52,998 nt of DNA from the NCBI GenBank assembly GCA_003555075.1, contig PWHW01000005.1, positions 1-52,998 on the forward strand, written 5' to 3'. Under the pieces are notes generated by a model. That model made no database searches. It was given only the letters and a program-made list of their open reading frames with translations, and had not been told where the DNA came from. The DNA is from Candidatus Nealsonbacteria bacterium (GTDB lineage: Bacteria > Patescibacteriota > Minisyncoccia > Minisyncoccales > PWPS01). Shown piece after piece: positions 1 to 52,998 of this stretch. The first letter of the stretch is position 1, and each line of letters starts with the position of its first letter. A program made the position numbers and the translations under genes.

Positions 1-1
1 C

Positions 2-952
2 AATCTCAGAAATCGCAACCTTTCTCCCGATACGAGCTACACCTTTGAGCTCAGGGACGAAAGCAAGCTTATTGACACCGCCACCTGCAGAACCGACAAG
101 AAACCCGTGCCTGATGAGCCTTGGGGATATCTGGAATGTGGAAGAGTTACCAAGAACTCTATTGAAATAATATACGAGGGAAGAAATGTTACCAACGCAT
201 CACTTTTTAGGAGTAGTAATAGATTGGAAGTTATAGGATCGGGAAATATTTACGGAAAATATACCGATGACGGTCTTTCTCCTGATACCAGTTACACTTA
301 TTATTTGCGTAACGGAAGATCCGCTTCTTCTGAAAGACTTGCAAAGGTCGTGTGCAGAACACTTCCGGAAGATGTAAGGGATATCAGGGTTATAAAAAGA
401 GTGAAGAATGTAGATAGAAAGACGGGATTTTCCGATGTTACCGAAGCTTCTCCAAATGATCTCTTATCGTATTCCATTAAGGTTTATGCAGAGAAAGAAA
501 GATTGAGAAATGTTATGGTAAAGGACGAGCTTCCGAAGAAGATTCACTATGAAGGAAACCTGAAAGTTGACGGAGAAACTTTTTCCGGAGATATAAAAGA
601 AGGCATAAATATTGGAAGTATTTCTGCCGGAGACCATAAGATGGTAACGTTTGACGCAAGAGTGGCTCCCAAGGAAGAATTTCTAATTGGAAAAACCTCT
701 CTTACCAATGTTTCCACGGCTTACACCCATAAGCTCTCGGATAGTGATTCTGCCACGGTGGATGTGGAACGAGAAAGGAAAGATGTTCCCACCGAAGTTC
801 CTACCGGAATCACGGGAAATACCTTCTTTGACTATTTCTTGATACCCCTCTTTCTAGCCTTGTTAACCATTTTCCTCTTTAGAAAACACATTATTGCTTT
901 TGTGGGAAGGGTTGAAGAGACAAGGCAGGAAATGATAGAAGAGTCGATCTAA
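2..952 (+). CDS. 5'-truncated cell-surface protein: FN3-like repeats, DUF11-like domain, C-terminal membrane anchor
   Basis: The frame is open from position 2 (NLRNRNLSPDTSYTFELRD...). The LSPDTSYT...CRT motif occurs twice, followed by a DUF11-like segment (ASPNDLLSYSIKV...VKDELP) and PTEVPTG + TM helix + RKH. Confidence 0.7.
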   Translation, partial: NLRNRNLSPDTSYTFELRDESKLIDTATCRTDKKPVPDEPWGYLECGRVTKNSIEIIYEGRNVTNASLFRSSNRLEVIGSGNIYGKYTDDGLSPDTSYTYYLRNGRSASSERLAKVVCRTLPEDVRDIRVIKRVKNVDRKTGFSDVTEASPNDLLSYSIKVYAEKERLRNVMVKDELPKKIHYEGNLKVDGETFSGDIKEGINIGSISAGDHKMVTFDARVAPKEEFLIGKTSLTNVSTAYTHKLSDSDSATVDVERERKDVPTEVPTGITGNTFFDYFLIPLFLALLTIFLFRKHIIAFVGRVEETRQEMIEESI

Positions 953-967
953 AAAAGAGAGAACAAG

Positions 968-994
968 AATCGCCCGACAAAAAGGGCGATTTTT
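968..994 (+). terminator. Intrinsic terminator
   Basis: AATCGCCC-GACAAAAA-GGGCGATT hairpin followed by a T-run, just after the stop at 952. Confidence 0.7.
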
Positions 995-1010
995 GTTATA
1001 ATACAATATA

Positions 1011-1787
1011 ATGAAAGATATGGTAAAAGAAAAAGTTTTTCCGGTCTATAAGCCGGCGGGTCTTTCTCCTTATGAGACCATCAAGAGGTTAAAAGAAAAA
1101 TACTCCTTTCTTGAAGAGAGAAAAATGGCATATGCGGGAAAACTTGACCCTCTTGCAGAGGGTGTCCTCTTGCTTGTCATGGATGAGGAGCTAAAAAAGA
1201 TGCAAAATTATTTGAATCTTTCCAAAAAATACGAGGCAACGGTCATTTTCGGTTTTTCTTCCGACAGTTATGATATTATGGGAATTCCCGAAAAAAGATC
1301 TCTTGCGGTGGATCGCGAAGAAGTAAAAAAAGTATTGAAAGGGTTTGAGGGCGACTTTGCTTTTTCATTACCTCCATTCTCCAGTTATGAGATAAACAAA
1401 AAACCTCTTTTTCGGTGGGCTCTTGAGGGAAATCTTGACAAGATAGATCTTCCCCGTAGAATAACTCGTGTTCACTCTTTGAAAATTTTGGGGGAAAACG
1501 AGATCACCAAGCGAGAACTCAAAGAAGAGATAGTAAAAAGGGTGAGCAAGGTAAAAGGTAGTTTTCGTCAAAAAAAGATCTTAAGAGGTTGGAATGAGAT
1601 TCTAAATGACGACGAAAAAAAAGAGAACGTTTTTCTTTTGAAATTTAACATTCATTGTGATAGCGGATGCTATGTAAGAAGTATAGCTCATGAGGCAGGA
1701 AAAGCACTTAAGACGGGAGGAGTGCTATTTCATCTTAAACGTACCGCCGTGGGAGAATATGAATCATCCAGAGCTCTCTTTTTATGA
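1011..1787 (+). CDS. truB: tRNA pseudouridine synthase B (short, no PUA domain)
   Basis: YKPAG, AGKLDPLAEGVL (catalytic Asp), K.Y, CDSGCYVRS and L.RT..G motifs. Confidence 0.85.
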   Translation: MKDMVKEKVFPVYKPAGLSPYETIKRLKEKYSFLEERKMAYAGKLDPLAEGVLLLVMDEELKKMQNYLNLSKKYEATVIFGFSSDSYDIMGIPEKRSLAVDREEVKKVLKGFEGDFAFSLPPFSSYEINKKPLFRWALEGNLDKIDLPRRITRVHSLKILGENEITKRELKEEIVKRVSKVKGSFRQKKILRGWNEILNDDEKKENVFLLKFNIHCDSGCYVRSIAHEAGKALKTGGVLFHLKRTAVGEYESSRALFL

Positions 1788-1854
1788 TCATCATTGATAA
1801 AAATAAGAAAAAATAGCATAATTACTGTTAATCCTTTATATTCATTCTAAGCAA

Positions 1855-2745
1855 ATGTGTTCCAAAAAGTTAGCAACAGGAATTTTGTTCGTTCTTCTGT
1901 TATTCTTGTTTTTTCTTTTACTCTTATTTCCTTCTTTCAAAGATGTGCTTGAAGGAGGGATAATCACTCTTTCTCCTTCTTTTCAAGAAGAACAGGACAA
2001 GGAAGAAGAAAAAGAGAAGGAGGTTGAAGAAAGAGAGGGAGTGTTTTCGCCGGGACCTCTCGTTAAAGAAGATAATGCTATTGTTGATGGCCTCCTTACC
2101 GAAAGAGGAATAATGCGTGAGACCAATAATCATCGCGAGAATGATGGATTAGCTCCTCTAAAAAAAGATGATGAACTTGATGAGGTTGCAAGAATAAAGC
2201 TGGATAACATGATAGACAAGGGATATTTTGCTCACATATCTCCTTCTGGCAAAGGTGTGGCCGATATAGCGGAGGAGGTGGGTTATGATTATCTTATCAT
2301 TGGTGATAATTTGGCAAGAGGGAATTATAAGGATGATGAGGATGTAGTGAGTGCTTGGATGGAAAGCCCAGGGCACAAGGAGAATATTATGGATGAAAGA
2401 TACGAAGATATAGGCATAGCGGTAAAGAAAGAACCGTATGAAGGGCGAGGAATATGGATGGCGGTACAAGTTTTTGGAATGCCGGTTTCAGCCTGTCCGG
2501 AGGTTAATAAATCTCTTCTTGAGAGGGTTGAAGAAAAAAAAGAAGAAGCAGAAGACCTCAAGATGGAAAAAGAGTCCTTGAAAAAGGAAATCGAAGAAAT
2601 GGAAAGGGGTGAAGCGTATGTCAATAAAGTCGAAGAGTACAATGATCTTGTAGATGCCTATAATTCTCTAGTGGATTCTCTTGATTCTTTGATAGGGGAG
2701 TATAATCATCAAGTAAAATTAAGAGAGGAGTGTATAAATAAATAA
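1855..2745 (+). CDS. Membrane-anchored CAP/SCP domain protein with C-terminal coiled coil
   Basis: N-terminal TM helix; TN.HR...GL.PL, GYFAH, WMESPGHKENI and IGIAV motifs. Confidence 0.85.
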   Translation: MCSKKLATGILFVLLLFLFFLLLLFPSFKDVLEGGIITLSPSFQEEQDKEEEKEKEVEEREGVFSPGPLVKEDNAIVDGLLTERGIMRETNNHRENDGLAPLKKDDELDEVARIKLDNMIDKGYFAHISPSGKGVADIAEEVGYDYLIIGDNLARGNYKDDEDVVSAWMESPGHKENIMDERYEDIGIAVKKEPYEGRGIWMAVQVFGMPVSACPEVNKSLLERVEEKKEEAEDLKMEKESLKKEIEEMERGEAYVNKVEEYNDLVDAYNSLVDSLDSLIGEYNHQVKLREECINK

Positions 2746-3300
2746 ATGGACCCTGTAAAGTTAATAGAAAAATACTACAAAAAGAATGGGGCGGCTTATC
2801 GTTATCTAAAGGAGCATAATGAGAGCGTAGCGAAGAAAGCTCTTGAGATAGTAAAGAACATGAACGATCCTTCGGTTGTTGACATAACCTTCATCAAAGA
2901 GGCGGCGCTTTTGCATGATATTGGAGTTAGATTCACTCATGCTCCTCATATAGGATGCTTTGGAAAAGATTCATATATTATGCATGGAGTGATTGGAAGA
3001 AAGATACTGGAAAAGGAGGGGTTCAAGGAGCATGCCTTGGTTTGTGAAAGGCATATAGGAGTGGGAATCACGGCAAAAGAGGTAAGGGAAAACGATCTTC
3101 CTTTACCTGAACGGGACATGGTGCCACTGACAAAAGAAGAGGAGATAGTTTCGCTTGCCGATAATTTTTTCAGCAAATCAAATAGCGATCTTTCTCGCGA
3201 GGAAAGCATTGAAGAGATGGAACAAGAAGCAAAGAAGTACGGAGAGGAGAAATTAAAAAAATTAAGGGAATGGATGAGTAAATATAATATTCTAGCTTAG
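2746..3300 (+). CDS. HD (HDIG) domain metal-dependent phosphohydrolase
   Basis: H...VA, LLHDIG, HG, ERH and ADNFFSK motifs. Confidence 0.85.
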   Translation: MDPVKLIEKYYKKNGAAYRYLKEHNESVAKKALEIVKNMNDPSVVDITFIKEAALLHDIGVRFTHAPHIGCFGKDSYIMHGVIGRKILEKEGFKEHALVCERHIGVGITAKEVRENDLPLPERDMVPLTKEEEIVSLADNFFSKSNSDLSREESIEEMEQEAKKYGEEKLKKLREWMSKYNILA

Positions 3301-3311
3301 AAAGAGTAATT

Positions 3312-3707
3312 ATGAACATGGAAGAATTTGAGAAATTAGTGGAAGAGGCGATAGAAGAGCTTCCCAAAGAGGTGAAAGAGAGAATGGAGAACGTAGCTAT
3401 TTGTGTAGAGAAAAGACCAACGGGCATTATCAACAAAGATGAAGGCTTTTGGGAAAAGAGAAGCTTGCTTGGTCTTTATGAGGGCGTTCCGCAAGGTGTG
3501 TGGGGTAGGGGTTTTGGAGACCATCTTCCCGATAAGATAACGATCTTTAAGGAGCCTATAGAAAGAGTTTCAAAGAGTAGCGAGGAAGTAAAAGAAACGA
3601 TAAAGAAGACCGTATATCACGAGATTGCTCATCATTTCGGATTTGACGAAAGTGAGGCGAGAAAAATTGAAGAAGTTTTTTATGGGAAAAATAGAAATAA
3701 TCAGTAG
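3312..3707 (+). CDS. Minimal zincin-like metallopeptidase (Zincin_1/DUF1025 type)
   Basis: LLGLYEGVP, LPDKITIF and HEIAHHFG motifs. Confidence 0.85.
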   Translation: MNMEEFEKLVEEAIEELPKEVKERMENVAICVEKRPTGIINKDEGFWEKRSLLGLYEGVPQGVWGRGFGDHLPDKITIFKEPIERVSKSSEEVKETIKKTVYHEIAHHFGFDESEARKIEEVFYGKNRNNQ

Positions 3708-4107
3708 GGCGGTCATTATAAAAGAGGGGAGTATTTTGGTTTGTCGGGATAAGGCCAATAAGAACTATTTTTTACCGGGGGGACATATGGAATTTGGCGA
3801 ATTCTCTGCAGACACCCTTTCACGTGAACTTAAAGAGGAGCTTTCGTTGAGGACAAGTGACGCTGAGCTTATAGGTATTGCGGAGAATAAGTATTTTGCA
3901 CGAGGAAAATGCCATCAAGAAATAAATTTGGTATACAAGGTGGATTACAAGGACTTACGCATTGAGAGTAAGGAAGATCATATAGAGTTCACACTTTTTA
4001 GCAAAAAAGAGTTTCAGAAAAACGATATTAGGCCCCGAGACTTGAAGGAGGCGGTGCTATCATGGCAAAATAATAGAAAGTTTTTTCATATAATTACAGT
4101 GGATTGA
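3682..4107 (+). CDS. NUDIX hydrolase
   Basis: Nudix box LPGGHMEFGE...LSRELKEE; start re-assigned to the ATG at 3682. Confidence 0.85.
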   Translation: MGKIEIISRAVIIKEGSILVCRDKANKNYFLPGGHMEFGEFSADTLSRELKEELSLRTSDAELIGIAENKYFARGKCHQEINLVYKVDYKDLRIESKEDHIEFTLFSKKEFQKNDIRPRDLKEAVLSWQNNRKFFHIITVD

Positions 4108-4289
4108 TGCAATTCAAATTAAAATGGTGGCAACTTTTATGCTATGAAACGGCAGTTATTTCGCTTGGAATTATTATTGGAGCCTTTTGGAGTGATTTCT
4201 TTTCCGATTATCTTTATCTTCTTATTTTTGTTTTTGCTGTTTTCGGAGCATATATTCTATATCTTCTTACACAGCAAATAGGGCCGTGA
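4107..4289 (+). CDS. Small two-TM membrane protein
   Basis: ATG overlaps the upstream stop (TGATG); two hydrophobic helices. Confidence 0.6.
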   Translation: MQFKLKWWQLLCYETAVISLGIIIGAFWSDFFSDYLYLLIFVFAVFGAYILYLLTQQIGP

Positions 4290-4301
4290 AAATCAATTTA
4301 T

Positions 4302-5075
4302 ATGAGCCAATATTACAGAGGAAAAAGGGGTAAAAATATATACAATCCAGAAAGCAATGAACCCTTTAAGCTTAGCAGGTCTAAAATAGACATGTTTTTG
4401 AATTGTCCCTGTTGTTTTTATATTGACAGGAGATTAGGGGTAGATACTCCCCCGGGATTTCCCTTTGCCATTAATTCTGCTGTTGACAAGCTTTTGAAGC
4501 AAGAATTCGATATTCATAGAGCAAGAAAGACAAGGCACCCGCTTCTTGAGAAATATGGAGTGGACGCGATTCCTGCAAAGAGAGAAGAGTTGGAAGAGTG
4601 GAGGGAGAACTTCAAGGGGGTACGATACCATCATAAACCGACCAATCTCGTTGTGACCGGAGCTATAGACGATCTTTGGATCAATAAGGAAGGAGAGTAT
4701 ATTGTGGTAGATTACAAGGCTACCAGTAAGGATGAGGATATTACGGAATTGAACAAGGATTGGCAAGATTCTTATAAATGGCAAATGGAAGTTTATCAAT
4801 GGCTTTTGCGATGCAACGGCCTGCCGGTCTCAAACACGGGATATTTTGTTTATTGCAACGGGCGTACCGACGTGGAAGCATTTGATGGAAAGATCGAGTT
4901 TGATATTACTCTTATTCCTCATAAAGGAAGTGATCATTGGGTAGAAGAAACTCTTTATAAGATAAAGGATACCTTGGACGAAGAAGCGCTTCCGGAGAGC
5001 TCTCCCGATTGCGATTTTTGTCTTTATAGGAAAGAGGTTGATGATGTTCTAAGGGAAAAAGGGTATATCATTTGA
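4302..5075 (+). CDS. PD-(D/E)XK nuclease family protein (RecB/Cas4-like, stand-alone)
   Basis: LSRSKID..LNCP, GAIDDLW, VVDYKAT, WQMEVYQ and C-terminal CDFC motifs. Confidence 0.8.
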   Translation: MSQYYRGKRGKNIYNPESNEPFKLSRSKIDMFLNCPCCFYIDRRLGVDTPPGFPFAINSAVDKLLKQEFDIHRARKTRHPLLEKYGVDAIPAKREELEEWRENFKGVRYHHKPTNLVVTGAIDDLWINKEGEYIVVDYKATSKDEDITELNKDWQDSYKWQMEVYQWLLRCNGLPVSNTGYFVYCNGRTDVEAFDGKIEFDITLIPHKGSDHWVEETLYKIKDTLDEEALPESSPDCDFCLYRKEVDDVLREKGYII

Positions 5076-5128
5076 CTTTTAGCTCCTTTTTGATAGAATG
5101 CTCGTGTTAAAATTAATTTTAAAGAATT

Positions 5129-5521
5129 ATGAAAGGATACATAGCAGATATTGAAAAACAAACAAAGAAGAATGATAATTTTCGCAAGGTTCTCTATACT
5201 GCGAAGAATAGCCAACTTGTGGTAATGAGCATTCTTCCAAGAGAAGAAATAGGAGAAGAAGTGCACGACCTTGATCAATTTATTCGTGTGGAGAAGGGAA
5301 AAGGAAAGATGTTGCTCAATGAAGTGGAATATGAGGTGGAAGATGATTACGGAATTGTAGTTCCCGCAGGTGTTAAGCACAATTTGATAAATACGGGAGA
5401 TGAGCCACTTAAGATCTATACGATCTATTCTCCTCCCGAGCACAAGGATGGAGTTGTGCATGCAACAAGAGAAGAGGCTATGGATGACGAAGAGCATTTT
5501 GATGGGAGAACAACCGAATAA
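5129..5521 (+). CDS. Cupin domain protein
   Basis: IGEEVH..DQF..VE.G and VPAGVKHN motifs, plus YSPPEH. Confidence 0.85.
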   Translation: MKGYIADIEKQTKKNDNFRKVLYTAKNSQLVVMSILPREEIGEEVHDLDQFIRVEKGKGKMLLNEVEYEVEDDYGIVVPAGVKHNLINTGDEPLKIYTIYSPPEHKDGVVHATREEAMDDEEHFDGRTTE

Positions 5522-5625
5522 AGATCCTATTTTAAACCCTTGTTTTTAGAAAAATAAGTGATATAATAATAAACCGTCTATCATAATAGCTTTTCCGGGG
5601 GTTCAATTTTATTTAGGAGGGATTC

Positions 5626-6075
5626 TTGTTGGGTAAAAAGAGAGGAGAAGTTGATTCTTTTAGTACTTTTGAAAAAGAAAGGGAGTTGGAGGAGAAAATA
5701 AGAGAGCAAAAGGAGGAAAAGGCGAAAGTCTACAGAACCAATGCTTGCAAGTCCGAGGCAAGAATTCAAGCTATTCCCATTGAAGGAAACATAAGGTTTT
5801 TGGAAGAACAACTTTCTAACCTTAGAAGCAAAGGAGGAAATAGGTCGTATTGTAAGGCAAAGTGCTTAATCGAATATTCTGATGGCGAGGAAGAAGTAAT
5901 CACGGTAACGATCAAGGATTATGCAGGAAGCTTGGATAGGGATCATATGGTCCTGGGAAAAGAGTCGCCCTTAGGGGAGACTATAATAAAAGGAAAGGAA
6001 GGAGAGAGAAGACAGTTTAGTGCTGGGAATGGGAGAAATTCGGTATACATCATGGAGAAGGTAGATTACAACTAA
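5626..6075 (+). CDS. Divergent GreA/GreB-family protein
   Basis: N-terminal coiled coil; C-terminal ESPLGETIIKGKEGE resembles the Gre C-domain motif SPLG..L.GK..GD; AGGAGG upstream. Confidence 0.6.
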   Translation: MLGKKRGEVDSFSTFEKERELEEKIREQKEEKAKVYRTNACKSEARIQAIPIEGNIRFLEEQLSNLRSKGGNRSYCKAKCLIEYSDGEEEVITVTIKDYAGSLDRDHMVLGKESPLGETIIKGKEGERRQFSAGNGRNSVYIMEKVDYN

Positions 6076-6116
6076 AAATACTTAGACGGTAAGGGAACCT
6101 CCGGGAAAGCCCCTAC

Positions 6117-6143
6117 AAAGGAGAGCTCAGCTCTCCTTTATTT
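6117..6143 (+). terminator. Intrinsic terminator
   Basis: AAAGGAGAGC-TCA-GCTCTCCTTT perfect inverted repeat. Confidence 0.65.
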
Positions 6144-6173
6144 ATGGATTTCCACATTGCATGCTTATTGTTG

Positions 6174-6203
6174 TTGACAGACAACCTCTTTTTATGTCAG
6201 TAT
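6174..6203 (+). promoter_or_regulatory. sigma70 promoter of rnpB
   Basis: TTGACA (6174-6179) ... TGT-CAGTAT, about 7 nt upstream of the RNA 5' end. Confidence 0.55.
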
Positions 6204-6210
6204 ATAAATT

Positions 6211-6600
6211 GCTCAAGCAGGCGAGGCAATCGCTTCTTCGGCAGAGTTCCGAAGGGGAGGAAAGTCCGAACACCTCCCTTGAAATTGTTGAAGGGAAGCA
6301 GGGTAGCGGGTAACTCCCGTCCGCCGCAAGGCGAGGGGTGCGAGCAGAGACGGCTGTTCTTGCAAGAGAACAGCAACCCTTAAACCTTATAAAAGGTTTA
6401 CGGGTGAGTCTTCGTATAAGCTCAGCACGATCTCTCGATCGAATTGAGTGAAGCGAAGGGGGAAACGGCTAAATCCCTACCTGGGTGCAAGGGCAAATTT
6501 TGGTGGCCCGCTAGACTCTTTGAGCGATCAAAGAGCAAGATAAATGATTGCCGCCCTCTAAATAGAGGGTAACAGAATTCGGCTTATGTCCTGCTTGAGC
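6211..6600 (+). ncRNA. rnpB: RNase P RNA
   Basis: P1 GCTCAAGCAGG/CCTGCTTGAGC, GAGGAAAGTCC (P4 5'), AACAGAATTCGGCTTA (P4 3'), P2 GGCAATC/GATTGCC. Confidence 0.95.
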
Positions 6601-6630
6601 TTTTTTGTATTTTTCAATTGTTGATGTGAG

Positions 6631-8292
6631 ATGATCAAGCGTATTATTAATTTGCGTTCCAATACGATTACCTTCTCCGCCGGGCTTATAGCATTTTCGG
6701 TAGGAATGAGTGCATTGCTCGGTCTTTTAAGGGATAGAGTTCTTATCTATTACGCAAATGAGTACCTTGACAAGTTCTATGCTCAGATCAGCGCAATAGA
6801 GATCGTTGATATTTATTTTGCTGCGTTTCGTGTACCCGATTTTATATATGGCATATTGATCACAGGAGGAATAGTGGCAGCTTTTTTGCCAGTGTTCTCT
6901 AGCACTTTTGCAAAAGACAAAGAAGAGGGGTGGAAGCTTGCAAGTAATACGCTCAATCTTCTCTTGATACTTCTTGTCTTGATTTGCGGATTACTTTTTT
7001 TGCTCAGCCCCCTTGTAGTTAGATTGGTTGCTCCGGGGTTTTCCGTTGATCAGCTTGAGTATATGACACTTCTTACAAGAATAATGCTTCTTAGCCCCAT
7101 CTTGCTAGGGGCTTCCAGTCTTTTTTCAGGAGTTTTGCAATATTTTGACCGTTTTTTGGCTTATTCTCTTGCCCCTATCCTTTACAATATAGGAATAATT
7201 TTCGGTATCATATTTCTCTCTCCTTACCTTGGAATGATGGGGCTTGCTTACGGAGTTATTCTTGGGTCATTATTTCACCTTTTCATCCAAATTCCCCCGG
7301 CCTATTTTTCCGGGTTTTCTTATAAGCCTGTATTGGATATCGGGCAGAAGGAGCTTCGTAAGATATTTTACCTTGTGTTGCCCCGTATTGTGGGACAAGC
7401 TTCTGTAAAAGTGAATATAATAGTTGTCACTGCTCTTGCATCTACGCTTGCAGCGGGAAGTGTTTCAATCTTCAATCTTTCAAACCATTTACAAGCATTT
7501 CCGGTTCGCGCGATAGGGGTCGCTTTTGCTGTAGCGGCATTTCCCGCTTTCTCTAAATCATTGGCTTTAAAGGAAAAAGATAAGTTCTTCAGAAAATTAT
7601 CTTCCGTAGTACGGCAAGTACTCTTTTTTATAATTCCTGCAAGCGTGTTATTCTTTCTTTTGCGGGCCCATATTGTACGTCTTGTTTATGGAGTTGAGGG
7701 TTTTGGATGGGCGGAAACACAGCTCACTGCTGCTTCTCTGGGAGTCTTTGCGTTCTCTTTTTTTGCTGCCACGCTTATTCATCTTTTGGTTCGTGTTTTC
7801 TTCTCCTTTCACGACACAAAGACTCCGGTTATCGCTTCACTAATAGCAATGGGGAGTAACATTGCACTTGCCTTCTTTTTTGTGTGGGCTTTGGGTTTTG
7901 ATAATTTTTTCAGGGAACTCATGGTAAGTTTCTTGAATCTTCAGGGGATATTGAATATAGAGGTAGTGGCCTTTCCTCTTGCCATCTTCTTCTCTTCCGT
8001 ATTGCATCTTTTGCTCCTTAGTCATTTCTTGCACAGGAAGCTGGGCACATTCAAGGGATTTGGGGTAAAGGAGTGCCTGAAAAGAGTCCTGTTCTCATCG
8101 TTCTTGATGGGAGCAACAATATATCTATCCCGTATCTTTATGAGCGGAATACTTCCGCTTGACACGTTTTTTACGGTATTCATACAAACAAGCGTTGCTG
8201 TTCTTTTGGGGTTGACGGTTTATCTGCTATCCTCCAAGATGCTTAATTCTCCGGAATTCTTCGAAGTAAAAAGAGCTTTTCATAAAAGATAG
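6631..8292 (+). CDS. murJ: Lipid II flippase MurJ
   Basis: LGLLRDR, DIYFAAFRVPD, AFLPVF, APILYNIGII and many TM helices. Confidence 0.92.
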   Translation: MIKRIINLRSNTITFSAGLIAFSVGMSALLGLLRDRVLIYYANEYLDKFYAQISAIEIVDIYFAAFRVPDFIYGILITGGIVAAFLPVFSSTFAKDKEEGWKLASNTLNLLLILLVLICGLLFLLSPLVVRLVAPGFSVDQLEYMTLLTRIMLLSPILLGASSLFSGVLQYFDRFLAYSLAPILYNIGIIFGIIFLSPYLGMMGLAYGVILGSLFHLFIQIPPAYFSGFSYKPVLDIGQKELRKIFYLVLPRIVGQASVKVNIIVVTALASTLAAGSVSIFNLSNHLQAFPVRAIGVAFAVAAFPAFSKSLALKEKDKFFRKLSSVVRQVLFFIIPASVLFFLLRAHIVRLVYGVEGFGWAETQLTAASLGVFAFSFFAATLIHLLVRVFFSFHDTKTPVIASLIAMGSNIALAFFFVWALGFDNFFRELMVSFLNLQGILNIEVVAFPLAIFFSSVLHLLLLSHFLHRKLGTFKGFGVKECLKRVLFSSFLMGATIYLSRIFMSGILPLDTFFTVFIQTSVAVLLGLTVYLLSSKMLNSPEFFEVKRAFHKR

Positions 8293-8303
8293 TAAAAAAG
8301 AGT

Positions 8304-10124
8304 ATGAACAATATAAGAAATTTCTGCATAATTTCCCATATAGATCACGGAAAATCGACTCTTGCCGACAGGTTTCTTGAGATGACCGAGACGGTTTCCG
8401 AGAAAGAGATGCAAGAGCAGTTTTTGGATGATATGGAACTTGAAAGAGAGCGAGGGATAACCATTAAGATGCGTCCTGTTAGAATGGTTTATCGTCGATC
8501 AGAGAACGATAAAAAAGAGAGTTCTGGAGAAGGTTCTAAGGAGTATGTTCTAAACCTGATTGATACTCCGGGTCATGTCGATTTTTCTTATGAGGTTTCC
8601 CGTTCTCTTGCCGCTGTGGAAGGAGCAGTTCTTTTAGTGGATGCTACGAAGGGAATACAAGCCCAAACCTTGGCCAATTTAGAGCTTGCCAGGCAAAGGG
8701 GCGAGAAGTTCAAAATAATTCCCGTTATAAATAAAATAGATCTTCAAAGCGCTGAAGTTGAAAAAACCACCGAAGAAATGGTGCAAACACTGGGAGTTGC
8801 AAGAGAGGAGATAATTAGGGTATCCGGAAAGGAGGGTGTGAATGTGGATCAGGTGCTTGAAGCGATAGTAGATCGCATAGAGCCTCCTTCTATTGATACC
8901 CAATCTCCCTTGAGAGCCCTCGTCTTTGATTCCGAGTACAATCCTTACAAGGGCATCATAGCTCATATAAGGGTTATGGAGGGAGAGGTGAAGAATAAGG
9001 ATAAAATATACCTTTTTGCCTCAAGTGCTACCGGAGAGGCTAAAGAAGTAGGTTTCTTTTCTCCGCGTTGCGTATCTTCCGAGAAGCTTTCTGCTGGCAA
9101 CATAGGATATATTGCTACGGGAATAAAAGAAGTAGGAATGGTCAAATCGGGAGATACTGTAGGAAAGAAAGGAGAAGATGTTGTTCCGCTAAAAGGGTAT
9201 AGGGAACCGAGACCAATGGTGTTTAACAGTTTTTACCCCAGATATCCTCAGGATTATTCTGTTTTTCGAAATGCACTTTACGAGATAAAACTTACCGATC
9301 CTTCGCTCTTCTTTGAGCCGGAGTTCAAGGAAGCTTTTGGGAGAGGGTTTAGGTGTGGTTTCTTGGGGTCTCTTCATTCGGAGATAATCTCGGAGAGAAT
9401 GAGAAGGGAATATGATCTGGATTTCATAATCTCCGCACCTTCTGTTATTTTCAAAATAAAGAAAAAGAGCGGAGAAGAGGTGGAAATAAAATCTGCTTCA
9501 GATTGGCCTGAAGAAAATGAGATTGAGGAGAAAAAAGAGCCCTGGGTAAGGCTTGAAATAATTACTCCTGAAGATCTTTTGGGAAATGTTGCCGAAGTAT
9601 TGGAGCAGATGAGGGGTAGATATATTGATACTCGCTATCTGTCGGCAAAGAGCATATTGATTATTTACGATGCTCCGCTCAGAAAAATGGTAACCAATTT
9701 TCATGATAACCTTAAAAGCGCTACTAAGGGGTTTGCTTCCGCAGGATATAAAATGAAAGGGTTCTTTCCTCAGGACCTTGTGAAGCTTGAAATTTTGGTG
9801 GCCCATCAAGTTGATGAAGCTTTTTCAATAATAGTTTCCAGGGATGAAGCTTATGAGGATGGAAAAAGGATGGTTGCCAAACTAAAAGAGGTGGTGCCAA
9901 GACAACAATTTCCTGTGGCACTTCAAGCCAGTGTTGGAGGAAAAGTGATAGCCCGAGAAACGATAAAGGCCAGTCGCAAGGATGTTACGGGGGATCTTTA
10001 TGGCGGAGATGTAACAAGAAAAAGAAAACTTCTTGAAAAGCAGAAGAAAGGGAAAAAGCGTTTAGAAAAGGAAGGAAAAGTCAACATTCCTCAAGAGGCA
10101 TATTTTAAGGTATTCAAGAAATAG
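8304..10124 (+). CDS. lepA: Elongation factor 4
   Basis: IRNFCIISHIDHGKSTLADR, DTPGHVDF, GFRCGFLG and YGGDVTRKRKLL motifs. Confidence 0.97.
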   Translation: MNNIRNFCIISHIDHGKSTLADRFLEMTETVSEKEMQEQFLDDMELERERGITIKMRPVRMVYRRSENDKKESSGEGSKEYVLNLIDTPGHVDFSYEVSRSLAAVEGAVLLVDATKGIQAQTLANLELARQRGEKFKIIPVINKIDLQSAEVEKTTEEMVQTLGVAREEIIRVSGKEGVNVDQVLEAIVDRIEPPSIDTQSPLRALVFDSEYNPYKGIIAHIRVMEGEVKNKDKIYLFASSATGEAKEVGFFSPRCVSSEKLSAGNIGYIATGIKEVGMVKSGDTVGKKGEDVVPLKGYREPRPMVFNSFYPRYPQDYSVFRNALYEIKLTDPSLFFEPEFKEAFGRGFRCGFLGSLHSEIISERMRREYDLDFIISAPSVIFKIKKKSGEEVEIKSASDWPEENEIEEKKEPWVRLEIITPEDLLGNVAEVLEQMRGRYIDTRYLSAKSILIIYDAPLRKMVTNFHDNLKSATKGFASAGYKMKGFFPQDLVKLEILVAHQVDEAFSIIVSRDEAYEDGKRMVAKLKEVVPRQQFPVALQASVGGKVIARETIKASRKDVTGDLYGGDVTRKRKLLEKQKKGKKRLEKEGKVNIPQEAYFKVFKK

Positions 10125-10165
10125 GAAGTTTGTAAGAGGGAAGAGAACTGGGATATAATTAGATA

Positions 10166-10564
10166 ATGGGAAGAAAAAGAAGGAAAAATGAAAAAAAGAA
10201 AAGCTATTTAATTCTTTTCCTTCTCTGTGTCGCTGCTCTTTTGTTGGCGTTCTTCAATGTTAATTTATGGCAGGAGAGAAAAGAAACGAGCGAAAGGCTT
10301 GTGAATATGAAAAGTGAACTGGAAGAGATGTCGAAGAAGAAGGAGGAGATGGAAGAGCGAACAATGAAGGTAGATGCAGAGGAGGAGATGGAAAGGATAG
10401 CTCGTGAACAGCTTCTTTTGAGAAAAGAAGGCGAAAATGTTATTGTTATTTCTCGAGAAGAGGAGGAGGGAGAAGAAGAAAAGGAGGAAAAGAAAGAGAA
10501 AGAAGAAGAAAAAAGTATGGTCGAAAGCTTTAGAGCACTTCTCCCATGGAATGAAAAGGATTAA
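10166..10564 (+). CDS. Septum formation initiator (FtsB/DivIC-like)
   Basis: TM helix, coiled coil, ERIAREQL.L.KEGE.VI motif. Confidence 0.75.
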   Translation: MGRKRRKNEKKKSYLILFLLCVAALLLAFFNVNLWQERKETSERLVNMKSELEEMSKKKEEMEERTMKVDAEEEMERIAREQLLLRKEGENVIVISREEEEGEEEKEEKKEKEEEKSMVESFRALLPWNEKD

Positions 10565-10636
10565 GCCGGGGTAGCTCAGTGGCAGAGCAATCGCTTCGTA
10601 AGCGATAGGCCAGGGGTTCAAATCCCCTCCTCGGCT
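10565..10636 (+). tRNA. tRNA-Thr(CGT)
   Basis: Cloverleaf GCCGGGG...CCTCGGC; anticodon arm ATCGC-TTCGTAA-GCGAT; GTTCAAA T-loop. Confidence 0.95.
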
Positions 10637-10653
10637 CATTAAAATGAAGAATT

Positions 10654-11740
10654 ATGGAAATAGATAAAGAAATAAAAGAAATTGAAGATAAGATCCTCCA
10701 AATGGAGGAGTGTCTTTGACCTTCAATGCAAAAAAGACAGGATCAACAAGGAGCAGAAAGAACTTGAAGATGCCGATCTCTGGAATGAAAGCCCGGAAAT
10801 TGCTGTAAAAAAGCAAAAGGAGGTTTCTAGGTTAAAAAAGGAAGTGGAGGGATTGGAACATTTAAAAAGCAAACTGAAAGAGATAAAGGATTTTTATTTT
10901 GAAGCACAAGAAGAGGAAGATCTGCTTCCCGAGATAGAAAAAGAGCTTTCGACTTTAAAAGATGCATTAAAAAAAGAGTGGACAAAAGTATTTTTGTCCG
11001 GGAAATTTGACAGAAAGGATGCCGTGGTGGAGATATTTTCCGGGGCTGGAGGGCAGGATGCCGAGGATTTCGCGGCTATGCTTCTTCGTATGTATTGCCG
11101 TTATGCAGAAAGGAGAGACCTGAAGAGTAAGGTAATATCTGCTTCTTATGGAAGTTCTGGGGGGCCCGAAGGAAGAACGGGAATAAAGAGTGCCTCCTTG
11201 GAAGTGAAGGGTGATTACGCTTTTGGACTTTTAAAGAGGGAGCGGGGGACTCATAGGCTCGTGAGGAAATCTCCTTTTTCTTCCTCGGGCACGAGACATA
11301 CTTCATTTGCGCAGGTTGAAGTTTTTCCCATAATAAGTAATACTGACTCCCAGGTAGAAATAAAAGAAGAAGATTTAAGAGTTGATACTTTCCGCTCTTC
11401 CGGTCCGGGGGGGCAGTATGTGAACAGAAGGGAGAGTGCGGTGAGAGTTACTCATATTCCGACGGGATTAGTGGTGGTTTCGCAGAACGAGAGATTGCAG
11501 GGGGAGAATAAAAGAATCGCGATCAATGTTTTAAGGTCGAAACTTCAGCGAATGAAAGAAGAAAAAGAAAAAAAGGAGGCAGAGAAGGCAAAGGAAGATA
11601 CGTTTGGCTCTAGCTGGGGAACTCAGATAAGGAATTATGTTTTGCATCCTTATAAGTTAGCAAAGGATTTACGTACGCAAGTGGAAACGTCCAATGTAGA
11701 AGAAGTGTTGGATGGAAATCTTGACTTGCTAAAAGAATGA
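10654..11740 (+). CDS. prfB: Peptide chain release factor 2 with programmed +1 frameshift
   Basis: ATG 10654 gives MEIDKEIKEIEDKILQMEECL, then CTT-TGA-C at 10714-10720; the +1 frame continues with DLQCK; SPF and GGQ motifs present. Confidence 0.95.
10703..10720 (+). promoter_or_regulatory. prfB +1 frameshift cassette (internal SD + CTTTGAC)
   Basis: TGGAGGAGTGT-CTT-TGA-C matches the canonical RF2 shift site. Confidence 0.92.
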
Positions 11741-12432
11741 TTTTTTTCAATAACATAACAAAAGTATATCCTCCTTATTTGACCAAAAAAGAAAAGGTGG
11801 TTCTGGATAATGTTTCCTTTAAAGTGGAAAAGGGGGAGTTTGTTTCACTTGTGGGAAGTTCCGGAGCGGGAAAAACAACTCTTTTCAATATTTTACTTGG
11901 AGAGGAGGAGCCTACAAGCGGAAGAGTCTTTATTGAGGATACCGATGTTCATAAAGCCTCCCCTGCAGATTCTTGCAGGATAAAGAGAAGGATCGGCACT
12001 ATATTTCAAGATTATAGACTCTTATCTTCCAAGACGGTTTATGAGAATATAGCTTATGCAATGGAAGTTACGGGGGTAAGTGACGAGGAGATCGAGAGAT
12101 ATGTTCCGGAAGTCTTGGATACAGTAGGTCTTTTGGAGCATGCCATGCATTTTCCATACCAGCTTTCGGGAGGAGAGAAACAAAGGACCGCTATCGCCAG
12201 AGCGCTTATCCATGATCCCGATGTCATTTTGGCCGATGAACCTACTGGTGACCTTGATCCCTATAACGCAAAGGAGGTACTGAACTTATTGCTTGATATA
12301 AATAAAGAAGGTACGACAGTCATTCTGGCAACCCACAATAAGGAAGTTATCAATGGTCTCCGTAGAAGAGTGGTTACACTTAAGGACGGAAGAGTGGCAA
12401 GTGATTCCAAGCAAGGAAGGTTCACATTATAA
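11737..12432 (+). CDS. ftsE: Cell division ATP-binding protein FtsE
   Basis: Walker A GSSGAGKTT, FQDYRLL, LSGGEKQR, ADEPTG; adjacent to ftsX. Confidence 0.9.
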   Translation: MIFFNNITKVYPPYLTKKEKVVLDNVSFKVEKGEFVSLVGSSGAGKTTLFNILLGEEEPTSGRVFIEDTDVHKASPADSCRIKRRIGTIFQDYRLLSSKTVYENIAYAMEVTGVSDEEIERYVPEVLDTVGLLEHAMHFPYQLSGGEKQRTAIARALIHDPDVILADEPTGDLDPYNAKEVLNLLLDINKEGTTVILATHNKEVINGLRRRVVTLKDGRVASDSKQGRFTL

Positions 12433-12470
12433 AGCTAAGGATTCTTTTGTTTCCACATTCAAATTAATTT

Positions 12471-13379
12471 ATGAAAGGAGATTTTCTAATATCATTAAAG
12501 AGAGCTGCTCTTCTCGGTTGGAAGAATTTCTACAGGGAAAGTGGTCTTTCCTTTGTAGCGGTTTTTGTATTGATCGTGATGATCATGCTCGTCTCTTCTT
12601 TATTTCTTTTAAGCGGAATAGCTGATGCTCTTATAAGAGATGTGGAAGGTAAGGCCGATGCAACTATTGACTTTGAAATAGGAGTGCCTGAAGAACGAAT
12701 ATTTGAGGTTCAAAAAGAGATAGAGGACAATTTCGAGGTCAATGAAACAGAATATATTTCTCGAGAGCAAGCTAGGGTTTCATTTGTGGAAAGATTTGGC
12801 GATCGCCCGGAAGTAATGGAATCTCTGGAGGAGGTTGGCAATCCTTTTCCTGCCTCAGTAAACATTAGAGCGGACGATCCCTATGTTTATCGCCAGATCT
12901 CTGAATTCGCAGAAGAGGAGCACGGTGATCTTGTTTATAATGTTGATTTTTATAATCGAGAAGAAGTGATAGAGGGAATATTTAGTATCACAGAGAGCAT
13001 GAGAAGAGGCGGTATCATCACGGGAACGGTGCTGGGAATATTGGCTATACTTCTTGTTTATAATACTATAAAGCTTGCAATCTACAGTCTTAGGGAGGAA
13101 ATAAGAGTGATGCGTCTTGTGGGATCCTCTAATTTCTTCATACAAGGTTCTTTCGTTATTCAAGGAGCTATAACGGGAGCTATGGCAGGGGCGATATCTT
13201 TTGTTTTACTATTCTTGCTCTCAGTTTTAGTTCCTCAACCGTTCAATCTTACCATTGAAGTGAGTTTTTACGAGCAATTCCTTCAAATGGCAACTTTCAT
13301 AGCGCTTTTGCAGTTTGGAATGGGAATATTTTTGGGAGTATTCTCTAGCCTGATCGCGACAAGTAAGTATCTGAAATAA
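12471..13379 (+). CDS. ftsX: Cell division permease FtsX
   Basis: TM1, extracellular loop with GNPFPAS, NTIKLAIY..REEI.VMRLVG, C-terminal KYLK. Confidence 0.9.
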   Translation: MKGDFLISLKRAALLGWKNFYRESGLSFVAVFVLIVMIMLVSSLFLLSGIADALIRDVEGKADATIDFEIGVPEERIFEVQKEIEDNFEVNETEYISREQARVSFVERFGDRPEVMESLEEVGNPFPASVNIRADDPYVYRQISEFAEEEHGDLVYNVDFYNREEVIEGIFSITESMRRGGIITGTVLGILAILLVYNTIKLAIYSLREEIRVMRLVGSSNFFIQGSFVIQGAITGAMAGAISFVLLFLLSVLVPQPFNLTIEVSFYEQFLQMATFIALLQFGMGIFLGVFSSLIATSKYLK

Positions 13380-13383
13380 CGAT

Positions 13384-13457
13384 TGCCGGGTAGGTTAATG
13401 GTAGACCTCCGCGCTCTGGACGCGGCAGTCCTGGTTCGAGTCCAGGCCCGGCAGCCA
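13384..13457 (+). tRNA. tRNA-Gln(CTG), CCA encoded
   Basis: TGCCGGG...CCCGGCA-G-CCA; anticodon arm CCGCG-CTCTGGA-CGCGG. Confidence 0.95.
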
Positions 13458-13512
13458 CGCACCAGTCGGTGCATGGCTTCGTAAGAAGACATGGAAAGAC
13501 TGGTAAGTGAGG
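13452..13512 (+). repeat. 61-bp direct repeat, copy 1 (begins in the tRNA-Gln 3' end)
   Basis: CAGCCACGCACCAGTCGGTGCATGGCTTCGTAAGAAGACATGGAAAGACTGGTAAGTGAGG; 60/61 identical to 14601-14661. Confidence 0.95.
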
Positions 13513-13577
13513 GATGTACCGTCTGGTACGTCCCCACTAACGTTATAAAAATTTCTTTTCCTGCATAGGTTTATTTA

Positions 13578-13608
13578 CAAAAAAAGAGGGGATTAACCCC
13601 TCCTTTTA
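13578..13608. terminator. Bidirectional intrinsic terminator
   Basis: A-run GAGGGG-ATTAA-CCCCTC CTTTT. Confidence 0.6.
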
Positions 13609-13658
13609 ATTATTTACTTCTATGATAATATTATGCCATAATAATTACAAGAAAAAAT

Positions 13659-13929
13659 ATGAAATGAAGAAAAACTAAGTTCTGTCGAAAAAGAAAGGAC
13701 CGAGGCCGAAGAAGACACGGCGCTAAAGATAGAAAGATGTGAAGCGGAGGCAGAGCTTTATGCAGATAATAGAGCCAGAGAGGACTATATGAGGGCCTTT
13801 AGAAGAGCAATGGATGAAGGTAAGACCCAATCAGCTCAAATTTACTTAGAAGCTAGTTATGAGCCAGAACGTCCATACGATTGGAACTCCAACTATCAGG
13901 AAGCTTATACCTCTTGCCTTGATAAGTGA
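13659..13929 (+). pseudogene. Frameshifted or 5'-broken orphan ORF (~89 codons)
   Basis: Open frame 13663-13929 (NEEKLSSVEKERTEAEEDTALKIERCE...YQEAYTSCLDK*) has no in-frame start at its 5' end; the ATG at 13659 joins it if one A of ATGAAATGAA is removed. Confidence 0.5.
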
Positions 13930-13959
13930 CATTATTTTTAGATAAGACAATTTCAAGGC

Positions 13960-14475
13960 ATGAAAAAAGAAGAACTAAAAAATTATTTAAGAGAACATAA
14001 CTTAATACTAGAGGGAAGCGTTGATATTATGGAAACAAGCCATAAAGATCATTTTCTTGTATACGGATCGATTAAGAAAGAGATAGAAAGTCACTTCTCA
14101 ATAATATCTTCTTGTAATGCTTATGAGACCATCTATAGTTCAGTGATTATAAAAACAAATGAGAGGAAAAAAAGCGCAAAAAAATTGAAACTTAAAAATA
14201 GTGATATCAAAGAGAGTGTGCAAACTCAAAAAAATATAAATGAAAAACAAGCAGAAAATGTTTTAACTCAAATTAAAGATGGATTATTAGTAATTTGGAG
14301 TTTTTTGAAGTATGGGTTCTTTTTTCCATCTTTAATTGGATTGATTGGCATTCCAGTACTTTTATTAATGGGTGTTATTACTGCCTCTTTGCCTACTGCA
14401 ATAATCATGGTATTTTGTCTCGTTCTTGTACTTGATATGTTTTATTCTATATTTGAAGGAAAACCAATGGATTAA
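13960..14475 (+). CDS. Hypothetical membrane protein (islet cargo)
   Basis: 171-aa ORF with two C-terminal TM helices; AT-rich. Confidence 0.65.
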   Translation: MKKEELKNYLREHNLILEGSVDIMETSHKDHFLVYGSIKKEIESHFSIISSCNAYETIYSSVIIKTNERKKSAKKLKLKNSDIKESVQTQKNINEKQAENVLTQIKDGLLVIWSFLKYGFFFPSLIGLIGIPVLLLMGVITASLPTAIIMVFCLVLVLDMFYSIFEGKPMD

Positions 14476-14600
14476 ATAAAATAGTGTGCAGGTGTTTGGG
14501 GTAACTATATTTTAAGTAAAACCCTTGATTCTTCCAACACATCATCTATATTCTCAATCTCACTTAACCACTTAAAAGTTTGAAAATCGTCCCATCCAGC

Positions 14601-14661
14601 CAGCCACGCACCAGTCGGTGCATGGCTTCGCAAGAAGACATGGAAAGACTGGTAAGTGAGG
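14601..14661 (+). repeat. 61-bp direct repeat, copy 2
   Basis: Identical to 13452-13512 except for C at 14631 versus T at 13482. Confidence 0.95.
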
Positions 14662-14739
14662 AGTGTGTCAATTTATTTCCTTGGCAATAAAAGAAGTTCA
14701 TTTTTAAACTAGCGGGAAGAAATATGTGCTATTTTAAAC

Positions 14740-14767
14740 AAAAAAGGTGCTTTGAAAGCACCTTTTT
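14740..14767. terminator. Intrinsic terminator for acpP (bidirectional)
   Basis: AAAAAGGTGC-TTTGAAA-GCACCTTTTT. Confidence 0.75.
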
Positions 14768-15005
14768 AGGTTTTTTCCTTAATGTACTTTATGAGATCTT
14801 CTACTATCCTCACATTTTCCAATTCTTCATCGGGAATTTCGATCCCGAACCTCTCTTCCATTACCATCACCATTTCCACAACATCCAAGGAGTCAAGCTC
14901 TAAATCATCAACAAAGCTTGCGCCCGGAGTAATTCGCTCTTTTTCTATATCCGACTGGTCAGCAATGATGTTTGCAATTTCTTCCAAAACAGACTCTTTT
15001 TCCAA
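14766..15005 (-). CDS. acpP: Acyl carrier protein
   Basis: ASFVDDLELDSLDVVEMVM.MEE.FGIEIPDEE (phosphopantetheine Ser in DSL); TTG start with AAGGAGG upstream. Confidence 0.9.
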   Translation of the reverse strand: MEKESVLEEIANIIADQSDIEKERITPGASFVDDLELDSLDVVEMVMVMEERFGIEIPDEELENVRIVEDLIKYIKEKT

Positions 15006-15043
15006 AGAACTGTCCCTCCTTTTTATGATTAGTGCATTGAAAG

Positions 15044-15072
15044 TTAGTCTACCACATTCCTTTTTCTTGTAA
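15044..15072 (-). promoter_or_regulatory. sigma70 promoter of acpP
   Basis: Minus strand TTTACA-17 nt-TAGACT with TG extension. Confidence 0.5.
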
Positions 15073-15108
15073 ATTGCAAGGAGAAAGTTTTCCAGTAAGA
15101 GGAAGATT

Positions 15109-15948
15109 CTATTTTACAATATCCGAAGCGTTCACAAACTCAACTCTTTCCCCAAAAGAATGCATTTCCTTTATGAGTACTGATATTGTCTCTGGGTAGC
15201 CATGTCCTATTGCCACCGCACTTCCTTTTTTTTCCGCGATCTTCACCGATTCCTCCAGTCTTGCCTTAATATCTTCTTTTTTACGTGAATTATCCAAAAA
15301 TACATCCCTTTTTGCAGTGGGAATCCCCATTTCTCTGGCAATATCGAAGCCGACCGAAGAGCCTATTGTGAAGCTGTCGACAAAATAAAGATCATTTTTT
15401 TTGATGGATGAAAGCAAGGCTCTTGTTGCATTCTCATCCGAAGTAAATGCCGATCCTTTATGATTATTTACACCGTAAACATTGTTGCCAAGAGCGGAAA
15501 GATGTCTCTCAAACTCTTTTTTTATCTCGCTTGAACTCATGTCGGTCATCAGCATCTCTTCCTCTAGACCGTCTTCTCCTAAGGGTTGTAGTGGTATGTG
15601 CAAAATAATTTCTCTATCCGAGAAGAAGCTCATCGATCGGTGTGTATCTTCCCTAAAAGGAAGGACGGCCAATGTTATTTCCTTTTCTATTTTCTCAATA
15701 TTTCTCTCCGCTTGGAAATTGTTTCCGATATCGTCCAAAATGATCGCCAGCTTAGGCAATTCTCTTTCTTTTTCATTGCTTTTTCCTTTATCTACTTCCT
15801 TTTTTTCATCCTTTTCCATCTCCTCTCTTGTCTCTTCATTAAAATCTATTTCGGAAGGAAGGTTATTATCTTTATCGTTCAGCGCTGCTGTTATAAGGAA
15901 GACAGTAGCGATCGCAAGCATTACGGTAATTGTAATTTTTTTCCACAT
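15109..15948 (-). CDS. Divergent polysaccharide deacetylase family protein (YibQ-like)
   Basis: LAIILDDIG, ILHIPLQP, GVNNHKGS, FVDS.T, RDVFLDN and AIGH motifs; N-terminal anchor. Confidence 0.88.
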   Translation of the reverse strand: MWKKITITVMLAIATVFLITAALNDKDNNLPSEIDFNEETREEMEKDEKKEVDKGKSNEKERELPKLAIILDDIGNNFQAERNIEKIEKEITLAVLPFREDTHRSMSFFSDREIILHIPLQPLGEDGLEEEMLMTDMSSSEIKKEFERHLSALGNNVYGVNNHKGSAFTSDENATRALLSSIKKNDLYFVDSFTIGSSVGFDIAREMGIPTAKRDVFLDNSRKKEDIKARLEESVKIAEKKGSAVAIGHGYPETISVLIKEMHSFGERVEFVNASDIVK

Positions 15949-16074
15949 ATTTTCACTATATTACAATAAAAGACTTTTTGTGCAAAGTTAAGCCCTTGTT
16001 TTGAAAAAAACAATATTGTATAGTATTGCAAGCACTTTTGAAAATTTAATACCAAAAAGAAAGGAGGGTCATCA

Positions 16075-16527
16075 ATGAAGATCTATAACTTTTTTGTGGT
16101 TCTCTTTTTGGTCTCAGTGGCCTTTGTTGCGACAATGCAAATAGAAGGGTCCTCTGAATGGTATTTCGTACTTTTGTACATTTTTTTAGTACTTTTTATT
16201 CATGAGATTGGCCATGCAATATCGATCATCCTCACTCGTGCGGGAAAAATAATGCGTTTAGTGGTGAACAGAAAGGGTGTGGGCATTCAATGGTATTGCA
16301 AGGATTGGAATCCCATTAAATTGGCCATTATTTCCTTATCGGGACCTTTTGCGAATATTGCTGCAGGACTGCTATTATATATTTCCGGAGAAAAGTTTCT
16401 TGCATTGAATTCAGCTTTTTTCGGTAGCTTTTGCTTACTTTATCATTCTCCTGCAGGGGATGGTTATCGGTCGTTCCAGCATTTAAAAAAATATTTCAAG
16501 GAAACAGAAAAAGGGTCCGTGTCTTGA
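16075..16527 (+). CDS. Small M50 (site-2) family metallopeptidase
   Basis: HEIGH within a TM context, SLSGPFAN and P..DG motifs; AAGGAGG upstream. Confidence 0.75.
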   Translation: MKIYNFFVVLFLVSVAFVATMQIEGSSEWYFVLLYIFLVLFIHEIGHAISIILTRAGKIMRLVVNRKGVGIQWYCKDWNPIKLAIISLSGPFANIAAGLLLYISGEKFLALNSAFFGSFCLLYHSPAGDGYRSFQHLKKYFKETEKGSVS

Positions 16528-16549
16528 TCCTGGTAAATCGAGACCAAAG

Positions 16550-16592
16550 AAGAGGGAAGGGTAGGCGAACAACCGTCTACCCACTCTTTTTT
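16550..16592 (+). terminator. Intrinsic terminator
   Basis: GGGTAGGCG-AACAAC-CGTCTACCC followed by a T-run. Confidence 0.7.
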
Positions 16593-16758
16593 GAATAGAC
16601 ATTTTATATTTTATATCGCATTTATTTTTGCTTTTGAGCAATCACGAGGAGGATATTGTTTTCTTATGAGTGATTGACAAAAATTGATTTTTATCATATA
16701 AAGCGTGGGTCTTGTTCTTTGCGGGCAAGATAATTACAAAAGAGGAGGAGATATCAAG

Positions 16759-17187
16759 ATGGTCGTTTCCCGGGTTTCTTACAAGGAGGAGATAGTAAAG
16801 ATGTTAATGAATGATGTGGAGCAATTCAATGGTTGGCGGAGAAGAAGTAATGTCATGAAATTGGATCTTGCGGGTGCATGTTTGTCGTTTGCCAATATTG
16901 CGGGTGCTGATTTGAGTGAGGTGGAGCTAGGAGGGGCGGATCTCAGTTATGCAGATCTTTCACGAGTAAATTTCAGCAAGGCCAATCTAAAAAAGGCAAA
17001 TTTTAGAGGAGCCAACTTATCCGAAGCGAATTTTACGGAAGCGTGTCTATATCAAGCTGATTTCTCCGGGTGTATCTTCAAAGGAAATTCTTTTCATGAA
17101 GCGAATTTGTGGAATGCGAAAGGGGTGCCCTCGGAAATAATTTCCCGGTATATAGAAGAGTTTCAAAGTTCATTGAGATCCGAGTAA
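16759..17187 (+). CDS. Pentapeptide repeat protein
   Basis: A(D/N)L/F..-type repeats (ADLSE, ADLSY, ANLKK, ANFRG, ANLSE); N-terminal VEQFNGWR; ATG 16759 with GAGGAGG upstream. Confidence 0.88.
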   Translation: MVVSRVSYKEEIVKMLMNDVEQFNGWRRRSNVMKLDLAGACLSFANIAGADLSEVELGGADLSYADLSRVNFSKANLKKANFRGANLSEANFTEACLYQADFSGCIFKGNSFHEANLWNAKGVPSEIISRYIEEFQSSLRSE

Positions 17188-17201
17188 GATTTCTTCCTCT
17201 C

Positions 17202-17227
17202 AAAAAGCCCTTTCAAAAGGGCTTTTT
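17202..17227. terminator. Intrinsic terminator
   Basis: AAAAAGCCCTTT / AAAGGGCTTTTT inverted repeat. Confidence 0.75.
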
Positions 17228-17281
17228 CATAGAATGACAAAACTCTTACGAAGAGAAGTTCTTGTTTGTTGAGTTAGTAGT

Positions 17282-18025
17282 ATGCATGACAGAAAACGTT
17301 TCAGAATAGATAGATTCCTGGTAGAAGAGGGATTTTTTAATTCCAGGCAAAAGGCGATAGAATCATTAAAGAGCGGGGAGGTGTTTGTGAATGGGCAACC
17401 GATATACAAGCCGAGCCATCCGATAAGGGGAAAGGAGGTCATATTCTTGACCGAACCCGGAAATCCTTGGGTGTCAAGGGGTGGATTGAAGTTGAAAGAG
17501 GCATTCAATATTTGGAATTTGAAGGTTGATGGTCTTATTTGCATGGATGTGGGTGCTTCTACGGGAGGATTCACAGATGTTCTTCTTTATTATTCCGCCC
17601 AAAAGGTTTATGCCGTGGATGTGGGAAAGGATCAATTGAGCAAAAGAATAAAGAATGATCCGAGGGTCGTTTGCATAGAGAGAACCGATTTCAGGAATTT
17701 GGACGATAAAAACATAAAAGAGAGCATAGGATTTATCAGTATTGATGTTTCTTATATCTCTTTGACTTTGATTTTAAAAAAAGCAGGAAGTATACTTGAT
17801 AAAGGGGGTGCGATCATCGCCCTTATAAAACCACAATTTGAACTTGGGGAATCGGGAGGATTAAAAAAAGGGGTTGTAAAAAGAGAGAAAGAACAAAAAG
17901 CAGCTATTGCAAGGGTTGCATCGTTTGCAGAAGATGTTGGTCTTGTAGTTTGCGGTATCACTCCTTCTCCTCTTCTCGGGAGAAAGGGTAACAGGGAGTT
18001 TTTAATTCATCTAAAAAAACCATGA
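17282..18025 (+). CDS. tlyA: TlyA family rRNA 2'-O-methyltransferase
   Basis: S4 domain, VSRGGLKL, DVGASTGGFTD, DVSYISL, LIKPQFE and GNREF motifs. Confidence 0.93.
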   Translation: MHDRKRFRIDRFLVEEGFFNSRQKAIESLKSGEVFVNGQPIYKPSHPIRGKEVIFLTEPGNPWVSRGGLKLKEAFNIWNLKVDGLICMDVGASTGGFTDVLLYYSAQKVYAVDVGKDQLSKRIKNDPRVVCIERTDFRNLDDKNIKESIGFISIDVSYISLTLILKKAGSILDKGGAIIALIKPQFELGESGGLKKGVVKREKEQKAAIARVASFAEDVGLVVCGITPSPLLGRKGNREFLIHLKKP

Positions 18026-18417
18026 AAAAAGAGCTTCATTTCTCTACTATGGAAAGATACGAGTTTCTGGATATTACTTCCTCTGTAAAGGAAGTTATAA
18101 GGGAGAGCGGAGTAAAAGAGGGGATGGTCTTGGTATTTTCTTTACATTCTACGGCGGCGATCATGATAGCGGAAAACGAAGGTGGCCTCCTGAAGGATTT
18201 TAATAAATTTTTTAATGAGATCGTTCCCGATGCCGATTTTTTACACGACAAAATAGATAATAATACTGATTCTCACATTCTTGCGAGTATCGTGGGGCAG
18301 GGAGAGTGTTTGCCTATTGGGGAAGGTAAGTTGGAACAAGGGACTTGGCAGAGCATTTTTCTTGCTGAATTTGATGGACCAAGAAAAAGAAAAGTGCTTA
18401 TAAAGGTCATAACATGA
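18022..18417 (+). CDS. yjbQ: YjbQ / UPF0047 family protein
   Basis: DIT, HSTAA...ENE, N.DSHI and GTWQ.IFL.EFDGPR motifs. Confidence 0.9.
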   Translation: MKKELHFSTMERYEFLDITSSVKEVIRESGVKEGMVLVFSLHSTAAIMIAENEGGLLKDFNKFFNEIVPDADFLHDKIDNNTDSHILASIVGQGECLPIGEGKLEQGTWQSIFLAEFDGPRKRKVLIKVIT

Positions 18418-19316
18418 ACAATCCTTCTTATCTCAGTCTTTCCTCTAAGGAACTTGAGTCAAGATCCGAGAGGGCATTTAGCTTGCTCTCTTGCTGCAAT
18501 ATATGTCCTCGTAATTGCAGGATCAACAGAATCAAGGGAGAGAGGGGGTGTTGCGGTATTGGGGCGAGACCCACTGTTTCTTCTTATTTTCCTCACTTTG
18601 GAGAAGAGAAGGTTCTTACGGGAAGACATGGGTCGGGAACCGTTTTTTTGACAGGATGCAATCTATCTTGCGTATATTGTCAAAATTACGAGATCTCTCA
18701 AATGAAGGTAGGGGAGGAGTTTTCTTTTGAAGGGCTTGCGGAGATCATGGTGTCTCTTCAAAGAAAGGGATGTTGTAATATAAATTTTGTTACTCCCACC
18801 TCCCAGGTTCCTGCCATATTAAAATCACTTACTTTTGCCGTAAAAAAGGGTTTAAATATCCCGCTTGTTTATAATACCAATGCTTATGACTCGGTTGAAA
18901 CGCTGGAACTTTTGGAGGGTATATTCGATATATATATGCCTGATATGAAATATCACGGAGAACAAGAGGCACGTAAATATTCCAAGATTTCCGGTTATCC
19001 TCGGGTTGCGCAAATTGCCATAAAGGAAATGCATAGGCAAGTAGGAGATCTGAAAGTGAACCGGGAGGGGGTAGCAAAAAAGGGACTTCTTGTAAGGCAC
19101 CTTGTTTTGCCCAATGATTTATCAAAGACCGAAGGTGTACTTCGTTTCATAAAAGAAGAGGTGTCCGAGAATACCTTTATCAATATAATGGGGCAATACA
19201 GACCTTTTTATAAAGCTTTTGATCATCCTGAGCTCTCAAAGGCAATAACTTCTCGCGAACATCGAAGATATGTTGAGTTTGCAGAACAAATAGGCCTTAA
19301 AAGGGTTTATTCTTGA
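18414..19316 (+). CDS. PflX-like radical SAM protein
   Basis: N-terminal CNICPRNC, HFGEE, GSGTVF, CNLSCVYCQN, DIYMPDMKY and VRHLVLP motifs. Confidence 0.88.
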   Translation: MNNPSYLSLSSKELESRSERAFSLLSCCNICPRNCRINRIKGERGCCGIGARPTVSSYFPHFGEEKVLTGRHGSGTVFLTGCNLSCVYCQNYEISQMKVGEEFSFEGLAEIMVSLQRKGCCNINFVTPTSQVPAILKSLTFAVKKGLNIPLVYNTNAYDSVETLELLEGIFDIYMPDMKYHGEQEARKYSKISGYPRVAQIAIKEMHRQVGDLKVNREGVAKKGLLVRHLVLPNDLSKTEGVLRFIKEEVSENTFINIMGQYRPFYKAFDHPELSKAITSREHRRYVEFAEQIGLKRVYS

Positions 19317-19405
19317 TTTTTGTTTGTTATAATGAGATTAACACTCAAGGAGAAATATCCCTGTGAAAAAAGGTCGTGGTATAAATAATGGTCAGTAAAT
19401 AATAT

Positions 19406-19780
19406 ATGCCAATAAACGAAAAATCTCCAATACATGAAAAGGATCCCGGAGGGGAGGAGCTTTCGGAAAGGGAAAAGAGAGAAGCGAATTTAGATGAAAT
19501 GAGGAGCAAGGGAGAAGAGGGCTATGAAAAAATAATGGATGAAATGTATTCGGAAGTAAGGGAAAGGGTGGAGGAGGTGCTAAGTAAAAAAGGAACACTA
19601 GATAGTGGTGATATTGAGCTTACTCCCAATGAGATCGATGTTATTGAAACGATGCTTGGAGAGAAATATTCTGATGAGGAAAGTATTGAGGATGAGGTGG
19701 ACGGAGAAATATGGAGAATATGCAAGCAAAAAAGAAAAGAGATACTGGAAGAAGCGGAATGGCCAAAAGAGGAGCACTAG
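19406..19780 (+). CDS. Acidic hypothetical protein
   Basis: 124-aa Glu-rich ORF with typical codon usage; no motif recognised. Confidence 0.65.
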   Translation: MPINEKSPIHEKDPGGEELSEREKREANLDEMRSKGEEGYEKIMDEMYSEVRERVEEVLSKKGTLDSGDIELTPNEIDVIETMLGEKYSDEESIEDEVDGEIWRICKQKRKEILEEAEWPKEEH

Positions 19781-19968
19781 AAAGGTGAACAATACCCTAT
19801 TTTCCTTCACCTGAAAGGCTTTATGAAGGGCTTTATCGTGATGCCACTAAGGGAGCCCGTGGAAAGGCTTTTGTTAAAGCAATATTACATGGATCAGCAA
19901 AAAGAGCATTTTTGAGATCAGACCATCGAAGAGCTTGTTCTTAGGCGTCTTAGTTTGATACAATCAAA

Positions 19969-20685
19969 ATGTACAAGGAAAAGTGCCCAGGAATAATAAT
20001 CATTTTACTTTTTATTGGTGTAATTTCTGTAGGAGCTTTTATGTTTTTTAAAGAGGAGGAAAATAAAAGCAAAGATCATTTGGTGGATAACGAGACAAAC
20101 CTACCAAAGCCCAAAAGGGAAAGTGATGTTTCCCTGGAAGAGACTCTCCACTCAAGAAGGAGTATCAGGGATTTCAGGGACAGGGCCATTTCTCTAGAGG
20201 AAGTTTCGCAATTATTGTGGGCGGGACAAGGAGTTACGGAAGAAAATGGGAAGCGAGCAACCCCTTCTGCGGGAGCTACCTACCCCCTGGAGGTCTATAT
20301 AGTTGCAAATAATGTAGAGGGGGTCGAGGAAGGTGTTTATCTTTTCCACCCTGAGAAACACAACTTGAGCAAGATTTTGGAAGGGGATGTGAGCGAGAAA
20401 CTCGCTTCTGCCGCGCTCGGGCAGGATTTTATTGCTCAAGCTCCCGTGAATATCGTTATAACAGGCGTTTATGAAAGAACTGTTTCCCGGTATGGGGAAA
20501 GAGGGGAGAGGTATGTTCACATGGAAGCGGGACATGCTTCACAGAATATCTATCTTCAATGCGAATCATTGAACCTTGGCACTGTAACCGTGGGAGCATT
20601 TGGCAACGAAGAGGTAATCGAGGTCTTGAAACTCAATGAAGAAGAGGAGCCTTTGTACATAATGCCTGTGGGGTATCCTTTATAA
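19969..20685 (+). CDS. SagB/ThcOx-family nitroreductase-fold protein with N-terminal TM anchor
   Basis: RRSIRDF, LLWAGQG, PSAGATYPLE, YGERG.RY..MEAGH..QN and GAF motifs. Confidence 0.87.
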   Translation: MYKEKCPGIIIILLFIGVISVGAFMFFKEEENKSKDHLVDNETNLPKPKRESDVSLEETLHSRRSIRDFRDRAISLEEVSQLLWAGQGVTEENGKRATPSAGATYPLEVYIVANNVEGVEEGVYLFHPEKHNLSKILEGDVSEKLASAALGQDFIAQAPVNIVITGVYERTVSRYGERGERYVHMEAGHASQNIYLQCESLNLGTVTVGAFGNEEVIEVLKLNEEEEPLYIMPVGYPL

Positions 20686-20694
20686 CTGTTGCTT

Positions 20695-21450
20695 ATGCAG
20701 GAATTTTCCAAAAAATTAGTAAAAAGGGCGGGAGATAAGCTTCTCTCTCAATTCAAGGAAGAAAAAAGGCTTCTTTCGGTAAGAAAAGGAAGCAAGGAGG
20801 TGGTTACCAGATATGACAAGGAGATGGACGAATTCCTTATAAAGGAAATAGAAAAGAAATATCCTAGGCACAGTCTTTTGACCGAAGAGTCAGGCCTTAA
20901 TGACAAAGGTTCCGATTACCTTTGGATAATAGATTCCTTGGACGGAAGTGGAAATTTTGCGAACGGCAACCCTCTTTTCTCCATTTGTATCGCCCTCCTT
21001 CATAAAGGAGAGATCATTATGGGATTAACTTATGCTCCCGCCATTGATGAGTTCTATTTTGCGAGAAAAGGAAGGGGTGCCTATTTGAATGAGAAAAAAA
21101 TAGAGGTTTCGGAAGTGGATAGGCTGAAGAGGTCCTATATTGCTTTTTGTGACGGATTTGAAAAAGACAAAAGGAAGCTCTCGAAAAAGCTCTCCAAGAT
21201 ATTTGAGAATGTTATAGACTTAAGAAAAATAGGTTCTGCGGGGGTGGAAACGGGCTGGGTTGCCTCGGGTAGGATGGACGGATTTGTTATGTTTCAGGGA
21301 GATCCTTGGGATATTGCTTCCGGAGTTATCATTACCGAGGAGGCCGGAGGAAAAGTTACTGATTTTGACGGAAAATTCTGGCAAAACCGAAGAGGTGACT
21401 TTCTGTTTTCCAATGGAAGGATACATGAGAGCTTGAGAAAAATTGTTTAG
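20695..21450 (+). CDS. Inositol monophosphatase family protein (SuhB/FBPase-like)
   Basis: VT..D, TEES, WIIDSLDGSGNF and PWDIASG...EEAGG motifs. Confidence 0.88.
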   Translation: MQEFSKKLVKRAGDKLLSQFKEEKRLLSVRKGSKEVVTRYDKEMDEFLIKEIEKKYPRHSLLTEESGLNDKGSDYLWIIDSLDGSGNFANGNPLFSICIALLHKGEIIMGLTYAPAIDEFYFARKGRGAYLNEKKIEVSEVDRLKRSYIAFCDGFEKDKRKLSKKLSKIFENVIDLRKIGSAGVETGWVASGRMDGFVMFQGDPWDIASGVIITEEAGGKVTDFDGKFWQNRRGDFLFSNGRIHESLRKIV

Positions 21451-21968
21451 TCCTGGTATTTTTTGGCTTGAAAACGAAAAAGGGACATTTTTTCCTTCTG
21501 TGGGTTTATTCCCGCTTTTTTGCATGCAGTGAGGATTTGTTCTTCGGGAGTATCGATTCCTTCAAGACCTGGAAGAAGAAGACTCTTTCGAAAGGATCTT
21601 TCTCCTTTCACTATAATGCCGTATCTTGCGGGGTCCAGATTTCCCAGGTCTTCTATTTGCTCAGGTTCTTCCAGGATATGAACTTCATAAGAGAGAAGAG
21701 GGAGCTCCTCTTCTTTTATGGGGCCGAAGCGGTCATCTTTGGAGGCGGCCGCTATTGCGTTATGAATTATTTCACTTGCAAGACTCTCTTTGGTGGGCAA
21801 GTAAGTGCCTATGCACGCTCTGAGCTTACCCTCTTTTTTAATGGTCACAAAAACTCCAGCTTTTCTTTTTAAAAGTTCCTCGGGCAGATCTTCGGAAGGA
21901 TTCATTATAACACCCTCTCTTACGAATTTTTCTACCGCGCTCTTTGTTATTTTCGTGTAATGACTCAT
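21447..21968 (-). CDS. amrA: AmmeMemoRadiSam system protein A (AMMECR1 domain)
   Basis: GVFVTI, LRACIGT, AAA..DDRF, LLLP and KKAG motifs. Confidence 0.9.
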   Translation of the reverse strand: MSHYTKITKSAVEKFVREGVIMNPSEDLPEELLKRKAGVFVTIKKEGKLRACIGTYLPTKESLASEIIHNAIAAASKDDRFGPIKEEELPLLSYEVHILEEPEQIEDLGNLDPARYGIIVKGERSFRKSLLLPGLEGIDTPEEQILTACKKAGINPQKEKMSLFRFQAKKYQD

Positions 21969-22594
21969 AATTCAAAACCCGCTACAAGATAGCCGACGCC
22001 GAAGGGTCCCTCGTAGGAAAGAATCCGCGGGCGATAACTCTTTTCTTTCACTTCGACTCTTCTCTCCAGGATGCCAAGCAGGAAAGAAAAAGAGCGTAGT
22101 CCGCATTCTCCGGCTTCCGGATACTTACGATCAAGCTCCAGAATATTTTTTACATCTTTCCTTTCCAGGGCTCTTATGAGCTCCTTGTCAAATTTTTCTC
22201 CATCTGGATGGTAATCATAAGGCCCTTCATTCTTTAGTCGATGCGAGAGGTCTCCACTTGCTATTAATGCCACTCCTCCTCTGTTCTTTATTTCAAGATC
22301 GTAGATTTCTTTTCCTTTTTTGAAATGCCCTTCAGGATCTTCGGTGCCGGTGAGGTGTGTTACAACCTTTCCTTGAAATTTTTCCGCCAAGAAAGAAAGA
22401 GGAACATTGAATCCCCAGTCGGGGTGGGGAGAAGAGATAAGAATGCTTTGCGGAGACACTTTTTTTAGTTCTTCTCCTAAAGCATTCAAATTTTGAATAG
22501 TATTCTTGACTTTTTCTCTATCCTCTTTGGATCCTATGGAGGAAAGTAAGATCGGGGGATGGGGAGTTATGGCGGCAAAAACGATATCAGGCAT
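21965..22594 (-). CDS. AmmeMemoRadiSam system protein B (Memo/LigB-like, shortened)
   Basis: PHPPIL, SPH, IASGDLSH, AGECG and YEGPFGVGY motifs. Confidence 0.85.
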   Translation of the reverse strand: MPDIVFAAITPHPPILLSSIGSKEDREKVKNTIQNLNALGEELKKVSPQSILISSPHPDWGFNVPLSFLAEKFQGKVVTHLTGTEDPEGHFKKGKEIYDLEIKNRGGVALIASGDLSHRLKNEGPYDYHPDGEKFDKELIRALERKDVKNILELDRKYPEAGECGLRSFSFLLGILERRVEVKEKSYRPRILSYEGPFGVGYLVAGFEL

Positions 22595-22609
22595 AGCCGG
22601 ATAATTTAT

Positions 22610-23629
22610 TTAATTATTCAAAATGATTTCCATAGGCTCTCCGCAAGAAGAACAAGTTCCTTTCTTGTCGTGTCTTTCTATCTTAAAGCCCGCTCTTTCG
22701 ATAACCATCTCTCCGCATTCGGGGCAATAAGTGTCCTCAAGTGAATGTCCGGGTGTATTGCCTAAATATACATACCTTAACCCCTCCTCTTTTCCTATTC
22801 TGTGGGCCCTTTCCAGCGTTTCAAGCGGAGTGGGAGGGAGGTCCTGTAATTTCCAAGATATATCTCCCGAAAAACGACTTATGTGCCAAGGAGTTTCCTC
22901 TCCGAGCTCTCTTGCGATGAATTTCGCTATATCTCTAAGCATTTCCTCTTTATCGGAAAGAGTGGGAATGGAAAGAGTTGTTATTTCGGTCCATATTCCG
23001 TTGTTCTTTAGTGTTTTTGCGGTTTCAAGAACCGGATCGAGTCTTGCTCCGCAATTAGATTTGTAAAACTCCTCTGAAAAACTTTTTATATCTATATTAA
23101 TGGCATCAAGGTAAGGGATAATTGCTTCTCTTGTCTCTTTTGTCATGAATCCGTGGGAAACGAAACAATTTTTTATTCCTTCTTCTTTTGCAAGTTTCAT
23201 GATATCGAGAGCATACTCCAAAAAGGCGAGGGGATCCGTGTAGGTGTAAGAAATGCTTGGAACGGAATTCTTTTTTGCTATTTTTATCACTTCTTCCGGA
23301 GAGACCTCACTACCCGGTATATCATCTGACATCTTTGGGCCCTGAGATATGTCGAAATTCTGACAATTCTTACAGGAAAAAGAGCATCCGGCGGCGCCTA
23401 TTGAAAAAGAAGGTGTTCCCGGCAAGAAATGGAACAAAGGCTTTTTCTCTATGGGGTCAATATTCATTGCCGCAGCTTTTTTGTGATTAAGAGAGAACAG
23501 TTTCCCGTCTTTGTTCTTCCTTACTCCGCACTTCCCCTTTTCTCCGGAAAATATGACACAAAAGTGTGCGCAAGTGCGACATTGCACCTTCTTTTCTTTT
23601 AATTTTTTATATAGATATGACTCTTTCAT
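22610..23629 (-). CDS. amrS: AmmeMemoRadiSam system radical SAM enzyme
   Basis: CRTCAHFC, G.CGVR, DPIEKKPLFHF.PG, CSFSCKNCQN, YVYLGN and C-terminal CPEC...CSSC motifs. Confidence 0.93.
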   Translation of the reverse strand: MKESYLYKKLKEKKVQCRTCAHFCVIFSGEKGKCGVRKNKDGKLFSLNHKKAAAMNIDPIEKKPLFHFLPGTPSFSIGAAGCSFSCKNCQNFDISQGPKMSDDIPGSEVSPEEVIKIAKKNSVPSISYTYTDPLAFLEYALDIMKLAKEEGIKNCFVSHGFMTKETREAIIPYLDAINIDIKSFSEEFYKSNCGARLDPVLETAKTLKNNGIWTEITTLSIPTLSDKEEMLRDIAKFIARELGEETPWHISRFSGDISWKLQDLPPTPLETLERAHRIGKEEGLRYVYLGNTPGHSLEDTYCPECGEMVIERAGFKIERHDKKGTCSSCGEPMEIILNN

Positions 23630-23678
23630 TTTTTGATTATAGTGAAAGAAAGGATATAATTCAATTCACTTATTAGTC

Positions 23679-24179
23679 ATGAGGATGAACAAAGATTTCT
23701 TCAAAAAAGATTCAAGAGAAGTCGCTTTTGCTTTACTTGAGAGTAATATAGTAAGAGAGGTCGGTAATGAGATGTTTTCACTTGAAGTGAACGAAGTGGA
23801 GATATATGAAGGATTCAAAGACAAGGCCTCTCATGCTTATAAGGGGAAAAGAGGAAGAAATAAGGTGATGTTCGAGGAAGGAGGAGTTCTTTATGTTTAT
23901 CTTGTGTATGGTATTCATTCCATACTTAATGTGGTTACGGATAAAAAGGATTACCCGGCGGCAGTATTGATAAGAGGAGCCGGAAAGTTCAGCGGACCCG
24001 GGAGGCTGACCAAAGCTTTGGGTATTAGCACTCTTTTAAACAGAAAAGAGGTAGGAAAAGAGAGTGGTCTATGGTTTGAAAGAAACAGAAGAGCGGGGAA
24101 GATAAGAATGGTCCCAAGGGTGGGAATTCATTACGCAGAAGAATGGAAAGAAGCTTCTTTGCGTTTCATAAAGGAATGA
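23679..24179 (+). CDS. DNA-3-methyladenine glycosylase (MPG/AAG family)
   Basis: EVEIYEG..DKASHA, YVYLVYG, AVLIR, GPGRLT and PRVGI motifs. Confidence 0.88.
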   Translation: MRMNKDFFKKDSREVAFALLESNIVREVGNEMFSLEVNEVEIYEGFKDKASHAYKGKRGRNKVMFEEGGVLYVYLVYGIHSILNVVTDKKDYPAAVLIRGAGKFSGPGRLTKALGISTLLNRKEVGKESGLWFERNRRAGKIRMVPRVGIHYAEEWKEASLRFIKE

Positions 24180-24200
24180 GAGCGGAAGTTTCAATATTGT

Positions 24201-24665
24201 TTATCTTTGGGGGGCTTCGTGATCTGACCTTCTTCTTATGAATTTGTTCTCAAAGGAAGTGAACCCGTGGAAAACGAATAAAGTAAGAAAAGTAGCGAAT
24301 ATAGAGGGAAGATAAATTCCCATTCCAATTCCCGCTCCTACTGCGGCGGAGACCCATAGGCCGGCGGCAGTGGTTAATCCTTCTACTTCAAATTTTCTTT
24401 TTATGATAAGACCCCCTCCTATGAACCCCACTCCCACTACGATTGAAGCCAATACACGAGAAGGGTCCAGGCTTATTTCTTCCAAAGGAAATCCTTGTAG
24501 TGTGTATCGGTTCAAAGCAATAAACATTGCTGCTCCCATGCAAACGAGAGCATGAGTCTTCATTCCTGCAGGTTTCTCCTTATATCCTCTCTCTATTCCT
24601 ATGAGAGCACCCAGAATGGTGGCAAGGAAAAGTTGTATGAATATCAAAAACGTTGTTTCTTCCAT
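24201..24665 (-). CDS. MgtC/SapB family membrane protein
   Basis: GALIGIER, AGMKTH, DPSRV, GVGFIGGG and GLTTAA..W motifs. Confidence 0.9.
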   Translation of the reverse strand: MEETTFLIFIQLFLATILGALIGIERGYKEKPAGMKTHALVCMGAAMFIALNRYTLQGFPLEEISLDPSRVLASIVVGVGFIGGGLIIKRKFEVEGLTTAAGLWVSAAVGAGIGMGIYLPSIFATFLTLFVFHGFTSFENKFIRRRSDHEAPQR

Positions 24666-24803
24666 CTTTTTCTTTTATTATAACTTATCAAGCAATTATA
24701 AACATTTTTTTATTTCAGGCAAAGGTTTTTTTAGTTTTTGATCTGTTATTCTGTTTCGAATCAAGTTCCTGATTTAAGTGAAAGCTTAAAAGATTCAGTT
24801 CAT

Positions 24804-25850
24804 ATGTCTTTCAAGGTAGGTATCGTGGGTTTGCCGAATGTAGGTAAGTCCACTCTATTTAAAGCAGTTACAAAAAAACAAGTGGAAAGTGAGAATTATC
24901 CTTTTTGCACCATTGACCCCAATATTGGTGTGGTGGAGGTTCCCGACAGGAGATTGGAAGCGATATCGCGAATATCTAGTTCGGAAAGAACTGTTCATAC
25001 TACGATAGAATTTGTTGATATTGCGGGACTTGTAAGAGGAGCTCATCAAGGAAGAGGTTTGGGGAACAAGTTTTTGGCTCACATAAGAGAGGTGGATGCC
25101 ATAGTAGAGGTTACCAGAGGTTTCGAGGATAACAATGTGATTCATACGGAAAACGGTGTGAATCCGGAAAGGGACAAGGAAATAATTGATTTTGAACTTA
25201 TGGTAGCCGATCTTCAGACAGTTGATGGATTAATCGAAAAATTCGGCAAAGATCTTGCGAAAGATAACGAATCTTTCTTAAAAGTAAATACCTTGAAAAA
25301 AGCCAAAGAGTTCTTGGAAAAGGAAAAGCCTCTTAGAGATATGGAATTAAGTGCAAAAGAACGGGAAGCGATCAAAGAATTTAATTTTTTAACGAATAAA
25401 CCAATCATTCATTTGAAGAACGTTGACGGGGTTCCGGGGAATAAAGAAGAGGATTTTCTGAAAATAAATGCTAAAATGGAAGCTGAAATGGCAGGGCTTT
25501 CGGAGAAGGATATGGAAGAATATATGAAAGCTGTAGGACTAAAGGAAAGTGGTTTGAGTAAGCTCATCAGAAAGAGTTATAACTCCTTGAACCTTGTTTC
25601 TTTCTTTACTTCCGGGGAGAAGGAAACAAGAGCGTGGACGGTAAAAAAAGGATCTCTTGCTCCTGCTGCCGCAGGTAAGATCCACAGTGATTTTGAAAGG
25701 GAATTCATAAGAGCGGAAGTAGCAAATACCGATGAATTCATCAAGCATGAAGGGTGGTCTAACTTAAGGGAGGTCGGAAAGGTCAAAGACAAGGGAAAAC
25801 ATTACGAGGTGCAGGACGGGGATATTATTTTTTTCAAAACTTCAGCATAA
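24804..25850 (+). CDS. ychF: Redox-regulated ATPase YchF
   Basis: GIVGLPNVGKSTLF, NYPFCTI, DIAGLV, ETRAWT and AGKIHSD motifs; start at ATG 24804. Confidence 0.96.
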   Translation: MSFKVGIVGLPNVGKSTLFKAVTKKQVESENYPFCTIDPNIGVVEVPDRRLEAISRISSSERTVHTTIEFVDIAGLVRGAHQGRGLGNKFLAHIREVDAIVEVTRGFEDNNVIHTENGVNPERDKEIIDFELMVADLQTVDGLIEKFGKDLAKDNESFLKVNTLKKAKEFLEKEKPLRDMELSAKEREAIKEFNFLTNKPIIHLKNVDGVPGNKEEDFLKINAKMEAEMAGLSEKDMEEYMKAVGLKESGLSKLIRKSYNSLNLVSFFTSGEKETRAWTVKKGSLAPAAAGKIHSDFEREFIRAEVANTDEFIKHEGWSNLREVGKVKDKGKHYEVQDGDIIFFKTSA

Positions 25851-25860
25851 TTTCTTACTC

Positions 25861-26835
25861 ATGCTTGTAGATGACGTAAAAGTCAATATAAAGGCCGGAA
25901 AGGGGGGAGATGGCACAGTCTCTTTTAAGAGGGCAAAAATGGAACTTGGTCCCACCGGAGGTAACGGGGGTGACGGAGGGAATGTTTATGTAAAGGGAGT
26001 GGTGGATTTGGGAGCTTTAAAGAAGTTCCGTTTCAAAAAGGATATTAGGGCCGAGAGCGGGAAGAGAGGGCTTCCGGATAACAGGAGTGGGGAAAATGGT
26101 AAAGATGTTCTTTTGGAGGTTCCGGTGGGAACCGTAGTACATGACTTGGAGAGGGATATGATCATTGCGGAGGTAAATAGAGCAGGAGAGGAGATATTGA
26201 TAGCAAAGGGAGGGAAAGGAGGAAGAGGGAACTTCCAGTTTCGATCTTCGCGAAATACTTCTCCCAAGGAATTTGAGTATGGAAAAGAGGGTGATCTTGT
26301 TTCAGCTCGTTTTGAACTGAAGATCATTGCTGATATTGGTTTCATAGGACTTCCCAATGTTGGCAAGTCCAGTCTTTTAAATGAACTGACCAATGCGGAA
26401 ACAAAGGTTGCCAATTATCCTTTTACCACATTGGAGCCCTCTCTCGGAGTTTATTATGAACTTGTGATTGCCGATATACCGGGCCTTATAAAAGGAGCTT
26501 CTTTTGGAAAAGGTCTCGGGATCAAGTTTTTACGACACATAGAGCGTACCAAAGTACTCTTCCATTTTGTGTCTGCCCAATCCGCGGAACCGTTAAGAGA
26601 TTATGAAACAGTAAGGGAAGAGCTTGGCAGGCACTGCAAGAAGCTTCTTGAGAAACCGGAGTATTTGATCGTAAGCAAAAAGGATGAAGTTTCCAGGAAA
26701 AGACTTTTTCAAATAAAAGAAGAACTGGAAGCGATCGGGAAAAAAGTTATTTTTCTTTCAATATTGGAGGAAGAGAGCATAAGGGATGTAAAGATTATTT
26801 TAAACGAACTTATTGAAGACAAAAAGAAAGGATAG
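25861..26835 (+). CDS. obgE: GTPase Obg (no C-terminal domain)
   Basis: Gly-rich Obg fold; GLPNVGKS, YPFTT, DIPG and FLRHIER motifs. Confidence 0.95.
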   Translation: MLVDDVKVNIKAGKGGDGTVSFKRAKMELGPTGGNGGDGGNVYVKGVVDLGALKKFRFKKDIRAESGKRGLPDNRSGENGKDVLLEVPVGTVVHDLERDMIIAEVNRAGEEILIAKGGKGGRGNFQFRSSRNTSPKEFEYGKEGDLVSARFELKIIADIGFIGLPNVGKSSLLNELTNAETKVANYPFTTLEPSLGVYYELVIADIPGLIKGASFGKGLGIKFLRHIERTKVLFHFVSAQSAEPLRDYETVREELGRHCKKLLEKPEYLIVSKKDEVSRKRLFQIKEELEAIGKKVIFLSILEEESIRDVKIILNELIEDKKKG

Positions 26836-26901
26836 TCTTTTTTGTCAATGATTTCTCGTTTACATCACTGGAATTTTTAAATAGAATAAAGCAAAAATCG
26901 A

Positions 26902-27894
26902 ATGATGAAGGATATAATTTCTAAAATAGAGAAGGAGGGGATCTTGGGAAGAAGTGGCTCCAATTTCCCTGTACACTTAAAGTGGGAATCGGTGAAAAAA
27001 GAGAAGGCGGAAAAGAAGTATGTTGTTTGCAATGCTGCCGAAGGGGAGTTGGGTGCTTTCAAGGATCTCTTTATACTGAAAAATCATTCTCGTTATGTGA
27101 TAGAAGGAATAAGGGTTGCTATTGATTATCTTTCGGCTGAAAAAGGATATATCTATCTCAAGAAAGAATATTTTGAGGAGGTTCACGATTTACTCAAAGA
27201 AGAGATCGGTAATGACGAGATCGAGATCGTTAAAAAGAAGGGTGGTTATATTGGAGGAGAAGAAACAGCCCTGATCAAAGTTATAGAAGGTGGTGTGCCC
27301 GAACCTCAAAAAAAACCTCCTTTTCCTACTCAAAAGGGGCTTTGGGGGTATCCCACACTAGTGAATAACGTGGAGAGTTTTTATTGTGTGGGAAAAATAA
27401 AAAGAGAGGAGTACGAGAAAGAAAGATTCTACTCAATTTTCGGAGACGCTCCGAATAAGGGGGTGCATAAGTTGCAAGGGGGGATCACCATAAGAGAGAT
27501 ACTTGAAAGTACGGGCAACGTACCTGATTTTGAGTATTTTCTTAAAATAGGAGGTGGTGCTTGTGGGATAATAATGCTCCCCGAAGAACTGGATGTTCCC
27601 CTGAGAAGACTTGGTGTCATAATGATCTACAAGAAGGAGGGATTAGACTGCTATGCCTTGATGAAAAAATGGGTTGATTTTCTTCTTGAGGGTAATTGTG
27701 ATAAGTGTACTCCTTGCAGAGAAGGGCTTTACAGGATAATGGAAATGATCGAAAAGAGGGACATGGAAGGGGTGGAAGACATGCTCTTTGCCATGGAAAA
27801 GACCAGTTTTTGCCCACTAGGAACATCTGCTGCCACTTCGCTTAGGAGTTTTCTTGAAAAAGTATTGAAGAATGATCATGAAAATAAAAATTAA
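26902..27894 (+). CDS. Minimal NuoF-like flavoprotein subunit (HydB-like)
   Basis: GRSG..FP..KW, CNAAEGE, GGEETAL, P.KPPFP, NNVES, SLBB domain, CDKCTPCREG...SFCPLG [4Fe-4S] motif. Confidence 0.85.
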   Translation: MMKDIISKIEKEGILGRSGSNFPVHLKWESVKKEKAEKKYVVCNAAEGELGAFKDLFILKNHSRYVIEGIRVAIDYLSAEKGYIYLKKEYFEEVHDLLKEEIGNDEIEIVKKKGGYIGGEETALIKVIEGGVPEPQKKPPFPTQKGLWGYPTLVNNVESFYCVGKIKREEYEKERFYSIFGDAPNKGVHKLQGGITIREILESTGNVPDFEYFLKIGGGACGIIMLPEELDVPLRRLGVIMIYKKEGLDCYALMKKWVDFLLEGNCDKCTPCREGLYRIMEMIEKRDMEGVEDMLFAMEKTSFCPLGTSAATSLRSFLEKVLKNDHENKN

Positions 27895-29572
27895 CGGAAA
27901 GAAACTTTTGGCAAAAGAAGGAGAAACCATTCTTGATGTTTCCAAAAGGAACGGTATTCATATTCCCACTCTTTGTTATCATTCTGATGTGACCATTAAA
28001 GCCAGTTGCAGGGTTTGCGTAGTGGAGGTCAACAGGGAAGAGCTTTTGCCTTCTTGCTCAACCAAAGTACAGAATGGAATGGTAGTAGAGACTGACACCT
28101 CTTCTGTCAGAAGGGCGAGAAAGATAAACTTGGAGTTACTTTTTTCCCAGCACCAAGAAGAGTGTCACGATTGCATTTGGAACCTCAATTGCAAGATGCT
28201 TGATTTTGCAAAGGAATATAAAGTAAAGATCAATAAGTTCAAGGATAGAAAGGATCATTATCCGGCATATCGGTTTGGATGCTCTTTGGAATTTGATTCT
28301 TCAAAGTGTATAGATTGTAGGAATTGCATCGAGATCTGCAAAGAGCAAGGCGTGGGATTTTTAGAAATGAGGGGGAAAAGTCATTTAAGAGAGGTATTTC
28401 CTTCGGAAAGGAAGGATAAGGACTGTGTTCACTGTGGTCAGTGTATAAACCACTGTCCGGCTGGCGCGTTTGAGGCGGTGGGGGAGTTTGAAAGAACGGA
28501 AAAACCTCTCAAGAAGGAGGAGATTACACTGATCTTTCAAATAGCTCCGGCGGTGAGAGCCGCCATAGGGGAGGAGTTTGGACTTCCTGCCGGATTTAAC
28601 CTTATGGGGGAACTTGTATCTTCTTTAAGGCAGCTGGGAGGAGACAATATCTTTGATGTTCCCGTGGGAGCGGATATTACAACCATGGAGGAGTCAAAAG
28701 AATTCCTTAAAAGAACGGAAGAAGGGGGTTTGCCATTACTTACTTCTTGTTGTCCTTCGTGGGTCAGATTTGTTGAATTCTATTATCCGGAATTCATACC
28801 ACATCTTACCACCGTACGTTCTCCCCACATTATTCTTGGCAAGCTTATAAAGGAATATTTTTCTACCAAAAAGGGTGTTGATCCTCAAGAACTGTTTCTT
28901 ATTTCCATCATGCCTTGTGTGGCAAAGAAACATGAGATAGAGAGAGAGGAATTGGCAGAGAATGGGGTAAGGCCGGTTGACTATGTAATGACCACCAGAG
29001 AAACAGGTAGGCTTTTAAAGAAAAATAATATCAAGCTCAAAGGGATGGAAAAGGGACGAACAGATGATCCTTTTGGAGAGGCTTCTTTTTCGGGAGTTTC
29101 TTACGGTGCAAGTGGCGGGGTTATGCAGTCCGCTATTTTCAATATCATTGGCGAAAGAGTGCAGTTCAAAAAGGTTAGTAGCGGTTTAGCGGAAGCAAGT
29201 ATTTCCTATAAAGGAAGAAACTTAAGGCTTGCAGTGGTTCATGGATTAAAAAATGCAAGGAATGCACTAGAGGGGTTAAAGAAAGATCCCAAGAGATACG
29301 ATTATGTGGAAGTGATGGCTTGCCCCGGGGGATGTATAGGAGGAGGCGGACAACCCGTGCCTACCTCTGAGAGTATGACTAAAGAAAGAAGGGCCGGTCT
29401 CCGGAAAGCCAGCGAAGATAAAGAGGTTTTGAAAGCAAAGGATAATCCCGTAGTAAAAAAGGTATATGAAGAAATACTGACAACGGAAAAAGAAATATCA
29501 AGGATCTGCCATACAAGGTATCATGAAGCATCCAAAACTCCTTTATATAAAAATAAAAGGAATAATAAATAA
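27878..29572 (+). CDS. hydA: [FeFe]-hydrogenase catalytic subunit, group A (2Fe-2S, His-ligated 4Fe-4S, 2x4Fe-4S, H-cluster domain)
   Basis: H-cluster motifs TSCCPSW, MPCVAKKHE, EVMACPGGCIGGGGQP; IPTLC...CRVC; HQEECHDC.....C; two CxxCxxC ferredoxin motifs. Confidence 0.93.
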   Translation: MKIKINGKKLLAKEGETILDVSKRNGIHIPTLCYHSDVTIKASCRVCVVEVNREELLPSCSTKVQNGMVVETDTSSVRRARKINLELLFSQHQEECHDCIWNLNCKMLDFAKEYKVKINKFKDRKDHYPAYRFGCSLEFDSSKCIDCRNCIEICKEQGVGFLEMRGKSHLREVFPSERKDKDCVHCGQCINHCPAGAFEAVGEFERTEKPLKKEEITLIFQIAPAVRAAIGEEFGLPAGFNLMGELVSSLRQLGGDNIFDVPVGADITTMEESKEFLKRTEEGGLPLLTSCCPSWVRFVEFYYPEFIPHLTTVRSPHIILGKLIKEYFSTKKGVDPQELFLISIMPCVAKKHEIEREELAENGVRPVDYVMTTRETGRLLKKNNIKLKGMEKGRTDDPFGEASFSGVSYGASGGVMQSAIFNIIGERVQFKKVSSGLAEASISYKGRNLRLAVVHGLKNARNALEGLKKDPKRYDYVEVMACPGGCIGGGGQPVPTSESMTKERRAGLRKASEDKEVLKAKDNPVVKKVYEEILTTEKEISRICHTRYHEASKTPLYKNKRNNK

Positions 29573-29573
29573 T

Positions 29574-30086
29574 ATGAGATCAAAAACCATTGTTTTCCGT
29601 AATATTATTACCAAGGAGGCGATATCTTTTGTTTTTTTGACGGGAGCCGCTGTTCTTGCTCCTCTTCTTGGAGTACAAGCAGTAACAGGTTCCGTAGTTA
29701 ACGCTACACTATTCTTGGGTGTTTTACTTACAGGAGTCCAGGGAGCGGTATTCGTTGCTATATTTCCCAGCTTGATAGCACTTTCTTCAGGCCTTTTACC
29801 GCCCGTCCTAGCCCCCATGGTCCCATTTATAATCATGGGAAACGTGATCCTGATATTTACCTTTGATCACTTTAAGAATCATTTCTTAAGGGCAGTGCTT
29901 GTCTCCTCCTTTTTGAAGTTCGTATTTCTTTATTCTTCAAGCATCTTGGTGGTAGATCTTATTGCAAAGGAGGCAATTGCTTCCAATGCTGCTCTTATGA
30001 TGAGCTGGCCCCAACTTCTCACGGCTCTCTTGGGAGGACTGATCGCCGGATGTGTCTCAGGTGTTTTGAAAATACGAAATAATTAG
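29574..30086 (+). CDS. ECF transporter S-component-like membrane protein
   Basis: 170 aa with 5-6 TM helices; Q.VTG..VNA.L, PMVPFI..GN and WPQL.TAL.GG motifs; starts 1 nt after the hydA stop. Confidence 0.6.
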   Translation: MRSKTIVFRNIITKEAISFVFLTGAAVLAPLLGVQAVTGSVVNATLFLGVLLTGVQGAVFVAIFPSLIALSSGLLPPVLAPMVPFIIMGNVILIFTFDHFKNHFLRAVLVSSFLKFVFLYSSSILVVDLIAKEAIASNAALMMSWPQLLTALLGGLIAGCVSGVLKIRNN

Positions 30087-31069
30087 AATTTGAGAGCTTT
30101 TCTGGACGCGTAAAAGATCGAGGGCCAAATAAGAGCAACAAATGTTCCAATAAAGAAGTATCCTCCGAGCAGCAGTGCATCGGTAAAAAGGTTGAAGTTA
30201 AACGTTATTGCAAAAGGAGTCAAAAGAATTATCCCCAAAAAGGTCTTGTAGAATTTTGTCCATTTTTTTTCAGAGGGTATCTTGAAATATGTATTTTGCA
30301 ATGTATATCCTCCGAGAAGACCGCACACATAGAATATCAAAGGAAGGTGCCTTGTAATCTGTGTTATAAAAAGACAAGTGAAGGGTATTATAAAAGCGAG
30401 GAGTATCAAGAAAATCGGAAGGAGCTTAAAACCTCTGCTTTCCAGTAATGAAAATACCCTTAAGGAGAAATAAAGAGCGAGAGACCCTATGATGATTCCC
30501 GCTATGATGTCATCCAGAAAGTGATGCCCGAAAAATAAACGTGATATTCCCGTAAAAAGAATTATCAAACCTGCCAAAAGCCAAACTATTTTCTTTTTGT
30601 AGTGAAGTAAAAGAAAGCCCAGCACCATCAAAAGCTGAACAATATGACCACTGGGAAATGAATGGCCCGGGCGCGTTTGGTCCAGCTCGGGAAAATATGG
30701 CCTCGGCAAGGAGGTTGCTTCCCTTATGAGCAACACGGTTGCTCCCGCTATAAGGAGTATCATTGCCGCTTTTACTGCTTTTTCCTTCTCTTCCATCCAA
30801 AACAAGACAGGGAAAAGAAAGAAGATGAAGAATGATTTTACTCCGATATAACTAAAAAGCTTCAAAGAGTTTTCGGTCGCTGATGTGGATCTTTCAAGGA
30901 GGGAGGTGTATTGCTCGAGAAAGAATAGTGTTATTTTTTCATTTCTCAAGAATTCCCATGCTGCTAAGAACAATACTGCCAATGAAACAAGAGAGAGTAC
31001 AAAAAGAACATCTTTTTTGATACTGTTTGACACCTTTCTTTTTGGATTGTATTCCTTGAGAATTTTCAT
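30083..31069 (-). CDS. PAP2 family membrane phosphatase
   Basis: R......RP, SFPSGH and SR...GHH...D motifs; multiple TM helices. Confidence 0.87.
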   Translation of the reverse strand: MKILKEYNPKRKVSNSIKKDVLFVLSLVSLAVLFLAAWEFLRNEKITLFFLEQYTSLLERSTSATENSLKLFSYIGVKSFFIFFLFPVLFWMEEKEKAVKAAMILLIAGATVLLIREATSLPRPYFPELDQTRPGHSFPSGHIVQLLMVLGFLLLHYKKKIVWLLAGLIILFTGISRLFFGHHFLDDIIAGIIIGSLALYFSLRVFSLLESRGFKLLPIFLILLAFIIPFTCLFITQITRHLPLIFYVCGLLGGYTLQNTYFKIPSEKKWTKFYKTFLGIILLTPFAITFNFNLFTDALLLGGYFFIGTFVALIWPSIFYASRKALKF

Positions 31070-31159
31070 AGTGATAGGGTATTATAAATGATGCCACATC
31101 TTATCACAGTTAAGCAACTTGCTTTGTTTGAAAACAATCAATATTATGTGTTATACTTC

Positions 31160-31183
31160 ATAAGTAAAACTATAAGTAAAACT
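31160..31183 (+). repeat. Tandem 12-bp repeat upstream of ftsZ
   Basis: ATAAGTAAAACT x2, immediately after a TGt-TATACT extended -10. Confidence 0.8.
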
Positions 31184-31224
31184 CTCTCGGCAAGACGGGG
31201 TGTCGAGAGTGTGATCAAATTAGC

Positions 31225-32574
31225 ATGACCGGAAAAACAAAAACAACAAAAAAGGACACAAAAAAGAAAGAAGCAAGGCAGAAAAAAGTCGAAGAAGAGC
31301 CTGTGCGAGAGATCAAGGTAAGAGTTGTGGGAGTAGGAGGTGGTGGTGGGTCTATTATTTCCAGCATTTCCGGTGAGTTAAAAAGAGTCCTTTTTGCAGC
31401 TGTCAACACTGACACAAGAGCTTTGGACGAAATAACCAAGGGAAAGAAGATCAAGGGCATGACCTTTGGAGAGAAGTTGACATCCGGTCTTGGTACAGGA
31501 ATGAATCCCGATCTTGGAAAAAAAGCTGCTGAAGAAGATATAGAGGAAATAAGAAAACTATTCAAAGATCAGGATATTACTATTTTTGTATCCTCGTTGG
31601 GCGGAGGAACTGGGTCGGGAGCGCTACCATCTCTTGCTCGTGTTGCAAGAGAAGAGGGTAGTATCGTTTACGGCATACTCACACTTCCTTTTTCTTTTGA
31701 AGGTGACAAGAAGATGAAGATAGCAAAAAAGGCTGTTAAGGAAACAAACCCTTATTTGCATGCCATAACTATTTTGCCCAATGAAAAGATATTTGAAATA
31801 GTTGATAAGAATACGCCCCTTAAAGATGCGTTGGCGGTAATGAACAAGAATATTGCTCAGAGCTTGGAGGGTCTTGTGGAAACCATTTATCAGACGGGTC
31901 TCATCAATATTGACTTTGCTGATGTGAGGACTATCTTGGAAAGTAGGAGGGGAACCAGGAAGCTCACCTATATAAATACTGTAGAGGGGAGCCTTGAAGA
32001 GGGAGCGCAGGAAATTGTAAGAAAAGCCGTTTCGAATCCTTTGTATCCTTATGGAATAGATAACGCTCGAGGAGTTCTTTTCAATATCACCGGAGGGAAG
32101 GATATAGGTCTTACTGATATTTCATCCGTTTCCGAAAGCATCTCCAACTATACGGAAGATGATGCAAAGATAATTGTGGGGATAATGCAGAAACACAAGT
32201 ACAAGGACAGGATAAAAGTTTCTCTGCTTGCTACGGGATGTGGTACCGACTTTTTCAAGAATGAGCTTCAAGAAAAAGAAAAAGAGGAGGAGAAGGAAAA
32301 GGAAGCCAAGTCTTCTTTGGAAAAAAAGAAGAACAAAAAAAAGAAGGACCCGGGAAAGAAAAGTAAAAAACAGGAGAAGAGTAAAAAGGATAATCACAAA
32401 GAGAAGGTCAAAGAAGAGGGAGTGACGGTAGTGGAAACCAAGCAGAAGTTTTTTGACCCGGGAGATGATAAACCCAAGAAACCCGAGACTGAAGAGGAGA
32501 AAGAGATCTTAAAAGAGGAGGAAGAATGGGAGAAGCCCTCTTTCCTAAAGAAGTTCAACAAAGACTCTCTTTGA
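31225..32574 (+). CDS. ftsZ: Cell division protein FtsZ (divergent, long charged tail)
   Basis: VVGVGGGG, NTD, GGGTGSG, PF.FEG and INIDFAD motifs; C-terminal EWEKPSFLKK. Confidence 0.88.
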   Translation: MTGKTKTTKKDTKKKEARQKKVEEEPVREIKVRVVGVGGGGGSIISSISGELKRVLFAAVNTDTRALDEITKGKKIKGMTFGEKLTSGLGTGMNPDLGKKAAEEDIEEIRKLFKDQDITIFVSSLGGGTGSGALPSLARVAREEGSIVYGILTLPFSFEGDKKMKIAKKAVKETNPYLHAITILPNEKIFEIVDKNTPLKDALAVMNKNIAQSLEGLVETIYQTGLINIDFADVRTILESRRGTRKLTYINTVEGSLEEGAQEIVRKAVSNPLYPYGIDNARGVLFNITGGKDIGLTDISSVSESISNYTEDDAKIIVGIMQKHKYKDRIKVSLLATGCGTDFFKNELQEKEKEEEKEKEAKSSLEKKKNKKKKDPGKKSKKQEKSKKDNHKEKVKEEGVTVVETKQKFFDPGDDKPKKPETEEEKEILKEEEEWEKPSFLKKFNKDSL

Positions 32575-32589
32575 TGTTAGAAAAAAACA

Positions 32590-33369
32590 ATGGATAACAT
32601 AAAAAAAGCTGTTATATTACTGAATGATGCAGATGATGAATTCTTTCCTCTTGCCAGGGTCATTCCAAAGGAGCTTTTGCCGCTTGCGGATGTTCCCATT
32701 GTGCAAAGAATAACCGAGGAGGCTATCGATTGCGGGGTAAGAGAGGTCAATTTTATACTTCCCTCCGGGAAAAAGGCGGTAACAGACCATTTTAAATATA
32801 CGGATAAGGTTCCCACTGCTCAGGAGGGCTTCAAGGAAAAGCATTTTCCGGTTTCTTTTTCTTACCTTTCCTTTAAAAAAGGAGTTAAGAGCAATAATTT
32901 AATATCAAGAGCCAAAGGAAAAATAGGTGACGAAGCTTTTGCTCTCATGATGTCCGACGTTGTTTTTGCGGGAAAAAATTCTTCGCTCCACCAGCTTTCC
33001 TCGGTCTTTAGAACTTCCCAAAAGCCGGTAGTTGCACTAAAGGAAGTCGAAGAGGAAGAGATGCACTCCTTTAATATCGTGGAAGCCGAAAAAATAGCTA
33101 ATAGGCTTTATAAAATAAAGAAGGTCATTGAGAATCCCGATCCCAAGCAAACCGATTCGCGACTTGCTATCATGGGTCGTTACATCTTAACACCCTTGGT
33201 ATTTGATTATTTCAAGGATTCAAATATTGAAGAATTGATGGGAGGTGCTCTGAATGACTTGATAAATGCAGGTAAAACGGTGTATGGATACCAATGCGAA
33301 GGGGATTGGCACTTCATAGATAATAAAGAGTCTTATATAAGTTCCTTAAAAGCTTTTCTTGAAAGCTAA
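32590..33369 (+). CDS. GalU-like sugar-phosphate nucleotidyltransferase homolog with degenerate active site
   Basis: IKKAVI, PKELLP, EEA..CG and GRYILTP retained; AAG.GTR replaced by LNDADDE. Confidence 0.75.
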   Translation: MDNIKKAVILLNDADDEFFPLARVIPKELLPLADVPIVQRITEEAIDCGVREVNFILPSGKKAVTDHFKYTDKVPTAQEGFKEKHFPVSFSYLSFKKGVKSNNLISRAKGKIGDEAFALMMSDVVFAGKNSSLHQLSSVFRTSQKPVVALKEVEEEEMHSFNIVEAEKIANRLYKIKKVIENPDPKQTDSRLAIMGRYILTPLVFDYFKDSNIEELMGGALNDLINAGKTVYGYQCEGDWHFIDNKESYISSLKAFLES

Positions 33370-33375
33370 CATTAA

Positions 33376-34248
33376 ATGGATAAAAAGAAGACAATAGAGA
33401 AATTCTATCCCCGGAGAGAAGATGATGCTCGAAAATACGATCATGGATTGGTGATCATAATAGGGGGATCAAAATTTTATACCGGCTCACCGGCGCTCTC
33501 TGCCATGGCCGCTTTGAGATCGGGAGCGGATATTGCTCAGGTGGTTGCGCCCGAGAGGGCTGCGAACATAGTAGCTTCTTTCTCTCCGGACTTGATAACT
33601 TTTTCCGTGAAAGGAGATCATTTCACAGAAAGACATTTGTCCGATCTTTTTGCCCTCACTCGTAGCGGAAAAGATGTTTCCCGTGGCAGGGTGTCAGTGG
33701 TCATAGGTGGAGGAATAGGGAGGGATGAGGAAACTAAAGAGGTTGTTCGTCAGTATATCAAGGAGATTGATGTACCCGTAGTAGTAGATGCTGATGCAAT
33801 ATATGCTTTCGAGGACAAAAGGCATATTATTCGTGAACATGCATCAAATAGCGGAAGAGTGCTTTTTACTCCCCATCTTTATGAATTCTATGTGCTTACC
33901 GGGAAGGATGTTAAGAGCTTGAATCAAGAAGAGAGGGGTGAAGCGGTAAAAGAATCCGCAAGGGATTATTCCGCGGGCATATTACTTAAAGGGGAGCAAG
34001 ATATTATCTCGGATGGTGAGGTGACCGTAAAGAACGATATGCGAGTTCCTTATCTTACTTCCGGAGGAACCGGTGATGTTCTGGCGGGAATTGCCGGAAC
34101 CCTTCTTTCAAGGGGATTTTCTCCTTTGGAATCAGGAGAGGGAGCGGCTGTCCTGAATACCCTTGCGGGGGAGATGGCAGGAAAAGAAAAAGGTGAGTCC
34201 CTTATTGCTACCGATGTTATAGAGAAGATACCTCAAATATTAAGATAA
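33376..34248 (+). CDS. nnrD: NAD(P)HX dehydratase
   Basis: K.D.G.V.IIGGS..YTG, VVDADA, TPH..EF, LLKG and GGTGDVLAG motifs. Confidence 0.88.
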   Translation: MDKKKTIEKFYPRREDDARKYDHGLVIIIGGSKFYTGSPALSAMAALRSGADIAQVVAPERAANIVASFSPDLITFSVKGDHFTERHLSDLFALTRSGKDVSRGRVSVVIGGGIGRDEETKEVVRQYIKEIDVPVVVDADAIYAFEDKRHIIREHASNSGRVLFTPHLYEFYVLTGKDVKSLNQEERGEAVKESARDYSAGILLKGEQDIISDGEVTVKNDMRVPYLTSGGTGDVLAGIAGTLLSRGFSPLESGEGAAVLNTLAGEMAGKEKGESLIATDVIEKIPQILR

Positions 34249-34290
34249 AAATAATAGCCGTTTTCGTTTTAAATCGAAAACAGCGTTAAA

Positions 34291-35070
34291 ATGTTAAGTA
34301 AAAAGGGATTATTCGATCTCAAGGAAAAAGTAGCAGTGGTCACTGGAGGAAGAAGAGGAATGGGAAGAACTCATTGTTTAATGCTTGCTGATGCAGGAGC
34401 AAGAGTAGTGGTTTCCGATATTTCACTGGAGGATTGCGAAAAGGTTGTGGAAGAAATAAGAGAGCAAGGGGGTGAGGCGATTGCGGCTGAGTGTGACATA
34501 TCAAACAAGAGCGAGGGGGAGGAGTTGATGGAAAAGGCAAAGGAGACCTATGGAGGGATTGATATTTTGGTTAATAATGCGGGGATAGTGGATTTCAAGA
34601 GTTTTCTTGAACTCACGGAAGAAGATTGGGACAGGGTAATGGATATAAACCTTAAAGGTTACTTTTTATGCACCAGGGCTGCAGTGGAAGCGATGAAGGA
34701 AAGAGGAGAGGGAGTTGTTGTGAACATCGGGTCTGTTGCCATGGGTCAATCCGGAATAGGGTTCCCAAATGCCGTACCTTATGTATCCTCAAAAGGAGGT
34801 ATAGCGGGAATGACCGAAGCCCTTGCGGTGGACCTTGCCCCTCACAACATCAGAGTGAATACTGTTGCTCCGGGTATAATAGAAACTCCCATGATAGATC
34901 CGGTCAAAGAGGATAAAGAAGGAACAGAGGCACTGGTTTCACGTCTTCCCTTAAAAAGAATGGGGAAGCCGGAGGAGATATCCAGTGTTGTGCTTTTTCT
35001 TGCTTCCGACGCCTCTTCTTATATGACCGGAGCAGTAATTAATGTTGACGGGGGTTGGCTCTCGTCATAA
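34291..35070 (+). CDS. Short-chain dehydrogenase/reductase (FabG-like)
   Basis: TGGRRGMG, NNAG, YVSSK, PG.I.T and VDGG motifs. Confidence 0.9.
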   Translation: MLSKKGLFDLKEKVAVVTGGRRGMGRTHCLMLADAGARVVVSDISLEDCEKVVEEIREQGGEAIAAECDISNKSEGEELMEKAKETYGGIDILVNNAGIVDFKSFLELTEEDWDRVMDINLKGYFLCTRAAVEAMKERGEGVVVNIGSVAMGQSGIGFPNAVPYVSSKGGIAGMTEALAVDLAPHNIRVNTVAPGIIETPMIDPVKEDKEGTEALVSRLPLKRMGKPEEISSVVLFLASDASSYMTGAVINVDGGWLSS

Positions 35071-35087
35071 GATTTTGAATTATATTC

Positions 35088-36296
35088 ATGATCAAAGATC
35101 TGAAAGCAAGAGAGATACTGGACTCAAGGGGAGAACCGACAATTGAGGTTTCTCTCTTCACTGAAAAAGGTGAGTTTATCTCTTCTGTTCCTTCCGGGGC
35201 ATCTGCAGGAAGTCATGAGGCCAAGGAGCTGCGAGATGGAGAAGAGAGATACTTTGGAAAAGGGGTTTTAAGGGCTGTTCGCAAGATAGAAGAAGAGGTG
35301 CGTCCTCTTCTTATAGGAAGGAAAGTGGATCCAAGAAAAGTGGACGAGCTTTTAGTGGAGACTGATGGGACTTCAGACAAGTCTCGTTTGGGATCAAATG
35401 CTATTTTGGGAGTCTCGATGGCTGCATTTAAGGCTGCTGCCCTTGAAGAAGGAGTGGAGCTTTCCGAATATATTTCCTCTTCATTTGAACTTGAAAGAAG
35501 TATTCCTCGTCCTTGCTTTAATGTGGTGAACGGAGGAGTGCATTCGGGAAGCAATGTCAGTTTCCAAGAATTCATGGTAGTTCCTCATGAAGAATCATTT
35601 GAGAAGAATCTTCGTTTTGCATCTGAACTCCTTCATGCTTTGAAGAGTGCTATTCTAAAAGATTATGGAGTCAGTTCCGTTGATATAGGAGATGAAGGAG
35701 GTTTTTCTATCAAGGCCGGTTCCTCGCAAGAGATACTCTCTTTTTTAAGTAAAAATACAAAAAAAACTTCTTTTTTGATAGACGTTGCGGCCACGGAATT
35801 CCATGAAAAAGGAAATTATCTGCTTGATGGAAAAGTGATGAATAGGGACATGATGATATCTTTTTACGAGGAAATTATGAATGATTTCCCGATCATAGGA
35901 ATTGAGGATCCTCTGGAAGAAAATGATTTTTCCGGTTTTAGGGTGTTGACGGAAAAAATGGGAGAAACAATGATCGTCGGAGATGATCTTTTGGTTACCA
36001 ATCTAGAGAGAATGGAAAGGGCAAACAAAGAGGGGTCATGCAACGCCATGATCTTGAAAATTAATCAAATTGGAAGCGTTTCCGAATCGATCTTGGCAGC
36101 AAAAAAAGCCAAGGAGTTTGGATGGAAAATAATCGTTTCTCACCGTTCGGGGGAAACCAATGATGATTTTATTTCCGATCTTGCCGTGGGGGTAGGGGCA
36201 GATCATATCAAAGCGGGTGCTCCCCAGAGAGGAGAAAGGGTTGCCAAGTATAACAGGCTTTTAAAGCTGGAAAATAATTTGAAAGGTTGCTTATAA
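35088..36296 (+). CDS. eno: Enolase
   Basis: REILDSRG.PT, VPSGAS, GDEGG, EDP, GDDL, KINQIG and SHRSGET motifs. Confidence 0.96.
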   Translation: MIKDLKAREILDSRGEPTIEVSLFTEKGEFISSVPSGASAGSHEAKELRDGEERYFGKGVLRAVRKIEEEVRPLLIGRKVDPRKVDELLVETDGTSDKSRLGSNAILGVSMAAFKAAALEEGVELSEYISSSFELERSIPRPCFNVVNGGVHSGSNVSFQEFMVVPHEESFEKNLRFASELLHALKSAILKDYGVSSVDIGDEGGFSIKAGSSQEILSFLSKNTKKTSFLIDVAATEFHEKGNYLLDGKVMNRDMMISFYEEIMNDFPIIGIEDPLEENDFSGFRVLTEKMGETMIVGDDLLVTNLERMERANKEGSCNAMILKINQIGSVSESILAAKKAKEFGWKIIVSHRSGETNDDFISDLAVGVGADHIKAGAPQRGERVAKYNRLLKLENNLKGCL

Positions 36297-36311
36297 AAAT
36301 ATTATAAGATC

Positions 36312-36716
36312 ATGACTCTTCGCCAAAAACTTTATATAATTCTGGGCGTTTCCATCCTTATTCTTGTGGGTTCGATAATCTACAGGGTGGTTGTCCCGCA
36401 AGAGGAATTTACTCCTCCTGATCAATATTCAAGAGAAGAGGTTGCCGAAGATATACTTGCAATGATGGAAAGGGAAAAAGAGAAGGACCAGGAAGAGAGA
36501 TTCTCTCGAAAGAGAGGGCAATTCAATGAAATAGTAAGAGAGGTTTACTTGACGGAGGAAAGCAAGTTGGATCACTTAAAAGAGAAAGTGGTTTCCGTGG
36601 AGAAGATGGTGGTGGAAATAGAAAGAATGATTGAAGAAGAAGAAACGGAAGAGAGAATTGAAGAGGCTCTTTCAGAGCTTCAAGATGATCTTGATACTAT
36701 CTTAGAGGAGATGTGA
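36312..36716 (+). CDS. Hypothetical membrane-anchored coiled-coil protein
   Basis: N-terminal TM helix, Glu-rich helical remainder; co-directional with eno and gpmI. Confidence 0.65.
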   Translation: MTLRQKLYIILGVSILILVGSIIYRVVVPQEEFTPPDQYSREEVAEDILAMMEREKEKDQEERFSRKRGQFNEIVREVYLTEESKLDHLKEKVVSVEKMVVEIERMIEEEETEERIEEALSELQDDLDTILEEM

Positions 36717-36746
36717 CCATTTGTCTCAAAAGAGCTTGGAAAGTAA

Positions 36747-38273
36747 ATGAAAAAGATCATGAAAAAGGGTAAAACAAAAGCCATTTTCATTGTAAGGGAT
36801 GGGTGGGGCTACAGAAAAGAGGAGGACTCCAACCTTATTGCCTCGGCAAACACTCCGAGCAATGATTCTTTAAAGGCCGATTATCCGTGGACTCTTCTTG
36901 AGTCTTCCGGAGAAGCGGTGGGGGTTCCAAGAGGATATCAGGGCAATTCCGAGGTGGGGCATCTCACCATAGGAGCCGGAAGAGTTATAAAACAGAGCCT
37001 TAAAAGGATAAATGAAGCAATAGACAACAAGAGTTTCTTTAAAAACAGCGAATTCCTTGAGGCAATAGATAATTGTAAGAAAAACGGTAGTCGGTTGCAT
37101 ATTTGCGGCCTTCTTCAGAAAGAGGGCGTGCATTCTCACATGGATCATTTATTTGCTTTGTTGGACCTTTGCAAGAAGAGGGAGTTCAAGGATGTATATA
37201 TTCATGTGATCACAGACGGAAGAGATGCGTCTGTGACAAAAGGGAGAGATTATCTCCATGAACTTGAAAATAAGATCGCATCATTGGGACTGGGGGAGGT
37301 GGCAACCATTTCGGGTAGGTATTATGCAATGGACAGGGATGAGAGATGGGAAAGAACAGAGAAGTCTTTCAATGCCATTGTAAGAGCCTTGTCAAAAGAA
37401 GATTTTAAGAATCCTCTCGAAAAGATCGAGGATTGTTACAAGAAAGGGGAGACCGATGAATTTATAGTTCCCCGAAAAAAAATTGATTACGAAGGTGTAA
37501 AAGAAGGAGATGCTTTCATCTTTTTCAATTTCAGAACTGACAGACCCCGTCAGCTTACGAGAAGAATAATGGAGAGTGAAAAAATTTTCTTTGTAGCTAT
37601 GACTGATTATTATCCCTTCATGAATGCCAGAATCGCTTTTCCGGAAGAGAAGCATGATAATATTTTGGGAGAGGTGCTTAGCAGAAAGGGAATAAAACAG
37701 CTTAGAATAAGTGAAACAGAAAAGTATGCACATGTCACTTTCTTTTTTAACGGACAAAAAGAGGATCCCTTCAAGGGAGAGGATCGGATAATGATACCGT
37801 CTCCTTCTGTCGATACATACGACAAGAAACCCGAGATGAGTGCTAAAGAGGTAGGTGAAAGAACAAGGAGCGAGATTCGGTCTGGGAAATATGATTTCAT
37901 TTTGGTTAATCTTGTCAATGGTGATATGGTGGGACATACGGGAAACAAGGAAGCCATAATCAAAGCCATCGAGGCTGTGGACAAAGAGACGGGAAAGATA
38001 GTGAAAGAGGGACGAGAAGAAGGGTATGATATCTTTGTTTTTGCCGATCACGGGAATGCCGAAGAAAAGAAGGGAGAAAGAATGACAAGTCATACCACGA
38101 ACCCCGTTCCTTTTATTCTTGTATCAGAGAAAGTAAAGACATTAAAAGAAGGAATGGGCTTGAAGGACATTGCTCCCACTCTTTTATCTTTAATGGGTAT
38201 AGACAAACCTCGGGAAATGACGGGGGAGAACATTTTTGAAAGCGATTTTCTTGATAAAAAAGGGGAGTCGTAA
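36747..38273 (+). CDS. gpmI: 2,3-bisphosphoglycerate-independent phosphoglycerate mutase
   Basis: DGWG, GNSEVGH, GVHSH, GRYYAMDRD, ETEKYAHVTFF, DMVGHTG and ADHGNAE motifs. Confidence 0.96.
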   Translation: MKKIMKKGKTKAIFIVRDGWGYRKEEDSNLIASANTPSNDSLKADYPWTLLESSGEAVGVPRGYQGNSEVGHLTIGAGRVIKQSLKRINEAIDNKSFFKNSEFLEAIDNCKKNGSRLHICGLLQKEGVHSHMDHLFALLDLCKKREFKDVYIHVITDGRDASVTKGRDYLHELENKIASLGLGEVATISGRYYAMDRDERWERTEKSFNAIVRALSKEDFKNPLEKIEDCYKKGETDEFIVPRKKIDYEGVKEGDAFIFFNFRTDRPRQLTRRIMESEKIFFVAMTDYYPFMNARIAFPEEKHDNILGEVLSRKGIKQLRISETEKYAHVTFFFNGQKEDPFKGEDRIMIPSPSVDTYDKKPEMSAKEVGERTRSEIRSGKYDFILVNLVNGDMVGHTGNKEAIIKAIEAVDKETGKIVKEGREEGYDIFVFADHGNAEEKKGERMTSHTTNPVPFILVSEKVKTLKEGMGLKDIAPTLLSLMGIDKPREMTGENIFESDFLDKKGES

Positions 38274-38311
38274 TACAATGGGGTAATAAAAAGCGGTAAT
38301 TTTTACTTCTT

Positions 38312-38554
38312 ATGGCTAAAAAAGTACGCATATACTCCACACCAACCTGTACTTATTGTATCGTGCTCAAAAGATATTTGGATGAGAAAGGTGTGGATTA
38401 TGAGGAAGTCGATATAAGTAAAGACGAGAAAGCTCAAAAAGAAATGGTGGAAAAAACGGGGCAAATGGGCGTTCCTGTAACAGAAATAGGTGAGGAGCTG
38501 GTAATAGGTTTTGATAAAAATAAAATAGAAGAGCTTTTAGATGATAAACAGTAA
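38312..38554 (+). CDS. Glutaredoxin (NrdH/YruB-like)
   Basis: YSTPTCTYC, GQMGVP and GFD motifs. Confidence 0.9.
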   Translation: MAKKVRIYSTPTCTYCIVLKRYLDEKGVDYEEVDISKDEKAQKEMVEKTGQMGVPVTEIGEELVIGFDKNKIEELLDDKQ

Positions 38555-38572
38555 TTAAAAATTTACAGATCC

Positions 38573-39601
38573 ATGCCCTCAAGAATCGCTATAAACGGTT
38601 TTGGAAGAATAGGAAGAGCCGTTTTCAAAAACATAATACGTAATTATTCCGATGAAATGGAGATCGTGGCAATAAACGATCTCACGGATTCGGAAACCTT
38701 GGTTCACCTCTTAAGGTACGATTCGGTTTACGGAATGTATGAGGAAGAGCTATTGATGGATGACGGGTTTCTTCTGGTAGGAGAAAGAGGGGAAGATTCA
38801 AAGATAAAGCTTTTTTCTGAAAAAGATCCTCTTGGTCTTCCTTGGGAGGATCTGGATATCGATATAGTGTTGGAATGCACAGGGTTGTTTACCGATCATG
38901 AAGGGGCAAAGAAGCATCTTGATGCGGGAGCAAAGAAAGTTATTATTTCCGCCCCTTCAAAAGACCCGGAAAAAGTACCCTCTTTCGTGATGGGTGTGAA
39001 CGAAAAAAGTTATGATTCCGGCAGTGATGATATTGTTGATATGGGATCTTGTACTACCAATTGTTTGGCTCCCATTCTGAAGATCATTCATGATAATTTT
39101 GGCGTGGAACGTGGCATGATGACCACCATACATAGCTATACGGCCAATCAGAATCTTTTGGATGGTCCTCATAAGGACAAAAGGAGGGCGAGGGCTGCCG
39201 CTGAGAATATTATTCCCACTACCACCGGTGCGGCAAGAGCTATAGGGAGAGTTCTTCCCGAATTGGAAGGAAAGGTGGAGGGCATGGCTATACGGGTTCC
39301 CACACCCACTGTTTCTGTAATAGACCTTGTATGTCGTTTAAAAGAGAGTGTTACGGAAGAAGATCTCAAGAATATTTTTAAAGGGGAATCCGAAAAAGAG
39401 GGCTTAAGAGGGATTCTGGGAGTGGAGGATGCTCCCCTTGTCTCTTCCGATTATATAGGAAGCAATTTTTCTTCCGTAGTGGACTCGGAACTCGTATCTT
39501 CAAACGAGAAAATGGCAAAGATCTTTGCATGGTATGACAATGAGTGGGGCTATTCCGCCAGACTTGCCGATTTTGCTTATTATATATCAAAAGAATTATA
39601 A
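38573..39601 (+). CDS. gap: Type I glyceraldehyde-3-phosphate dehydrogenase
   Basis: AINGFGRIGR, SCTTNCLAP, RVPT and WYDNEWGY motifs. Confidence 0.97.
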   Translation: MPSRIAINGFGRIGRAVFKNIIRNYSDEMEIVAINDLTDSETLVHLLRYDSVYGMYEEELLMDDGFLLVGERGEDSKIKLFSEKDPLGLPWEDLDIDIVLECTGLFTDHEGAKKHLDAGAKKVIISAPSKDPEKVPSFVMGVNEKSYDSGSDDIVDMGSCTTNCLAPILKIIHDNFGVERGMMTTIHSYTANQNLLDGPHKDKRRARAAAENIIPTTTGAARAIGRVLPELEGKVEGMAIRVPTPTVSVIDLVCRLKESVTEEDLKNIFKGESEKEGLRGILGVEDAPLVSSDYIGSNFSSVVDSELVSSNEKMAKIFAWYDNEWGYSARLADFAYYISKEL

Positions 39602-39619
39602 AAGTTAACGAAAATTCTT

Positions 39620-41527
39620 ATGCACAAAAAAGATGGCATGTATTACCCATCTGAAGAGATTGCTGAGGGTGCGCATGTAAACAGTGAGCATATCTATAAA
39701 GAAGCTGAGAATGATCCTGTTAAATTCTGGGAAGATAGAGCAAGAGAGATTGATTGGAGAGAGGAATGGGAGACATCTTTCATCCACAAACCTCCTTACT
39801 TTGAGTGGTTTCTCGGAGGGAAACTCAATATTACGGAGAGTTTTCTTGACAAAAACAAGGATAGCGATAAAACAGCTATTATCTTCTGCCCCAATTCTCC
39901 GGATGAGGAAGAGAGAAAAATAAGTTACAGAGAGCTTTACAGAGAGGTGAATCGGTTTTCCAATGCCTTAAAGAGAATGGGGGTTAGAAAAGGGGAGTCG
40001 GTGGGAATATATCTTCCCATGATACCTGAAGCTATATTTGCTCTACTTGCATGTGCACGCATCGGAGCAATGCATGCGGTTGTCTTTTCGGCTTTCAGTC
40101 CTTCTGCCTTGAGAGTTAGGATGCAGGATGTGGGCGCGAGGGTTCTGATAACTGCCGATGGATTTTCTAGGGCGGGGGAATTCATAGAGTTGAAAAAACA
40201 GGCCGATGAAGGGATAAAAGATACTTCCGTAGAAAAAATGATAGTGGTGAAAAGAGGAAGTAATGAGATTGATTTTACCGAAAAAGATGTGTGGTATCAT
40301 GAGATCATAAAAGAAGAAAGCGAAGAATGCCCCGCTGAGATAATGGATAGTGAGGACCCTTTCTTCGTGCTTTACACAAGTGGATCTACAGGAAAACCCA
40401 AGGGAGTACTTCATGCTTGCGGGGGTTATGCTGTACAAGCAAAAGCCACTGGGAAGTTAATATTCGATCTCAAGGGGAGTGATGTTTTTTGGTCCACCGC
40501 AGATATAGGGTGGATCACAGGTCATACTTACACTGTTTATAGCCCTCTTTTAAATGGTGCAACTTTGTTGCTCTTTGAAGGTGTTCCCAATTGGCCTGAA
40601 CCGGACAGGTTTGCCAAAATAATCGAAAAGCACAAAGTTACTGCCTTTTACACCGCGCCCACGGCCGTGAGAATGTTGAAAACACAACTTGGTGACTTTC
40701 AACGTGAATTGGATAGCTTAAGAATATTGGGATCGGTGGGCGAACCAATAGATGAGGATTCTTGGGAATGGTTCTATAAGATAGTAGGAAAAGAAAGATG
40801 TCCGCTAGTTGACACTTGGTGGCAGACTGAAACAGGGGGTATTTTGATGAGTTCTCTTCCCGGGGTGGGACCCTTTAAGCCTACTTTTGCGGGCAGACCA
40901 TTTCCCGGAGTAAAATTCAAGGTTTATGATGAAGATGGCAATGAAATGCCTCCCAATAAAGAGGGGGATCTTGTGATACTTCCTCCTTTTGCACCGGGAA
41001 TGTTGAGAGGGGTCTATAAGAATGATGAGAAATATAGAGAAGAATATTTTTCGGTGTTCGGCGAGGAGGTTTATTATACTTCCGATACGGCATATTATGA
41101 TGAGAAAGGCCTTTTCAGAATAGTGGGAAGAGCAGATGATGTTATAAAGGTTGCGGGTCATAGGCTCTCTACGGGAGAGCTTGAGAATGCCATTTCAAAA
41201 CATGAGGATATAGTGGAATGTGCCGTGGTCGGTATTAAGGATGAAATAAAAGGAGAAGCTCCCGTGGCTTTTGTGGTATCGAATTCAGGTAAGGATTCCG
41301 ATGATCTCGTTGGGGAGGTAAAGAAGATGTTAATGAGTGAAATAGGTCCCATAGCCTCTTTGAAGCAAGTGTACATTGTCCCTGATCTTCCAAAGACCAG
41401 GTCCGGTAAAATAATGAGAAGGATTATGAAAAAGATATTCTCGGGAGAGGATCTCGGGGATCTTTCTACACTTGCAAACCCCGAGAGCGTAGATGGTCTC
41501 AAAGAAGAAATACAAAAAGGGCAATAG
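39620..41527 (+). CDS. acs: Acetyl-CoA synthetase (AMP-forming)
   Basis: YTSGSTGKPKG, ADIGWITGH, SVGEPI, DTWWQTETG and LPKTRSGKIMRR motifs. Confidence 0.95.
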   Translation: MHKKDGMYYPSEEIAEGAHVNSEHIYKEAENDPVKFWEDRAREIDWREEWETSFIHKPPYFEWFLGGKLNITESFLDKNKDSDKTAIIFCPNSPDEEERKISYRELYREVNRFSNALKRMGVRKGESVGIYLPMIPEAIFALLACARIGAMHAVVFSAFSPSALRVRMQDVGARVLITADGFSRAGEFIELKKQADEGIKDTSVEKMIVVKRGSNEIDFTEKDVWYHEIIKEESEECPAEIMDSEDPFFVLYTSGSTGKPKGVLHACGGYAVQAKATGKLIFDLKGSDVFWSTADIGWITGHTYTVYSPLLNGATLLLFEGVPNWPEPDRFAKIIEKHKVTAFYTAPTAVRMLKTQLGDFQRELDSLRILGSVGEPIDEDSWEWFYKIVGKERCPLVDTWWQTETGGILMSSLPGVGPFKPTFAGRPFPGVKFKVYDEDGNEMPPNKEGDLVILPPFAPGMLRGVYKNDEKYREEYFSVFGEEVYYTSDTAYYDEKGLFRIVGRADDVIKVAGHRLSTGELENAISKHEDIVECAVVGIKDEIKGEAPVAFVVSNSGKDSDDLVGEVKKMLMSEIGPIASLKQVYIVPDLPKTRSGKIMRRIMKKIFSGEDLGDLSTLANPESVDGLKEEIQKGQ

Positions 41528-41548
41528 AATCTAATAACGCAATTGATC

Positions 41549-42469
41549 ATGCTTATAGTCATTGGACATAAAAATCCCGACACTGATACGGTTGTTTCAG
41601 CTGAAATGTTCTCACGTTTCCTTAAAGATGAAGGAAAGAACGCACAATCAGCCATTCCCGGAGAAGTGAACAATGAAACAAAGTTCGTTTTTTCCCGCTT
41701 GGAAGAGAAAATTCCTCGCATAGTGACAGAGAAAGAAAAAAATGAAGGAGAGTTCTTTCTTGTTGATCATAATGATATGAGGCAAAGTGTGGCCAAAAAA
41801 GAGAACGTATGGGGAATTCTGGATCACCACCTCTTATCCGGATTAAGAACTGATAGTCCCATATATTGCAGAATAGAACCGCTCGGAAGTACTTGCACTC
41901 TTATTTATAAGATGATGAAAGACAGAGGAATGAATCCTGACAAAAAAGAGGCGGCGCTTCTTCTTTCGGGCATAATCTCTGACACTCTCAATCTTAATTC
42001 TGCCACTACTACCAGCGAGGATATAGATCTTTATTATGAGCTTGTTGATATTGCGGGTATCGATCCCGAAGATTTTGCCAAGGGAATGTTTGAAGCAAAA
42101 TCAGATTTTTCGGGAATGGAGATGAAAGATATTATTCGTGGGGATTTGAAGGAATATGAATTCGGGGGCAAAAAGGTGGGCATTGGGGTTGCCGAGACCA
42201 CTTCCCTCAAGTTCTTTAAAGAGAACGAGAATGATGTCGTAGAAAATATAGTGAAGGTGAAAAAAGAAGAAGGTTTTGATGCTCTTTTCTTTGGAGTGGT
42301 GGATATAATAAATCAAGATACTTATCTTTATCCGGCGGAAGAAGAAGAGGTTGAGTCTATCAAGAAAGTTTTTAAGGGAAGAAGAGAAGGTAAGTTCTTC
42401 CTATTGAAAGGAACTTCTTCCAGAAAGAAAGAGATCGCTCCGCCCTTATCGGAATATTACGGCACATGA
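41549..42469 (+). CDS. ppaC: Mn-dependent inorganic pyrophosphatase (family II, DHH)
   Basis: GHKNPDTD, LVDHN, DHH, ISDT and SRKK motifs. Confidence 0.93.
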   Translation: MLIVIGHKNPDTDTVVSAEMFSRFLKDEGKNAQSAIPGEVNNETKFVFSRLEEKIPRIVTEKEKNEGEFFLVDHNDMRQSVAKKENVWGILDHHLLSGLRTDSPIYCRIEPLGSTCTLIYKMMKDRGMNPDKKEAALLLSGIISDTLNLNSATTTSEDIDLYYELVDIAGIDPEDFAKGMFEAKSDFSGMEMKDIIRGDLKEYEFGGKKVGIGVAETTSLKFFKENENDVVENIVKVKKEEGFDALFFGVVDIINQDTYLYPAEEEEVESIKKVFKGRREGKFFLLKGTSSRKKEIAPPLSEYYGT

Positions 42470-42542
42470 TTCCACCTTCTTCATTCAATAAATTTATCAC
42501 CGAGGCCTTTGTAAATAAAAGGAAATTTTTATAACACGTTTT

Positions 42543-44894
42543 ATGCCAAAATACACTGTACCATATAGTCAAATATCTCAAGAAGACCTTTCGCTTGTCG
42601 GGGGAAAGAATGCTTCTCTGGGAGAAATGATAAGAGCGCTTTCAAGCAAAGGAGTGGCTGTACCCGGGGGATTTGCTGTTACTACGGAAAGTTACTGGTC
42701 CTTCTTTGAAGAGAACGGGATAGAGGAAGAGCTGAAAAAGATATTGGGAGAATTTGACAGAGAAAGTACTAAAAGCCTTAGAGAGACTGGAGAAAGGGCA
42801 AGAGAGGTGATAATGAAGGGAAAATTTCCGGAGGAGGTGGAAAGATCCATCAGGTCGTCTTACAGGGAAATGTGCCGTGAAAACGATAATTTGAGTGTGG
42901 CAATAAGATCGTCCGCCGTATGTGAAGATGCTCCGGATGCTTCTTTTGCGGGGCAATTTGAAACTTTTCTTAATGTATCGGGAGAGGAGGAGGTGTTGGA
43001 AGCGGTAAAGAAATGTATTGCTTCTTCTTTTAATGACCGCGTTATCGCATATAGAGAGGAAAAAAAAGTTCCTCATTTGAAATTTGCTCTTTCGGTGGGA
43101 GTTCAAAGAATGGTGCGTTCCGATCTTTCTTCTTCCGGTATAATGTTCACTCTTGATACGGAAAGTGGCTTTCGGGATGTGGTCTTGATAAATTCCATTT
43201 TTGGAGTGGGAGAGATGATAGTACAGGGAAGTATAACTCCTGATGAGTTCTATGTATTTAAGCCCACTCTCAAAAAAGGCTATCCTGCCATCATCAGAAA
43301 GGACCTCGGAAGGAAGACCAAACAATTTACGTACAATGAAGATGGAGGCTTAAAAGAAGAGGAAGTTGCAGAGGAAAAAGCTTTGCGATTCTCTATTACC
43401 AATGAAGAAATACTTACTCTTTCAAAATGGGCTGTGATCATAGAAGAGCATTACGGGAGACCCCAAGACATTGAATGGGCGAAGGATGGATTGACGGGAG
43501 AGCTCTTTATTGTTCAGTCCCGCCCGGAAACCATTCATGCTCCCAAGGATACTCGGGTCTACAAGGAGTACGATCTTCAAACGGACAGGGAGCCCATACT
43601 GAAGGGTATTGCTGTCGGAGAAAAAGTGAATTATGGAAGAGTAAAGGTTATAGAGGATGTAAATGAAATGGAGAAGTTTGAAAAAGGGGATGTGCTTGTA
43701 ACAAGAATGACAGACCCGGATTGGGTGAGCATAATGAGATTGGCTGCCGCTATAATCACCGACGAAGGAGGTAAAACCGCGCATGCTTCTATTGTTGGAA
43801 GAGAGCTTGGAATACCTACTATTGTCGGAACAGAAAAGGGAACAAAGGTTTTAAAGGACGGAATGGAGGTTACCGTGGATTGTACACAAGGATTAAGTGG
43901 AAAAGTTTATGAAGGAAAGGTTCCGTTCTCGGTCAATGAACATGATCTTGAAAAAGTGCCCGGAACGAAGACCGGAGTAATGCTTAACATAGGAACCCCT
44001 GAAATGGCTTTTAGGGCCTCGCATCTTCCCTGTGAAGGAGTTGGACTTGCAAGACTGGAGTTTGTTCTTGCCGAAAAGGTTAAGGTTCATCCTTTGGCAC
44101 TTTGCGAGTTTGATAAAATAGAGGACGAAGCTTTAAAAGAGAAGATAGGAAGGATTACCGTAGAACACGATAATAAAGAAGAGCATTTTGTTAAGGAGCT
44201 TGCGGAAGGAGTTGCGCAGATCGCAGCAGCCTTTTATCCTAAAGAGGTGATCGTTAGACTTTCAGATTTTAAAACCAATGAATATCGTAATCTAATAGGA
44301 GGAGAGCTTTATGAAAGAGAAGAATCCAATCCCATGATAGGTTTTCGAGGAGCCTCTCGTTATCTCAATGAAAGGTTTTATCCTGCCTTTAAATTGGAGT
44401 GTGAGGCATTAAAAAGAGTAAAAGAGGTTTTTGGATTGAACAATATATCTCTTATGATTCCCTTTTGCAGAAGCATAGAGGAGGGTGAGAAAGTTAAAGC
44501 AAGCATCAAGGAACAAGGATTGGACGATGTGGATATATATGTCATGGCGGAAATTCCTTCTAATTTGATTCTTGCCAAAGGATTTGCTGAAGTTTTTGAC
44601 GGGTTTTCAATAGGAAGTAACGATTTGGCACAATTGACACTTGGAGTGGATAGGGATAATTCACTTTTATCCAAAAAGTATGATGAAAATGATCCGGCAG
44701 TCAGAGGATTTATAGAAAGGTTTCTTTGGGAGGCGCACGAGGTGAATAAGAAAGTTGGAATATGCGGAGAGGCTCCGGCCATAATACCCGGATTTGTTGA
44801 TTTTCTTGTAAGAAGTGGCATTGATTACGTTTCTGTTAACCCGGATTCCTTTGTGCAAACAATAAAGAAGATTCATCAAGAAGAGAAGGAGTAA
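42543..44894 (+). CDS. ppsA: Phosphoenolpyruvate synthase
   Basis: GGKNASLGEM, ED...ASFAGQ, DIEWA, Q.RPET, GG.TAHA, SDFKTNEY, FSIGSNDL and GICG motifs. Confidence 0.95.
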   Translation: MPKYTVPYSQISQEDLSLVGGKNASLGEMIRALSSKGVAVPGGFAVTTESYWSFFEENGIEEELKKILGEFDRESTKSLRETGERAREVIMKGKFPEEVERSIRSSYREMCRENDNLSVAIRSSAVCEDAPDASFAGQFETFLNVSGEEEVLEAVKKCIASSFNDRVIAYREEKKVPHLKFALSVGVQRMVRSDLSSSGIMFTLDTESGFRDVVLINSIFGVGEMIVQGSITPDEFYVFKPTLKKGYPAIIRKDLGRKTKQFTYNEDGGLKEEEVAEEKALRFSITNEEILTLSKWAVIIEEHYGRPQDIEWAKDGLTGELFIVQSRPETIHAPKDTRVYKEYDLQTDREPILKGIAVGEKVNYGRVKVIEDVNEMEKFEKGDVLVTRMTDPDWVSIMRLAAAIITDEGGKTAHASIVGRELGIPTIVGTEKGTKVLKDGMEVTVDCTQGLSGKVYEGKVPFSVNEHDLEKVPGTKTGVMLNIGTPEMAFRASHLPCEGVGLARLEFVLAEKVKVHPLALCEFDKIEDEALKEKIGRITVEHDNKEEHFVKELAEGVAQIAAAFYPKEVIVRLSDFKTNEYRNLIGGELYEREESNPMIGFRGASRYLNERFYPAFKLECEALKRVKEVFGLNNISLMIPFCRSIEEGEKVKASIKEQGLDDVDIYVMAEIPSNLILAKGFAEVFDGFSIGSNDLAQLTLGVDRDNSLLSKKYDENDPAVRGFIERFLWEAHEVNKKVGICGEAPAIIPGFVDFLVRSGIDYVSVNPDSFVQTIKKIHQEEKE

Positions 44895-44925
44895 GAAGAT
44901 TTTTTTCCCTTTTTACGGGGATTGC

Positions 44926-45918
44926 ATGCAAATGTTTGATATTATTACATTCGGATCCGCTACCAAGGATATTTTTCTAAAAACGGAAGAAGGTTTTATT
45001 ACTGAGCGAGGTGATTTTTCTACAGGGAGGGGTATTTGTTTTTCCTTGGGATCCAAGATAAATGCTCGAGAGATATATTTTACCTCCGGAGGTGGAGGTA
45101 CCAATGCTGCCGTTACTTTTGCAAAACAAGGTTTTTCGGTGTCATATTGCGGAAAAGTGGGTGCGGATAGCGCAGGGGGTAACATCACGAATGATCTTCA
45201 CGATTATGGAGTTGACACTTCTCTTTTATCTTCCACAAAAGAAGAATTGACCAATCATTCCGTAGTAATCGATGTGCCTGACAAAGACAGAACTATCTTT
45301 GTTTACAGGGGAGCTTCCGATTCATATTGTGCGAAGGAAGTGGATTTTGAAAGATTGAAGGCTCGTTGGTTCTATATTGCTCCTTTTTCTGTTTCTTGCA
45401 AATATTTGTTTTACGATCTTGTAAGTCATGCCAAAGATAATGATATAAAAGTAATGGCCAATCCAAGCAAATCTCAATTGAGGGATGATAAGACAAAGGA
45501 GTTTCTCAAGATCGTGGATGTTTTACTGCTGAACATGGAGGAAGCAGCGATACTTACGGGGGTGCCATATGGGAAAACAAGAAACATATTGGAAGAGGTT
45601 ACTTGCTATGGAAAGAGCATGGTGCTTGTAACGCAAGGACCCGAAGGAGTTTATGGGTACGATAAAAATATTTTTTACAAGGCAAAACCCTTGATGACAG
45701 GTGCGGTAGATAGAACAGGAGCGGGGGATTCATTTGGCTCAGGGTTTTTGTCAAGGTTCATAAGAACGGGAAATATACAGGAATCAATAGAGCTCGGAAT
45801 AGCGAACTCTACTTCATGTCTTCAAAAAAAGGGAGCCAAGCACGGTCTTCTTAGAGAGGGCGATGGATACGAGAGAATACCGGTCATTACTGGTAAAATA
45901 GAAGATTTTATAAGATAA
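44926..45918 (+). CDS. PfkB family carbohydrate kinase
   Basis: GGGGTNAA, LNMEEA, VTQG..G and DRTGAGDSFGSG motifs. Confidence 0.9.
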   Translation: MQMFDIITFGSATKDIFLKTEEGFITERGDFSTGRGICFSLGSKINAREIYFTSGGGGTNAAVTFAKQGFSVSYCGKVGADSAGGNITNDLHDYGVDTSLLSSTKEELTNHSVVIDVPDKDRTIFVYRGASDSYCAKEVDFERLKARWFYIAPFSVSCKYLFYDLVSHAKDNDIKVMANPSKSQLRDDKTKEFLKIVDVLLLNMEEAAILTGVPYGKTRNILEEVTCYGKSMVLVTQGPEGVYGYDKNIFYKAKPLMTGAVDRTGAGDSFGSGFLSRFIRTGNIQESIELGIANSTSCLQKKGAKHGLLREGDGYERIPVITGKIEDFIR

Positions 45919-45922
45919 AAAT

Positions 45923-46777
45923 ATGTCCATTTCTTCGAATATTACTTTAGAGGAGGTTTTCAGAGAAGCGAGAAAGGGGCGCTGGGCTATCGGTCAATTC
46001 AATTTTTCCACTATTGATCAATTACAAGGTATAGTCTCTGCTGCAAGAGAACTTGATACTCCCGTTATTTGTGGTACTTCGATGGGAGAAGTTGATTTTT
46101 TGGGAATGGAGGAAGTCATCTCCTTGATAAGAGCAGTAAGAAAGAAAGAGAATGTCCCTATTTTTTTAAACCTTGACCATGCCAAGGATATTAAATTGGC
46201 AAGAAAAGCCATTGATTCAGGGTATGACATGATTCAATTTGACGGATCGGAAATTCCCTATGAAGATAATGTGAGAGTAACAGGTGAATTGGTTGATTAT
46301 GCAAAAAAGAAGAGTGTATTGGTAGAAGGAGAGGTGTGTGAAATATCCGGGAAGTCTACTGTTTCAAACGAGAATCTGAAGGATCCTTCCTTGACTTCCA
46401 TAGAAAAAGTTGCTAAATTTACAAAATATACAGGTGTTGATTGTATTGCGCTAGGAGTTGGGAATGTGCATGGAATCCACAAGGGTTCTCCCGAGCTTCG
46501 TCTCGGAAGGATAAGCGATTTTTTGGGCGTTTCCGATTGCTTTGTAACAATGCACGGAGGCTCAGGTGTTGAGGATGAAAAGATCAGAGAGGCTGCTGAA
46601 AGGGGAGTGGTAAAGGTAAATTTGAATACTGAGCTTCGTGTTGCTTGGAGAAAGGGGGTAGAGAGTTCACTCAAGGATGATAAAAATGAAATGGCGCCTT
46701 ATCGCATACTTTCGCAGGCGCGCAACGCTGTTTATAAGAAAACAAGAGAGAAAATGATAATCTTGAGAAATAAATAG
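45923..46777 (+). CDS. fba: Class II fructose-bisphosphate aldolase
   Basis: QFN, LDHA, FDGS, VEGE, GNVHG, HGGSG and KVN.NT motifs. Confidence 0.9.
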   Translation: MSISSNITLEEVFREARKGRWAIGQFNFSTIDQLQGIVSAARELDTPVICGTSMGEVDFLGMEEVISLIRAVRKKENVPIFLNLDHAKDIKLARKAIDSGYDMIQFDGSEIPYEDNVRVTGELVDYAKKKSVLVEGEVCEISGKSTVSNENLKDPSLTSIEKVAKFTKYTGVDCIALGVGNVHGIHKGSPELRLGRISDFLGVSDCFVTMHGGSGVEDEKIREAAERGVVKVNLNTELRVAWRKGVESSLKDDKNEMAPYRILSQARNAVYKKTREKMIILRNK

Positions 46778-46786
46778 AATTTTTTC

Positions 46787-47023
46787 ATGAAAAGGATCAT
46801 ACTTGAAAAGAGTAAATGTATCGGTTGCGGGACCTGTAGTGCTGTTTGTCCATCTCATTGGGAGATGGGGGAGGATGGTCTTGCTTCTTTGAAGGGAGGT
46901 ACAGAAAAGGAAAATGTGATAGAGAAAGAGGTAGAAGAAGCGGGTTGTAACGAAGAAGCTGCACAACTGTGTGCTGCACAATGCATAAAAATAGAAAACA
47001 ACAAAGAAAAAGAGAATAATTGA
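46787..47023 (+). CDS. Monocluster ferredoxin
   Basis: CIGCGTC...CP and a distal C.AQCI. Confidence 0.88.
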   Translation: MKRIILEKSKCIGCGTCSAVCPSHWEMGEDGLASLKGGTEKENVIEKEVEEAGCNEEAAQLCAAQCIKIENNKEKENN

Positions 47024-47032
47024 GTTTCATTC

Positions 47033-47722
47033 ATGACTGTGAAAAACAAAAGCAAGATATCGGCTAAGACGAGGAGGCCGAAAGAAAAAACAAGGGATGG
47101 AGAAAGAATTCCTGCGGTGGTTTATGGGCCAAAGAGGGAAAGTACTCCCATTTTGATAAATAAAAAGGAGTTCGCCAAACTTTATAAAGAAGCAGGGGAA
47201 AGTACTCTTATTACCCTTGATATAGAAGATACCAAGGAAAAGGTTTCCGTATTAATATATGATGTACAGGAAGATCCCATAAAGAGAGATATAATGCATG
47301 CGGATTTCTTGGAGCCCAACCTTAAGGAAAAAGTGGAAGCGGAAATTCCTCTTGTCTTTGTTGGCAGCTCTCCGGTAGTGGAGGAAATGGAAGGTACTTT
47401 AGTAAGGAATGCTGATACTGTGGATGTCAAAGCACTTCCGGACAAATTACCTCATGAAGTTGAAGTCGATATCGGGAAGATACAAACATTTGATGATGTT
47501 GTTTACATAAAGGATCTCAAGATCCCCTCTGAGGTGGAGATAATGCAAGATGAGGATATGGTCGTGGCCATGGTTTCAAAGCCCGAGGATGTGGAGAGTG
47601 AGCTTGAAAAACCGATAGAGGAAGAGGAGGAGCCCGAGGTAATAGGTGAGAAGGAGGAGGAAGAAGATGAAGAGGAGACTGAGGAGGAAAAAGGAGAAGA
47701 ACAAAAAGAAGAAGAGAAATAG
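47033..47722 (+). CDS. rplY: 50S ribosomal protein bL25/Ctc
   Basis: IPAVVYG, Q.DP.....HADF, C-terminal Ctc domain and acidic tail. Confidence 0.93.
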   Translation: MTVKNKSKISAKTRRPKEKTRDGERIPAVVYGPKRESTPILINKKEFAKLYKEAGESTLITLDIEDTKEKVSVLIYDVQEDPIKRDIMHADFLEPNLKEKVEAEIPLVFVGSSPVVEEMEGTLVRNADTVDVKALPDKLPHEVEVDIGKIQTFDDVVYIKDLKIPSEVEIMQDEDMVVAMVSKPEDVESELEKPIEEEEEPEVIGEKEEEEDEEETEEEKGEEQKEEEK

Positions 47723-47728
47723 TAAAAA

Positions 47729-49084
47729 ATGAAAAGAATACTAATCACAACACTCCTTTCAACTCTCCTTTTAATGGGAGGCGTGTTTGTCTTTGCTCAA
47801 GATAAGGAGGCGGAACGCAGGGAGCTTGAGCAAGAGCTTGAAAGGCTTGAAGAGGAGATAGCCCGAGCGGAGCGTGATATTACTGCAACAGAAGCGGAAA
47901 AGCAAAGCTTGCAGAACAGGATCAATCAGTTACAAAATGAAATAAGCTATCTTTCTTCTCAAATAGAGAGGAACGAGCTTATTGTTAGTAGCTTGGGTCA
48001 TGAGATTGCTGATACGGAGGATTCGATAAGAGAGACCACCAGAAAGATAGAGGAATCCCGAGAGGAGCTTTCCGAAGTATTGAGGGCCATGCACATGGAA
48101 GGAAGAACATCCACCATAGAGGTTCTTATTATCGAGGACGATCTTTCTTCGGTTTTCAATAATCTCAATTCTTTGGAAAGACTTTCTTCCGAAACACGAA
48201 GCATTCTGGACAATGTTAGGGATTTCAGGAGTTCTCTTGCCGGCTACAAGGAAGATTTGGAAGAGGATCAAGAAGAAGCGCGTAGGACGGCTCAGATAAT
48301 GGAAGCCCAAAAAAGACAAGAAGAGGCTGCCAGAAGACAGCAAGAGTCACTTTATGACATGACAGAAGAGGAGTATCAGCAACAACTCGCGGAAAAAAGA
48401 GAGCTTGAGGAGAGAAAAAGAGAGATAAATGAGAAACTTGTTGAGCTTGTCGGTATACCTGAAGTTGATATGCCCACCTTCGAAGAAGCGGTGGAAGTTG
48501 CCGAATGGGTTGAAGGGCATACCGGAATAAGACCTGCTTTCCTTTTGTCTATAATCATGCAGGAGTCTGCGTTGGGAAGAAATGTGGGTCAGTGCTATAT
48601 AGCCGATACGAGTTCCGGGGCCTCAAGACACATTAATACAGGACAAACCTATAGCAACGGAATACATCCCACAAGGGACCTCCCTGTATTTCTTACTATA
48701 ACGAATGAACTGGGGAGAGATCCTAAAAGAACCCCCGTTTCTTGTCCGATGAGTTATGGCTATGGAGGAGCGATGGGACCGGCACAATTCATTCCATCCA
48801 CCTGGCAAAGTGTGAGATCTTCGGTGCGGAATGTACTGGGAAGAGAGCCCAGTCCTTGGGAAATAAGTGATTCTTTCTTGGCTTCAGGAACGCTCCTTAG
48901 GAATTTAGGAGGGGCTTATAATGAAAGAAGGGCAGCATTACAGTATTTTGCAGGTGCCAATTGGCAAGCTTCTCATGTGCAATTTTACGGTGATCAAACC
49001 GTGGAAAGAGCGAACTGTATTCAAACCTTTCTTAATGAAGGCACTATGAGCTCAAGGTGTAACAGCTTAGTCTTTATGCCCTGA
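47729..49084 (+). CDS. Secreted coiled-coil protein with lytic murein transglycosylase domain
   Basis: Signal peptide, long coiled coil, QES.LG.NVG and GGAMGPAQFIPSTW motifs. Confidence 0.85.
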   Translation: MKRILITTLLSTLLLMGGVFVFAQDKEAERRELEQELERLEEEIARAERDITATEAEKQSLQNRINQLQNEISYLSSQIERNELIVSSLGHEIADTEDSIRETTRKIEESREELSEVLRAMHMEGRTSTIEVLIIEDDLSSVFNNLNSLERLSSETRSILDNVRDFRSSLAGYKEDLEEDQEEARRTAQIMEAQKRQEEAARRQQESLYDMTEEEYQQQLAEKRELEERKREINEKLVELVGIPEVDMPTFEEAVEVAEWVEGHTGIRPAFLLSIIMQESALGRNVGQCYIADTSSGASRHINTGQTYSNGIHPTRDLPVFLTITNELGRDPKRTPVSCPMSYGYGGAMGPAQFIPSTWQSVRSSVRNVLGREPSPWEISDSFLASGTLLRNLGGAYNERRAALQYFAGANWQASHVQFYGDQTVERANCIQTFLNEGTMSSRCNSLVFMP

Positions 49085-49095
49085 TCGATTTCAAT

Positions 49096-50178
49096 TTATT
49101 CTTCAATAACTATATCTCTATAATCTTCCCGCTCTTCGGCATCCCGAAGAGCGTTTATTATTTCGTCCAGATCTCCTTGAAGTATCTCTTCGAGTTTGTA
49201 CCAACTTTGGTCGATGCGATGATCTGTTACTCTGTTCTGCATAAAGTTGTATGTTCTTATTTTCTCGGCGCGCATCCCTGACCTTATCTGTGATTGCCTT
49301 TCCTTTTCTTCTTTTTCCCTTCTTTCTCTTTCTTTCTTTTCATGCAGCTTCGCTTCTAGGAGGGTCATTGCGATTTCTTTGTTTTGCTGAAGGCTTCTTT
49401 CGTTTTGCGAAGTTACGATTAGTCCTGTGGGGTCATGAAATATTCTTACCGCTGTTTCTCGGGTGTTGACATATTGCCCTCCGGGTCCGGATGCTTTGCA
49501 AGTTTGTACCCTTATATCCTTGGGATCGATCTTTATTTTTCCTTTCTTGGGTTCGGAAAGTACTGCAACAGAAACAGTGGAAGTATGTACTCTACCACCC
49601 TTTTCCGTTTCGGGCACTCTTTGTACTCTATGAACTCCTCCTTCATATTTCATGAGGGAGTAGGGGTCCTTATTCTTAAGCTTGGCTGTGACGGCTTTGA
49701 GGCCTCCTTGTTCTGTCTTGCTTTCATCGAGTATCTTGGTTTCCACCCCCTTGGATTCCAGATATCTCTTGTACATTTCAAGTAGTTCTGCCGCAAAGAG
49801 AGAAGATTCATCACCTCCCGCTCCGGCTCTTATTTCTATAATAGCAGTGTCCTTTTTTACATCTGTGCTTTCACCCCTCCCTTCCTTTTCGGCAATAAGT
49901 CTTTTTAACTCTTTTATTATTTCTTCTTTTTCCTTTTCTAATATCTCATTTTCTTCTTTCGCCATAAAAACGAGATCCTCATCGTCTCCCTCTTTTATCA
50001 CTTCCTTATTCTCGCTTAGCTTCTTGTTTGTTTTTTCCAGCTCGTTCTTTTTGGAAATTATTTCTTCCAATATTTTCTTTTTTTCACCCAAAGATTCCCA
50101 ATCATCGATCTCTTCCGGACGAGATAATTTATCCATCATCTCATCATATTCCTTTTGTATATTATCAAGTATTGTCAT
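49096..50178 (-). CDS. prfA: Peptide chain release factor 1
   Basis: EIRAGAGGDE, HRVQRVPET, GGQ and IRTYN...RVTDHR motifs. Confidence 0.96.
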   Translation of the reverse strand: MTILDNIQKEYDEMMDKLSRPEEIDDWESLGEKKKILEEIISKKNELEKTNKKLSENKEVIKEGDDEDLVFMAKEENEILEKEKEEIIKELKRLIAEKEGRGESTDVKKDTAIIEIRAGAGGDESSLFAAELLEMYKRYLESKGVETKILDESKTEQGGLKAVTAKLKNKDPYSLMKYEGGVHRVQRVPETEKGGRVHTSTVSVAVLSEPKKGKIKIDPKDIRVQTCKASGPGGQYVNTRETAVRIFHDPTGLIVTSQNERSLQQNKEIAMTLLEAKLHEKKERERREKEEKERQSQIRSGMRAEKIRTYNFMQNRVTDHRIDQSWYKLEEILQGDLDEIINALRDAEEREDYRDIVIEE

Positions 50179-50220
50179 AACTCATATTTATTCAGTAAAA
50201 ATTACCCATTTCCTTGACCT

Positions 50221-50251
50221 TAAAACAAAACCCCCAGCGAAAAGAGGGGGA
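50221..50251 (-). terminator. Possible terminator after rpmE
   Basis: Minus strand CCCCCT...GGGGG hairpin followed by TTTTGTTTT. Confidence 0.5.
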
Positions 50252-50269
50252 GAGTTTTATTGTTTGCGG

Positions 50270-50491
50270 CTATTTCTTCTTTTGTTCTTGTGCTTTTTCC
50301 ATTTTTTTCTTGAATCTCTCTACTCGTCCCATTGTATCGAGAATCTTTTTCTTTCCGGTATAGAAGGGGTGACAAGCGGAGCATACTTCTACTTTTATCT
50401 TTTCCTTGGTGGATCCTATAGTAAAAGCATTGCCACAAGCGCAACTCACTTGAGCCTTTTCATTATATGTTGGGTGAATATCTTTTTTCAT
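50270..50491 (-). CDS. rpmE: 50S ribosomal protein bL31 (Zn-binding type)
   Basis: [22 protein letters not shown] and GRVERF; start re-assigned to 50491. Confidence 0.96.
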
Positions 50492-50596
50492 AATAAATTG
50501 TTTCACTTTCATTGTTAACTGATATATGATAACAGATAAAGAGCAAAAAAACAAGCCCCTTCTTTAGTTTTTTTGCGGGTTTCCATGCCACCCTAC

Positions 50597-50625
50597 TTGA
50601 TATTATTTACAAAGAGTGTTATACT
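50597..50625 (+). promoter_or_regulatory. sigma70 promoter of rpsB-tsf
   Basis: TTGATA-17 nt-TATACT with TG extension. Confidence 0.6.
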
Positions 50626-50656
50626 CCGTAGCGTATAATTTAAAAGTAAGATTCAT

Positions 50657-51367
50657 ATGGCAGTACAAACCAAAGAAACAGAAGTACAAAAAGATGTGCC
50701 GGAGCTCGAAGAAATGGCGAAGGCCGGAATGCATTTTGGCCAGGACGTTTCAAGAAGGCATCCTAACATGATTCCTTATATTGAAGGCGTTAAGGGATCT
50801 ATCCATGTAATAAATCTTCAAAAAACGAAAGAAAAACTTGACGAATGCCTGGAATACATCAAAGAAATGAAGAAAGAAGATAAAGTGATCCTTTTTGTTT
50901 CTACCAGACCGGAATTGCAAAAAACGGTAAAAGAAGTTGCCAAGGAGTGTAATATGCCATACGTGGTGAGTCGTTTTTTGGGAGGAATGCTCACTAACTT
51001 TGACACGATCAAGAAGAGAATCCAATACTATAATGACCTTATTAAGCAAAAAGAGAGTGGAGAGCTTGAAAGAAAATACACTAAACAGGAAAGAACCAAA
51101 ATGATGAAGGAAATGGAGGGTCTTGAAAGGAAGTTCGGGGGAGTAAAGAATATGGAGCGACTTCCCGATGCCATCTTTGTGGTTGACATGACAAAGGAGG
51201 AGCTTGCAGTAAAGGAGGCAAAGATTTGCAATATTCCCGTGATCGCTATTGCCGATACAGATGCCGACCCCTCTCATGCTGATTATTTCATTCCTGCTAA
51301 TGACAACTCCATTCATTCTGTGAAATATATTCTGGAAAAGGTGAAAGCAATATTAAAGAAAAAGTAA
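50657..51367 (+). CDS. rpsB: 30S ribosomal protein uS2
   Basis: AGMHFG, P.M.PYI, LGGMLTNF, PDAIFV and IPAND motifs. Confidence 0.96.
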   Translation: MAVQTKETEVQKDVPELEEMAKAGMHFGQDVSRRHPNMIPYIEGVKGSIHVINLQKTKEKLDECLEYIKEMKKEDKVILFVSTRPELQKTVKEVAKECNMPYVVSRFLGGMLTNFDTIKKRIQYYNDLIKQKESGELERKYTKQERTKMMKEMEGLERKFGGVKNMERLPDAIFVVDMTKEELAVKEAKICNIPVIAIADTDADPSHADYFIPANDNSIHSVKYILEKVKAILKKK

Positions 51368-51378
51368 CTCTTTAAAAT

Positions 51379-51963
51379 ATGCCAAATATAGATCAAGTAA
51401 AAAAGCTTAGGGAAGAAACCGGAGTCCCTATGATGGAGTGCAAGAAAGCGCTTGAGAAGAGTAACGGGGATCTGGAAAAAGCAAAAAAATTTTTAAGAGA
51501 GAAAGGAGAGGAGGTTTCCGGAAAGAGGGCCGGAAGAACTGCCGGGGAAGGTATTGTTGCAAGCTACATTCATTCCAATAATAAGTTGGGTGTTTTACTT
51601 GATCTTCGTTGTGAGTCTGATTTTGTAGCTAAATCCGAGGATTTCAAGAATCTGGGCCATGAGCTTTGCTTACAAATAGCTGCGGCAAAACCTGATTATA
51701 TAAGGGAAGAAGATGTCCCTGAAGAAGTCTTGAAAGAAGAAAGAGAGGTTATCTTAAAGCAACACAAAGACTCCGGGAAACCCGAAGAGGTCTTGGAAAA
51801 AATAGTGGAAGGACGCATCAGGAAAATGAAAGAGGAGACAGTTCTTCTTATGCAACCGTGGGTGAAGGATGATAAAAAGAAGGTTGCCGATCTTATAAGC
51901 GAGAAGGTCGCTAAGATCGGAGAAAAGGTGGTGGTGCATCGTTTCCAAAGATTTGAAATATAG
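51379..51963 (+). CDS. tsf: Elongation factor Ts (short form)
   Basis: VKKLRE.TG..MM.CKKAL, CESDFVA, GKP and F.RFE motifs. Confidence 0.96.
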   Translation: MPNIDQVKKLREETGVPMMECKKALEKSNGDLEKAKKFLREKGEEVSGKRAGRTAGEGIVASYIHSNNKLGVLLDLRCESDFVAKSEDFKNLGHELCLQIAAAKPDYIREEDVPEEVLKEEREVILKQHKDSGKPEEVLEKIVEGRIRKMKEETVLLMQPWVKDDKKKVADLISEKVAKIGEKVVVHRFQRFEI

Positions 51964-51972
51964 TCTTAACTT

Positions 51973-52275
51973 ATGACAATTGCTCTTATTATCTTTTTAA
52001 TCGGAGTTTTGTGCGTATTAATCTTTTTGATATGGAAAGCTCCGCTTGTTGCCGACCTTTCGGAAGAAAAAGAGAGGACAGATTCTTTTTTTGTTACTGT
52101 AAAAGAAAGGATCGTGTTGATCGCAAAGGATTTCAAGGCAAGATGCGAAAGTCTCTTGCAGAGTTTTTTGGCAATAATAAGGAGGGTTTTGATCAAAGTT
52201 GAGCAGATCACTACCAAGTGGCTTTGCTCCCTTAAGAAAAGAAAGAAGAAAGAAAACGAAAAAGAGGATCATTAG
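51973..52275 (+). CDS. Hypothetical membrane-anchored protein
   Basis: N-terminal TM helix and basic C-terminus; co-directional with tsf. Confidence 0.65.
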   Translation: MTIALIIFLIGVLCVLIFLIWKAPLVADLSEEKERTDSFFVTVKERIVLIAKDFKARCESLLQSFLAIIRRVLIKVEQITTKWLCSLKKRKKKENEKEDH

Positions 52276-52306
52276 CCTCTTTGATCATTTTTGTAATATT
52301 TGAGCT

Positions 52307-52378
52307 GCCGGCTTAGCTCAGTGGCAGAGCAACGGTTTTGTAAACCGTAGGTCGCCGGTTCAAATCCGGCAGCCGGCT
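52307..52378 (+). tRNA. tRNA-Thr(TGT)
   Basis: GCCGGCT...AGCCGGC acceptor stem; anticodon arm ACGGT-TTTGTAA-ACCGT. Confidence 0.95.
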
Positions 52379-52481
52379 CAAAAGCAAGAAGTCATTGCTT
52401 ACAGTAAATTCAATAAGTAAGCTATTTTTTAACAGAGGGTAAGTGAAGCATCTTGTTTTTACGACCAAAAAAGTTGTCTTC

Positions 52482-52532
52482 TTGACAAGTTTTTTTTATT
52501 GTGTAAAATGGGTTTCAGCACTTTGGAAAATT
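52482..52532 (+). promoter_or_regulatory. rRNA promoter and boxA-like leader element
   Basis: TTGACA-16 nt-TAAAAT, then AGCACTTTGGAAAATT (52517-52532). Confidence 0.7.
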
Positions 52533-52581
52533 ATCCTTTGAGTTATATGAGCCAGTCTCTTAAAGTTGCTTCGAACATCTT

Positions 52582-52998
52582 TTTTTCGAGAGTTTGATTC
52601 TGGCTCAGGATGAACGCTGGCGGCGTGGATTAGGCATGCAAGTCGAGGGGCCGTGAACCCTTGTGGTTCACGGTTACCGGCGAACGGGTTAGTAACACGT
52701 GGGAACATACCTCTGAGACGGGGATAACCTGGAGAAATCCAGAACAATACCCGATAGTCTTTTTTGACCAAGGTCTTAAAAGTAAATGGAACCTTTTGGA
52801 ACCGCTCGGAGATTGGCCCGCGGCCCATCAGCTAGAAGGTGCGGTAATGGCGCACCTTGGCAATGACGGGTAGGCGGGGTTAGCGCCTGATCGCCAACAA
52901 GGGCACTGAGACACGGGCCCTACTCCTACGGGAGGCAGCAGTCGAGAATCATAGACAATGGGGGAAACCCTGATCTTGCGACGCCGCGTGCTTGATGA
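52582..52998 (+). rRNA. rrs: 16S rRNA, 5' part (runs off the window)
   Basis: AGAGTTTGATTCTGGCTCAG, GATGAACGCTGGCGG, GCATGCAAGTCG and ACTCCTACGGGAGGCAGCAG. Confidence 0.97.

Follow-up and report, generated by a model that had tools for sequence, protein, structure and literature searches.

The window analysed here, a stretch of 52,998 nucleotides, carries at positions 26902-30086 three tightly coupled ORFs on the plus strand, which encode a NuoF-like flavoprotein, the catalytic subunit of an [FeFe] hydrogenase (HydA), and a membrane protein. This arrangement had been proposed in the original prediction and is confirmed here, with the three ORFs at the stated coordinates and Pfam matches for the products of the first two. 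The features of the locus are as follows:

26859-26887, plus strand: promoter-like site, TTTACA, 17-nt spacer, TAGAAT (consensus match only, 10/12)
26902-27894, plus strand: ORF for a NuoF-like/HydB-like flavoprotein, 330 aa (PF01512 and PF10589)
27872-29572, plus strand: ORF for HydA, the group-A [FeFe] hydrogenase catalytic subunit, 566 aa (likely start at 27878, giving 564 aa)
29574-30086, plus strand: HymD-like membrane protein, 170 aa from its ATG (the ORF opens at 29523 and spans 187 aa)

The NuoF-like ORF extends into that of HydA. In the database, HydA is 564 aa long, implying the start at 27878. The stop codon of HydA ends at 29572, and the first in-frame ATG of the membrane-protein gene past this stop lies at 29574. 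The promoter-like site is located 15 nt ahead of the NuoF-like start codon, a placement that fits the start of an operon; sites of this type in the region number five, against 6.9 expected from shuffled sequences, and are thus not above chance. Elsewhere in the window are the glycolysis genes for enolase, iPGM, GAPDH, PPDK, PfkB, and FBA. A genome size of 0.61 Mb fits the Patescibacteria, as do the organism names attached to the nearest relatives of HydA and HymD, in keeping with the lineage first suggested for this DNA.

The catalytic and flavoprotein subunits

HydA displays the Pfam domains Fer2_4, NADH-G_4Fe-4S_3, the 4Fe-4S dicluster domain, Fe_hyd_lg_C, and Fe_hyd_SSU, which correspond, in order, to an N-terminal [2Fe-2S] domain, a NuoG-type [4Fe-4S] domain, a 2x[4Fe-4S] unit, the H-domain, and a small-subunit-like C-terminus. 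The H-domain is recognized by PF02906 (Fe_hyd_lg_C) at 2.3e-84 and 283.3 bits, against a cut-off of 22.1. The three H-cluster motifs are all intact in the translation, as had been claimed: TSCCPSW at residues 291-297, MPCVAKKHE at 347-355, and EVMACPGGCIGGGGQP at 480-495. Together they supply the complete set of residues looked for, namely the four Cys ligands, the relay Cys, the Lys of MPCxxK, and the pocket Met residues; the roles of the individual residues (ligand, proton relay, and pocket) we take to be those described in the CpI literature. The best-matching NCBIfam model, NF040763 (group A6, NADH-dependent), yields 590.4 bits, short of its cut-off of 765, and TIGR02512 (group A) yields 395 bits, short of 405.95. 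Given that these alignments are full-length yet below the cut-offs, we assign HydA to group A by its domains and motifs rather than to the A6 model. Its best solved relatives are the HydA subunits of the bifurcating HydABC complexes of T. kivui (8a6t_A, 7.1e-128), A. woodii (7q4v_A, 1.6e-126), and T. maritima (7p5h_A, 4.7e-112), ahead of CpI (4xdc_A, 2.2e-101), and they share the domain order of the window HydA. In contrast to these HydABC systems (group A3), the window lacks HydC, and its β subunit is devoid of cluster domains at the N- and C-termini as well as of Met234, the Phe of GAGAF, and GGPSG, placing the module outside this type.

The β subunit, i.e., the NuoF-like flavoprotein, matches Complex1_51K (PF01512, 6.9e-36) and NADH_4Fe-4S (PF10589, 2.5e-12) and only these two, representing the FMN/NADH-binding domain and the N3 [4Fe-4S] site; in Pfam terms, its 330 aa include neither a NuoE-like part nor a C-terminal ferredoxin domain. 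It is related most closely, among solved structures, to 7t2r_B (2.4e-45), 2fug_1 (6e-43), and 7p5h_B (8e-43). The GEETAL and NNVES motifs and the N3 CxxCxxC...C cysteines are retained, and in the FMN Gly loop the usual GRGGAGFP is replaced by a degenerate GRSGSNFP. NuoE (PF01257) has no match in the whole genome, neither as a separate gene nor fused to β. We know of no characterized hydrogenase that runs on a NuoF core without any NuoE-like domain, and a 330-aa NuoF core combined with HydA in the absence of NuoE is, to our knowledge, the smallest NADH-type hydrogenase module. Such a minimal module bears on how much of the NADH module of complex I is needed and on the design of minimal H2 catalysts.

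A comparable organization with two redox subunits, a NuoF-type β and HydA, is seen in the dimeric HydAB of S. aciditrophicus, which needs no ferredoxin to produce H2 from NADH when the partial pressure of H2 is very low, and whose active form was made in E. coli (PMC7311640). However, the S. aciditrophicus enzyme keeps a NuoE-like domain, fused as a NuoE/HydC-like N-terminal part into its 66 kDa HydB (PMC7311640), whereas the window β, at ~37 kDa, is without it, and the window adds a HymD partner. At the Lys/Met and Tyr/Phe positions that separate non-bifurcating from bifurcating enzymes (Losey et al., PMC7311640), the window β resembles the S. aciditrophicus type in having Lys (position 234) and Tyr, and likewise has no GGPSG. 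This Lys and Tyr combination is found in all 16 short β subunits, with Met and Phe at the same positions in all three long ones. Two features of the window β count against a non-bifurcating enzyme of this kind: the degenerate FMN loop, and residue 232 (T. maritima HydB numbering), which is Ala in place of the Thr or Ser of the S. aciditrophicus type (PMC7311640) and is the sole signature fitting bifurcation.

Based on these features, we infer a non-bifurcating path in which NADH made by glycolysis would reduce the FMN of the short β subunit, with electrons then passing via its N3 [4Fe-4S] cluster to the NuoG-like N-terminal [2Fe-2S] and [4Fe-4S] clusters of HydA and onward to the H-cluster, where protons would be reduced to H2. 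With NADH as the sole reductant, H2 formation is thermodynamically unfavourable unless H2 stays below roughly 60 Pa (PMC7311640), and, with no electron bifurcation, the predicted reaction would be favourable only where a partner or the surrounding community draws H2 down to very low levels. The suggestion that NADH derived from GAPDH is disposed of as H2 is plausible as far as the NADH link goes, in view of the FMN/NADH motifs and N3 cysteines of β and the glycolytic setting with GAPDH. As the only donor, NADH is less assured: the genome also encodes a 2-oxoacid:ferredoxin oxidoreductase, and HydA may accept electrons from the ferredoxin that this enzyme reduces. The proposed supply of H2 to a host or partner is likewise conjectural. 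If these enzymes work, the Patescibacteria would be H2 sources in anoxic communities.

The locus had been presented as a peculiarity of one operon; instead, it is a typical member of a widespread and conserved three-gene module. Across 24 HydA loci, a NuoF-like gene adjoins HydA in 19 and HymD in 10, in three gene orders, and, of 80 further HymD loci, 74 have HydA and 62 a NuoF-like gene within 6 kb. The only recurrent neighbours of HydA are NuoF, HymD, NuoE, glycolysis genes, and acetyl-CoA synthetase, with GAPDH/PfkB/FBA or the ADP-forming acetyl-CoA synthetase recurring beside HydA in the relatives.

Absence of HydE, HydF, and HydG

Three genes, those for HydE, HydF, and HydG, are normally needed to build the metal centre of [FeFe] hydrogenases. 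As originally reported, neither they nor NuoE are found among the 51 ORFs scanned in the window. A hydEFG set elsewhere in the genome, which would have removed the puzzle, was recovered by neither HMM nor tblastn searches. Across the whole genome (609,564 bases in 12 contigs, with a completeness of 100%, as scored on marker genes only, and a contamination of 0.83%), the HMMs gave no matches to HydE or HydG and no HydF-specific match, with GTPase-domain matches reaching at most 50.2 bits against the HydF cut-off of 325.55; in tblastn searches with the HydE/F/G of a relative, the best E was 0.26. Hence, the maturation puzzle stands.

Moreover, the gap extends over the whole phylum: in a sample of 401 patescibacterial genomes, 46 carry an H-domain, and maturases were found in just one of these, G029, which has HydG, HydE above the cut-off, and a near-cut-off HydF. 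Seven of the 45 maturase-free genomes are single contigs (G024, G199, G214, G271, G174, G191, and G237). HydG is similarly absent from all 50 of the further HymD-bearing genomes, and the maturase gap is also seen in genomes labelled Dehalococcoidia. The division of the present genome into 12 contigs, together with completeness scored on marker genes, would allow hydEFG to reside in unassembled or mis-binned DNA; with the same gap recurring in these single contigs and further genomes, such an artefact is barely credible.

A comparable situation has been described before: the question of maturation without HydE/F/G was raised for Giardia, Entamoeba, and, in 2024, archaea, where the full HydEFG set is present in only 5/130 genomes and an alternative pathway was proposed (Cell 2024, PMC11216029). 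Like the organism studied here, these archaea and protists possess HydA without HydEFG (PMC11216029), but the hosts in our case are bacteria, namely the Patescibacteria along with genomes labelled Dehalococcoidia. While the same puzzle is thus already published for archaea and protists (PMC11216029), we did not find it in print for the Patescibacteria.

One consequence of the missing genes might be that HydA never receives its [2Fe] subsite, such that HydA and NuoF form an ordinary Fe-S flavoprotein oxidoreductase (e.g., an NADH/ferredoxin one) or HydA is a relic. There is precedent for this in Nar1/NARF, which are non-hydrogenase relatives of HydA, and the short H-domain proteins of one family (f35), in which both the relay Cys and the Met residues of the pocket are gone, show that the H-domain can drift. 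The genome also shows no glycine-cleavage H-protein (GcvH) and no SufB/D core, the latter leaving even ordinary Fe-S cluster assembly unexplained. What makes this reading unlikely is the conservation of the long HydAs. The H-cluster motif columns are invariant in one HydA alignment (A3), and, among 23 long HydAs with only 34-55% overall identity, the pair of relay Cys and ligand Cys is retained in 22, as is MPC, with the KK...E, the pocket Met, and both C-terminal Cys retained in all 23. In particular, at this level of divergence the long HydAs of maturase-free genomes keep the residues that contact only the [2Fe] subsite, i.e., the relay Cys, the Lys of MPCxxKK, and both Met. Between HydAs from genomes with and without maturases, the H-domains are 71-75% identical. 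The active-site pocket is clearly under selection, and its near-invariance suggests that the HydAs are working hydrogenases that are matured in some other way. Consistent with this, archaeal HydAs from maturase-free genomes were active once artificially matured, and H2 is produced by an archaeon in culture that has no maturases (PMC11216029).

Given that this genome and 45/46 of the H-domain-bearing genomes lack HydE/F/G, maturation would have to use a different route. One candidate, the explanation favoured in print for the archaea and protists, is an endogenous pathway of not-yet-recognized genes that builds the [2Fe] subsite (PMC11216029). Six radical SAM genes are present in the genome, of which five pass curated cut-offs (MiaB, MtaB-like, NrdG, Elp3, and AmmeMemoRadiSam). 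Two of the six lie near the locus and had been typed as AmrS and PflX, rather than HydE or HydG. The AmrS assignment holds, with 22610-23629 encoding the AmmeMemoRadiSam enzyme (TIGR04337, 335 bits), and the PflX assignment does not, as 18414-19316 matches only a generic 'radical activating enzyme'. This AmmeMemoRadiSam system, located 3-5 kb upstream, and the one unclassified radical SAM enzyme are potential components of such a pathway. Nevertheless, neither gene recurs near HydA (1 weak match in 123 neighbourhoods, 1.2 Mb), the recurrent neighbours being confined to those enumerated above, and a genome of ~0.61 Mb with neither GcvH nor HypD leaves little room for it. We accordingly regard an endogenous pathway as possible but doubtful. 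Because this small genome has neither GcvH nor HypD, and no unassigned radical SAM enzyme of the HydE/HydG kind, we lean slightly towards a preformed or partly formed [2Fe] precursor acquired from outside the cell, a view that comes from the missing genes. The dependence on partners would then be double, if the enzymes work: for H2 removal and perhaps for the cofactor.

Taken together, we think it somewhat probable, judging from the sequence, that 26902-30086 is a genuine operon whose three genes are co-transcribed and code for a minimal, probably membrane-associated, NADH-linked [FeFe] hydrogenase with a maturation that bypasses HydEFG.

The HymD-like membrane protein

The third gene, described at first merely as encoding a membrane protein, can be identified more specifically. 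Its product has no Pfam match above the cut-off, with PF12822 scoring 10.6 bits against a gathering score of 30.7; at E up to 10, this model is matched by 8/10 family members (best 2.9e-5), and many database homologues carry a precomputed PF12822 match. Atlas clusters automatically named '[Fe] hydrogenase HymD subunit' score 0.97 for it, and it is a small multi-helix membrane protein encoded beside HydA; its naming as HymD rests on this position and on the atlas name. In a VIA search of 48,161 chains with its AlphaFold model (pLDDT 85.6), the top 15 matches are all ECF S components, with Z of 9.0-16.2, and the next match has Z 7.9. The best of these is RibU (Z 16.2, rmsd 3.2 over 154 residues), and they include BtuM with bound hydroxycobalamin (8ovv_A, Z 9.9). 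Foldseek likewise returns S components as its top 11 (TM 0.43-0.68), but at E of 0.1 or more. Going by the predicted structure, the protein is HymD-like with a solitary ECF S-component-like fold. EcfT (PF02361) has no match in the genome; hence, HymD, if a transporter, would act alone. Solitary S components such as BtuM, which works without an ECF module, thus resemble HymD in fold and in this setting. Unlike the BtuM-type S components, HymD has no conserved Cys or His, none being invariant in the family alignment, and its PF12822 score is far below the cut-off.

HymD is confined to genomes with an H-domain: in the sample of 401 Patescibacteria, all 28 HymD matches are in such genomes, and none is in the 355 genomes that lack the H-domain. 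Further, it partners two very different H-domain proteins, the long HydA and a short form of 279-290 aa, in several gene orders. As a partner of the H-domain, HymD is accessory, and it may serve as a membrane tether or else bind or import a small molecule. Being conserved, hydrogenase-specific, and of a fold seen in vitamin-uptake subunits, it presents a concrete and testable candidate.

If HymD were an importer or binder, this solitary S component might bind, import, or hand to HydA an external [2Fe] precursor, functionally replacing HydE/F/G. The S-component fold with BtuM among its matches, the lack of a detectable EcfT, the restriction of HymD to H-domain genomes, and its pairing with both forms of H-domain partner are all consistent with such a salvage role. 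So is the distribution of the maturases, with HydG in none of the 83 HymD-bearing genomes tested (28 from the phylum sample, 50, and 5) and HymD in none of the five HydG-bearing ones (G029, G474, G530, G651, and G678). Moreover, a synthetic [2Fe] cofactor supplied from outside activates apo-hydrogenase in living Synechocystis (PMC6243476). However, this exclusivity of HymD and HydG comes down to only two independent contrasts on supported branches (sign test p = 1), and in 17 H-domain-bearing genomes of the phylum, four of them single contigs, HymD and maturases are both missing. Among the atlas HymD clusters, one is most frequent in Bacillota, and the want of an invariant Cys or His in HymD also speaks against this role. 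Additionally, we know of no natural extracellular pool of the [2Fe] precursor. On the whole, we hold cofactor salvage through HymD to be rather improbable. The same low standing applies to its wider form, wherein HymD is an import or insertion device, dedicated to HydA, by which scavengers, among them organisms with very small genomes (the Patescibacteria, the genomes labelled Dehalococcoidia, and perhaps DPANN archaea with their 'hyd6TM' gene), would salvage the precursor released by HydEFG-bearing neighbours; the archaeal study gives no fold or role for 'hyd6TM' (PMC11216029). Were it true, the H-cluster subsite would be a shared, vitamin-like community good.

The order of the window genes, NuoF-like, then HydA, then HymD, is also that of the hymABCD operons, which reportedly come originally from Eubacterium acidaminophilum. 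In comparison with these, the window and the genome lack hymA (NuoE-like), and the hymB of the window is cut down to the 330-aa NuoF core. The full four-gene form, with products of 164, 412, 573, and 170 aa, is found at a locus labelled Dehalococcoidia (L103), whose HymD is a clear relative of the window HymD, as the locus was recovered with the HymD alignment. In the literature, hymD is annotated in H. modesticaldum (PMC2887804), and the D. mccartyi annotation has hymC next to hymD (PMC8516407).

Architecture of the hydrogenase operon

The compact three-gene [FeFe]-hydrogenase operon of the original prediction is borne out, with three ORFs in tight succession:

26902-30086, + strand: ORFs of 330, 566 and 187 aa, encoding a NuoF-like β subunit, HydA and a HymD-like membrane protein

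The first two ORFs overlap, and the HydA stop codon ends at 29572, with the likely ATG of the membrane protein gene directly after it at 29574. A promoter-like site is seen just 5' of the first gene, though this region holds no more of such sites than chance would give. The window spans contig C6 entirely, one of 12 contigs of a genome of 609,564 bases rated at 100% completeness and 0.83% contamination. Its remainder is made up of housekeeping genes and a glycolysis block comprising enolase, iPGM, GAPDH, acetyl-CoA synthetase, PPDK, a PfkB kinase and FBP aldolase. Besides three possible source runs, DNA near-identical to 26902-30086 occurs in soda-lake metagenome runs of three studies, with 0.41-0.86 of the sampled words shared, which may hint at the habitat. 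The operon is a real observation beyond chance, and it is a typical representative of a widespread, conserved NuoF-HydA-HymD module. As a separate observation, the window also codes for two class-I release factors with PCRF and RF-1 domains:

10682-11740, + strand: class-I release factor
49096-50178, - strand: class-I release factor

Every ORF of the window is open under translation table 11, and hence the organism shows no hint of stop-codon recoding.

HydA displays every domain of the group-A [FeFe] hydrogenases, namely the Pfam [2Fe-2S], NuoG-type [4Fe-4S] and 2x[4Fe-4S] domains, the catalytic H-domain (2.3e-84) and a small-subunit-like tail. Its nearest solved structures are the HydA subunits of the T. 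kivui, A. woodii and T. maritima HydABC complexes, with CpI behind these. Its scores do not reach the curated NCBIfam cut-offs, and its nearest database relatives, at 60-66% identity, are patescibacterial proteins named '[FeFe] hydrogenase, group A' by their sources. The predicted integrity of the H-cluster motifs stands, and the pocket around them is near-constant across 23 long HydAs drawn from a sample of 401 Patescibacteria genomes, whose overall identity is 34-55%: the Cys-Cys pair of TSCCP and the MPC motif are each kept in 22/23, and the Lys-Lys...Glu residues, the Met of E(V/I)MxC and both C-terminal Cys in all 23. In CpI, several of these conserved residues contact the [2Fe] subsite only; an enzyme never given that subsite would, for this reason, have no cause to retain them. 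Judged by its sequence, HydA is probably a working hydrogenase.

The β subunit has two parts only, a Nuo51 FMN-binding domain and a NuoF iron-sulfur region; among solved structures it is closest to the flavoprotein subunits of complex I and of bifurcating hydrogenases. Among 19 HydA-adjacent NuoF-like genes, 16 encode such short forms (325-358 aa) and three encode long forms (601-668 aa). A NuoE gene is present at only four HydA loci, and the hydC/NuoE gene reported as missing from the window was found nowhere in the genome. The short forms retain GEETAL, NNVET and the N3 cysteines, and most of them also GRGGAxFP, the window copy of which reads GRSGSNFP. Bifurcating and non-bifurcating β subunits have been told apart by positions 232 and 234 of T. 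maritima HydB, a Phe/Tyr near the FMN (numbered 367) and a GGPSG motif (Losey et al., PMC7311640); by our own reading, position 367 would be the residue after GAGA. Lys and Tyr occur in 16/16 short β subunits, whereas Met and Phe occupy the same positions in all three long ones. The window copy lacks GGPSG but has Ala, a bifurcating-type residue, at 232. It is putatively of a minimal, non-bifurcating type. A dimeric HydAB described in PMC7311640 needs no ferredoxin to produce H2 from NADH at 2.2-40 Pa H2. However, the HydB of that enzyme retains a fused NuoE-like part, and the window β subunit, being without any, therefore goes a step past the characterised enzymes.

The lack of maturases in the genome and across the phylum

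The claim that the window encodes none of the maturases HydE, HydF and HydG, which furnish the [2Fe] subsite of HydA, not only holds but extends to the entire genome and most H-domain-bearing relatives sampled. Whole-genome profile searches returned no match to the HydE or HydG models and, for HydF, no more than three matches, confined to the GTPase domain, of which the strongest reached 50.2 bits (cut-off 325.55); likewise, tblastn of the genome with HydE/F/G of a relative recovered nothing better than E 0.26. In the evenly drawn sample of 401 genomes from the phylum, the H-domain was detected in 46 (24 long frames and 22 frames of about 280-310 aa), and 45 of these are without HydE/F/G. The H-domain was found in none of the five same-order and none of the 15 same-class genomes listed. 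The sole maturase-bearing genome among the 46, G029 (HydG 544.5, HydE 296.8 and HydF 318.8 bits, near the cut-off), has all three genes in a cluster at G029:C1:245-3920, with its own HydA on a different contig; the H-domain of that HydA is 75% identical to that of a maturase-free relative from the same family. In another of the few genomes with maturases, G474 (locus L164, contig G474:C43), HydG lies directly downstream of HydA on the same contig. The possibility that assembly gaps conceal the maturases is ruled out as a general account, since seven of the 45 maturase-free genomes are single contigs.

A tree of 100 H-domains, computed with FastTree and IQ-TREE, places the HydAs of maturase-bearing genomes next to those of maturase-free ones, to which they are 71-75% identical. 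The window HydA groups in it with two HymD-linked relatives with 99% support.

Canonical maturation draws on the glycine-cleavage H-protein for the dithiomethylamine bridge (PMC11736057, PMC12752695), and neither this protein nor HypD was found in the genome. Of its six radical SAM genes, five exceed curated cut-offs, for MiaB, an MtaB-like enzyme, NrdG, Elp3 and the enzyme of the AmmeMemoRadiSam system, and the remaining one is a generic 'radical activating enzyme' known in many phyla. The core SufB/D components were also not found, the genome being rated 100% complete. As an observation in its own right, despite having neither a SufB/D core nor the H-protein, the genome codes for many Fe-S proteins: HydA, the NuoF-like subunit, a two-subunit 2-oxoacid:ferredoxin oxidoreductase and the six radical SAM enzymes. 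A complete AmmeMemoRadiSam trio is located 3-5 kb upstream of the operon:

21447-23629, - strand: AMMECR1, Memo/LigB-like and radical SAM genes (the last TIGR04337, 335 bits)

The only ORF clusters recurring in 24 HydA neighbourhoods were NuoF, HymD, NuoE, GAPDH, PfkB, FBA and ADP-forming acetyl-CoA synthetase. The AmmeMemoRadiSam genes of the window, its unclassified radical SAM gene and UPF0047 yielded a single weak match in 123 neighbourhoods, and were set aside as candidate maturation genes for want of recurrence near HydA.

The HymD-like membrane protein and its relationship to HydG

The membrane protein of the operon matched no Pfam or NCBIfam family, but was placed at 0.97 in atlas clusters auto-named '[Fe] hydrogenase HymD subunit', and some sources label its homologues 'iron hydrogenase'. 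The family encompasses 1,315 representative clusters at E <=1e-3 and 704 at E <=1e-10. An AlphaFold model based on 34 sequences (pLDDT 85.6) gave no Foldseek match at E <=0.001. In an exhaustive VIA structure search of 48,161 chains, the top 15 matches to it were all ECF S components, led by RibU (Z 16.2 and 15.9) and followed by PanT, ThiT, BioY, NikM/CbiM-type, BtuM and FolT, with Z <8 thereafter. The protein is HymD-like and, on this model, predicted to adopt the ECF S-component fold. The genome yielded no EcfT, which would make the protein a solitary S component.

Ten of the 24 loci have HymD next to the hydrogenase genes, where it lies after HydA, before NuoF or between the two. This retention of adjacency amid shuffled gene order argues for a functional link with the hydrogenase. 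A HymD profile matched 28 of the 401 phylum genomes, every one among the 46 with an H-domain and none among the other 355; relaxing the search over the 18 other H-domain genomes added one partial match, and a deeper profile run on a repeat sample of the phylum recovered HymD in 24/401 genomes. Relatives are encoded at 345 places in a named species-level collection. Among the best 80 of these 345, a HydA H-domain is encoded within 6 kb in 74 cases and a NuoF-like gene in 62, mostly in the gene order of the window, and the flanks of none contain a maturase. A locus labelled Dehalococcoidia displays a four-gene hymABCD layout, and hymC adjoins hymD in the annotation of D. mccartyi (PMC8516407); the HymD protein of the former, used as a query, retrieved no cultured-organism names among its best 120 matches.

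The host range of the module should not be read from record names, because titles and genome grouping disagree. The genome (G426) behind the 'Pacearchaeota archaeon' locus L102 falls in the phylum of the window, and similar conflicts affect L057, L067, L072, L075 and L094. Several module-bearing genomes of 0.7-1.1 Mb are titled Gammaproteobacteria or Nitrospirota, and one of 1.3 Mb Bathyarchaeia.

None of the genomes tested had both HymD and HydG, though the test is a weak one. HydG was absent from all 28 HymD genomes of the phylum sample, from all 50 genomes covered behind the 80 further HymD loci, and from all five HymD genomes in a 151-genome class sample around the Dehalococcoidia-labelled genome. 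Conversely, HymD was detected in none of five HydG-bearing genomes (G029, G474, G530, G651 and G678), in the last of which HydA was not found. Several considerations caution against over-reading this exclusivity: an independent-pairs test on the HydA tree offers just two contrasts on supported branches (sign test p = 1); 24 rows of that tree are genomes outside the HydG test; 17 H-domain genomes of the phylum lack HymD and maturases alike; and Bacillota, carriers among which may also have HydEFG, is the commonest phylum in one atlas HymD cluster. The 17 genomes with neither also mean that HymD is not the general answer to maturation.

Precedents and variant H-domain proteins

On balance, we lean towards reading the operon as coding for a working, non-bifurcating, NADH-linked hydrogenase, the H-cluster of which would be completed without HydE/F/G; the identity of the electron donor and the route of maturation are held with lower confidence than the working state of the enzyme. 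Hydrogenases without maturases already pose a recognised puzzle in other lineages. In archaea, the full maturase set is present in 5/130 HydA-bearing genomes (Cell 2024, PMC11216029), and the same work obtained activity by maturing the enzymes artificially and puts forward an alternative pathway, with Giardia and Entamoeba cited. The archaeal hyd6TM described there fits HymD, a likeness by description only. The available parts of three papers mention Fe-hydrogenase genes of Patescibacteria without remark on maturases (PMC4736985, PMC10811913, PMC9698310), and those of PMC2930330 and PMC6383490 make no mention of a lack of HydEFG. In open full texts, we found no statement that the [FeFe] hydrogenases of Patescibacteria/CPR or Dehalococcoides lack HydEFG, though one may be in print elsewhere. 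What is new here is the extent of the maturase-free state in Patescibacteria and Dehalococcoidia-labelled genomes, the minimal β subunit without NuoE, and a hydrogenase-linked membrane protein, with a predicted S-component fold, that tracks the H-domain and excludes HydG in every genome tested.

Two further types of H-domain protein were observed in Patescibacteria. Family f35 and its neighbours (loci L132-L139) comprise H-domain-only proteins of 279-290 aa, and a divergent HymD-like gene directly adjoins the short H-domain gene in six of the eight f35 loci examined, for example:

L132:2266-3117, - strand: short H-domain gene
L132:3163-3693, + strand: HymD-like gene

The f35 proteins retain the four ligand Cys and the Lys, with ASPCP for TSCCP (relay Cys to Pro), GPC for MPC (Met to Gly) and Leu replacing the second pocket Met. 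In size they match the 'ultraminimal group E' enzymes described from DPANN archaea (average 286 aa, PMC11216029). The second type is seen at locus L026 (G096:C52), where a genome with a long, NuoE-linked HydB possesses tandem H-domain genes. The first of these encodes TSCSP, in which a ligand-position Cys is replaced, along with MSC and GGGQP variants, and its product may be a sensory or degenerate paralogue.
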